Of a stretch of 64,000 bases of DNA, positions 1-64,000 are shown piece by piece. A program made the position numbers and the translations under genes. Each line of letters begins with the position of its first letter. Position 1 is the stretch's first letter. The notes beneath the pieces are model-generated. The model ran no database searches, was not told where the DNA came from, and was given only the letters and a program-made list of their open reading frames with translations. The stretch comes from Trichoplax adhaerens (Eukaryota > Animalia > Placozoa). The DNA is taken from the NCBI RefSeq assembly GCF_000150275.1, contig NW_002060944.1, positions 4,344,123 through 4,408,122 on the forward strand, in the 5' to 3' direction.

Positions 1-342
1 ACATTTCAGGGAGACCTTTAAACATTATCATTTATGGGGATTCCAACTACGCTTTAAGGTACAACAATTTAATAAAACAGAGAGATCTTAACAATAATTA
101 TCATTCCTGAGGATTACGACTACGTCTTAAAGCATATCAATCCGACAACATATACTGCAAGGTTTACACCAGGAAAGTTCAGTAAAATCCATATATACTA
201 TACACCATACAACAACTCATACAAATTACGATTCGTGAGTGAATTTAACGACCTGGGTACGGTTGTAATAATAAAAGTTTCATTTTAGCTATAATGTCAT
301 GTGCTGCAGTATAGATTAATTTACTAAAAGCTAGAAACTTAC

Positions 343-3223
343 TCTAGCGATTGTTTAACGTCTAGGTTCAAATTCTGATGTGAAGCTTCCCCATTTTCAT
401 CTTCATCGAGTTGTTTGTCATCATTATGAATGATTTGCTCATCGGACTGGCTATGACCGGAATTATCGTCTGAGGCTCCAATTGATGAAGTCGTTCCGTC
501 ATCATAAGATACATCGTTCTGTCCGCAAATTGAATAAAAAATTGAAATTGTTAAACTTTGATCCAAGTTGCAAAGCCTCTTCTCCGTATTCAGTGATATA
601 CGTAGATGTTGAATAGTAATAATAGTGGTTTACTGTAAGCTAATTACTTGAAATAAATTAAATATCTCCTCTATAATAAGTATTATTATCAAGTTGACAG
701 TAAACACATTTTACAAATAGGACAAGAACATTAGTCAGTAACGGTGTCAGTATTTCGTAGGACTAGTTAAAAAGCTTTAAAAGGGAAGAAATTGAGAAAT
801 TACACGCAAGGGTAAGATCACAGTACAGAAATATCCTGTCCCATACCTCTATTTAATAATAATATTATTTATAAGCGCATCTTTTACACAATAAAATAAT
901 CTTGCAACATTACAGTATTCAAAAATGTTGTAAAATCACTAGTGTTACAAAAATTGTACGTGACGTGATTTATTCAACGGTGTTAAAAAATTGTGAATGA
1001 AATGCATAAAAGACTGAGTATTGCTAAATCATAATTGCAGATTCAAATGTAAATTAATCTACAAATAAAGAAAAAGATAATTAACTGTTGAACATCAAAA
1101 GGATAGGGTAGTTATAAATTTATTCGTATTCGTCTGTTATTCTTTCATAAATAGTGCTCAAAAGGCAAGCATGCATAGGGCTCCATTAATCTTGCTGATA
1201 CAATTCTGTGAATAATCTAACACAATTACTGTACAAAGGTGTGCACACAGCTACCCTTTCAAAATTGAACTTTTGGGCTTACCCATTCGATTCCAAGTGA
1301 TTCTAACTAGTTTTATTTTCACCTCTATTCATGTAATTCAATTTTGTGTAGTTTCCATCTTTGTAAATCACTTCTTTTTAATCCAGAGTCACTTCAATTT
1401 ACAGTTAATCAATTCAAATTCTGTCAATCCCCCCCCCCTCCCTCCATTAAGTACAGTAGTCGCTGCTATAGCCTGTCACTGTGCATTATAAATATACTGA
1501 ACGTCGTACTGTATACATCAACATAGACCGTGGCATACACATTCGTATATATTTGAACATAACTCAGCTTTAAATCAGTCATTGAATTCAATGATATTCA
1601 AGGCACTGAAAAATTTGCACATTTAGATTCAATTCAAATCAACTTCTTTCATTTTAACATAACTTAATTCAATTTCAATGCTGATTTGAATTAGTCATTG
1701 AATTGATGAATTCAGTGATTCAATTCAATGTCTTAATTCAAGGTACCGCAAATTTTGAACGGGTAGGCACACTGGAAAGTCTGAATGCCTACAACAGCAA
1801 TATGCTAGTAATTCAAGTAAAATCACTATCTCGAAATACGGCTAAAATTTTCCTTGCATCTCTTTCTCTACTGTACAGTACAGTACGTATCTACTGGCGA
1901 TATTTAATTCATTAGACATTTCAATCTTCACTATCGCTAAAACGAAATTGATAGGAATAATACTACATGTGTTGCTATTAGAACCTATGGAATTGTACAT
2001 TTGTAAGTGGTTAGGATTACAGTAGAGGTATCCTCAAACAAATCCTACATACAGTACTGCCTGCAGTAGCATTTATGCTGACTTGAAAGAATACCGTATA
2101 CTCTACGTAGTAAACTCTTTTGCATGCGCTGCACATTTTCGGCGACGATTCTACGATATGACAACGTAGACATCTAACGGTACACATATCTGTTAATCAT
2201 AATTATCAGCTTTTCGTTTCAGCAAGTGTCGATATCGATTTTGAATGGGTATTTCCAACTGAAGACTCCTAACCATCAACTTCAATTTATAACAGTAGCC
2301 ATAGTACAGCACTAGTAGGCGTAAACTTGTAACTATTTTAAATGTTACGGTTATGAAAAGAAAATTCTCCATCAAACATCTCACAAACGATGCTGAATAG
2401 CACTGTGATGAACAAATAATATATGTACAATTTACTACTGGCTGACAAGAAAGAAAAATGCGGTGAAGAATACTTCCTAACATGCAAATAATTAATTAAC
2501 TACTAACAGACAAAAGTTGAGCTATTGTCCGCAACGGAAATTTCCAAAGTATTCTGAGCCAACAATGCAATCGATACGAAATGATGAATTTAGAGCATAG
2601 AGTTGAAAGATTGGGTCTTATTGCAGACAAGTGAGGTATTACAGCATCATATTATTATTTCCTGTATAGTGATGGAAGAAAGTTCCAGCACTACCGCAGA
2701 CATGGAAGTACAGTATTCCAATAGAGTGTGGATTCCATACTGATGTATAGTAGTGGTACCAGTGGTTGTAGACTCGTAGCATGTTTTTTAATTTACCGAA
2801 TTGGAATTGTAGCCTTGCAGATTATTTTGTATCCTAGAAGCTCCAATTTGCTCAGCGTTAGCATTCATATCATTATCATTATCGCACCTAGTCAAAAAAG
2901 ATGCGATCCATCAGGTTAAAATCATTGATTGAAAGATACTATAAGTTGAGAAAATGAATCGCATAGAAGATAAATGTAACATTGCAATACAACCACTCTA
3001 CGCTATCATTTCACCGAGACAAAAAGAAAATAACACAACGTAAAATGTAGCTATCAGCCTATCACTGCCAGCGCAATTGCCTACTAATAGTCCAGAATTA
3101 ACATAAAGGCGAATCTAGTCTTAGTAAAAACAGATACAAAAAATACCGCCGCTATTACCTTCCTGCATGTAGACGGAGGACGAGGATAAGTAGGTAAAAG
3201 AAAAAGAATTTCATATTGTCCAT
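343..3223 (-). CDS. Partial multi-exon gene for a predicted secreted, acidic low-complexity protein; 3' end lies beyond the left edge
   Basis: Three phase-compatible exons with GT-AG borders: 3223-3159 (MDNMKFFFFYLLILVLRLHAG, signal-peptide-like), 2887-2797 (RCDNDNDMNANAEQIGASRIQNNLQGYNSNS) and 518-343 (NDVSYDDGTTSSIGASDDNS...LDEDENGEAS...), which ends at donor GTAAGT. No recognised domain. Confidence 0.6.
1251..1766. mobile_element. Possible MITE-like element in the intron of the left-edge gene
   Basis: Inverted repeat CTACCCTTTCAAAATT (1251-1266) / AATTTTGAACGGGTAG (1751-1766), 15/16 match; interior rich in AATTCAA/TTGAATT words; no credible coding sequence. No clear target-site duplication. 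Confidence 0.3.
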
Positions 3224-3534
3224 GCCAGTTGATTGATCCCAAGTTGGCACCAAGTTGGTAATATGCAATTCCTTCAACCTCCTTTAAACTATAACCAATT
3301 CAGTTACTACATAGTACAAAATGAGGATAAAATTATTGACAATGTCTTGCCCAATAGTAGAATACTCCAACTGTAGTGATTAGTCAGCATTGATATTGAA
3401 AAAAATGGACTAATAACTTGACATTGACTGCAGTGAAATTGGCAATGAAAAAATGTCGAAGAAAAAAATTATTTTCTACGTCACACAATCGCTACAGATT
3501 CTAAGTAGTAGTCTGTCTATTATTCTTTGTCCTA

Positions 3535-4480
3535 CAGTGCAGTACTCTACCTACAGTACTCACTGAGTACTCAGTACTGTCGGTAGTTTACACTGTACTG
3601 TACTGTAGGCGTCCAGTCCATACTAGAAAATGCATCGGTGTACAGTACACTGTACTGTAGGAGAGACGTCCATTTAGGGCTAACTGGAGTGTATTGTACT
3701 GAGAGCGATGGTCAATTTCAGTCATACTGTACTGTAGTTGTGTCAAATGACTTGACGTCAGTACAGTACTGTACTGTACTTATTATTGATTGATTGATTT
3801 TTTTTTTTTTCTTTGCCTATGGTGCTGCACATTGTGAATAGGTAATTTTACTTGACAAAAGGTAGTCATAAATTTAGAAATTCCATCTAACAATGACTAA
3901 TGAATCCTGGTAATAAGTTATGTACTAATATTTCCATTGACGAAATCGGTCATAGGTCAGTCAATATTCCCTGTTTATTTTACTGTCAGTTCGCTACGTG
4001 TCCATTTGTGATTGAGCCAGACTGTGCGTATGAATGAATTCAAAGTCACTCCCATTGAGTGTACAGTGTACAGTGTACAGTACAGAGACCATACGAGTAT
4101 ACTGTACGACGTCACAGTACAGTACAGTACTGGACGTGGCGCATATTCCAGTCCGTCAAAAACAAATGGCCGAATTTATTAGAATATCTATTGGACGTTG
4201 CGTAAATTCGTCTTGCACGAGTACTAAAAGTTCCTTCATTGACAAAATTGTTCAATAGTATCGGTGTGTAATAGTGGACATCTCAGTTGAGAGGGGGTAA
4301 CCAATGATTCAAACAACCTTTGCTATACTCATATGGTCTAGTATACAATACTGTACAGTACGTGATTCAGTCAGAAACTTAGCAGACAAATACTCTATCT
4401 ATTCTTCTCCAAAGTCTCAGTCATATACTCACCTACACTCAGTAGACTGACGTACGTACAGACGGTACAGTACAGTAGTC
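3535..4480. repeat. CAGTA/TACTG palindromic micro-repeat cluster just upstream of the left-edge gene
   Basis: Dense runs such as CAGTACAGTACTGTACTGTAC near 3760 and 4115; perfect CRE-like TGACGTCA at 3753-3760. Confidence 0.75.
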
Positions 4481-6158
4481 ATACGGGTCCAAAAAAATGG
4501 CATGATACGGTATGGTATGCTACCGCCTCCTTTTGTACGAACAGTAAATGAAAGCAAGGACTTTTTCTGTCATTATGCGTAACCAACTTGCTAGCTTTGA
4601 AGCGAATCTGAGAACAGTACAGTGCATAATTTTAAGATGTTACATTGACTAGCAAATGATCTGATTCTCAATTTTGGCCAATAAATAGTAATTGGCAATC
4701 TCTATCATTTCGTGTTTTAGTTGCGTGTTCAAAGTGAACTGTCATCATTTGAGATTTCAGCGAGCTCAAATTTCGTTTCGCCTCCTGAACTAAACAATGC
4801 TAAGAGGAAATGTCTCGAACAAGTCTTTGCCAATGTTTAACACAATTAGCAGACTTTGATTGTATAACATACGGTACTATAAAATTGTGTAGGAAAAGCA
4901 TGTAATAGTGGCGATAATTCAGTTAAAACCAATTCCCAAACAAGTAAAACTGAACGTGTTACACGCGATACTGACAAAACCACCTCAGGATTTCTCTTTA
5001 GTTGGTCTAGTAGTACAGTATGCCAAAGGTAGAAATGGCTCCAGTATTTTTTTTAAGAATAGTTCGGCCACCTAGAAAATACTAATACTAGAGTCCAATC
5101 ATAAAGTCATAGACTATTAGAATCCATTAGTCTAATGTCCCTATGGACTACTATAATACTATACCATACAATCGATTAGTTTTAATGCCTGCTTATATCT
5201 CAGTGATCGCATACGCCATTGACTTTGTAAACATTATGCTACGGATTATCAGAAGCTACCAATTCAATGTTTCTTAATACCTCAGTTACTGGATGTAGCA
5301 ACGTATATGTTATCATGGTAAAATTGATTACTGCTTGAATCTTTTAACAGCGTACATGAATCTGCATATGATATTCCTACATCTATCATCTTGACTACAA
5401 AGTTTCTACCATTTGCATGCATCTTACTACTTATTCTACACTACGGTATATATCATCTACGCTTCTACTATACTTTATTAATTACCCTATATTAATTTAA
5501 TACGGATATGTACATTACTATTAGACACTGTATCAATGTATCATGGACTACTATACGAGTATATTCCACAGTGTCTATGCATAATAATGATCGATTAGAA
5601 CGCAAGTCATGTCAGCTTGAATGAACAATCAAGAATTGACTTGAATTTTTTATTGGATATTTTCATGATAATTGTAGAAACTGCCAGATGCAAATTAATT
5701 ATCGCTGAATCTTTACGTATCGCATCTAATAATTTCAATTTGAATTAATAAACTTGTACTAGGAAAATTTAAATACTAAAACTCTACATGAATATTGAAA
5801 TTGTAACAATTACTACTAGTACTCAATCGTGCTGGTACTCTTGCTAATAAAGGTTCTATATAAAATGTCTAAATCTTACTGTATAAAAAATAGAATAAAA
5901 GGTACTTTCGTATTTCACTATTGTTTCTTTCACATAAAAAGTGGTGATAATCGATAGTAAAATTGAGATATTTTGTACGTAGAAACAAAACACTTGTAAC
6001 AGAGTAATAACGTAAGGCAAACTACATGTATTATAGCAACTACTGTACGCGTATTATAGATCATCAGGTTAAGGAATATCCTACCTGCATAATATTCAAA
6101 TACTTATGGAAGAAAAGATCACATTACAATATATCATATTACAAATAAATTTTGCTTT

Positions 6159-9100
6159 TTAACTCATCCAGTCCAAGTCTTGGTCCTCATCATCAAATAA
6201 TGATGCTTCCTTAACTTCTTTTTCAGGCATTGGAGGTGGGGACTGAGTAACGGTTAAATTAATTAACGTAGATAATCAGCCAAAATTACAAAACTATAAA
6301 AGCTAAATGCCAAAATGTATCAACTTTCATACAACAAACACTAGCTAACCTCGCCTTTCGTAGAATTATCGCCAGATTCTGGAGAGCGAGAGGAAGCAGC
6401 ATCTTCCGCGTTATCCTGTTTCTCGTCAACGAATTTTTGTGAGGCAACTACATCGGAGCTAATCGCGTCAGTAATAGAAGCTTCCGTATTACTGTTGTCA
6501 TCAGAAGGTTTCTCATTTTCCTGAGTCTCCTGTTGATTTTGACTTTCAGAAACTTCCTTATGACGATCCCCTTCACTATCTTCTGGTTCATTACTACTAT
6601 CTCCATGACGGCCTTCAACTAGATTTTCTTCGGTAACCTTACCGGAAATATCACTCCCTTCAGCTACTCCTTTCTTTTCGTCTTCATTTTCTTCTTTATC
6701 ACCTTCACCATCAACTTCATTACTATCGTCCTTTTCATTANNNNNNNNNNNNNNNNNNNNNNNNNNNNNNNNNNNNNNNNNNNNNNNNNNTCCCTCATCT
6801 GAATTATTACTATTAATACCATCCTTATTCTCATCGTCTTCATCATCCTCATCATCTTCATCATCATCATCATTATCTTCATCATCGTCTTCGTCATCTT
6901 CATCTTCACTACCATTATCTAGATTTCCTGCCAGTAGTTGGACAGTTGTTTGCTGATAGAATAGAATATTCACAATAACTGTTTAACAGGAATGTTTTAA
7001 AATTTTAAAATATTTAATCATGTTATACTATTTCCTTTTAGTAGTTGATACAGTAGTACATAAATTACAGGATAGGTATCTTTCATTTGTGTTACCTTTA
7101 TAGTACGTAGAATAATTTCTATAATTGCATTCCTGGAATAAGACTGGTCTTCGCTAAAGTGTTGACTTAATGAATGAAATACCTTGTTCATGATGGCCTT
7201 AATCTATTTATCAATACCAATTACAATCTTCATAAGTGACATAAAATTTCAATATATACTTAAAACATGTTTACTACGCTCCAACTCTCCGATATCTATG
7301 CCTTTTAATTAAACTATCTTACTGATTAACAACACAACAGGCGAATAAAATACGCTTACAATTAATATTACCAAACCAGTAAATAGTACTAACAAAAATT
7401 ATCTCCATATAAATTAATTCTACCTTATTGTTTGTGTCAGTACTGCCGGATTTACTTTCAGCTACAACTTCATTCGATCTTTCATCGTCACTAGCCATCT
7501 TTCCAGCCTTGAAGCCCTCTTCATAACTTTCATTTTTAATAACTTCTTGCTCCTATAATATAAAGTTGTAAAAAACTAATTAGTATGTATCATAATACAG
7601 TTGATTCTAAAATAACTACACACTGAAGTTTCACCTCTGCTATTCTAGAGAGTTTCGCCTTTACTTCTTCCCGGAAGTCATAATGCTTATTGCACACTTC
7701 ATCGTACTATTTTAGACCGAAATTGATGATTACTTAATAATGTCAATGGTATAATACTTTAATTAATTGACCTTAATGCTTGAACCGTTACTTACTTTGT
7801 CTTGTAAATTTGTTAACTTAGAAGCCTTCTCACGTAAAGATATTAATTCGTTGTCACATTCAGCTTTTTCTACTTTTAGTTTATCATAATTCTCACTAAT
7901 AATGGTTAATTCTGCAATTCGCTCTAGCGTTTGTTTTTGTTCTGCAGTTCCAGCGTTTGTAGAGTCTTCCATTTTAGATAACGCTAATGAATTAGCATTA
8001 AGTTTACGTTCCAAATCGGTTTTCTCTTCCATTAATTTGTTATATTTATCTTTCCAACTTGCAACCATATCCGAAGATTTTTTATTCCACCTGGCTTCTA
8101 AATCTTCTTCCACCCTTGCAATCTCTTGCGTAAGGTTTGTGCTAGATTTTTGTTTTAGATATTTCTGATGAAGCTCATTTAATTCTTCATCGTGAGTAGA
8201 TCTCATCTCGTCAAGTTCTGCCTGTAATCTTTTTTTGTCAGCTGCATTTTTCTTCTTTCTATCCTCCAGTGCCTTCTCAAGTGTTTCCTTCTCCTGTTGC
8301 AAATCTGAAAGGTCATCTCGAACAGATGATAATTTTGACTCTAGGTTCTTATTCTTATTCTTGGCATCTTTTGTATCCCTTATAGCTTGCTCAAGGTTTT
8401 CCTTCAAATCAGTATTTTGTTTATCGTAATCATCCCATCGATCTTTATAAGTCTTAGCATTCGCTTCCGCTTTAGCAACCAATGATTGAAGATCAGATTC
8501 TCTTTGTTTATAGCCAATAACCTCTTTCTGAATAGATCCCAGACTATCAGTTGCTTTAGCTAACGAATTCGTTAATTCTAGTCTTTCTTGTTCTAAAGCG
8601 ATTACCCTAGACTGAGATTGAGCTGCAGTATTCTTCAAAGAGTCGTTTCTTTGTTCTAATATAACATGACTTTGTTCTACGTATCTATATGGTAATAATA
8701 AGGTAATGGAAGTATAAATCTTTACAACATATATATTAATAGTTTCTTTAAATAGTTATTGTTCGTTGCCAAGAAAGTTCTCTATTCGTCTTACTTTTGA
8801 TTTTGTTGTAGTAGTTCTGAAATTTTGTCATTTAGCGATTCAATCTTGCTATTCTTTTCCAACAATTCTTTTTTCATCTTCTCATTATCCTTTATAATAA
8901 TTAAAGGGTATTTTTGTTATATTTTAGATTAAAGAAACAGTCTAACAGTTTACTATACAGGCTCGACATAAATCAACTCTTACCTGAAAATGTTTCTGAA
9001 GACTTCTAAATAACACATCAGCTTCCATCACACCTTGGCCACCACTTTGAACAATTGCCAAATTATTCGATTGATAATTGTCAAGCTAATTACAATAAAA

Positions 9101-12100
9101 AACAATTAAAACAAAGATAGACTGACAACTCCAAAATATCAGTACTACATCAAAAATTTTAAACTACGATAACGAACTGTGTTACCTTACTAGATACTCC
9201 ATCAACTTTATCTAAAACTTTTTCAATGGATCTCCTCATTTCAGAATTTTGATGCCTACTTTCGTTAAGTAAAGCAGACATTATGCCACTATCCCCAGTA
9301 TTAACTGTTTGTGGTCCAGGCTGTTGGTAAACACCAGTTGGGTACAAAGTTGTAGACTGAGCTTGACTAGGATAAGTATTTGACTGATTTACTACACCAA
9401 CAGATGCAGGTACATTCTGAGGTGTTGATAACGTCCCTACCATCTGTGACGATTGATACAAAGCTACGTGCTGTTGTTTCTGTTGCTCTAGTTGTCTTTG
9501 CTGCTCCAAAAGTTTTTGTTTTTCTTGAATAATTTGTTTCTGCTTTAGAAGTTCCAGTTCTTGTTGTTCTTGTTCTATCTGTTGTTGGGCTAATTTCCTT
9601 TGCTGCTGTTCTAATTCACTCTGCATTTCTACTAAGCTATCGGATGAATTTATAGATTGCTCTTCAGCGGATCTTCTACTGCTTGAACGAGCTCGTTCCT
9701 CAACTCCTTCCTAAAGTTCCGAAAGGGAATACAAAGTTATCTTATATTCGTCCAATATACAGCGTATGTTAAGTTTCATTAAAATCACTTCATATAAAGG
9801 AAAAATGCCAATCCTTACAAGATTGCTTTCGGTCGATGCGGGAGAAGGAATAACAAACGGTAATGCATTAACACCCATTTTCGACATGCGAGAAATAAGT
9901 TTTGATCTTTTCTGGTCAGCCTCTGTCATCTAAAAGTTGTATTATAAATTAAGGAATATTAACAATATTTATTACAGTTCCAGTAATAATGCTGCCATAA
10001 ACACATGCCTTGTTATCACTATAACATTATATAACTGATTCTTGGACATACTGTATACACAATGGTTGTATAAAGGCAATTTGCATCATCACTTTACTTA
10101 CTGTACTATATTGCTCCGTTAATGACGCAGTTCTAGCTTTAATTCCAGCATCGTTCACACTTTAGGAAGCAAATAAAAATATAACATTTATTTGATTGCA
10201 TTAATTATCCAAGCTTTCTTTCTCAGTAGCTATTATATTGTATTATAAATATAGCAAACTAGCAATAGTTTTATGCCACAGTGCCTCAATTGTGATGCTT
10301 GGTCCGTATCTGGAGATGGCGTATTTACAGGTTCTGTTGTTAATGTAGGTTTCCGGCTAACAGCTGGCTTTGGAGCTTTATCATTTTTCTCCGAGTTATT
10401 TTTTACCGTATTAACATCTTCCTTATATTTTACCTTTGTAATTATAAATATAAAAACTACCAATTACATAATCTCCGTAAATTCTCAAACGTAAAAACAA
10501 TGAGGCTATCATAATTCTTCTAAAATGTAATAGTGCTATTTTATTAATCTTTATAGAGTAAATTATTTTTGTAAGCAAACAATATACATACTTTTTTTAG
10601 TTCTACTTCAAAAATTAAAGTTGAATTTGGTGGAATACGATCCCCTATACCCTAATGAAGTACGTAATTTAGAGTAGATACACATGTTTAACGTGAGATA
10701 TCCTGGCAGTAAAGATACTACTAAAAGTACTCTATCGTTTAGTTAACCTTAGATCCATAGGCTAACTCTGGAGGTATAACAAGAAATCTCTTTCCACCCT
10801 TTGCCATACCAACGACACCTTCATCCCATCCCTATCGTAAAACTAATATCAATAATAACGTGGAAGTGCTAATAGCCAATTATGATAAACTAACCTTGAT
10901 AGTTTTACCAGCACCAATACGAAAACGGAAGGGTTTATCATTTTTACTGCTACTGTCAAATTCCTAATGTTGGCATTTAAAAATAGAGCCATTTTGTTAA
11001 AAAGAAATATATGATGCAGAATTACTCGCTAAGATACTACTAAACTACCTGTCCAATTGATCCATTCTTCAGTAACCAACCGGTATACTGCATTTCGACC
11101 ATATCATCCGTTTTAACACTCTTTACAATCGAGAAATCAATCAAAATTTTATTTTATAATTAAGCTAAAATTACTAAAATAATCAAAAATTTTATCATCA
11201 AACCTGCCCTTCTCCCATAATTAGATCTTGCATTATTAGTTCAGAATGTCCACTTGAATTTGATTTAGCCAATGCAATCTAAACATAACATGGGCATCTT
11301 ATTAAAAGTTTTTTTGTATACTAATTTCTTAAATAAGTTGTTATGCATTGCACAAAAGCATAGCCAACAATAAAAAAACTTACCTGTTGACTAAATTCAA
11401 GAACAATCTTTTCAGAATCAAAACATACAGACCACATTAATCGGTTATCATCATAAAAACATGCGTAATTGTTCGGTTGCAACTATTACAAATAGAGTAA
11501 AATAATAAAATAAGTTATTACAATAATGTCATGTCAACCAATTAGTGATTAAATAGTAACTTATGATTTTAATCATACCGTAAAGGTAAAGGATGATGTT
11601 ATTTTGGCCATGGATACTGGTTTTTGCTTACCGGCATATAACAATAGCTGATACTATCGAAAAAGTTGATAGAACTATGATTTAACAGTACAATAAAATG
11701 AGATACACAGTAGTTATCGTTATTGCTACAAGCATACTGTATAGCAGATCTCGGATATATGTACGCACTGCACTAACTTGTAGTATAAAGCTGTCCATTA
11801 CTGTATTATCTACTATAGTAACTATAGTACATGCAACTAATTCCAACAATACAATATCCCTCTATCTTTAATAATCAACTTTTTTAATTCATTTTTAACT
11901 GATCCAAGTGCCTAAAGTTCTTATGTAATTTTGATCGATAATGCTAATAATTATAAGAAATTGATAGTCAGAAAACACAGTACAACGCGACGTAATGTGC
12001 AGCATCACAACAGCTACAACTATAGCTCTTAAAAGAGAAAAAATCATTCATGTTCTACATACGAGTAAAATATAGTTTTGATAACAATTTCAGTTTATTA

Positions 12101-13857
12101 TACGTAAAGTCACTATGCTTAGAGTAGGTAATAAATACATAGCTGATGCGATGCGGTACTGTAAATAATCTGTAAGCTGCAATCGATCTTTCAATACGGT
12201 ATTACATAAGATTAAAACCTGAATAGTAACTTTTTGTGTGAGTACTAATGTGACTTTTATAAATAAGAGAAAATTATTAGCAGCTAAACGCAGTATACGA
12301 GTCAAATGTTTCATACATTTTCAGCAGAATAATTCCCCAGCAAGGCGATACCCAATTTTCCCACGTTCTGGTATTGTCCATTTACACTAAATGATTTAAA
12401 GAGATAGCATACGAACTACAATATGAGCTTAATTCCATTGATAATAACTATGGTAGTCATAGAGTTTTTCATTTGTAAAAATGAGATAAGTTAGAAAGTA
12501 TTTCCATTATGATCAGATACCGGAAACAGCGTCATCTATCGTATCAAATACTGTTTATACATTCCTACAGCACAAGTGTCCAATGCTGTAAAATCTGAGT
12601 AACATAATCAAATTGAATATACGTATGCAGGCAGGTGGAGGTTAGTTTAATGCAGCGGATACGTGTATGATAGTTTCAAAAAGTTATTTTATCGGTATAC
12701 TTGAAATGGTATGAGATACTTAGTGTATCGTATTTCCCTTCCTGTTTGCAACGCTATACGAGGTATTATGTCATCACTAGAAAAGTTTGTTATGTGTTCT
12801 AATGTGATGGAGGGTTCGATATCTCGGAGGATTGAGATTTAGTTGCCATTTACAAATAGTGCACCAATGGTTGTATAAAAGCAATACGTTATTTTAAGTA
12901 GTAAAGTAAGTACAGTGAGGTAGTTACGGTAGATCAGCGTGCAAGCTGTCGTTAGTAACGTGTGAAGACTAACCAGGAAACTAACGATTTCTGAGGTGGA
13001 AATCGGCGGTATTTATAGTTGTATTAAAGATAGAGCACATGCAGAGAATAGGACTGTAGAATTAGATACAGCATACAGAATACCATAACAAATTATTTTG
13101 TCGATCCATGTCGATTCAGAATTTCGAATAGTATCATTGCCCCTGATAGATATACTGTATCAGGAATTATACAGTACGTAGGATGATTCTAATAAAGCAT
13201 CCAGGGAAGATAATTAATCAATAACCATTGTGATTGATGCCTGTAGCATAGAGTGTACTGTACACCGTAGAGTGGTTTTACTCTTGCTATAGATTAACTT
13301 GCTACAGCATATCAAGGAGTCGAGCCGATTGGATATGAAGAATCTGTAAAATCTAAATTGGATAAAGTGATTGATTGATTGTATAACTTACATGCGGTAA
13401 GCATGAACTGCAGCAGCCTTGAGGTTAGTTAATGGTTGTGACTCTCCATCAGCAGCTAGTAGAAAATTATAAAATTAGTTGATTACTGTATTACGTTTCC
13501 ATTAATGCACTAGTGATGATCTCGACATTGAGGAGAGCAATACATTGATCTATCTTGATCTAGCGTATTACCTTGCTGATTTTTCTTTGGCTGTTTAGGA
13601 GGAGTGTAGGTTAACGATTCATTTCCAAGACGATTAGACGCACGATCAGCATCGAATAGAGATGAAAGTTTGGATGATCCCCTAAATTGAAATGAATCCA
13701 TGGCATAAAAAGGATGTACGCGTACATAAGTCGTCTAATCTATCGCCTAGTTTGAGAAGGTAATAATAGGTATACTAATCAGTTTCTATTCGTACTTTGG
13801 AGTTCCCATGCTGAAATCAAGTTTGTCATCGTCATCAGGCATTGATAAGAACGACAT
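6159..13857 (-). CDS. FKBP15: FKBP15 (WAFL/FKBP133) orthologue: WH1/PH-like N-terminus, FKBP domain, coiled coil, acidic tail
   Basis: Starts [15 protein letters not shown], then SKLSSLF...[15 protein letters not shown], matching the FKBP15 N-terminal signature. FKBP-domain exons at about 10593-11121 (YTGWL...EFDSS...[22 protein letters not shown]...[11 protein letters not shown]...[13 protein letters not shown]). Q-rich and coiled-coil exons at 7790-9710. C-terminus [14 protein letters not shown] with stop at 6159-6161. Confidence 0.92.
6741..6790. other. Assembly gap (50 N) inside the D/E-rich exon of FKBP15
   Basis: Run of n flanked by GAT/GAA-rich sequence on the minus strand. Confidence 0.99.
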
Positions 13858-14059
13858 CTTGCTTGTTGCGTAAGTTATTTTACTATGTAGCTAAAGTTAT
13901 TTTAAATGGTGATATAGATCTACAGTAGGAAGTCTTTGCTTGGAATCATCTGATCTGATGATCTGCAGTTCAGCTGATTTTACTGGAAGTGTCAATACGT
14001 AGAATACAACACGTTAATGACTGAGTGCAGCATCCTTTTTGCGACAGTCATCAGTGTGC

Positions 14060-16020
14060 TGTACACTGGACTGTACTGTACGACCAGTCGTGTGACCATC
14101 ATTCAAAATGATGACAAGAGTGGAACACTTTCTGTACTGTACTTCAGTCGGGCCGTCCGAAGACTTGGGAACGGTCGCTGTCTCAGAAATCGTGGCGGAT
14201 CTTAATCTGACTAGTACTGTACACTGTACAGTACTGTACAGTACAGTACAGTACACTAGTACAGTACTAGTACTGTATAGATCATAACGGTTCGAACCGA
14301 ACCTTTCTCAGGTCTAACTAGTACTGTACTAATGCTTTCTGCTCTTTACAGTATGCTGTACTGTAGTATACAGTGCTTTATACTGCGACCTGCAGTACCT
14401 TGTACTGTGCTTGAGTCCGGCCTTCCGAGTATTTCGAGAACGGTCGCGGTCACAGAAATAGTGGCGGATCTCAATCTTACTACTGTACTGTACAGTATTG
14501 TAACGATAAGAAGGACGTTGCAAAACACTGGTACATTATTACAGTACCAAGCATCTTCGCCTTGGCTATGGCCATTGGTAATGGTATTGTACTGTACAGT
14601 ACAGTACATACCAGAGCACAGTAAAAATGCAACGTGACATACAGTACAGTCATTCATTGGTCAAGGGTCATCGTGTGATATCCCTATCAGTAATATTATT
14701 ATTGATTTATAGTACTGTACAGTGTACAGTACAATTGTACTAACTTTGAACGATAGCAGTATGGTAAGCTCCACGATTAAATCCTTTCGGTCGAACACTT
14801 ACTAATATAAAATAAATAATAAATACGCCTGTACAGTACTGTACTGTATACTACAGTACACTAAAAACATTGTACAGTACATGAGACGTGGGACACTGAT
14901 TGTGCAGTACGTACAGTAAGACTGTTCCGGTGAAATTGTAAATGCCTTGAAGTGTTGACGAAATGACAGAGGCAGTTTCTCACTCATTTTTTTGTTATAT
15001 TCTCAGTCGTTTCTAAATGAACTTCTGATTCTCTAGTAGTCTTCCTAAGAGCTTTATGGTTAAAACGATCTTAATTTTTCGCCTAAAATTACAGTACTGT
15101 ACAGTAAGTACAATCATTCAATGCTGTACTGTATTATTAATTAATGATTAATAAGGAAAGTTATGACTATTATTATTATTATTGACTGTCGATCCCTTCT
15201 TACTCAAGCGTACTAAACTTGCACTTTTTACTTTATACAGTATTATCGGATGATTTGCATAGTATTGTAATGATGTTTATTTATTTCTATTTTACATGGA
15301 GATCATAACGTATGTAGGCTGCGATACTGAAGCAAATCAAGGCTCTTCAAGTTATCTTCCCTTTGTAATAGTTCTTGTAGTAGTCTTTGGCACAATGTCT
15401 ATTTGTTGAATGCAATCCATAAAGCTATGATGGGCGTACCCTAATACTGGACACTGGTCCGTACAGTACATGCAGTACAGTGTACAGTACTGTATACTGT
15501 ATACGGTACAGTAAAGTTGATCCAATTGAAGCGACGTGACCCCGCCGCCTCAATAACATAATAGTGATAGTGGCACCTAGTGGCACCAGTGTTAGAGTCC
15601 AGTGGGCTGTATCCATGTGCTTTTCTGCTGCATCACCACGACAACAATAAGGCAGACAAGGCAAGCAAATTCATTTCTTTCGTTGTCGTAATATCTTCTA
15701 TTGAGAAGCAGTACTACATTGTAGCAACTACAGCAACGTCAACGGGACTAATCCATTACTACACGTTCAATGCCTTACTTGTACCTGTATAATGCTGTCG
15801 TCATGATTATGATCCATTTTTCAGGCTTTACTACTCCAATGCCAGTACAGTACTCCAGTACAATACTGTGTACCCTAGGGACCAATGTATGTACTGTACA
15901 GTCATTTTGACTGTCTCATACTTCATCTACGGTACAGTACCGTACTGTACTGTACAGTGAGTGTACACGTGACACTTGAATCGGTAGGCGTTACTACGTC
16001 AGTACTGTACAGTACAGTAC
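14060..16020. repeat. CAGTA/TACTG micro-repeat-rich divergent promoter region between FKBP15 and PRDX6
   Basis: Many TACAGTACTGTA palindromes and CAGTA runs (about 14212-14277, 14590-14607, 14830-14880, 15461-15512, 15930-16020) between the head-to-head ATGs at 13857 (-) and 16220 (+). Confidence 0.8.
14133..14490. repeat. Two diverged direct copies of a ~88 bp GC-rich unit (14133-14221 and 14401-14490)
   Basis: GAACGGTCGCTGTCTCAGAAATCGTGGCGGATCTTAATCT versus GAACGGTCGCGGTCACAGAAATAGTGGCGGATCTCAATCT. Confidence 0.85.
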
Positions 16021-16033
16021 TTGCAGAGCCTTC

Positions 16034-16050
16034 TATAAAAGGTATAAATA
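16034..16050 (+). promoter_or_regulatory. Tandem TATA-like boxes upstream of PRDX6
   Basis: TATAAAA (16034-16040) and TATAAATA (16043-16050) immediately after the CAGTA array; probable 5' UTR intron at about 16122-16202 before the ATG at 16220. Confidence 0.5.
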
Positions 16051-16219
16051 GTAGAGGAGCAACGATGAGTAAGCACATTATTGCAAGCTTTGCTGACGTG
16101 CTAATTTGGAGCTGCATCTTGGTAGGTTTGCTAACTTGGGTTGATATTGCCATAGCATTAATCACTTCTTGTAATTGTGGTTACTATTTTCATTCGTATT
16201 AGATTGGTAAAGAACGAAA

Positions 16220-19200
16220 ATGGTCAATCTCGGCGATCAATTACCTAATTTTAAAGCGAATACAACCCAAGGCAATATTGAATTCCATTCCTGGCTAAAT
16301 GGAAAGTAAGTTTCATCGCTTCCAAGTATCAATCGTGTATAGTATGTATAAGAGATACACAAGTTGGCTACAGCTTTGCAAATGCACAGTACAGTAGGTC
16401 TACTCTTCTTCTTTCAAACTTTGACAAACCCAGACCAGAACTTATCATAGATTACCATCATTTGATATCCAATCGATGCGATGATGAACGTGGATGATTT
16501 TCTTTCCATTTGATGCATTCCACACACATCTGCTACTATTTACTTTGAAATAAATGGAGTGTATATCATGTCTATTGCTAAATCCTGTCTGGATTAGACT
16601 AATCTCCAGACGGATTGGATCGGATAATAGCTGATAACGATTGAATCATCGGAGGTAGCAGCTGCAACATCTTGCTCTTACCTTTTTTGTGATTGAAATG
16701 AATAAGATGTGAGATGGATGCCAATAATTGAACCCTATCTGCTGCTTTAAATACAATCGATTTGAAACTGGGAAACTCTCTATTCAGCGCTCATCATATA
16801 CTATGACTTGGTTTGCATTTTTCTCTTTTTTTTTTTTTACAAAAGACCCAGGATAAGAACTGTCTTTATACAAAATTGCTGCTATCGCACGTTTTATGTG
16901 TTGTAGCCAGAAAAGCTGTATTTCAATAGACTACAAAACGATATGATCCACTTTCTCTCTTGAGCCTTTAAAGCTGATGCAACTCGGCTAGTATAGTATT
17001 ACATTTGTAATCTGATATATCACATACTGTAGTACTATACTAAAATCACATCCTATGTGTATGAACTGGCGTGGGCTAAATTGTACAGTACAGTATGTTT
17101 AGCAGTTGATAGTTAGAGCACACCAAACTACTTTACTCGTATATGTTAGACACCTAATAATTGTAAGGGACCACTCGAAAGAGTAGTTCCTAATAATTCA
17201 ATCGACCTTCAATAATTAAATAGTTAATTATATCTATGTGTAACTTCCATCTTTCTTTCACCAATACTTATATAACGTGCCATACTGTCAAAAACTCTTG
17301 TATGTTGTAAAAATTCACAATCAGCTATCCGTTCAAGATCGATCGTTCGTTCATTTTTCAAATAAGTAAGGTAGACTGAGAACAAAGTAACATTGTATAA
17401 ATCCGCAGTCAGCTTGTTCATGAATCATAAAGAATGAAGAGTTATAACAGGCACTACTCGAAAAAAAACTACTTCGTGATTGTACTGTAGCTAATATACA
17501 ATTCGAATTCGAGCACGTTAACCAGCAGTCTTCTTTATTAGCACAGTGTAGATCGATAACTGCTCAATCGTGCGTGCATCACTTGTGTTCTACATCAACT
17601 ATTTTCTATCCATATTTTACGTATGTGTTTGAGGGCTGGACTGCAAGTTGTGATTAATGAATAATTAATTTCTTCTCTTTAAATTGGGACATTAATTACT
17701 TCTTAACCGTAAATTATAAAAATAGAGAAACGTTTGTGTTGTATTCCACCCAGGCTGACATCATTAATTAGCTTACTGTACAATACTGTGTAGAAATCAA
17801 CTCTATTATATTGCAGTAAACAGCACAGATTATACAGTAATCTACCTATTATATTACAGTATACTGTATTGTCCGCAGCATAAAATACCGCAAAGCAAAC
17901 AATCTCCGCTGCTGCTTGATTCACGTGCTATTTCTATAGTTCAATTAAGAATAGAAACACAGCATGTTACTATTGTCATCCTTTAAAGAGATGGAGGGTA
18001 ATTAAAAACTTCCTGAAGTTACTGAATAGACTATTGCAATACACTTTTACGCCCGTTACGTTTTATTTTAATCAATTCTGATATGCCAGGACATTGCAAA
18101 TGAGTAGAACAATGGGTTCATAGGCTAATATCGAATTACGTACTGTATAACCAACCAAGGTTCTACTAGTTATACAGTATACTGTGTTTAAAAAAAATAG
18201 AATGCACAGCTGGGTGTACGGATTCGGCTACTATTATAATAAAATAACTGTTATACGGCATCACTTCATGAACCAATTTCAAAAGCCCATTTCTAGTAGC
18301 CGAAATTTGGGCAGCATTATCATCTTCAATGTAATTCACGATCGTGCGTGACTCGTCTTATTCAATTTCTGTCACTACAATAGGTTCCACAGAAGCTGAG
18401 TACCATCAGCTCATATATGAAAATATCGATGTCGTAATTATATTGCATGCAAGTACAGCTAAATCCTTACTATGTTGACTAATAAATAAATGTTCACCGA
18501 ATCAGTAACACAACAACAGTTACCTATAATTTGATAAACCATGAAGGACCATTTTATTTTATATTATTTTTACGAAATTGGCGTACACATACTTTTATAT
18601 CTATCTAATGTTCGTGTTCCTCTCCTATACTATCATATACTGTCAGTTCATTCATTAAATATAACCAGTACATCCGTTGAGCTATGATTTCATGTTTGTA
18701 TAGTATACTTAATGCAACTTTCGATCATTTAAACTATACTGTAGATGGGGAATCTTATTCTCTCACCCGGACGATTATACTCCTGTATGTACTACCGAAC
18801 TTGGAAGGGCAGCTAAATTAGCACCAGAATTCGAAAAGCGTGGAGTCAAGTTGATTGGACTTTCTTGCAATTCGGCTTCATCTCATTCCGGTTGGATTAA
18901 AGACATCGAAGCCTATAGTAGTTTAAGTGGCCAATTTCCTTTCCCTATCATCGCAGATGAAAAAAGAGAGCTTGCAGTACAACTTGGAATGCTCGACCCA
19001 GACGAGAAGGACAGTGCCGGATTACCTCTTACTTGTCGCGCTGTATGATATATTTTTCTTTAATAAAATATTTCTTTACCCTACTTTCTTAACAGAAATT
19101 ACCATTTTCTGTACGACCAACTACCATAGCATTGATTACGCTAATTATTGTACAATTATGATATATGCTTGCCTCATCATCAATTTTTTTTCATTAGGTA

Positions 19201-19709
19201 TTTATCGTTGATCAGAACGCAAAACTTAAATTGTCCTTATTGTACCCCGCTACAACTGGAAGAAACTTCGATGAAATTTTGCGCGTCGTTGACTCCCTTA
19301 AACTAACTGTTGAGAAGAAAGTAGCAACTCCAGTTGACTGGAAGGTATGACATTCTCACATTTCTATCTCATCTAAATTTAATGCCATCATCCCCTGAAA
19401 TCAGGGGTACCAGATAGGTGTATATAGACTCCAATCAATCAGTATCTTATTATCTATCTATAATGTATCAAAATCATTTGCCCATATTCGTTCTGAATCG
19501 CAAGTCAGCCAACTTTACCATGCCATTTCTAATTAATATTCTCTCACTCTTTATTTTGTCTACGTCTCCTGTATCAATAGGCTGGCGATAAATGTATGGT
19601 TATTCCTTCTGTAAAAGCCGAAGATATCCCTAAGTTATTCCCAAAAGGAGTCGAAATTGCCAACGTCCCATCCGGCAAGCAATACATCAGGCTAACTCCT
19701 CAGCCATAA
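16220..19709 (+). CDS. PRDX6: 1-Cys peroxiredoxin (peroxiredoxin-6)
   Basis: Exons 16220-16305, 18745-19042, 19198-19344 and 19581-19709 splice to MVNLGDQLPNF...WGILFSHPDDYTPVCTTELG...LTCRAVFIVD...YPATTGRNFDEILR...VATPVDW...PSGKQYIRLTPQP*. The PVCTTE peroxidatic motif is diagnostic. AATAAA at 19942. Confidence 0.97.
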
Positions 19710-21521
19710 ATTACGAATACGTTTCTATTAACTTAATGACGCCATCTTCGTAATCGTAGCTTAGACTCTATAACGACTACCATATCGAATATTAATGTAG
19801 CTAGTTTTAAGGTATATTATTATGATGCACGATCGCCAATAGATTACTACTCTTGAGGGACAAGTCGCTAGTGTACTTTCAACTATGCAGCTTGTCAATA
19901 TATCATCTTACTAGTCGTATTATTTATACGCATATTTTGGTAATAAAGCATAATCGTCTGTGTCAATACGGTGTTTCTATTACCGGTTTCAAAATTATTC
20001 ATTAATAACCTCTTTGCCTTGATTTCTTTAATTCAGCTGTATTCAGAACAGAACCCTTGTACGTCATCGTAGCCTTGCAAAGTAATAGGAGTTTAATTTT
20101 GTATATTCTCTATAGCATGTGCACTATAGTAATATGAGCTCAAGTACCGTACACAGACAGATTAATAATGTTAATGAAAAGATAGCCATAATTGATTACC
20201 TTTGTATTATCATAACAACAACAATGGCCTAATATCTGAGCTAAACGTGCTTCTACTGTTTGCAAACTTATCCTACTGCAGTCCTCTTTACGTCGTTGTA
20301 AATAGGTTGAGGACACAAAATAAATTTAATATATTTATAAGTACAGTAGATACTTCCAAAATAGTAAAGTACAGAAGAAGAATTAATGAACCCATATACA
20401 ATCTACTACTACGTAAAAAGAATGCGAGTCCCATTTACGGTTGATGAAGCTCGTTTCATGATACTTTCACATCACCCATTATCATGTAGCTACCAGTCCT
20501 AAAAAATATAGATGAAATAATGATATGAAGAAGGTATAGTACTGTACATTCATAGAGTATTGTACTGTACCCAGTACAGAATAAGTATTTTAATTTGCAT
20601 TAAACGCACTGCCTCGTTTCATGGCCATGATAGTGAGATCTATTGAATTGCTAAAGGGCAGCATGCAACTGACGGTAATCATAAATCTCTTGAATGCATT
20701 CATAAGTACCGAAATTTTACTAGGAAAATGTAACAAGAATCGGCATGAATACTATAGATACTGTAGATATGCAATTATTAGAACTGATCTAAATTTTCAG
20801 CCGTTGTTGGGGAGCTTATTTAAATTCTGTTGACGAAAGAGTTTGTGAATCTATGTAAATGAAGTACAAACTCGTATTGCGCGATTGTAGAGGCTTTTAT
20901 ATTTACAAAATACATAAATCAAGACATAAACGATATAGTTGATATAACATCACGTTAGAAAACCGAAAATTTTATTACATTCCAACGAAGATAAAGAACT
21001 CTAGCGATATTGTCAATAACTTTTTACCAAGAATAGTTTTTGCAACCGGTCAACCGCTAGACAGTAAAAGGCACTTCGTAAAATTTGTACTATTAATAAT
21101 ATTTATAATATACAGTGAAATATTGATAAATCTTTTCAGCACATTGTTATTATATCACGCACTAAAACGAAATGGGACTATCATAAATGACGATTGCTTT
21201 CAAAAAATTAATTTTAAAACACGTTATTCCAGTGTGGTACGGGTATGTACAAATTCAGTAGTATAAAATATGGTATTGATAGGTTTTCGTGCAACAACAA
21301 ATTTATCTAAAACATAGATTATAATTATGTATGAGTACTGTACATAAAATTATCCAACGCTTCTAAGAATAAACCAGGTATAGTGTACTATAATTCATAA
21401 TAAAGTTTCGGTAAAATCCAATATATAATATATGATATCCTTACAATTTGAAGGAAAAATAGCCAGACATACACGCTATAAGCGACACCCATAAATAAAT
21501 TCTATTTCCGGCGATTGTTTC

Positions 21522-24500
21522 TTAGATTTTTCTAACAATCATATATATTTCTTGCTGGGCAGTATTAAGTGCATAATAAACATTGGTACCTTTAGGGATA
21601 GCAACTTCTACAGCAATAAGATAAGATAATTGAAAAAAGTTAGACTTCCTACTTTACTAACTGTCAATAATAATACTGCAATTTTTTAATTCATATAAAT
21701 TTATTACTGAAATATTGCAACTAGATAATAACCGTTCTAAATCAAACTTTCAATGCATATAGTGTAAAGTGTATAAAATCATACTACCAACGACATTAGC
21801 AGCTGAAATTTACATTCGTTCAGAATATAATGGTAAAAACAGAATAATTATTTAGACGGTTTATCAAATATTAACCTTTCTTATCCATAGATTGCAGCAA
21901 TTCATATGAATTAGGGTCTTCATCTTGAAAGCCATACTTAAATAAAACCTTTTGTATTACAGAATTTGTTCTCTCCTGGCTACTTATCTATTGCATAGAA
22001 TGTTTAAATAAGAAAATTTCTCTTTCATATGACGTAGGGTATTATTTAACGTATAAAGCTAGTTTAGCTCGAATATTAATAATACTCCAGTTACATCGAT
22101 AGTAGCTAATGATAAATATAACTTATTCGAAATTAATTTAATTTACTTACAACTATGCTTTTATAAACTTTCGTTATATTGGTGTAATTATGATTTTCAA
22201 AAATGACTTTCACCACATAGCATCCAAGAGGCGACGATAGCAATTTCATCGGGCCACTAGTTTGCTGAATTGATGTTGCAACTTTCATAAGGCTACTAGA
22301 CTGTTGAGGTGGAGATGCAAGTCTTGGATGGCCACCAGACTGTTGAGGTGAAGTTGCTAGTTTCATATGGCCACCGGTTTGTTGAGGTGAAGTTGCTAAC
22401 TTAGTTTGCTGAACAATGGCGGGTGACTGTGTGTTTGTTTTAATAGTACTTGTAGCTGCCGTCGTCGTTCCAGTCATTCCTTCACCACTTGAAGATGATG
22501 TTAAAGAGCCAATTGAACTCTATATATTAAATAATAAATTAATACAAATTTAATGATACAACTCATTAATGATTTATAATTTCTATAGTATACAATTCAA
22601 AAGCCAACCAAAAATTACTTACTCGTCTCGTTTCTTTATTCGGCGTTAGACTAATACTTTCGGTATCCAAACTATCTATACTCTCGCTTGGAATTAATTC
22701 GACATCAACAGAATTATTGACTCCACCAAATAGATTCCTATAGTACGCGTACATAAAAAAGGAATAACATTATATATACACTAAATTCCCTGATGTAACT
22801 GTAGATATTTAGATAAGAAATCTAAAAATAGAATAATATTTATTATTTCGACGTACTTTACGGAATGAAGAACACCACTTTTTCTATCCTTCGTTTTTGG
22901 TGTTCCATCTTTTTCGATATCCGTTGATAAACAAAAACTATTATATCAATAAGCAAGCATAAATTAGTACCTAAACATTACGCCTGGTAATGATCACAAA
23001 TTGGATATCAACTTAACGATTTAATAATAAAGTCATATCTCCATATCGACATTTCTAACCTTTCATCTTCGGTTAATAGATCTAACGATCGTAACCATCT
23101 CCTAAATTCTTTATCTGCAACTATCATATAATTTTTAGCGGTGGCTTGCAATAATTTTACTTTTGCAATCACTTCGAATTCCTATATACGAAAATATTGA
23201 CTACATTAATTTACCAAATTCGAGCGACGGTTCAACGGGTAAACAAGCCGACTATAAAATTCGACAATCCTATTTCGTTTTAACTTATTTTACTAACCCT
23301 CCTTTTTTTCTCGAAATTTATCAACTTGTCCTATTTAATGGATAAATACATAGAATAAAAATTAAAATTTTTTCTAAAATGAATCATACGACGCAGTGTA
23401 AAAATTAGTGAATGATGGATTATAATAATATATGATTATCGTATACTGTATATAACAGCTTCTACCATCTGTATTCCCCAACATTTACTGAGCTCATTAA
23501 TTATCAGTTTCATTACATTGATTTATAATTTCTTACAGTAATAATAGAATCTAATTTAGCTATCACCGCAACGTATAAAATCAATACATACTTCGGTCAT
23601 ATCTACATTTGCAGTATCCAGCATAGTTAAGTCCGTAAGGAAAGTGCCTAAATAAGGAACTGTGCCTTGAGGGACCATCGGCTACACAAAAATAGTTATA
23701 GGATTTGTTCATTCATTTCTCGAATGATTCACTGATGTCATAGTAAGAGATAACAAATAAGCAGTAGAATGATGACTTACTAGCTCAGGTCTCGATTTTC
23801 TTCTTCTTCTACGACTTAATCTTCTTAAACCAGATCCAGTTACTTCTGAAAATTTAGCAGTTCCTTCCTAATTAACAGAGACAAAGATATATTTGACATG
23901 AGATGTTGTAAGATACGCAGGTTAATACTGATCTTTATTCTTATAGTCAATGAATACACAAGGTAAATAGACCATGCTCTGTATTAATAAACTTACCTTC
24001 CATAAAACATCTCTACTTAGTTTTTGGTTATTTTCCTCCGAAAATAACATTAACAAGTCTTCAAAAATTTCAATTTTATCTCTATAAGTAAGTAAATAAA
24101 ATATAGATTTGGTTACATCTTCATACAATTAGTATTAAATATTTCTTCAGAAATGTAATCACATTTGTGATGATGTACAGTATATTGACAATGCACATAC
24201 TTATTCACATTTTGCCATGATTTTTTTAGTCTATGAATTGGAGAAAAATGTAATCCAGTAATAATAGCTTTCGACGATGAAAAGTTTTTCAATATTCTAC
24301 ATTCCTATAACAAGGAGTACAAATCAATAAATTAAAATCCTAATCCTGAAATTTTTTATTGAAATCATTAATTATAATAACATTACACTCATTTAACTGC
24401 ATAATATATTATTTTAATGACTAACTTGTGCTATATCTATCCATTTTGATATAATTTTGCCTCGTAAATGCGGTGTACTACTATCGCCACCATAATTCAG

Positions 24501-27500
24501 TATTGTTGTAACAACAGAAAATAAAACGCGATTAAATTGTTTGATTGTAGCCGTTACGCTACCGGTTAATTCATTTCCATCGTCTTTATTTCGTTTAGCC
24601 CAAATGCCACCCAAACACTGATGCGGGGTGACTTTTCTGAATAACTCCTGAAGTAAGTTAGGAATATCAAAGAAAAAATTGAATTATATCTGAAATATGT
24701 AACTAGTGGGCGGAAGAAAAGAAATACTAAGCTAAGTGAGTGGGTCGATATAGTTATTATAGCTTGCTATTGAGTTAAAACAATATAGTATAAATTATTC
24801 AGTAACTTTTTTTTTAGTATGCGTAAACTATCATTTGTGGTTTGAACTCTAAAATTCATATATGTAATTTATTCGTATGAGAAACTAAAAGCTGAAGATG
24901 ATATGTTATTATTATTATATCCAATGTATCGTTTTGATATGATATTTAACCATAAGGCATCACCACAATAGATTTTGAATTTAGGGTCGAAATCAAACTG
25001 CAATGCTTACCGCATCTAAAAGGGTTAGCTGTTCAGCAAAATTAGCCGTAGGAATAGACAGAAAATCCAAAGATAGTGACGATGCAGAACCACAGTTACT
25101 AGAACAATCGCTTTCCGCTAATTGAATTTAAAATACATACAGAGAAATTAAATTATCTCATAGTCATTTCTCAATAAAGATATAAAGCCGTTCCTAATCA
25201 TGATATAATAATAATTTCTGCGTTTCTAAACAACTCTACTTAATAAATTTCAAATCATAACTTGATGGGATAAGTACCGATTAATTTATATTTCACAGCA
25301 CATATTATTTACCGTCGTCATCTTCATTAGTTGATGCGGTGCCTTGATGAGAAGACTGGAAGCTATGTTGGCATTCTACTAGTCGTTCAATTAATTTTTC
25401 ATTTTTCATTACATTTCGTCCAAATTCTATTAATTTATTTAGTCGTGGATAATCTGGGTGTTGATCGAAATCAGCAGGATATTCTTCAATCCATGAATAT
25501 ATAAAATTACGAAGACATCTAACAGAGAGAAAGTTAACTCAGTGAATAAAGAGTAAAAATAAGTATAATGTATAATTTATCTTTCTGAAAATGTTTAATA
25601 GATTTAAAACTAGTACAGGTTAAATTTCTTGGCAAATGGATATCTTTTTTACTTGCAAGATATTGTAGGTTGGGAAATGATTTACTCTTTTTAATTTGTT
25701 GGACATGGATTGATATACTATTGATTCATCACTTAACGATGATGCAATGTTATCCGGCTTAATATAAATTCGTTTTTGTAATCTCAAAACTACAGCCATT
25801 TTTAGCAGTCAACTACGATATATACACGCAATAAAAGTCACTGATTTTCATTATTTGATATCTTGATTAACTGCTCTACAAGTATGGAAAGTTTCGAGTT
25901 TGTCTTTAAGTAGTCCTTGAATCGATTTTACAAAGTATTAAAGCATAATATCACTGGTAAGTAAAGATAAAAGAAATGATGAACGTAAGAAAAAAATCAA
26001 ATCAAATCAGGAAGAAATAAACTGAAAGAAATTGTATGACCAGAAATTGAATTCTCTTTAAAATTATCAACAGCAATAACAATAGATCAATTTATCGAAT
26101 AAAATACTATCATCAATTGTTTAGAATGGATTCTAGCGCAAATTGATATGCCAATTGCAATATAGAGTGAAATTATTAACGGTAAATAAAAATTACCGGA
26201 ATATTTTGTAGATAAATAAAAATACAATAACAGGATCTATCTAGCGATAACATTAATAATTATGAGGTGATATTAATTTAACTAGTCAAAATTAGAATAG
26301 CAAGAAGGGAGATATAAAATCAACTATACCCGAAAGGATAGATTAAGTCAAACGCCTCTGTGTTGATGAGTTAAATCGCGACAAATATTGTTAGAATATA
26401 TATACTGCAATACGCTAGTGATGACGGGTTTACTTTCTGGGAAGGATAGAATTAACCAAAACAACCAAATGATGTTTTGTAGTAGATAAACAGGTAAATT
26501 AAAGTATGAAAAGCCTACAGTTTGTTTGATCTAGTCAAGATAGAATTACCGGTAATTAAAGCGACAGATGCTGTTAATATAGTAAATGAACAAGTAAATT
26601 AAAGCGCAAAAATGCAGAGCGTTAATTTTATCGAGAAAGAACAGAACAAAATACAAGGATAGATACTGTTTACATCGCGGATAAATAAAAATAGATTGGA
26701 GAACGAAAGTGCCTATAATAAATTTCATAAGGGAAAATTCCTTAATAGTAACGATGGATAATGTTTACTTTACAGATAAGCAATTAGCTTAAGATTTAAA
26801 CTACGTAGTTCTGAATTAATGATCGATGATATTTATATCTAGATCAACAAGTAAACTGGTACGAGAAGACGCAGCATAGTCATAACTTTTATTGATATAT
26901 TTATACGTATCTTCAGTTACAGTATCAAGGGTGATAAAATGGAGCACGACAAGGCAGGATACGCTACGGGTAGAATATATCTAGTATATTATCGTCTAAT
27001 AGGCTTTTTACGTCCTATTCATCACATTGAGCGTTAGTTTATGTAGATCGATCGGAACTCAGTGAAAATAAAATTGATTTCTTCATTAAATTAAAATCGA
27101 ACACTACGCTTTAAATAATTATTAATCCCTGTCAAGAACCTCCATATTAATAGCTGCGTATAGAAATGGCTATCGTTATGTTTGCTGATGAAATACTATT
27201 CATTAAGATCTTTACATTTAAATAATTTATCGATATTACTTCCACATTAACTTTGTAAAAAGAGTGTTTGAGTAACCGGAATTCAATTTAATTAGCAACG
27301 TAAATTGTAAATCTACTACCGTCATCTGATTAATACAATAATTTGCTTTGCAATTAAATGCTGAGATTGAACTCCTCGTGGAGGGCAACGTGTGCATCAA
27401 ATATTTTCCCAGAAATTTGCACGTTGACATTAGCACTACTATCTACTACTTAATACTCTTAAAAGGATTGATACATTAGTATTGACTACAATTCAACATA

Positions 27501-30500
27501 TGAAGGACATATTTCTCTCATCAATTGAATTTAAAAAAATTACCATACTTTACGGGTAAAACTAATTTTCTCATTGCTGCTTAAAAAAGACTTACTTTTG
27601 TGTCGCTTCTGCACACTCTTTAGCGGTTTCATCTTCGTCAGGATCGCTATGATCATCATCTACGTCATTTAATTGTCGATATCTGATAGGTAAAATAATA
27701 AGAAATAATTATACGTTATGCTTACTAAACTGCAACAACCCTACACAGTATGATGGCCTATAATGAAGTGGATACTAGATACAACACTATGTTGGCTGTG
27801 TAAGTAGTGAAAAATTGTATAGCATCCAACTGTTTACATAGTGAGTTAACAACTATTCAAAGGTGGAGAATGATAAATTTATGGAAACCAAACTACGTCG
27901 TTCATAACTATAGTTAGTAATACGTAACACAAAGTTAGTCCTACTTATGCAACTATTTTACTCTATTTCATTCTTGAATTCCAGTAGCAACATGATACAA
28001 AACATTAACTTTTAAAAAGAAATCCTCTTAAAATTGCACTATGATGACATGGAAATGCCATGTCATAATTTTATTTTTTAATGACTATCAAAGAGGGCGG
28101 AAATGAATATTAATGACTAGTATAGAGTTGACGTACCGCATTAAAATTAAATCAAGTAATTCTTCAGGAGTGGTAAATGTTTTATAAGTACAAAGTAAAA
28201 TGTTGGCAAAACTTGGATCATTTTCTTGTTGTTTTGGATTAATATAATGAACAGCCTTCTTCACCGTGCCAGCTTTGATGTATAGGACTTTACATGTATG
28301 CCATTGCATATGAGAAACACCACTGGCATCAGCATCGATTGCTTGCTTTAAATCTTTAGCCAATGTGCTGTAATGGATGCGTTTTAAATAAACGTCGTAT
28401 AGAGCTCCCGACTCTTTTTCTTCTCCGAAATATTTCAAGTTCTGTCAAAAATATCAAATTAAGCAAATATAAATATGAAAATAATCGTTGAGGAGAAATC
28501 TTGACGGCATCGAAAGTACTTCTCGATCTACGTACAATAGTCTATCTGAGTATTGAAATTGTTAAAATAAGCTGATCTTGACTTCTCTAAATGCTATACT
28601 AATGGTAGCAATTAAAATAATGTACTGTACAACAGTTGATATGTCGTAATTTATTTCGCAATTTATTATAACAGGAAGCTAGAGATATTTCTACCGACTG
28701 GTATAGTATAAAGTCCATGAAAAGAAATAACGATTGCAATCCATGATGGTGTTTACAAAAGTTAAGCCCTACATTGTCCACACGTCCATCATATGTGTTT
28801 ATTTCGGGACCGTAAATTACTGTCTATTGCATACGTTTTTCTATCGGCGCTAACCGATAAGAAACAAGTAATTTTAAAATGTTTGACTAATTTGATGGTC
28901 AAAAAATTGGATATACAGTAGAATGATTAATTAATTATAAATAGAGTAGCAATGGATATTTACGCTACAAGATTATCCTGATTTTTTTAATGGATATTCT
29001 CTACAAGAATATTGCACGAACGCCTCCGCTATTCAGTTATGACTAGAAGAAATTTTTGTAAACTTTGACCCTATGGTAATCAATAACAGTAGTTGATTTC
29101 AAATTTTTTCTTCTTCGCTACTGCACCTGGTACTGATCATTAATTAAAATGAAAAATGCTAATTTGAAAGAAGAAACGTTAACCTCTTGCCATAAGAAAA
29201 TACCGATAAAAACAGATACCTCCACTCACAAATTATTCTCTTGATAAGTAATCCCATTAGAATATGGCAATTTTACAAGCAAGAATACTACTTTTTAATT
29301 TTGATATTGATAACTTACCGGAGAACTACTGAATCGATCATTTCGAGCATTTGTCCCATTCATGGTTAAGCGATTACGACGGCTTAATGGTGGATTAGAA
29401 ATGGTAGCATGTCGTTGTCTGTAATAACATGGATCGACCAAAATGGATTAATCAAAGATTAATTAAACAAGATCGTCTAACATGTCTACACCTGAAAAAT
29501 GAAAAGTTGTTGACTGCCGTTGGAGCACTAATTGAAATAAATCAGCGATTCATCAATGAAATTGACAGAAGATTATCCACTCGTATAGTATAGATTGTAC
29601 ACTGGTAGATGCAATGATCAGATGATATCAAAACATTGCAAGACAAGTAGTGTTTGATTAGCATTTAAAGTCTATTAGAAGGTATTAATTGATGCTCTTT
29701 AATTGACACTGTGGGTCAATTTACAAAGTATAAGACTATGTAATAAGCAGTTGAAAAAGGGAAAATTCTCGTTAGCATAGACCACTAGGAGAATCGTTTC
29801 AACATCTTCCGTTGGCCCCGATCAACACCAAATAACAACAACCCCCCAAAAAATAGATGGAAAAAAAACCGCGTAGAGATCAACTGATCGTTGGCTTTTA
29901 CCATCTCATCGACAGAAGCGTCGATGGTACCATGACTGAAATTCGATTCAAGACTGCATCTCCTATTCAAGTATAGTGTCATGATTATCGTCTACAAGTA
30001 AAATGAGATCTACCCTTGTCACAAGTATTGTATAATCTATCGAGCGAAATTAGATAAGAAACAAAACAACTTCCCCCCCCCCCAAAAAAATGGCTACTGT
30101 GGTAGAAATGCCTCTACTGAATACGTTGATTCTGTAGAAAGACTGTAAGTTGAAGAGAAAGAAAATCCAACTATCCTATCCTCCATCATCTATATACAAC
30201 ATACCATGGAAAATATTACCACAAGAGGGAATAGCAATGGACGAAGAAATGGTCTTGTCTGCAAAAGTTGAATTTCCAAAAGCTCGGCGAGAATATCAGG
30301 CAATACGTTTAACGAACAGTCAACGCTCGCATGGACTGTGGCTGGGGTAAAAGAATAGAACAAAATAAACAAGATGTGATTGGTATAATTGCCTATGGGA
30401 GCGGCTTTCACCTTAGTAACAGAGGTTACGGGCGAATTTTTACCTTTAGCACCACCCTGTCGCGGACGATGATGGACGACTACAGTGGATAGGCTGCATC

Positions 30501-32148
30501 CACTAGGCAATGCTCCATTCTACTCAAGGTGGAATGGACACAAATGGTCGTATGATGGTGAGAATTTCCACCTGGGTAGCTCATGGCGACCAATGTACAG
30601 TACAAGAATTACAATGACTATTTTTAGACTGGCTAGGCTTTGTCCACTTTTTTTACTAAAGTGCTTGAATGGAATTGTTGTAAAACCCACTATGGCGACC
30701 ATTGAATTTCGGACTATGGTAGCGAGTGGCGACTAACGAATTAGAATGCAGCCGACAAGCAGTTATAGACTGTTTTGTCTACCACGCACAATACACGTAG
30801 TTATGGTGTATATTGTTGTGATGGACGATAGGATAACTGCGGTCATGGTAGAAGTAGAGTATATCAATGGATTGACAAGCTGAATCAAGAACAACAGTTG
30901 CCTTATTTGATGTTGTTATTGTTGTCAAGTTCCTCGCTCAACGTCTTGTCATAGCATCATTTCCTTGATAGAGATATCTCCTTTCGCTTTTTGAATTTGG
31001 TAGCCAACCAAAGCATGCAATGCTACAGGCCACTACACCATGTTCAACCGTATGCTAATTTCATAAATTGGAATTCATGAAATATAGTCAAAATACACCT
31101 GTCATTTTCATCTTGCCATGATTAGGAATACAGTACTGTAGTCGATGCTATCACTATCTCCAATGCAATCTCCATATTTACCAATAAATGCCCAAGATAT
31201 ACACGAGATCGAGTCCGATCAGATCAGAAAGATGCACGTTTTACGATCATGTCCGGTCTCACCAATCTGTAAATACACTTGTCACATGATCGCCTTCAAC
31301 TTAATTAGTTCATTGCATTAATTAATTCAACATTTATGAATCGAAAATCAACTAAGAAATAAGACGCAAGACTTTTTATCCATTCAATCACTGCATTGCT
31401 CCAGCCACTGACATGTTGCATGGATATTGTAACTCCGCCAAAAGAAACTAAAAACAATCTCAACTGTTGGATCCATGCTTACTTGTCTTAAATGAGACTT
31501 TGTCGTCTTACTCAGCGTCCGCAATATCATCCAGTACAGTACAGTATACTGTACAGCGGACAGCTCATTTGAATGACCATTGTAACGGAGAGTAGACACT
31601 GTGTTCGCTTGCAGACATAGGACGCAGTTGAAAGAACCAGTACTACGCATGTGTACATGACGGCCTTGTCATATCGGTGTCTACATTCTACAGTACAGTA
31701 TGCTGTAACAATAGACAGGACGTATACAGTACATTATATGACATAGATGACTTCCAGTATGCATCAATACAGCTAATTCTACATTTACTACAGTAGTCCC
31801 GATAGAATCGATACAATAGACAGGACGTACACGCCTACACGGTACAGTATACTGTACAGTACTGTACAGTATGTACTGTAGATGACTTACAGTATACTGT
31901 ACAGTACTGTACACTGTACAGTACATCAATACAGCTAACAAGCCTAACATACAGTACTGTACAGTACAGTGTACTGTACCCTAATTCTAGATTTACAAGC
32001 TACAACATTTGTCCCGGTAGAATCGATACAGATACGCGTTTAAAGTATCATGTGAAATTCTCCATAGTACACCACTAATAAAGGATCAAGGATTCAATAA
32101 GCAGACAACTTACCGCGATCTCTTGTGAAGCACTCCTGTAAATACCAT
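21522..32148 (-). CDS. RALGDS: RalGDS/RGL-family guanine nucleotide exchange factor (REM + CDC25 + RA domains)
   Basis: REM exon about 28137-28442 ([37 protein letters not shown]). CDC25 motifs [64 protein letters not shown] domain YKSI...[11 protein letters not shown]...YELLQ...[12 protein letters not shown], stop at 21522-21524. The start exon 32148-32114 is inferred from phase compatibility with exon 29418-29319; the 5' end is uncertain. Confidence 0.88.
22229..22405 (-). repeat. Coding 39-bp (13-aa) tandem repeat in the RalGDS CDC25-RA linker
   Basis: [13 protein letters not shown] / [13 protein letters not shown] / [13 protein letters not shown] / [13 protein letters not shown] / MKLLSSP. 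Confidence 0.85.
31532..32030. repeat. CAGTA/TACTG array with short duplicated spacers at the 5' end of RalGDS
   Basis: TACAGTATACTGTACAGTACTGTAC runs at 31842-31978; duplicated words AATAGACAGGACGTA, CATCAATACAGCTAA and TAGAATCGATACA. Confidence 0.75.
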
Positions 32149-35100
32149 AATTCTGTGGAAAATTTGGAAAAGAAGAGGAAAATCTCTCTTTGCTGCTAAT
32201 CAAGTTATAAATTAATTTTGCTATAGAGCAACACCAATGAATGACATAAAACCGATATGTTTTCTACAACGAGATTCTACATCCAACCCAGTACACTGCG
32301 ATATTGGTCACATTGGTTCCATCTGCTATCAGCTCATCCAAATTATGATCCAATCTTGCATTCTCCGTAGTCTATCAATACAATATCATATCAAGACCAA
32401 ACAATACAGTACAATGTAGACTAGTTCCAATAACATTTCAATTTTTCATTCCATCTACCAGTCACAACATCAATCGAGTAACAGTCATAGCTGGCATAAC
32501 ATCAAAACAATCATCATCATGGTCGATACATTCAAGTTTGTCAATAATGCCTTGGCATGGCCGTCAGGGATGTCATGATTAATTAACATTGGATTGTCAA
32601 GGATGAATGATGGTCTATTTTTTTTTTCTTTTTTATGTCAATAACTTAATTACTTTCTATACAGCTCTACTGTATTATATTATTCCTACCGCCTTGTCTA
32701 TCCCACAAGCTTCCTATTAGTCTCGACACACTGGCATCATATGACGTTCATCACACAGGGGTGTATCATTTCTCAGAAAAGTACGACCATAATACAATCA
32801 CAGTACCAAAATAATTAACCAAGTAATTATCAATAGAATTAGAATCATTCGATTACCTCTAATAACTCTCATAGTTGACTAAGAACTAGGATAAACTTTT
32901 CCACATTCATCAAGTCAATCAGTCACTAAACTATACTCATATCATGGACGGGTATAGCTAATGAACACAGCGACAATTTTACTCATCTAACTGATGAAAT
33001 TGAGCTTAAACAAATTTTTCTCAATTATTACTACAAGCATGCTATCGCCCACAAATTGAATTCATTACACAAATAGACTATAATATATCTAATAAATACG
33101 AATATGTAGAAAACAATTTTAAATACTTTTACCGTAATCGGCAAATTATATAATTATCCATAAAACATTTTTACAAATAACAGGAGTAAAACAATAGTGC
33201 TAACATAACAGCACTAATCGAGTTAATAATGTAGTTCTTTTTCTATACAATCGATAGAACAGAAATTACATAACGTCCTGATGTACATGCAATAAATTAT
33301 AAAAACAACATAATATATCTACTTTCATCAACCAATTCAATTATCCCTAAATAAGCTCCTTAGTCAATTGTCGACACTGAAATCATGGTAGTTCAAGTAT
33401 GATCTATGAGAATCAATATATCATGGACCGTTCATATTATTTATAGCGCAAGAATCGTATGTTTTGCTTGTAATGAAGAATATGCCTCAGTTAATGCCAG
33501 ACTATTGCATTTTAATGACATTGATCCTTTACAAATTTTGTAATAATCATAGCACACTGGCAACGCTTGTAAATAACGAAAAAAATTGATCTTAGTTAGA
33601 TATTATAAATCATCACAGTCAGTAAACACGTATTAACAAAGTTTATATATCACCTACATATCTAAGTACAGTAAGTTACCAGTCTTAAAGTATGGTATGC
33701 ATGTATCACACAATTCACAGTATTAAAGCTATTTGTAGAGACAAAAATTCCTTAGCGTTAGTTCATATATTTACTAGCTTACCATTAGATGAGAATAATG
33801 ACTATTACTGACGTCATAAAATAGACTATCAGATCTAATTTAGTCAAATACGTTGAATAAAAATAGTGCCTTAGTCAAAACACTACGCAACCGGTTTACT
33901 AAAATTGTTATCGATCCTACAACATAGATATCATGACAGTTTTGCCTAATACTGTAACTTGGTGCATTGATACTTTTAGTACATGAAAGAAATAAATTGA
34001 TCTATTTATATGTCATAACTTTGCTCTAATCTATGTTTTATATCATAAGCAACAATACTGAGTGTTTATCGTATCTTATAAAAATTTTTATACCATAATG
34101 CGCTATTTTGCTTTCTAAAAAATATGTGTATTTAATGTAAAAATTCTATTTGCTTTTAGGGTACGCACCAATTAGCGTGTAGTCTCAAAAACAAATATAT
34201 AATAAATTAGTAACAACTCGTAGCCAGTATTCGTGATATCAACTAGTTTCGAGCGAGATCTAGCTTACACTTATGCTACTGTATATATGACCGTTTATTA
34301 TACTCTGAAAATTATCAAAATGTAAGCAAAGATGTAATTAAATGATTCTATCTGCCAAAGATATAATTAAATGAATGTATCCACTAAAGTACAAATTACT
34401 GATATCTTGTAAATTCGCCCATCATCCTTATCAAGTCACTAGTAATGTGATAGGTCTTTGCTTAATTTCTCGCAAAATTTCGATATCACCTAAGTTGATA
34501 TTAACTGTGAAATATTAACTACAGGAGTTGATCTATAGATCAAAATATTAACAGGTAATATCTATACCATGCATTATACCATAAGCTTGATAGACACTGT
34601 TAACTTTCAGTTAATACATTAAGGCTACACATAAATGATATAAGTAGAAAGAAACTGCTTGAAGGGATTAATCCTACAGCACCGTAAATAAACGGTAACT
34701 TTTTTATCTAAACTACCGATAAAAATTCAAATAAAACAATCCATTAGAGTGCAGTTTCAAATTAAGATAGTGGGCTATACATGAAGTGAGTAAATATAAA
34801 CAACGCTACTTGGAAAGTATTGATATCATACAGAAACGAGGAATAATAATTTTTAATCTGCAAAAAAATCTGGATATGCTGGGTAGTTATTAATACTAAT
34901 GGCATGATTATCATTGATCCTTTCATGAAATGGTCTGTATAGCATTTTTAACGAAATCATAATATTCAATATCAGTCAGTTCAAATGAAGCCGTAATCAT
35001 ATACTTCATCCTTACAATTATTGTTGATGGCGTTAAAAATAGTGATCAAATATATGCTGCATTACTGATGGATTACATATAAGAGCAATATAATATAGTA

Positions 35101-38100
35101 TATCGGTGAAGTGATAGCTTACATTACTTTGCGCATATCTAGGTAGATGCTGTATAACGCTTTAAGGCTATCCTAGTTTAACTGAAGTCATTCGCTAACC
35201 CAGGATTATAAAATAAGCTGGCAACTTGTTGCCCAGTATATCCTATTCTATCCTCATTCTGATCAATTGCAACCTTTGATTAAATTATTTTATTCTATTC
35301 AAAGCATTTATCAAATTGAAAAAAAAAGTTATGCAGGTTTAGAAGATACTGTTTAAGCTAGTCCTTTCGTTAATCAGGTGTTGTAAAGAGCCTCCTTATA
35401 TATATATTATATATATAGTACCAGCGTACACCAATGTACTAGTGTAAACTTTCTATTAGTACGCAAAGTATAGACCGAAATTCGTTAATGAAAAGGGTAG
35501 GCCACGAAGGGGCATGCAAGCTCGTTAAGGTTAAGAGTTGTCAGGATTTTATTCAGAATCCACGAGGAACGTATATCAGGGAGAGGTAGATAACTTAAGA
35601 AGAATTAAGTTACTTCCAACATGAAATCTTATGAACACCTTACAGATAGGAGACTATGGAAATAATTACAGGTAGCAACGTGAATACTACGGTCCTTCTC
35701 ATACTTTAGCACGGACAAGTTTGCGCTTTTATTGCAGTTCGTATGCGAATCATTCTTTAACAAAGTAATAAAATGATTGTACAATCAATAACATCAACAT
35801 TTTTTCCATACTTGGTATGTGCAAATGTTTCTATGACTAATTCTTCACCTATGCGTATGATTGCTCAGTAAAAGAAAGAAAAATGGCACAATGGCGCCGC
35901 GCCTATATGATGACTAATACGAATATACTATACATTCGCACGTAATTACGCGTAGAAATAAAAATAACAATGGTTTCAAAGTCAAATATCGCATACCTTT
36001 TTCAACTATGTATATCTGTAGTGATGCACCCATATTTGATTATACGGATAGCTATATTTGATATAGTTAGGTTACTTTAAATAGATACTATCGTGAAGCT
36101 AATATTAGATGATTGCTAACTACTATATTAGAAATTGTTGACGACTAATAGTAGCCAGTTGACTAATTATGGTGCAAGATTGATGTAGCTAGAAACACTG
36201 TAGTGGTTAAGATGCCCTTCGGAGAAAGGGCCTAAACGCGAATAGAAGAGTAGTGACATCTTGAGTAGAATGATTTAGATGGTAGAAAATAATGATGCAC
36301 TATTAGAGAAAATTAATTTTTTTGATGACTCATGTCTGCTTGTAGATTAATCAAGTTGTCATAAATGGATTGAGCGAAATGTTTATAAGAACTGCAGAGA
36401 TCAGCTCACAGAAGAAAAGAGACTTCACTTCGCTTTGAGCTCGGAATACTTTCGATTTAGACTAGATTCTCGTAGCAATTAATGATTGCTCTACTATTCC
36501 TAAAGCCTTGTAATAACAGCCTTTTAGAAAATACCATTTGACTAAGATAATTAGTGTGAGACGCCCTTATTACAATGTCCTCGGTTGTTTTTTAACGTAG
36601 ATAATAATGGCTAATCAACTAACCTCTTCAAATGACTTTTTAACAACTTATAGGCGTGTTTTAGACTATAGGGGCTGTGTCTGGAGACATGGCCACCAGC
36701 TAGGGCTTTGCCGCCATACTCGCGCTTTTTGTTTTTTATTATCACCCCTTAGTGAAAGATGATATTTCAGTAAGAGATTATTTGATAAGATTTTCTTTTT
36801 TATTTCTAAAAGCCTTTTTCCACTGTACTGTATCTATAAATTAATTATGAACTAAACAGTAGTCATTACTTTATATCTCAATGATGAAAAATACTCTGTA
36901 TCGCCCATTGCTCACTGCTTGATGCAAAGTTGATACTGTCACAGTTATATTTGCATACAGTACTGTATACCAGCGTACGATAATATTGCAATGTCGCATA
37001 GTAAGGACATGGGATGTAGCAAATATGTTGCTTGCCAATCAAAGCAGGGAATGTTGCGAAGGAAGAAGGCCGAAAATATTATAAGTAATCGTTTCGCTAT
37101 GTTATATTACCATAGATTATATATCTATATTGGAGAAAGCTGATATCACTATTCACTGGAATATTATTAAAATATGGTGCAGTATACCTAATTCAAATAC
37201 TTAAAGGGCTATGATATAGCAAAATTGGAAATATTTTACATCAATTTATCAAATCTTTATAATCATTACTCAAATCTGTGATTATCTTCATAAAAAGAGG
37301 AAGTATGCACTTGCAAGATAAGCTACTGAATATGTTGCTTTCCTCGACTTAAGAATACAGTCAGGAAGTGAACATCGTACATTTGTTTATTAATACTACA
37401 TAAAATATCCTTATTTTAACCCGCCTATCATCTTACAAACCCTATTGAGTACGGCAGTCAAGTTCTCCAACAAATTGTAAGAGAACAATCGTCACTTCTG
37501 TTAACTTATACTTTACAACGTACAAAAACTGAATATAGATGTCCTCATTTAAAATATTAATTCGTTGATAGTTACCACATACTCTTAGTATGTCATCTTG
37601 ATACTACTGCAAGCGTCCTTTCACCACTAATTTAGGCAGCTAAAATCACTGATACATTCATCAGATTATCAATTAAAATAATTAATTAGGGTTTGTATTG
37701 ATACAATTGGCTTAATATCTCCTCTGTTTAATATAGAACTATCAAAATTACACTTTTTGGACAAGATTTCTTAAGAAAATTTATTTTAAACTTTGATCAA
37801 ACTAAACTCGTTATGATCAACATGGCTTAAAATCGCATAAATTTGATTCTTGCACTTGACTTGCAAGTAGCACATTTTCACAACAAGAGATCATTTGTTT
37901 CTAGAGCGATTTCTAACCCGTATTCGCTATAGTCATTTAAAATAATTTAAACCTTAAATAAAGCAACACTGAATTACATGCTTGTATAAATAATTATTTA
38001 CGCATGTAATTGATGACATTATAAACTGGAGTTGAAATATTTTATCCAATGTAAGAATTTATATCTCTATTTACATTATCCAATATAGCAGTTCTGCACT

Positions 38101-38241
38101 GTATTACATCAATTCTTTGGTAATAAGGATCCTTTTCGAGTAGTACTAGTATTTACAAGACACTATTTGAATATACGCAATTTTCAAACAGGCTTATATA
38201 CTAAGACATAAATTAAAGAACTCTAGGTACATTTAATTTCA

Positions 38242-39699
38242 TTAGTCTTCCATGTCTAAGCCAAATCTATCATATAAATCTTTTACTAGGACACCTTCAA
38301 CCTCAGCTGCAATCAATTTAAATAAAAAAAATGGCGTTAAATGATATGGTATTAAGTATGGTTCAAGGCATCTTACTGTATCACGTAGATTATTACTATA
38401 TACTACACCTATACAACATGCCTGAAATTGTAGCTACCTTGTTAAGCTACAACAATTTGTACTAAAATAAACTTACCAAGTTTCCCCAACAAGATCTGTC
38501 CAATGTCTTTTATTTCATTGTACTGGTGAAGCTTATCAATAAAAAGTGCCAGGTCCTCTTCATTATAACTACATCATAAATTTAAGAAAGTATCATTAGC
38601 AATGATTGAAATACAATCTTAGTCTTAAATTAATTTCAATTATGATAAAAAGTTCAATGACCATCTCAAACTTGTGCACTTGATAAGTAATTGTATTTTA
38701 TTTTATTAAGTTTATACAGATCATTATTTTATTTCATAGCTGACTAACTGTGTATCGAGTTTAGCAATATCATTATCCAAAGATACTAGTCTTGCTTGCA
38801 AGTCATTATATTGTTTTAATAGCACGGTTTTATCAGGTGTAGCTATAGTCCTCTTTCGTGCTGATCCCTATAACATCAATAATAGTCATATCAGAGTGAT
38901 TAAAATTCAATAATTCTTAACATTGTATCGTATGATGCTAAAATACGAGCATTTGTTGTTGAGAGGAGAATTGAAATATTTTAATTTTAGTATTGATAAA
39001 TGGATTGCTTACTGGTGTAGTTGGAAGTCGTTGTTGTGGGGTGCTACTCCAGATACAGCCATGGAATCGTACGATATAATTGAATTTATCAATGCAACAT
39101 AATCAATAAGATTGTATTCTATTACAACAAAGCAAAAGCGAATATCCAGCATTATAACAGCAAAATGTGAAGTTTATGCAACCTGGGCCGAGGACTCGTA
39201 CACGCCATATCCTGTTTGGTTTTTTCCGAAGAAAATATTTTCCAAATCATGTGGATCGTATTATCGTCTTTACTACTTAGTTGATAGAGATGTCTAGGAA
39301 ATAATATACCGGATATGAAATAATATGCAAGTCAATCCTTGCGACGTAAGATAGCAAAAGCAAATGGTGAATACAAAATGATTGATCAAACTTTTATCCG
39401 TTAACAATAATACTGTACAAGCTTGACCACTACAAGAGTATCTATCCTATTCTATTGTAGAGATAGTGATTGCATTTAGCCTATGCAATAAGGTAGAATA
39501 TTCTACGGATCTACTGTTGATCATATTCTACTCCTACGTACATGCCATTGGTTGAGGGTAACCTCTTGATGCAGTCTTGGAGTAAATTTTCATCATAGCA
39601 ATGAATGTCTTTCATAAGCTCCTCCAAAGTTCTTGGGGTTTGCATATTTTGGCAAAAGGTTTGAACCTTCGTATAGATGGTATCTGTATCGTATTCCAT
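38242..39699 (-). CDS. SWI5: SWI5/SAE3 recombination mediator with an N-terminal extension
   Basis: Phase-compatible exons 39699-39542, 39293-39183, 39043-39013, 38867-38749, 38568-38477 and 38306-38242. C-terminus FIDKLHQYNEIKDIGQILLGKLAEVEGVLVKDLYDRFGLDMED* is the Swi5 signature (LHxYNxIKDxGQ). The true start may lie further upstream: the frame is open to about 39911, with a possible exon at 39967-40033. Confidence 0.88.
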
Positions 39700-40127
39700 A
39701 GGTGATATCGACTTTACCAATGAATTAGGATATCCAGATGGAAAAAAAAGACTGTCGTCGTTAACAGTAATTAAACCTGTTGCATTGACAATGCAATGAA
39801 TTGCCTCAATTTTGTAGCAAAGAAAGTCTGTGTCAACTACAGTACTACTGTATGAGCCAATTATTGAACTCAATATTGCTGGAATTGGCCCCTTTCCATT
39901 CACACTCTTGCTATTCAATAGAAAAGCAATCAATAATCATGAAGTTTACTACAGTCCAAAATCACGAGCCACCAGTAAGGTAGTGGAGCGTTGAAATTTT
40001 TGTATCCTTGATTTCAGAAATCGAGTTGGCAGTCTAAATATTTCCTAGCATCAATAAATTATCCGTGATTGGCAGTCACACAATATCATGTTGGACATCA
40101 CCGTGCAGCAAGACCTCAGTAAATTTA

Positions 40128-41010
40128 GCACAGTAGTCCAGTACAATACAGCGTACTATAAACTAGCGTCTTCTTCTTCAGTACAACAGTACTGCTGATA
40201 GTCGGCCCGGTCCGGGACCTGAACTGACAGTTACCGGTACCGGACCGGGCACTGAGCATGCGCTAAAGGCTGGATCGAACAGTAGAGTGTACAGTCTGTA
40301 CTGTACAGTAGTACGTACAAAGTACTGTAGACACGATGTCTCTGCGACAAGTCAGGTCTAGCGACAACCATCCAGAAATGAGTCTGAAGCTATGTATGAG
40401 TGACTCGTTGTTTGGCTTTCTTTTGTCCACACCAGCATCACTAGAATAGCGAATTGAGCACTGTACAGTGTACAGTACAGTAGTCAGCAGACTACTGTAC
40501 ACAGTCCAGTACAATACAGTGTACAGTACTATAAACTGGCGTCTTCTTCCTCTGTACAAAAGTACAGTACACTGCTCATAGTCGGTCCGGTCCGGTCCCG
40601 GACCAGAACCGACAGTTACCGTACCGTGCCGGACATTGAGCATGCGGTACAGAATCAATCGAAGAGTAGAGTGTACAGTCTGTACTGTACAGTACAGTGT
40701 ACAGTACAGTAATACGTACAAAGTACTGTAAACACGAGTTACCTTACCGGACACTGAGCATGCGGTACAGAAGCAATCGTACAGTACAGTATGAGTGACT
40801 CCATTGTTTGGCTTTCTTTTGTCCACACCAGCATCACTAGAATAGCTAATTCAACACTGTACTGTAGTCCATTACAGTACATTGTACAGTAAAATACAGT
40901 ACAGTGTACTGTAAACTGGCGTCTTCTTCTTCTATACAAAAGTACTGCTGATAGTCGGTCCGGTTGGGTCCGGGACCTGAATCTGTTGTCCACACCAGCA
41001 TCACCAGAAT
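40128..41010. repeat. ~375-380 bp GC-rich tandem repeat (about 2.3 copies) interleaved with CAGTA runs in the SWI5/MED27 divergent promoter
   Basis: TAAACT(A/G)GCGTCTTCTTC...ATAGTCGG(C/T)CCGG near 40159, 40532 and 40912; ATGAGTGACTC..TGTTTGGCTTTCTTTTGTCCACACCAGCATCACTAGAATAGC near 40396 and 40791, partial copy near 40987; TGAGCATGCG three times. Confidence 0.9.
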
Positions 41011-41170
41011 AAGGAATTTAAAAGGACTTTTAACCTCCTGCTCAAGCGAAGAGGTTTGAGAAAGTTCCCGCCGCTAATTGATTGTACGCCTGTTGGCTTC
41101 CTGTTCTCCATTTCAAGGGCAAACATTGTAGGCCAGCCAACAGCTAATTTGGACTGCTATCTTGTCAATC

Positions 41171-44100
41171 ATGAACGGAAACTCCAACGGAATTTCTACC
41201 TCCAATACTGACAGTAATCCAACTCAAAATGGATCAACGTCCAATGACAGCACAACTGTTGAAGCTAATTTACTAAAATTACAAGATGCACTTCATGCGA
41301 TACGAGAACTACGTTGGAATGTCAAAGATCTCTTCAACGATCTCAATGATCAAATCTTAGCTGCTCATCATCAAGAGGATGCTGATACTCAAACGAAGAA
41401 TATGACTCAACTGAAACAGAAATTAGAGGACGCAAATACCAGTATTAAACACCATTTAATGTAGGTAGACAGTCAACATAGTCTACCCTTGAATACAAGA
41501 GCGGAATACCACCCTTCAAAATGGCCATATTTACTACTTAATCATTGCAATAGATCGCATTAAAATAACAACCCATCCATGATTGTAGCTGCAATCATAA
41601 TTCAAAATAGACTGGGATCAGCAGTTATAACCCATTCCGATACCAGCGACTTGCAATGGATAGCAGCATGAAATTACTAGTGTCATATTGCCCTGTAGAA
41701 TGAAATCATTAAAATTCATCACTACTTTCACCAAGTCTTCATACAGCCAGTCATAAACTACGAAAATTACTCCTATATTGTATACTTCATCATGATATTG
41801 GGCTACACAGGTGCTATCATACGTTGTATCCGATCCTTTTAGGCGATACAAATAACCCACTACTTGTATTAAAGTCGTCATGATGATATGGTGTAAGAAT
41901 AACAAACGATTGAGACCAGCTTGCGTAGTTGAGTTACTCTTCTTATCCATTACCATTTTTCCTCAGATTGATGCTATCCATTTCGATATGGACTAATGGC
42001 ACTAGCCCAATCTACTTACTGTACACATAATACTATACATTAATTTAAACTGCCATACAAGTCAACATTGCCATCCTTTTTAATCTTTGTATTCAGCGTA
42101 ACATCCGTGATACTGTATAGCATCATTTTAGTAAGCGATTGTAAATACGAGTATCCCTGTCATCCAATTCATGCAATGACAAGACAGTATTATCAGATTT
42201 ACAGTAAACTATACAGTCAATATAATATGGAATATGAGACTGTTAAAGGAAACGTAATTTGACATACTAAATTAATAATAACCGTTAAATACGGTCAATC
42301 GCGATGTAGATTAGGAAATTATTGTACTGCTATCATTGCAATGCAAATATAAACAATACGGATAAAAGTGCAAACGACATGCTAATCATATCATGTACGA
42401 AGTTAATAACTGCTACAATAATTTCCATCGAAAAAATTCCCTGCGATAATGTAATTGCATCATTTGGTAATATCTATCTTTGAAATGGTACTGTATGTAA
42501 AGATATGCTTTTAAATAATTTGAACTAGGCAATTGAGCAATGCAGAGTTCAAAAGCATGCCTTCTTTGCCACCCTCTTCTGCACTTCCCTCTCTGCTACT
42601 TTACGATCCTCAATTGGAAGGAAAATCAACACACCAAGATCTGATCAATTCGTATGAATGGAATCAAAATGTAAGTTGTAAAAATTTGCCTATGATTTAA
42701 AATAGTATAGAACCTTCATTTGATCGACAATGTTATCATGACAGTACAGTATATCTAAAAGAGAGTTACTACAGTATTACCAAGCTACATACACGAGCGT
42801 ATATAGAAAAAATATTCTCTAAACATTATTATAGATGTACTCTAAAACAGAAATCGTCCAAATAATACCTGTATAACTGGATTCTGTGTTGTACTTACGA
42901 CTATATAGCTAGTCCTACTCTTATTACAGTTAATTTAGATTGCAAATTTGCTACGGCTACCCTAATTTTTAGGAAATGCTTTCAAAATAACATTTTTCAC
43001 CTATTGACCCCTCTACAATTTGATGTCATTATTGTGTAAGCTTATCCTGATTTTCTACCTTCTAAAATAGTAAAACCTTATGCTTCATTCTTGGTAGGTA
43101 AAAACAAACAGTAAAGTTATATACCAAATTATGGACAAACGACAACACGAAATTAATTTTCTACAAAATGAAAATGATGATAAACTATCCAGAAGCGCAG
43201 ATCATGATATCAGCAATTTGCAGAACATGTTAGCACATTTATTTTAATTTAGCATAATTGTCATCACATCTAATGTATCTGTCATTTACACTTACTGATG
43301 GATCAATTAATCAATTTTACCATTTTGTACTTCTTTCATAGTAAAAATGACATGCTAACAAGGATTGGTAACTCCCACGAAGAACTAGTAATAGATACAA
43401 GTAGCAACGACGGCTCCTTAGTTAAAGTAATTATCTAAAAATTATGTGCTTACAACTATGTATGATCATTATTCAATTGCAATTGTATCCATAATTGTTC
43501 AACAAATTAAAATTATAGGTAACTATCAAAAACACTATGACAGCACTTATATATATAACTGAAAGTTTAGTGATCTCCAAGGTTTTGGTCATGGCTCCTG
43601 AAGAATTGAATAAAGTACTTAGCATCAAACTAGCTAAAATATGTTATAATTTTACAATTTATATTATCATTTCTTTTTTTCTTTACTCAATTTCTTGTCG
43701 TGTTTAGAAATATATTTTGATGCCAACAATTTATCTATGTCTCAATCAATAGGCAAAAACTCGAACTACATCGACGTATCAAGTTTTTAAATTGGTTAGG
43801 ATAACATTATAGTAACGCATAATGTTAAATGTTAACTTGATCACGAAACTTTCGCTATTTTCATTTTTAATGTGCTTTATTCCAGGTTACATTACGCGCA
43901 ACATCGGCATCATTGCATTATTATGGTAATAATACTCCTGCTGCAGCCTTGGAATTGTTCTTGGTAAAAATAAAGAGCTTTCTTATTATCTATTTTACGT
44001 CACATCTGGATTAATAAACTAACGGAATACTTTAATTTCAAAATTAGAATTGGCTGGCTAGTTACAAGAACCTCTTTAACAGCAAATGTAAATATTGTAA

Positions 44101-44209
44101 TAAGTATTTATCAGACTACCATACAGATTATCGTTATCTGCCTCCATGTTGTAGAACCTTGGATGACGATCATCTGGCGTATCATTACGAATGTCAACCT
44201 TCAAACTAA
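41171..44209 (+). CDS. MED27: Mediator complex subunit 27
   Basis: Exons 41171-41460, 42529-42670, ~43098-43228, ~43342-43426, ~43519-43614, ~43753-43794, ~43886-43963 and 44048-44209. Motifs ALHAIRELRWNV, LYDPQ...LINSYEWN, STYQVFKLVTLRATSASLHY, and the C-terminal Zn-site region WLASYKNLFNSKCKYC...LPPCCR...YHYEC match MED27. Confidence 0.9.
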
Positions 44210-45398
44210 TACTTTAGTATTAGGACTTACTATGAACACAATATTACAACTATCTTTTACGCTGAACAATGTTACTCGGAATTAGCTATAATTTGTTATT
44301 GCCATTTAGTATCAGCTTTTTCTGTTGTACATATTGCATATAAAATTGGTTAATTTTCTATTAGGAATACAGGACTTAAAACAGAGAATCTCAAATGTAA
44401 TTTATTTCAAAGGTGACAATCTGACTGCTCTATTTAAGTTCTGAACAGGCATTAATTTCCTAACACTCTTTTTAACTAGTCTTTGTACCCTTTATTGCTA
44501 ATTTCTTGTTACATGTAACTTTCAATATTGGCATACTGTCAATGATCTAAAAATCACTCTATTGTAATTATAAATCATTATTATTTAGTATCTTTATAAA
44601 CATGGTTTAAGATCGACCTTCTCCAAACAGGTGTCTGAAATAGTTTACTGTAAATTAATAAAGCCCGAAAAATTTACGGCAATATACTCAATGAAATATT
44701 GGTTCTAAAATATTGTAACCACACGTATAACGTGAACAAATTTTACCTTCAAAGTACATGATATGACTTCAAATTTGAAGTCTCATACTCGCATACATCA
44801 GATGCTTACCAATGCAATGGACTTAAAATTATTTCTTTACCATAACTACATACTGTAGTTCTGTGTAGAGTTAACATCGATTGTGACCGCAGTAAATTTC
44901 TTGTTCGATGCTCGTTACACTAACAATTTAAGTTATTCGGCTATGTGCTCGTACTTGAATAGTGAATAGGTATTCACCTGAGTTCATCAAACGCAATTCA
45001 TGGCTCGTCGTTTTAGCAAGCATTTCCATATTCTAAATACTTTAGAAATTAACTTTAAATGATATTGTCATAAAAGAATTACGCTAAAATATACCAATGT
45101 CATGACAGAAATCCATTCATTCTTGTAATGAACAAATTTGGTTCTTATACTATCTAATAAATAATATCATAAATACAACCATGAAAAGCTATGCTATAAT
45201 GGAATTATCAAGCTTTATGCGCTACTCGTTACAATAGCCAATATTTACTGTCTATATTTAATCGCTGTAATTGAAAACGGTGAATTCTAATTATGAACAT
45301 CGTCAGATAAGTAAAATTTGGGCTAGTACATAGAGACACAAGATGTAATCAACACGTCAATTATCTAGTATTCTGATGATGGTCTATATAATCCATAT

Positions 45399-48300
45399 TT
45401 AATCTTCGCAGTGAAGAAACGGTGAATGCGAATTGCAAATATCATCCGATAGCTTGATCTTGAACTAGCAGTGAGATATCTGATTAATTATTCTATTTCC
45501 TGATATTTATTCAAACATGAATTTTATTTAGCATTAATTACATAGTCCTTACCATAGCTGGATCATATGAAAATTGATTTAGAGTTAAACAACCATCAGG
45601 GCAGCCAAGGCTATGTAAGCTTATAAGGTAAATAGTATAAAATTAGATTTGCTTCATTTTTAATACTGTTATGGCAATACAGACTACCAATACCCTTGGG
45701 TAATCAATTTATATACCTATACATTTTATCATTTTACACTATCCTGACAGGCATAATCAATATTATTACTAAGCATTTAGCAATCACTAAAACTTACTGT
45801 TTTTCATTCCAGTCCGGCGTTACATCAAACTGAAACTCTGTATGTATCAATAATTTCATGCAAAAGAGCTGAAGAAGAATCATCATCATTTTCTATAATA
45901 GCAAATATAAGTAAATTCAGAGTAAAATAATTAATATACGAGTAACAAATAGATCTTAATATCAGGAGCCTCTATTTTAAATTAAAGTCATATTTAATGA
46001 ATACCTTTCCTGGACACTGATGACTTAAGTTTTTGGCTTCATCTGGATATACTCCAGCTTCCCAAATCATATGCCGTATCAATTCCTACAAATATTTATG
46101 TGCATTACATTCATTAAGAATAATAAAAAATGAAATTCATAGAAATTTCAATTTACGAGCAATCTATATTTATGGTTGTACAACATATTTAAAACTTCTT
46201 ACTGGATCGTCATAGAATCGGAAAGGCTTAAATGTATCTGGTTCTGGAAATACATTTGGGTCCCTATGAGCTAAATGGATATTGCCAACGAGTAAATGTC
46301 CTTTTGAAATCTTATAAGTCCCTGTATAAGCTTGAATAAACATATCTTGTCTACAATAGGTATGATAAATGAAAAAGAATATTTTATTTGAACGTTAACA
46401 TGAAAGAGAATCAGGGCTTCGTTTTAAAATTAATTTATATTTATTTATAATCAACTCAAGATCACGCAACTATAAATAGATCATAGTTGGAATTCAACCA
46501 AATTTGGTTATAAAATATGTTTGATCCCTTTTCAGATCAGATAAAGATCGTAAGTTATCGATCTATCGTACTATAGCAGTACACTACACTGTAGGATTAC
46601 AGTAAGTCCAAGGATTGATATTAGTAAGATATTATTTCGATCTACTTTATGATTAATATAAGCTTCAGGCTTACTTTGCTCGACGGAATATTAATGAAAT
46701 AGGAGAAGAAGTACGAAGAACCTAGCGTCAAAGTAATAGACGGTATAAAGTTAAAATAAAGATCTTTAAAAATTAATTGAGAAATACTGCCATTTTTCGA
46801 ACCTCGGCAACAAACGATCTCAATCGTTTCATTTTGGTTAGTGCTGCTAGAGAAAGATCATTGCCTTCACCTAATGTACTTTGTATTTCTTGACGTAATT
46901 GATTTCGATCTTCATGGCTTAATATACCAATTCGTGCTGCGCAAGTTCTCATAATTGCTTCACAGCTACCAAATGCGTTAAAGCTAATATATAGTGATAT
47001 GATAAGGAATATTGCTATTACTTCGACAATCATAATTTTATTCAATATTATTTTAATCTATATTGATTCTAGGACTAGTACAGATCTCTAATATTGTACG
47101 GCTATCGAAAAAGCTGATAGTTTAATGTAATAATAGGAAACCTTTGACTACAATAGCAACTAGAATTACATTTATTCTTGTTAATTTAAAGTGATTCTAA
47201 GAATTAAAAAATATCGTCTCTAGCGAAGTTCTGAAAAACTTGATGAATTATATTGATATCAGCTATTTATAATATGCAATATTTAGATATGTAATGAGGA
47301 CCGCTATATTTAAACTTACGCTTTTACGATTATAGTATAAAACTGTATTGATGGATATACATCATCATTTATTACAACTTTTAAATTACGCTCCTGTTGA
47401 GCATAGGACGTTACGTAAGTGTAACAAGAAACAAAATGATCTTAACTAAACTACAACCGATTTTTTCCTACTGATATCTCAATAATTTTTAACAGCAGTT
47501 CTAAAATAGATAAATTAAGAATATCTCAGTTCTATCTCTCCTAATTAAGTACTCACATGATACCAAACAGAACATTTTCTTTGGCATATTCATCGGACAA
47601 GGAACATTGACGACCAGTATTTAAATAATACGGCAAATAAGTAGAATTCTCAATTTCCTTGAAAAGCTCGATATAGGTATTATAAATATCGGCACATTGT
47701 CTTTGCTTTAACAATCCAGGCACTCTATCATATTAATGGAAAAAATCATGATGTATTGTGCTAATAAGATTAAACTAATTATGAAAAGCTTTCTAAATTA
47801 TCCTCCTCTATACCCTGATAAGATGCGAATTTATAAGTAAGTACGAGATTATGTGAATATGCTATTTCTTACTTTATCTTCTGCAACGCTTGCACATACC
47901 ATTGAAAGATTGACTCAAAATTAACGGTCTTATCGATAAATAATCGACAAATTATATCACAACATAAATGTTGGATTCCATCATCCCATGATGGTTGTAT
48001 CGATTTTGAAGCAGTTGCTGTAATAAATCCAATATGAGATAGCAAACATAGTTAGATTAGATTTCTAATGAGACAAGCCCTAGAATAAAAATTTCCTGTA
48101 TATGTGTATTTTAAATTTTGAGCTTTACTTATGAGTTCACGTAAGTAAACAGCTATCATATTCATAGGAAAATAGACTAACGCTGATAAGTTTTGTTCCA
48201 TCGTTGGAAATGATCTTCAATGCTATTATAGGTTTGCTGAATGATATATTTATCTTGCATGGCAGCCAAAGTTTGCAAAATAAATGAATTTCTACTCATA

Positions 48301-49574
48301 CGATCTTTTTGGTCTGAAAATATGGAAGGACGCAAACTATCCATAAGATTATAATTGGTGATATAGTTTCCCACGCCGTCCTCTTTCGTTACCTAACAAT
48401 TACAGGATTGAATTAAATATTTTATTTCCATACGGATTAGCAATCTACGTAAAAGCTGACTTATTTGATCACTATGATCGATAACATGCATCTCTTATAC
48501 CATAGTAGTTAATGATTTAGATTAAAATTCTTGCTATTGTAAATACGGAGTGCAAAATTACTGTTAGCTGTCACTCTTGATCACATTTGAAATAAAAAAT
48601 AATACAAACCTTATCATTTTGAAATAATATACGTATAACACGATTATCGACTAAAGCAATAGCTCGAACGCCAATATTGATTCGAAAAACATTTTGTTGA
48701 TATTTTTGTTGTAACGTCTTGAAATATAAATTTCCTTGCTGTAAAATAAGCACAAAGTTAGGTTTCTAAATGTTTCTAAATTTATAGACAGCACTTGCTA
48801 GCACCTTAACTGAGATAAGATTAACGAAGAAACGTATTTCTAACTTATACAATACTACACGCGTAAAATAATAAATATTAACTTTATCGTTATACAATGC
48901 ACCGATATACAAACTATATTTGCTAAGGCTAGAATTTCGCTAAGAAAACAGTAAAATTACAAAGTGCCTAAGCGGGATTGGATGTGACTAATTTATTACC
49001 ATTTATTAAATAAAACAGGTACAGTAAATGTAGCAATTAGTAAAACATAATATCACTGGAGATTGTATCAATCAACTGTGGCGAAAATTTAACACCCGAA
49101 TTAATTATATATAATTTCCAAATTAACTTCAATCATAATCGCCTATCTTAACACTTTGCGTCATTCACTTAAAAGTCAATCAGTCAATCGTTACACTAAC
49201 AAAAAATTATAATTAACCGTAATATTACTAAAATCTCCTTGGATTATTACAATGCAACAGTGTTACTGTACAAGTATATCGTAATAAAACAATTTAACAT
49301 TATAAATAGGCACATAAATTTAAAAAATACTTCATAATTGACCTATTTTCGTAATACTACCGTTTATGACGGATTGTAATACTTCCTGTTAGTAGTTTTC
49401 CCATAAAATAGTATATATGCACATATGAAATATTTAGGCCGATTTAGTTCCGTTTACCTGTTGTAATTTAAAGGAACTGATAAATTTATGTCCATGTGAT
49501 CCAGGAATCGATTGAATAGTATCTTCTCGGCTAGACCTCCTTCTCCGGTGCAACTTTCGCGAAAGAACTTCCAT
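45399..49574 (-). CDS. CYP74-clan cytochrome P450 copy 1 (AOS/HPL/EAS-like fatty-acid hydroperoxide enzyme), catalytic motifs intact
   Basis: N-terminal IPGSHG; YFKTLQQKYQQNVFRINI; I-helix NVLFGII-FNAFGS retaining the CYP74 Asn; EVLR; PDTFKPFRF; heme loop with the CYP74-type insertion WEAGVYPDEAKNLSHQCPGK (exon 46085-46005). No N-terminal transmembrane anchor. The last exon (stop at 45399) is less certain; alternative stop at 45538. Confidence 0.88.
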
Positions 49575-52500
49575 ATCATTGATTTTTTTCACTTTTAGCT
49601 ATCCAATTATCAGCTGATAACAAATTCCTTTATTTAATATCATAGTCAAAACTAGTAAGACGACAATATAAAATATCTTTAATTGATATTTGACTGGATT
49701 AGTGACTAAAGTCAAAAGATTCTGTTTTACTGCAATATTGAATTTCCGGTTAATTTTACTGTAAAAGTGGGTAACCTTTATTTAATATTATACTTAAAAA
49801 TTTTACTTCAATTACTTTTTCTGTGTTCTTAGCGATGTATTTACGCTATACTGTTGTCGTATTGTTATTAAAAGGTAAGAAGTAAACAAAAAAGAAAAGA
49901 AAAACATTACTGAAAAATCATTGATGATTATATAATTATTTGTTTGCTTATATTACTAAGCTTCAAATATTTCTCATTAACGTCAGAATAAAATGGAAGT
50001 AATATTAAGTTGAAAAGATTATTCTAAAACAACATGAATAAGTCATTTAATGTAATAACGTATTTTAATCCGATTTAACTAATTGCGTACGCCCGTATCC
50101 ATAAACATCATTTGCTATTTTATCATCAAACAGTTAAAAACGTAACACAGAAAGCAAAATACTCGTATAATTGAAGATTAACTATTTTAGTTAATTCAAT
50201 TTTAAAATATTAAGCAATTAATGTTAGATTAAATATATAGAATATTAATACTTATATTTAAAGCTATTAATAGTACCTAGTTTATAAATTTTGCTGATTT
50301 TCTCGAAATATGGAGAAGTATATGTGGATTTACACAAAGTAAACTATTTCGATATTCGACGAATAGTAAAATACGGTGATCTTCGTATTAAATAAACGTA
50401 ATAGTTTGCGTAATAACACCCTCGAATACAATTTACACGTCATATTTAGGGGGTCCTAATATAAACTGGTATAAAAAATACGCTTGCTATGCTTGAAAAT
50501 CTACAGGTGGTTACTATAATTATAATGCAATTCAGCTGGAAGTCGTGACCTAAGAACTGCGCCATTCATAATGTTATTTCTATTGTTTCCTTGTCTCTCT
50601 TCTCTTGTTATATAAATATCTATATCTGCATACAATTGTGTACATGTAAAATTAGTTAAGCTACTAGTGCCCGCTTGAAATCACCTTTGCTTTTGGGAAC
50701 CATCATTTTATGAAACCATTCTATCACTGTCAAATGCTGTTGTCTACTTTTAACCTTAAACTTAACCTTCGTATTTAAACAAGTTCTTTCTCTGTTAAAA
50801 TAGCTATCATTGTACCATTATCTTCACGCAATAATGTTAGTCATTTTCGATCTTTAGGGGTAATAGCTACTAAGTATGAAGGATTTTGTTACAGATAGGT
50901 GAAACAGAGCCCGTTTCAAAATATGAATTTGCTGAGTATCAAAATCATACTGTTAGAATTTATTTAATAAATATAAGTAATCTATGATCATGTAGAATTA
51001 TGAACAAATGGAAAATTTCGCTCCTTAGATGTAAAGATGATAAATACTTCCGGAAGTCTTTACGCGGGATGAATCAATTAACTACAATCTATTCTAAAAT
51101 ATATAAATTTACTTATTTTCAATACTACACCATTATTATTATTAAAAATTTTAACGATATGTGAATAATACGTTTAATGTACTTATCTATGAAGATCATT
51201 GTATTAAGACATGAAAAATAGAAATAGAGTCTGTTACTGCTCGCCTTTTTCACTTCTTTCTAGATAATCCTTAAGATGGAAGATTTTTTATGAAGAACGG
51301 TAATTTAGAGATTATAGTTCTTTTAAGATATAAACTAATTCATAATTAACGCCCTGATATTACAGCTGGTGACAATATTAATATACCTAATAAACTTTAT
51401 AGAGAGATCTTATACAGATAAAAGAAAATTGAAATTTAATTGCTACATTGAATGAGTTTTGTTCTTAGGGATGGTAGTTTTAAGTGCAGAAAGTTGGCCA
51501 AGAGACAGGATAACATAAAAATTGCTTATGAAAGAGCTTTTACAATGATTTGATGATTTAATAAGTTTATCATCGCGAAAGTTCTTTCATTAGTAATTTT
51601 TATGCTACTCTTACATTGTAATTTTTCTTACCTTCTTCAAAAAAAGCTACATCAAATCATGATTGCTATTTTGTACCAATCACAACTGTTTCTACTTTAT
51701 TCTTTAATACATCAATGGTGACAATGTGCTGTAAGAAATACCCGGTGGGATACGAAATATCCTATTGATTCTTGTTTACTAAATCAACCATACGAAAGGA
51801 ATTATTATGAAGACAGGTCATCCGTTATTATCATATAAGATAATACTGTACTCTTAGGAAAGCACCAGAATTAACCGGTTACTTTTTACATACGCGTACA
51901 CTCAATTGATAAAGTTGGCTTATGAGCACAATTTCTCGAGGCCGTACTATACAAAGCAAATGTCAAAATAGAACTGAAAAATAAATTTTGTACTTGTTTA
52001 CAGTTAAAGTATCTGTATTGAAAGAGTCCCAAGAAATCGAAAACTTATGTACAAATAAGATCGTTTGAATTTATTTTCTTCTAATTTGCACCGAAGAAAA
52101 ACGAAATCGATGTCATCATCATAACCTGCTTTATGGGAAATCAGGTACAGATTAGGTTTGCTATAAGTGATACAATTTGTCTGACTTTGTTTATCAAACC
52201 TTTAGCAGCCGTTCATGAGCTTGGTAATGTTCTTCAAAGGAGAATTTCGATAAATTAGTGTGATATTTTATTGTAAAATAAATTCTTAGGACGGTTTGGA
52301 TAGGCAGCTTAAACAGGTTATAATCGCTGAAACCAACAATATACTGTTTATATTTCCCATAAAAGTTTGGGTATCTATTAATCATTACTATTAGAGATTT
52401 AGATAGCTAGTAAACAAGGTTTATGCAAGAAACTATACCTTTGATGGGACATATTCCTACAAGATGACTATTGTAGAAATAGTAAACTAAAAGTATTACA

Positions 52501-53310
52501 TCACCATCTGATCAAGCTAAATTTCTTAGCATGCGACTCGTAAAAGTACGTATACGAATTCCCATGCATAGCATATAAAATGTAAGGGCAAAATAACATA
52601 CACATTTTGAAGTAAGTACTGTCTGAAAGGTTTGGTATGTAAGGAATGTAAGAAGATGTTCAATATAGTGCATCATATGATGATCTAAAAATTAAAGATA
52701 ATTTCAAAATTTCCCGATTTAACCTTAGAAGTATATAATACATAAGTAATTGGTTACGTGTAACAAATGTACGTTGTTGGATATGTATGTTTTTGCACTT
52801 ATATATACACTACATGGACAGCAAATTAAGTATAAAAATATCGAAAATAGTCATGTTATGTTAAATATTCAATTTATTAGAAAGCGACAATTTATATTTC
52901 TTAAAACTATAAATCTTTAACACAGAAATTGATTAAATATAAATTCTACGATCATTTTAGCCATTGGAAGCAAATTATTAACCTTATGCTGTTATCCGAA
53001 CCAATAACTTAATAAGTATACCAATTTATTGGAAACTCTTTATCTGGAAAAAGTTTTAACTTGTAATAAAATACATTAAGCAACTGTCATTTTATTAAAA
53101 ATAAAATTAATCTAATGATACCTGCAAGTTACCCTATGCAATAAATAAAATGCGCGAATGACAGCTTATGAACTCAATATAATGATGATGACATGAATTC
53201 AATATTCTTTTAATAAAGTTATAGAGAATAAGCTAGCTTAATTATACATCGAAGTATACTGTTGCACTTGTGATTATATATCAAATTAAAAAATAGGATA
53301 GCAATGTAAA

Positions 53311-56300
53311 CTAATCGTTTTTTTCAGTCGACTTTTGCTTTTGTTTACGTGATCTTTTCCGAATAATTACATTTTTATGGGCACTACCAAGATTGGAAGT
53401 AGTGCTATGATTGACGGTATGTATTACTGATTCATTAATATCATTGGCTTTTAAAACAGATTTTAATTCTGACATCCCGTCTTTACCTTGTCCAGATTTG
53501 TATTCTTCATTAACTTCCACGACTGGTTTGCCATCTCGGAAGCGAGTGATTGTAGTTGTTGTTTTAATAACGTAATATTGATTTCCAGCAGAAAAAAGCA
53601 ATGACCGAGCATCCGCTACGTCACGAACGGGGATGATCTTATTCTAAATCCATAAAGAAATTTCATAAGATATTTTAAACACTATTAATACAAGTACACG
53701 CATGCATCATAAAATTTTGAATTTAGATATTTACAACGGCTATAAATTGAAATGTTTTAATGTATATTTCTTCATCCGGGCAACCATGACGTCGAATTCT
53801 ATAAAATTATCAAATGGAAAGATTAGAGGAGTATTTCAGTAAATTATTACATGTGATCGTATAAACTTTAATTAATACATGACTAAACACTGATGTAAAA
53901 AGGAAAAATCTTTAACGCTATTATTCAACTATGTTATCATTATTTTAAAGTAAAATGCTGTTTTAGCTTTTATTGCGTACGTTTTGTTTATTTATTGAAA
54001 ATCACTTAAAAATACTTTTATAGCTTACTACAATAGGAATGACCTACTTTGTTGCATCCCAAGTTGGCGTTTTGTATAGAACAAATCTGCTCTGCAGCAA
54101 TAAATATAAGCTAAAGAGCTCAAGGCAATTAAAAATAGGCTGCAGTAGATAAATTTAACATGGAATATTAATTATAAGATTGAGTTAATTTGCTACCTTT
54201 AAAGTCTAAAACTTGACTTTAAAAATAAAATATAACAATATTACCTCTTCTAAACCTTCAAATTCATCGCCAAAGCATCCATATTCCCATAATAAACATC
54301 TTTTTAAAGACTATAAATTCGGTAATATTGTTAAGTAGATAATAGCCATTTTGTGCAATTATTTTTACTCATTTGAATTATTTCTTCGAAAACTAATTAG
54401 AAGTTACTTTTAATAAATTTGTAATATTTGCATTATCGTTGCAAAAAATCTTCATAAAATAATTTTGAGTGTATAAACCTACCGGATAGTTACTAAATCG
54501 AAATGGTTGAAATTCATCTGGATTATCAAACCATTTTGGATCTCTGTTTGCCCAATATAGATTGGCAAGCAATCTCTGCCCTTTACGAATATTATAAGTA
54601 GAGCCATCGACACTGATATTCATATCATTTCTATTAGGAGTATTTATATGATATAAACCATTATTGGCAATTAATGTCTATAATTAATAATTTTATATCA
54701 ACTATAGCATTTAATTTGATTTTGAAGCCCAGTAAATTTTTAAATAGTTTAATTTATATTATTATCATATTATGTTATTCTAAAATACAATTAATGTTAA
54801 GTAAAAGTTAATTATACGAAAGATATATCCAAGTTTTAGTGATGACGTGATAAATAACCCTATCTCAGCTATAAGACTAGGCGCAACTACCATACTCGTA
54901 TTAAAGGCCTATCCATGTTTCAAATACTTTAATTTACTACGATTAAATCCGTTATTCTACTGTACAAGTAAAATGTACATTTCGCTGATGTCAGTTGTTT
55001 ATGGCCTGGAGTAGTAAACCAGGGATAAAAGTAAGCTACTACATATAATATCCTAGAAATACAGCTTTATACACATAATTTAGACGATAAGATTGTAAAA
55101 TTTAATATAAGTTAAATTATCACCGCTAACTCACACTGCCCTTCCATAAATCAGGCTAACAGAAGGTGATGTACGAATAACCTGAAATACGAGATAGGCA
55201 ACAATGATCGATATCAATGAGTCGCAAAAGTGTATAATATATTAATAAATGGCATAAAATAACCCTATAATTAGATTTAATATGCAAACTTACCTCCATC
55301 ACAAATGATTTTAAGTCAGTCATATCTAACATTGCACTTTCAGATAATCCTGAGTGATTAGTCAAGACCTGGGAGGTACTTTGAATTAGATGTTCCTTGT
55401 CCTGCGGAGATAATGTAATGATTCTAGCAGCTATACTTCTCATCAATGTATTGCTTGTTCGGAATAGTTTTGCACTATATATAAATTGGATTGAAATAAT
55501 TGCATACTTTAGGTGAAAGTTTACGTCTTGTACTCTTTAGCTGCAAGACTATAACCCTATCTATAAGTCATCTAGATCTGGAGTAGATTTTATTTTAGAG
55601 TACTTGCATCATGATATAAAGAATGTTAATTTTAACAAAATCTTGAGTTAACGAATAGCATTCTCCAATTTTAGCGAGTTTCTTGAAATTAGGCGACTGT
55701 TCAATTTGTTGTAATAATACTTTGGTAGCTTTAATACCACGATTAAACGATCCAGTTTTAACGAACAGCCTAAATATAGATAGTAAAATCGATCATCTGA
55801 TGGATTAATAGATACCTTAACTGAAGCTTAAAGCTTTCCATTTTACATTATGCTACCTATAGCCAATTTAGACTTAATTAACTGCTTGATTTATATGCTA
55901 CAATAGTGCTATCCTTATTTATCAACAAGATATTGCACAGCTCAAATTAAATACTGCGATAGGTTATCTTGTTACATAGCGTTAATTGTGTGATATTTTA
56001 CTATAACTTGCTTTCCTCCTACTATTATAATTACCTTGATATCATCAGCATGGCTTCCAAGCAATCAGAAGCAGACTGAAATTCAACTCGTGTACCTAAC
56101 AATAAAGAACTGATTGCATTACTACAAAATTCTTGAATATCTCGTTCCCAGTTACCGGGTGGACCATTGCCTAGATAAACTGAGACATTGTGAAAAAGTA
56201 AATATCTGTTTTAGTCTTGAAATAATTTTGTAAAAGATGTATCAGACTTTTTACCTTCGTACTTGTCTTCCCAACGTTGAAAATGTTCTTTAATGGTATC

Positions 56301-57405
56301 ACTTACCACTTTAATAAAATAGTTAACAGGAATTAGCTGGACAACATCATTTATTAAGGATTTTCTATCCTTTTTAGCTTGATCACTCCATAAAGATGCT
56401 ATAGGATAATTTGTTAGTGACTGAACATTTTGTAGCGCTATTCCGTAGCAATCTTCTTTTGCCACCTGGTTAGAGAATATCACAACTGTATTAACAGTTT
56501 TCAATAGTAAAAAATACTTAAGTATGTCTAGATGTATTACAATTTCCATCTTATTTGTGTTTAATTTCAGTATAAATAGCGGTTATAATTATTCGTAAAG
56601 TATTGGGAAGTTCCAAAATTTACTGCTGTAAAGTTGAATTACCTAATATACTTTAGCGCAATATTTTTGGATGATCTTAAAATTTTACAATAAATTAGTC
56701 ATCTCATTTCAGTATCATTTTCCATACCTTACTACTATCAAAGAGTAATTGTGATTCTTCATTCGTTAGTATAGCTATTGCATCATAACCAAGATTAACG
56801 CGAAAAATACTTCGTTTATGCCGCTGTTGTTCTTCATGAAAGAATAAATGTCCTTTCTATTCAATGTTGGAGATGAATGAATAATTGATTGAAAGGTAGC
56901 AGAATAAGTTTAGAATGTAGTTACAAGAATATGGTTAACAAATTTTATTATGTAACGCTATATCAGCCAGGAAAGCCTGTAATCAACACAAGGCTACTGG
57001 ATATTAATTATCAGAATGGTGTTATAAAACTGAAAGTAGATTTTAAAGCACGCTGTCATCAATGGACGGGATTAAAGTACAATAAGAGAGACAAAGCTTT
57101 TAAAAACAGCAAGATTTTAAAGCACGCTGTCATCGATGGATGGGATTAAAAGTACAGTAAGGAAGATGAGGCATTTAATTGCAGCTTGATGATTCGATGA
57201 AGATATTGAAGTGAATTACTGAACATCGTTCAACCCTATACAGACTCTTGCCATATACACAACAGTATAATTAATTTTAGTAATTGAGACTTACATGTTG
57301 TAACTTTGACATACAGTACCAATTGTTAAGAGAGGTAAAAAATCCAGGAATGGTATCTCGTTTTTCTTCAGGTTTAGTACTTTCCATTTCTTTATCATTA
57401 TCCAT
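53311..57405 (-). CDS. CYP74-clan P450 copy 2, divergent: lacks heme-ligand Cys and I-helix Asn, with a long C-terminal extension
   Basis: Same exon and phase pattern as copy 1. MDNDKE...DTIPG; SIFRVNLG; VAKED; I-helix reads NILYIMI-AKLFRT; EVIR and NPDEFQPFRF intact; heme-loop exon 54310-54245 is 66 nt (SLKRCLLWEYGCFGDEFEGLEE) versus 81 nt in copies 1 and 3; final exon runs ~53644-53311. No stops or frameshifts seen in the model. Confidence 0.82.
57039..57177. repeat. ~74 bp tandem duplication in intron 1 of P450 copy 2
   Basis: GATTTTAAAGCACGCTGTCATC(A/G)ATGGA(C/T)GGGATTAAA at 57039 and 57113. Confidence 0.9.
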
Positions 57406-60400
57406 CTTTGATCATTATAGTATTTTATTATTGCATAAATGTAAAAACTTGAAGAATTTTCTACATACAGGATCAAAAGAAAGAAATGCTAAGGTTAATA
57501 AACTATTGATATTATTTTTATTTATTAAATCATTTCGAAAATAAGCTATATTTGCTAACTATCGAATTGTTGTTACACGACAAGATGACTGGAACAAGTA
57601 TGGCGCTAAAAATCTTATACGTTGAATAGTTAATCTGTTGTCTTGTCAAGCATAGAGTTATTTATCGTTATAAGTTAATACTGGTAATGAATAGGTCTGC
57701 AATCGTGAACAAAATCTATAAAATCATCGAAAAGTTGCTGCAGCGTAATCAGAGCTGGGTATTATATCATCACTGTTCTTAAGAAGGCAATCAGGTGAGG
57801 AATATAATAGAACTATCATATTAATGAATTTAATAGGTCAACGTAAAGCTTTGATATAATTAAATTTCCAAGCTTAATATACATGTATATAAAACATTGC
57901 TTCTACAACTGTTTAGGTTTCAAATTACGAAAAGATTACCTATGATACAACCAGAATTATAAGCTTGGTAGGGTAAGCGAAAACTGCTTTTAAATTGCTT
58001 ATATCATATAGTATAATTGCTACTTAACATGTAATTCTAACAACATCCATACTTTTTTATAGCTTAGATTAAGGGAATAATAAAATTACAAAAACTTAGC
58101 AACAAGTAACGAAGTAAAAAATTACAATAAAAAGAAAACTATGTCTTTATTGGGCGGGTAACACACTTGCTTAACTTAGATGAAAATTTCTATTAGTACA
58201 GTATACTTATTATTCCCCTAAGTCATGCATCATTGCAGTACTTGACGTATAAATAATATATCTTGTAATTACGATGAAGAAATTAGACAAGCTATCCTGA
58301 AAAGTAGAAAGCATTTTAAAGAAGATTTGTAATAATATAGTCTTAGTTCTACGTACAAATCGGTTAATGCTATGAGTCAATATCTTTATTATGGGCTATC
58401 AGGATGAATAAAAACATACCTTAATCTTAATGGCGATAAAAAAATGGGATAAGTTATCTATCTGAGTAATTTTTCCGATTATTGATTGGATTATAGGTAA
58501 GAAAGTGATAGGAATAACTTAATGTATTGATGTCGATCGAAATTTAACCCTTAAATCCTACATTTAAGACAGCAATCAGCTCTATTAGGCACATATGACT
58601 AGGGTGGGAGATAATATTGACGTCTAGTGAAAAGAAATTACAGACAAACTAAATTAGAGACGATTAGAAGAGTCTTGGGTCATGGTCAGTAAATAATTAA
58701 AGTTATTGTCTAGAGTATAAAGCAGCACTCCTCTAGCATGTAGTTAAGGTATTATTCAAATTAATGCCTTGGAGACTACTTCTTGTCTTGACCCATTCCT
58801 GATTTACTATGCTTAGCCATTCAACAACAATTATGGTAGAAAAGTCACATTATTATGTTAATGATGATATCCTTATATAGCTATGAGAATACAATTTAGC
58901 ATATATTGTTTCTATCCCCGGTGGAAAAGTTTGTTCTTATCCTAATATACAGTCTAGTTTCCGCAATTGAATTCTTTCTTGCAATATGAACATGGACAGT
59001 ATAGTAATTTTACATGATCTCGCTACCACATTATCCTAAAGGATACCGCCTAATAGATGTAATAATGTTTTTTTATACAATATATTCAATATATTCATAT
59101 ATTGTCAGGAGAGCTCATAAGTTAAAATGGAGTTGCACAGATATTAACTTGCAAAGCTAATCTGATAGAATTATTCGTAGGTGTTTGATCGAATCGGTAA
59201 TATCTTTCAAAAATAGTCGGAATAATTAACCCATATTATGGCTAATTCAAATTACTGTATACAGATACTTAAAGTATGAGTATAATAATATTAATCATTA
59301 CTGCAACGATGTTTGTAAGGTGAATAGATCCAATATGATGAATTGTAAACTGTTATCTTTATAGAAAATTAGTGTAAACGAAATTTTATACAAATATTAT
59401 ATACAGTCTGATTAATCAATAGCGTAAATCATAATATTATGATTTTATAGTAGCAACAACCTGTTGATATGATGACCATAGTACTTGACTAACCAAAGAT
59501 TTCTACAATACGAAGATACAATTCTTCTCGGCAATGATAATGGAAATGATTTACAGTTGGAAAATAATTTTTTCGCGAAGATACTATTGGATAAGTTTAA
59601 GATTTGAACGCAAAAGTATGTAAGCTATGTAAAGGTTCGGAATTTCTATCTATGATATAGCTATTATTTATAATTAATATAGTTAAGTTATCGTGAGTAG
59701 TTGTATTGCTATCGATATAGCTAATCCTATCCTAACTTTATACTCGTGAGTTAGCGTTAGAATTTGATGGTATGTATATTTAAGCTGCAAAATTGCTTAT
59801 ATCTAAAGTTCCTTCTTGTAATTAATATGATCGAATCATATCAAGTTGTTATATCACTATCATTATAATTAATCTTAGCTCCATCATAACTCTAGCTTAA
59901 TAATAAGCCTAAAAAATTTACTTTGTGACAGCATGTTATTCTGCGATAATCGTGGTTACAAGTTAGCACTTGCATACATTTCATGATTAATTTCAGGCTA
60001 CCTTATAAGAAGGCTATGTAAATTTAATATTGTATATACCCGTAAATCACTAACATAGTATATAATATGCGTAGCATTTCGATTTCAGCCATTATATATA
60101 CACGATGTTAGCTAAAAATCATCCCTTAAAAATGCGTCTGTAAATTAATGTGGAAATGGTATCTATCGGGTTTCGTATTCCAGACTTACGATTTTATAAT
60201 ACTGTACAGTATATAGAAATTAACTTCAAAAACTCCAACAGCATTTATTAGCCAACGATTTGATGCAATAGTATCAATTACTGTATCGTTCAAAACATTT
60301 TAATCAGTAAAAAGCAAGCATTACAAGCAGTAATAATTCTTAGGTGAAGTTAAGATTGATTAGCTTATTTATGAATTACTACATTAACGTAGAATATCTC

Positions 60401-61434
60401 ATTAAAACAGTTTCATACGATTAAAAATTCATGAGTAGAATTACTACAGCATCATTTTAAAATTACGAACATTTAATACAACCTAGAAGATTTTATTTCT
60501 TAAGTACTGATATTCGTAATAGTCTGCCGTAATAAACTATAAGAATGCTATGGGTTACTATTTACTACGATATGTTACAGATATAATAGAACGAACTTAC
60601 TAGATAGACAACAATTAGTTCAGAAATAGCTACAACTATAGCTAATGATGCAAGATATCAGTTTATCATGCAAGTAAGTTTGTATTCACACCTAAATACG
60701 CAAGTAGTATTTAAACGCTTGGGATTAAAATGCGCTTATTAGTAAAAAAGTTGATTGATGATCTATAATGATTAGTTCACAGCTGGATTCTCATACTGAA
60801 ATTATCATCTATGATTGCGGGGACATCGTGAGTTAAGTCGTCCAAGTTAACATGAAATTGTAAGATTACAAATATCATCAAGATTTACTATATCATAATT
60901 ATGTAGATAGGAGCAAGGAATTTAAGTTTAAGTATTTAAGTGACTTGCATAAAATTCTTTAAAGTAAACAATTTGATGCTTATGTATTTATGATCTGTAG
61001 GCCAATTACATCGTCTAATAAATTTCTTACAATAATGTTTCTACGTAATAGAAGTAAGATTAAAAGGATGGATCAGCTGAAATATTATCTTTCATGACTA
61101 AATACACCGTATGCTGTGCTGTTAATATTAATTGCAATTAGGTAAGGATGAGAAGTAAACTACATCGATGTTATATTTTACAATTAAAGCAGAAATATTT
61201 TAATATTGAAGACAAAACGTTAGATTACGTCAAAATAAAGAAAGATAAAAAAATTGATGCTGTATTTAGTAGAGATATCAAAGTAAAGCGTGGTAGTGGA
61301 AGTAAATCGTAGCAGATAAAATTTACAAGAAAATACCAAATATTATCGTTAAAAATACTTCGAGAATTAAATCATACTAAAATTAAGGAATTGCAGTCTT
61401 ATTCTAAGTTTCGATTTCCTTCATTTTGTTTTTA

Positions 61435-64000
61435 TTAAGCTTCGCTATCCACAGGACATTGACTATTATTATTTTCGGCTGTCATTTCATCATACTTTAA
61501 TTTGCTATTTAGAACAGCTTCCGGTAGCGAAACTGTAACCTATGATGAGAATATAGATAGAATTATATTTGCAATGTAACAATTGTCAGTAGAGGTTAAT
61601 TTTGGAATATATAACGAAAGTAAGACAGGCCTATGGTACAGTTACGAAGGAGTTAAAGTAAAGCTATATAGGGCTAAAATGGAGTAAATAACGGAGGTGT
61701 AATGGATGGATTTATTGCGTTGTTAAAATAAATGGTTCACTTACGTCTGATTTGTATTTAAATTTTTTTAGAGTGATGATCTCATCAGGAGTCCCTAAGC
61801 GTCGAATTCTATCATTAAATACACAAAAATGAATATTTGATCTTGTAAAAGTCTTATATCATGTTCATTCATGTTTTGCAAGTGAATAACGGAATTAGCT
61901 CAGAGATTCTAATATTTAAGTGGATATTATACTATCAATTATTTTAGTGGTATTAGCATAGAATTTATAATTTTAGTTTAAAAGATAAAATACAAAATAT
62001 TTACAACGTTTTACGGATACTATGCTTACTTTTTTCCTGTCCATTGAGGCTCACTACCTAGTTGATAGTCTCCTTGAAGGAGCAGATAAGCGGAAAATAG
62101 CATGATGGAAGGGATAGCAATGTTCTAGGGAATCAAGATACATTATTTTGAATATGTGTAAGATATAAAACGGAAAGTTAAAATAATTTGCTTCATTTAA
62201 TTATGTTTCATTATACGCGTAGGCGTAAAATGTTTGGATTTAAATTATTAGGAAAAGCTCGAGATATATCACAGTTATGTCATTTCTATTCGTCATTGAA
62301 AGAAAAAATCTTCAGCTCAAAATTGTATGATACTGATAATTATAATTAATAGAAGCGTACATCATTAAAGTATCGCAATAATTGGTTAAATATTTTTGAT
62401 GTTATTCGTACTCGATAATGGCTAGGTCGTAGAGCTGACTGTCGTACATTAAACTAATTTCACGTTTATTCATCGATATTTACAATAAACGGTACGTGAA
62501 TCTAGACGAGTAGCTAAGCTAGTGATCGAAGATGATTCGATTATTGTAGCTAAAGTGAGGGTATATCATTACACAAATAAGAAGAGATAGAAATTTAATA
62601 AGTTACGATAATCTCGAAATGATTAATCTAATAAGAGTTAAATTAGTCTAGCATAAATCTGAAGCAAAGTAGAATACTTTCGGACATCACAAGTAATTTC
62701 ATTTAGAGGAAGAAAATATAAAATTTATTTAATACTGTCCAATGAGAAATTTACTTACCCGACCAGGACATTGATGGGTCTTTTCACACTGATCCTTAGA
62801 GAAAGGCCCAGCTTCCCAGTACAAATAATTTTTAAGATCCTGTTTAAAAGTAAATTGACAAAATCTTCAAATTTCATGATTGATATGGAAGAATACTGTA
62901 CCTATAATCCTTAACTACAGCTAAAAAGGTAGTCTATATAATTAAGTGAGATATAAATCTTACCGGATTATTAAAAAATCGCAGTGCTTGAAAGGTAAGC
63001 GGATCATCGAATACTCTAGTATCTCGGTGTGCCCAAAAGAGATTAGCTACCATTAATTTGCCTTTTGGAATCTTGTAAGTTCCGGTATTAGATTTAATCA
63101 TTAAATCTTCACTAAAAGATAGGCAAAAGAATTAGACTAAAAGTAGAGAATGTGCGGTACAGTAACTTGCTAAATAACGATATTTTCATCATAAGTATAA
63201 TAATTATAACTATGTATTTGGTGTGGATCAAGACATGTCCACTAATATTTTCCTGTATGTTATAGTTTGGACTGTATGTGCCTCTATACTACTGAAGCTG
63301 ATTAAATTTTTTGACTACTTTAGGCAATCGAATATTAAAAAGCAATTTAAAACTTGCTAAAAAATGAAATAGTCAATTAGGTATCCCCTTCAAAAGGGAA
63401 ATACTTACACTGCTCGTCCAAAAATTAAATTCACGGGTGAAGACATTCTAAGATTCTGTAATTTGATAGAATATCATACTGTTAGTTTAAGAAGAGAATA
63501 GTTTAATTTTGTAACCATCATTATCTTGCTACTATTTGCTGTATCCAGTTTACTACAATAGTATATGAACTATATGGGTTAAGGATGCCAATTCTGGAAT
63601 AGTATTTAGTTATGATTTATTTTTGTTTGCCACAAACTCAACAATGGATAATCTAAAACTAAATAGTTAAATTTTTCAATATTAATTCATGACGTATTTT
63701 TCTTTCCCGTTTTACTCAATTCTAACTCCAATTCTCATTTCAAACAATTAAAAGATCATGTAGAGGGATAATTGTACTTTCATCTTAACTTAATATCATA
63801 GATAAATATATTATTGTTTGATGTGAACGGAGAGCTGAATATGGTATTTTAATGAAATTGTATCCGTCTATGCGTACTTTGTCTTAGCAAAATATTTTCG
63901 TTGATAATTAAGAGGAGAAGATCAAGTAATCATTTTAATTTTTCTTTTACTCACTTCCAAAACAAATGAATGGAGCTTTCTCATTTGACACAAAGCTTGA
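61435..64000 (-). CDS. CYP74-clan P450 copy 3, 3' part only (5' end beyond the right edge), heme Cys intact
   Basis: Exons give SFVLE-NLRMSSPV (ExxR), AHRDTRVFDDPLTFQALRF, WEAGPFSKDQCEKTHQCPGR (62839-62759), NIAIPSIMLF...PQWTGK, IRRLGTPDE, and a last exon ending QCPVDSEA* with stop at 61435-61437. Confidence 0.85.

Follow-up and report, generated by a model that had tools for sequence, protein, structure and literature searches.

A conserved CYP74-clan P450 gene without the heme-thiolate cysteine in the placozoan Trichoplax adhaerens: a candidate pseudo-enzyme

Cytochromes P450 are defined by their axial cysteine, and the CYP74 clan among them is oxygen- and reductase-independent. In more than 99.5% of P450 homologues this cysteine is kept (PMC11703216). 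The non-canonical CYPs, whose axial position carries a different residue or none, comprise 20 families with Ser, Sec, putative Glu or Arg ligands or no ligand at all, and those reported are all bacterial (PMC11703216). Some P450 homologues are heme-free and have taken on non-catalytic roles: proteins of the PDGAF/EryCII and DesVIII type show the P450 fold with conserved I, J, K, K' and L helices, have no axial cysteine and serve as non-catalytic partners or chaperones (PMC3391682). They belong to an unrelated bacterial lineage, and antibiotic gene clusters encode them together with the glycosyltransferases that are their partners. The CYP74 clan includes animal members (the CYP440/CYP443 epoxyalcohol synthases and coral ApAOS) as well as plant AOS, HPL and DES, and in CYP74s the I-helix Asn participates in homolytic O−O cleavage (PMC8124189). 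The occurrence of clan 74 in Trichoplax was reported by Nelson et al. 2013, as related in a passage of PMC4076195.

The window analysed here, a stretch of 64,000 nucleotides of T. adhaerens contig NW_002060944.1, contains part of a tandem array of four CYP74-clan P450 genes (copies 1–4) with pairwise identities of 31–40%. Coordinates are collected in Table 1. Copy 3 continues beyond the window end to about window-equivalent position 66449 (an extent given without a located exon 1), and copy 4, with the I-helix motif FNAYGG, is located close by outside the window. Both FN..G and HQCPG(K/R) are present in three of the four paralogues, namely copies 1, 3 and 4. All nine introns of copy 2 match those of these copies in position and phase, indicating CYP74-clan descent, and a 129-nt exon 2 is common to all four. 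Copy 2 has its exon structure, the ERR triad and the long Cys loop region in common with three tandem paralogues bearing the clan hallmarks. It differs from the clan as follows: the cysteinyl ligand and the groove Asn, on which the definition of the catalysis rests, are missing, the Cys loop is 5–6 residues shorter, and S-P-S-V takes the place of the PPV motif.

Table 1. Features of the CYP74-clan cluster in the window (window positions).
Feature	Position	Strand	Remarks
Copy 1	45794..49574	(-)	intact paralogue, FNAFGS and HQCPGK
Copy 2 gene, ATG to stop	54044..57405	(-)	10 exons, CDS 1287 nt, 428 aa
Copy 2 exon 1	57295..57405	(-)	ATG at 57405; homologous to copy 1 exon 1 (D-T-I..P-G motif)
Copy 2 exon 2	56728..56856	(-)	exon model
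Copy 2 exon 3	56255..56465	(-)	211 nt
Copy 2 exon 4	56035..56170	(-)	exon model and orthologue comparison
Copy 2 exon 5	55608..55769	(-)	exon model and orthologue comparison
Copy 2 intron 5 donor, GC (GCAAGT)	55606..55607	(-)	same phase-2 site is GT in copies 1, 3, 4 and both orthologues
Copy 2 exon 6	55294..55474	(-)	I-helix through Glu of ExxR
Copy 2 I-helix groove, AKLFRT	55456..55473	(-)	FN(A/Y)(F/Y)G in copies 1, 3, 4
Copy 2 exon 7	55135..55181	(-)	V-I-R of ExxR; S-P-S-V replacing PPV motif
Copy 2 exon 8	54483..54630	(-)	K'-helix and PERF region, PFRF at 54506-54495
Copy 2 exon 9	54245..54310	(-)	heme-loop exon, 22 codons, without axial Cys; WEYG and acidic E-x-E-G-L-E
Copy 2 intron 9	54140..54244	(-)	105 nt, without Cys-loop micro-exon
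Copy 2 exon 10	54044..54139	(-)	L-helix to stop; conserved lineage-specific Cys, F-(N/Y)-C-L-E
Copy 3	62026..64000	(-)	intact paralogue, FNYYGG and HQCPGR

The coding sequence of copy 2 is open throughout, with no internal stops or frameshifts and all exon phases intact. Eight of its nine donors are GT and one is GC; every acceptor is AG. A first-pass annotation of the sequence had placed the gene at 54048-55620. A real gene lies there, its extent had been taken too small, and the actual span with ten exons is 57405-54044. The accompanying claim that ExxR, the PERF region and the exon phases are kept without stops was borne out: the ERR triad is preserved as E-V-I-R spanning exons 6 and 7 and as P-F-R-F in exon 8, both also kept in the orthologue described below. 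In exon 3 the block P-(I/A)-A-S-L is specific to this lineage, the paralogues reading R-P-S-I-F.

Exons were searched singly, and joined coding sequences entered only the alignment, the dN/dS calculation and a small tree. The family match rests with exon 8, which covers positions 350–390 of PF00067 at 39.7 bits (cut-off 22.8; E 3.6e-10), the other exons singly lacking the length or the similarity needed for a score. The heme-loop exons alone gave no match in Pfam, and a search with a 27-column heme-loop profile, too short for the purpose, returned chance matches only. On a different scaffold, exon 8 weakly matched a sequence that proved to be an ordinary P450 with PERW, not of clan 74. From the protein representatives, exon 3 retrieved only two fragments, both short, and no placozoan protein of full length.

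In the three paralogues the heme-loop exon comprises 27 codons (46085-46005 in copy 1, 62839-62759 in copy 3, and copy 4) and always ends in HQCPG(K/R). The corresponding exon 9 of copy 2 is five codons shorter and exon 10 one codon shorter; neither the 22-codon exon nor its counterpart in the orthologue contains the axial Cys of the C-x-G Cys pocket. The paralogues have the long loop, in which the Cys follows the PERF Phe by 28 residues; in copy 2 it is reduced by 5+1 residues. The contrast of 22 and 27 codons drawn in the first-pass annotation, with no QCPG(K/R) in 54310-54245, agrees with these exons. Its more specific statement that exactly QCPG(K/R) is missing is right as to a shorter, Cys-less loop, whereas the exact residues deleted depend on the alignment; comparison with the nine-residue heme-loop insertion of CYP74 does not fix the deletion site within the loop. 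As had also been proposed, neither read-through nor the sequence ahead of the next acceptor supplies a cysteine: beyond the exon 9 donor the frame stays open for 12 codons, none of them for Cys, and then meets a stop, and a three-frame scan from exon 8 to the stop found no spliceable C-x-G/A in copy 2 or in the orthologue. A Cys-loop micro-exon is ruled out by the same scan.

The second loss concerns the I-helix. The replacement of FNAFGS in copy 1 by AKLFRT in copy 2, noticed at first reading, is confirmed by copies 3 and 4, which read FNYYGG and FNAYGG. The catalytic Asn is changed to Lys and the conserved Gly to Arg, so that the CYP74 feature F-N-x-x-G is absent. The assignment of this position is supported by a five-sequence profile of exon 6, whose top PDB match is Arabidopsis AOS (CYP74A, 2RCH) and in which the FN of the paralogues aligns with FNTWGG of that enzyme; exon 6 alone gave no match in the PDB. 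With both the thiolate ligand and the O−O-cleaving Asn lost, CYP74-type hydroperoxide rearrangement would not be expected of copy 2, and we consider the absence of this catalysis quite likely.

Orthologues were drawn from genomic contigs of two other wild placozoans (Logan SRR30664516/15 and a marine-biofilm metagenome). The Logan orthologue (L005 and L006) has exons 3–10 of equal length to those of copy 2 (211, 136, 162, 181, 47, 148, 66 and 96 nt), AG/GT at all introns of these exons and the stop at the same codon; exons 1–2 lie outside the orthologous contigs, and the comparison spans exons 3–10. Its heme exon (L005:2170-2235) likewise comprises 22 codons without a Cys and is the sole one covered in another lineage. 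The biofilm orthologue (L010/L011) covers exons 4–6, and AKLFRT is identical in both. Downstream, an exon of the neighbouring gene is conserved in synteny, and the copy-4 orthologue has kept its 27-codon heme exon with HQCPGK. At 32 comparable positions copy 2 deviates from a residue that copies 1, 3 and 4 all share; at 27 of these the orthologue carries the identical change, which marks them as fixed, conserved changes and not as decay. Since the same Cys-less state occurs in an independent genome, chance can be dismissed.

Copy 2 and the Logan orthologue share 79% of amino acids and 77% of nucleotides. With dN 0.127 and dS 1.58, ω is about 0.08, an approximate value as dS is near saturation; pN/pS is 0.18 (bootstrap interval 0.13–0.23), and the distribution of synonymous and non-synonymous differences is highly skewed (Fisher test, p ~3e-56). 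The value expected of a relaxed pseudogene, in comparison, is near 1. Independently of the present genome, the Logan (L005) and biofilm (L010) sequences give ω 0.08, and the three-taxon branches 0.09, 0.14 and 0.05, the first leading to this genome. Constraint is strong in the ERR triad, the I-helix and exon 3 (90% amino acid identity, pN/pS 0.08), and lowest in the heme-loop exon with pN/pS 0.5, which fits expectation if heme ligation there has been lost. The copy-4 orthologue comparison, serving as a control, gave ω 0.17–0.21; copy 4 is therefore no more constrained than copy 2. The exons of copy 2 and its orthologue are alignable and the introns no longer so. Together with the shared Cys-less exon and the low ω, this indicates an old loss in a gene under selection, and speaks against a pseudogene as well as against faulty assembly or splicing. 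The genomic data hence demonstrate the gene structure, the catalytic losses and how old they are, and that purifying selection acts on the gene; copy 2 is very probably a real, selected, Cys-less gene of its lineage.

These results also answer what the first-pass annotation had named as fatal to its proposal of a fold selected after both catalytic losses. A micro-exon restoring QCxG, an assembly error and a dN/dS near 1 are largely excluded at the DNA level, and the candidate pseudo-enzyme gains support from a divergent orthologue that is Cys-less, carries AKLFRT and has equal exon lengths. The opposite view would make copy 2 an old pseudogene of the ordinary kind, or the product of faulty assembly or annotation in which a Cys-bearing exon was missed. 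The loss of the invariant Cys as well as of the catalytic Asn and the one non-canonical donor might suggest this, yet it deserves next to no credence in view of the same structure in an independent assembly, the equal exon lengths, the ω of 0.08, the unalignable introns and the lack, in both species, of any C-x-G-coding segment from exon 8 to the stop.

The best explanation, to which we assign a probability of roughly 0.6, is a selected, old, Cys-less and probably heme-free pseudo-enzyme of P450 fold. Copy 2 would have arisen long ago by tandem duplication inside the four-gene cluster of CYP74-clan (oxylipin) P450s. The Cys loop would then have been shortened by 5+1 codons, which removed the heme-thiolate Cys pocket, and in the I-helix the catalytic Asn would have given way to Lys and a neighbouring Gly to Arg; since then the gene appears to have been held nearly unchanged in at least two, probably three, placozoan lineages. 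Bulky basic side chains are predicted to occupy the I-helix groove, with an acidic, shortened proximal loop below, and judged from the sequence the protein has most likely given up normal heme binding. It may then bind or carry oxylipins or fatty-acid hydroperoxides, or alternatively pair with, or regulate, lipoxygenases or the active paralogues. Such roles, like those of oxylipin binder, sensor or regulator of the flanking paralogues put forward in the first-pass annotation, are conjectural. Lipoxygenase genes are found in the same genome, which makes substrates and partners for copy 2 plausible. The likeness to PDGAF is meant as a functional analogy only; copy 2 clearly originated inside the placozoan clan-74 cluster and would not be expected to belong to that group.

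A hemoprotein with altered chemistry or a sensing role is the alternative that survives best, although we hold it to be unlikely. Here the carboxylate of D-E or E-x-E-G-L-E, or the Tyr of WEYG, would replace the thiolate as axial ligand. Putative Glu, Arg and Ser ligands are known from bacterial non-canonical CYPs, and one Ser-ligated structure contains heme (PMC11703216); in contrast to these, copy 2 is metazoan and of the CYP74 clan. The acidic loop and the Tyr are conserved in the copy 2 lineage, a gap-free count back from the L-helix brings a conserved Glu to where the Cys would be, and the ERR triad and I-helix are strongly constrained. The gained WEYG Tyr is also the sole point at which coral catalase-related AOS becomes relevant, a Tyr-ligated, non-thiolate heme protein acting on fatty-acid hydroperoxides in early-branching animals. 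As that enzyme has a catalase fold and no homology to copy 2, it offers a functional analogy for this alternative. Against it stand the heme-loop exon as the least constrained part of the gene and the Lys and Arg in place of Asn and Gly in the groove overlying the heme. Further, the His two residues before the Cys, the propionate-binding position in P450s, is gone along with the Cys. The conserved Tyr, the loop carboxylates or the L-helix Cys might in principle ligate heme, and the balance tips towards a heme-free protein.

The pseudo-enzyme reading also has to account for the GC donor of intron 5, which does not appear in the first-pass annotation. If it were unused in this genome, the transcript would be frameshifted, as the GT four bases downstream shifts the frame and runs into a stop. 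One could therefore suppose that the allele died recently here, the change from GT to GC blocking exon-5 splicing, and that the gene is functional in the orthologues elsewhere, where, as in copies 1, 3 and 4, the site is GT. This is improbable: no further lesion occurs across the 1287 nt, and the branch to this genome has ω 0.09. Moreover, GCAAGT fits the usual consensus of GC donors, and GC-AG is the commonest class of non-canonical introns. The copy 2 allele of this genome is likely to be still functional by way of the GC donor.

Two cysteines had been proposed as new thiolate ligands. The one in YGCFG falls away, the position being Leu in the orthologue. The other, in FNCLE of exon 10, is indeed conserved, as FYCLE, and copies 1, 3 and 4 have no Cys in the corresponding column; it follows the PERF Phe by 31 residues, compared with 28 for the canonical Cys. 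It could thus be argued that heme-thiolate is retained and copy 2 still a P450 enzyme. However, exon 10 is homologous to the paralogues throughout, which places this Cys within the L-helix, about nine residues from its start. Its surroundings do not resemble a Cys pocket, as the basic residue at −2 and the Gly at +2 are missing, and the catalytic Asn is lost too, so that such a ligand is very improbable.

A literature search for P450s without the Cys in animals or in the CYP74 clan returned no paper, which does not prove that there is none. To our knowledge, natural exceptions to the axial Cys are so far bacterial only, comprising the glycosyltransferase-activating homologues and about 20 non-canonical CYP families. 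The bolder view that copy 2 represents an animal's first naturally non-thiolate P450 lineage, with a carboxylate or tyrosinate heme (or heme-free hydroperoxide binding) and new oxylipin chemistry or sensing, long kept beside three canonical paralogues, is distinctly unlikely. As a pseudo-enzyme, copy 2 would be an animal exception of independent origin inside the CYP74 clan and under purifying selection, with the three adjoining canonical paralogues as built-in controls. For annotation it is a warning, as copy 2 should be listed neither as a pseudogene nor as an active AOS-like enzyme. It raises the questions of what role a P450 fold may take after giving up heme-thiolate chemistry, how a tandem duplicate becomes a pseudo-enzyme, and how oxylipin metabolism is laid out in one of the simplest animals.

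Exon models of all four copies were built from coordinates, and splice flanks and reading frames were verified. Copy 2, the paralogue without the heme-thiolate cysteine, has ten exons and a coding sequence of 1287 nt with no internal stop. All nine of its introns match those of copies 1, 3 and 4 in position and phase, and only one codon separates its final exon from the longer one of copy 3. Both ExxR and PFRF are preserved; exon 8 scores 39.7 bits against the Pfam P450 model, higher than the same exon in the other three copies. The models thus bear out the earlier description of a stop-free gene with preserved exon phases and ExxR/PERF region. The exon-5 donor is GC (GCAAGT) in copy 2 and GT in all other copies; splicing at the following GT would cause a frameshift.

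A search of the 105.6-Mb assembly (1414 contigs) with the PERF exon of copy 2 gave four related exons in one minus-strand tandem array with a spacing of about 8-10 kb. The CYP74-clan cluster therefore comprises four genes, not three: copies 1-3 lie within the window, copy 3 extending beyond its end, and copy 4 follows just past it. By eye, no exon 1 of copy 3 was located upstream of its exon 2 (window-equivalent 66450-67000, on L001, which continues this genome past the window end). A fifth, weak match elsewhere belongs to an ordinary P450 and was placed outside the cluster. The window is AT-rich and the introns of its genes are short. About 60 full-length P450 matches on contigs C1398, C1404, C1410, C1411 and C1412 each consist of one stop-free open frame about 500 aa long, and many stand in tandem arrays. 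They form a large expansion of P450 genes that appear to lack introns, unlike the ten-exon clan-74 genes. Clan 74 in Trichoplax is itself already described, by Nelson et al. 2013 as cited in PMC4076195.

Coordinates of the features discussed (window positions)
Feature	Position	Strand	Remarks
Copy 2	57405-54044	minus	GC donor at exon 5
Copy 2, heme-loop exon (exon 9)	54310-54245	minus	22 codons
Copy 4	73086-77664 (window-equivalent; L002:2086-6664; G000:C1413 about 4417208-4421786)	minus	intact, FNAYGG and HQCPGK
Exon of the downstream neighbour	53726-53804	minus	R-R-H-G-C-P-D-E-E-I-Y-I-K..; 77% identical to L006:995-1073
Assembly gap	6741-6790		run of 50 N, far from copy 2

The heme-loop exon of copies 1, 3 and 4 runs to 27 codons and ends in HQCPG(K/R), so that the shorter, Cys-less exon of copy 2 noted in the first-pass annotation stands, also against copy 4. 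The loop is 5+1 residues shorter, but the statement that exactly QCPG(K/R) is missing reflects one alignment among several. Neither read-through of the donor nor a three-frame scan from exon 8 to the stop revealed a usable C-x-G, in agreement with the view that no micro-exon restores the cysteine. The I-helix groove of copy 2 likewise carries AKLFRT in place of the FNAFGS, FNYYGG and FNAYGG of its paralogues. With the profile of this exon, the best match among solved structures was Arabidopsis allene oxide synthase (CYP74A; 2RCH, 2RCM; E 0.035, full-length alignment), whose FNTWGG aligns with the FN of the paralogues. The conserved Asn of the groove is described as participating in the homolytic O−O cleavage that starts CYP74 catalysis (PMC8124189).

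An exon-3 search of protein representatives led, via a 45-aa fragment, to the 2459-nt genomic Logan contig L005 (SRR30664516); L006, from the sister run, extends beyond the stop codon of the same orthologue. Only exons align between window and L005 (72-81% identity), the introns being unalignable. Over exons 3-10, the range covered by this comparison, exon lengths are equal, all junctions are AG/GT, including a GT donor at exon 5, and the stop falls at the identical codon. The heme exon of this one other lineage again has 22 codons without Cys, together with AKLFRT. Orthology is supported by synteny, since the exon of the neighbouring gene is conserved downstream. A third lineage (contigs L010/L011, exons 4-6) from a marine-biofilm metagenome (ERZ23499115, traced to PMC6355793) also carries AKLFRT and the GT donor, while the copy-4 orthologue keeps the 27-codon exon with HQCPGK. 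In that sample, dS to this genome is about 0.7 for the copy-4 contigs L007/L008 and about 1.7 for L010, pointing either to two placozoan species or to strongly gene-specific synonymous rates.

Copy 2 and the Logan orthologue share 79% amino acid identity over 348 codons, with dN 0.127, dS 1.58 and omega (dN/dS) 0.08, a value that is approximate due to near saturation of dS, yet far below the value near 1 of an ordinary pseudogene. The pN/pS ratio is 0.18 (bootstrap interval 0.13-0.23; Fisher p ~3e-56). L010 against L005, a pair independent of this genome, likewise gives 0.08 (exons 4-6), and the branch to this genome 0.09 in three-taxon estimates. As a control, the copy-4 orthologue comparison gave 0.17-0.21, hence constraint no stronger than on copy 2, with the caveat that the two species pairs may not be the same. 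Because lineages with near-saturated synonymous sites share the same loss of Cys and Asn, the loss is old and predates their split. Copy 2 has been under purifying selection ever since.

Paralogue identities are 31-40%, copy 2 being the most divergent (31-34%) and having the longest stem branch in the unrooted tree (0.99, others 0.57-0.80). Copies 1, 3 and 4 all agree in 106 columns, 64 of which copy 2 retains; where changed columns could be compared, 27 of 32 are identical in the orthologue. Among the fixed changes, exon 3 carries P-x-A-S-L for R-P-S-I-F, the I-helix has A-K for F-N and R for G, AHRD has N for its H, WEAG has Y for its A, and HQCPG is gone. Conservation is among the highest in the I-helix groove and exon 3, and constraint is weakest in the heme-loop exon (pN/pS 0.5 over its 22 codons). 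In this pattern, former active-site elements changed in a burst and were then conserved, which is consistent with a changed function rather than decay.

For hydroperoxide O−O cleavage, CYP74 enzymes require a heme with thiolate ligation as well as the Asn of the groove; with both gone, such chemistry is very unlikely for copy 2. Long basic Lys and Arg side chains would occupy the groove that in P450s overlies the heme, the residue two positions before the Cys is lost, and the shortened proximal loop is acidic. From these features we infer that copy 2 no longer binds heme normally. A hemoprotein with a non-thiolate ligand is unlikely, but of the alternatives it survives best: counting back gap-free from the L-helix, a conserved Glu occupies the Cys position, and D-E, E-x-E-G-L-E and the new Tyr of WEYG are conserved. 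Slightly less probable is that the GC donor recently killed the allele of this genome, as GCAAGT is the usual form of a GC donor and copy 2 carries no further lesion. Of the two cysteines suggested earlier as new ligands, that of YGCFG is Leu in the orthologue and drops out. That of F-(N/Y)-C-L-E is lineage-specific and conserved, and lies 31 residues from PERF, near the canonical 28; however, exon 10 is homologous end to end with those of the paralogues, which places it deep in the L-helix, among residues unlike a Cys pocket, and ligation by it is highly improbable. An old pseudogene or artefact is contradicted by orthologue structure and omega and can practically be dismissed.

In a survey, the Cys was present in more than 99.5% of P450 homologues; about 20 bacterial families lack it, some binding heme via another ligand (PMC11703216). 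Copy 2 joins the known Cys-less P450 homologues; our incomplete coverage of the literature yielded no report of a Cys-less CYP74-clan member or a conserved Cys-less animal P450. Heme-free bacterial homologues that activate glycosyltransferases (PMC3391682) offer a precedent for a P450 fold with another role, as proposed here. Copy 2 would then be a P450-fold pseudo-enzyme whose remodelled pocket or surface may bind lipid hydroperoxides or oxylipins. Alternatively, it may be a partner of the active paralogues or of lipoxygenases, genes for which occur at at least four loci in this genome. Plant AOS is reported to work together with lipoxygenase and allene oxide cyclase as part of complexes (PMC6411374, PMC6627107); purely by analogy, a role of copy 2 as a non-catalytic complex subunit is conceivable.
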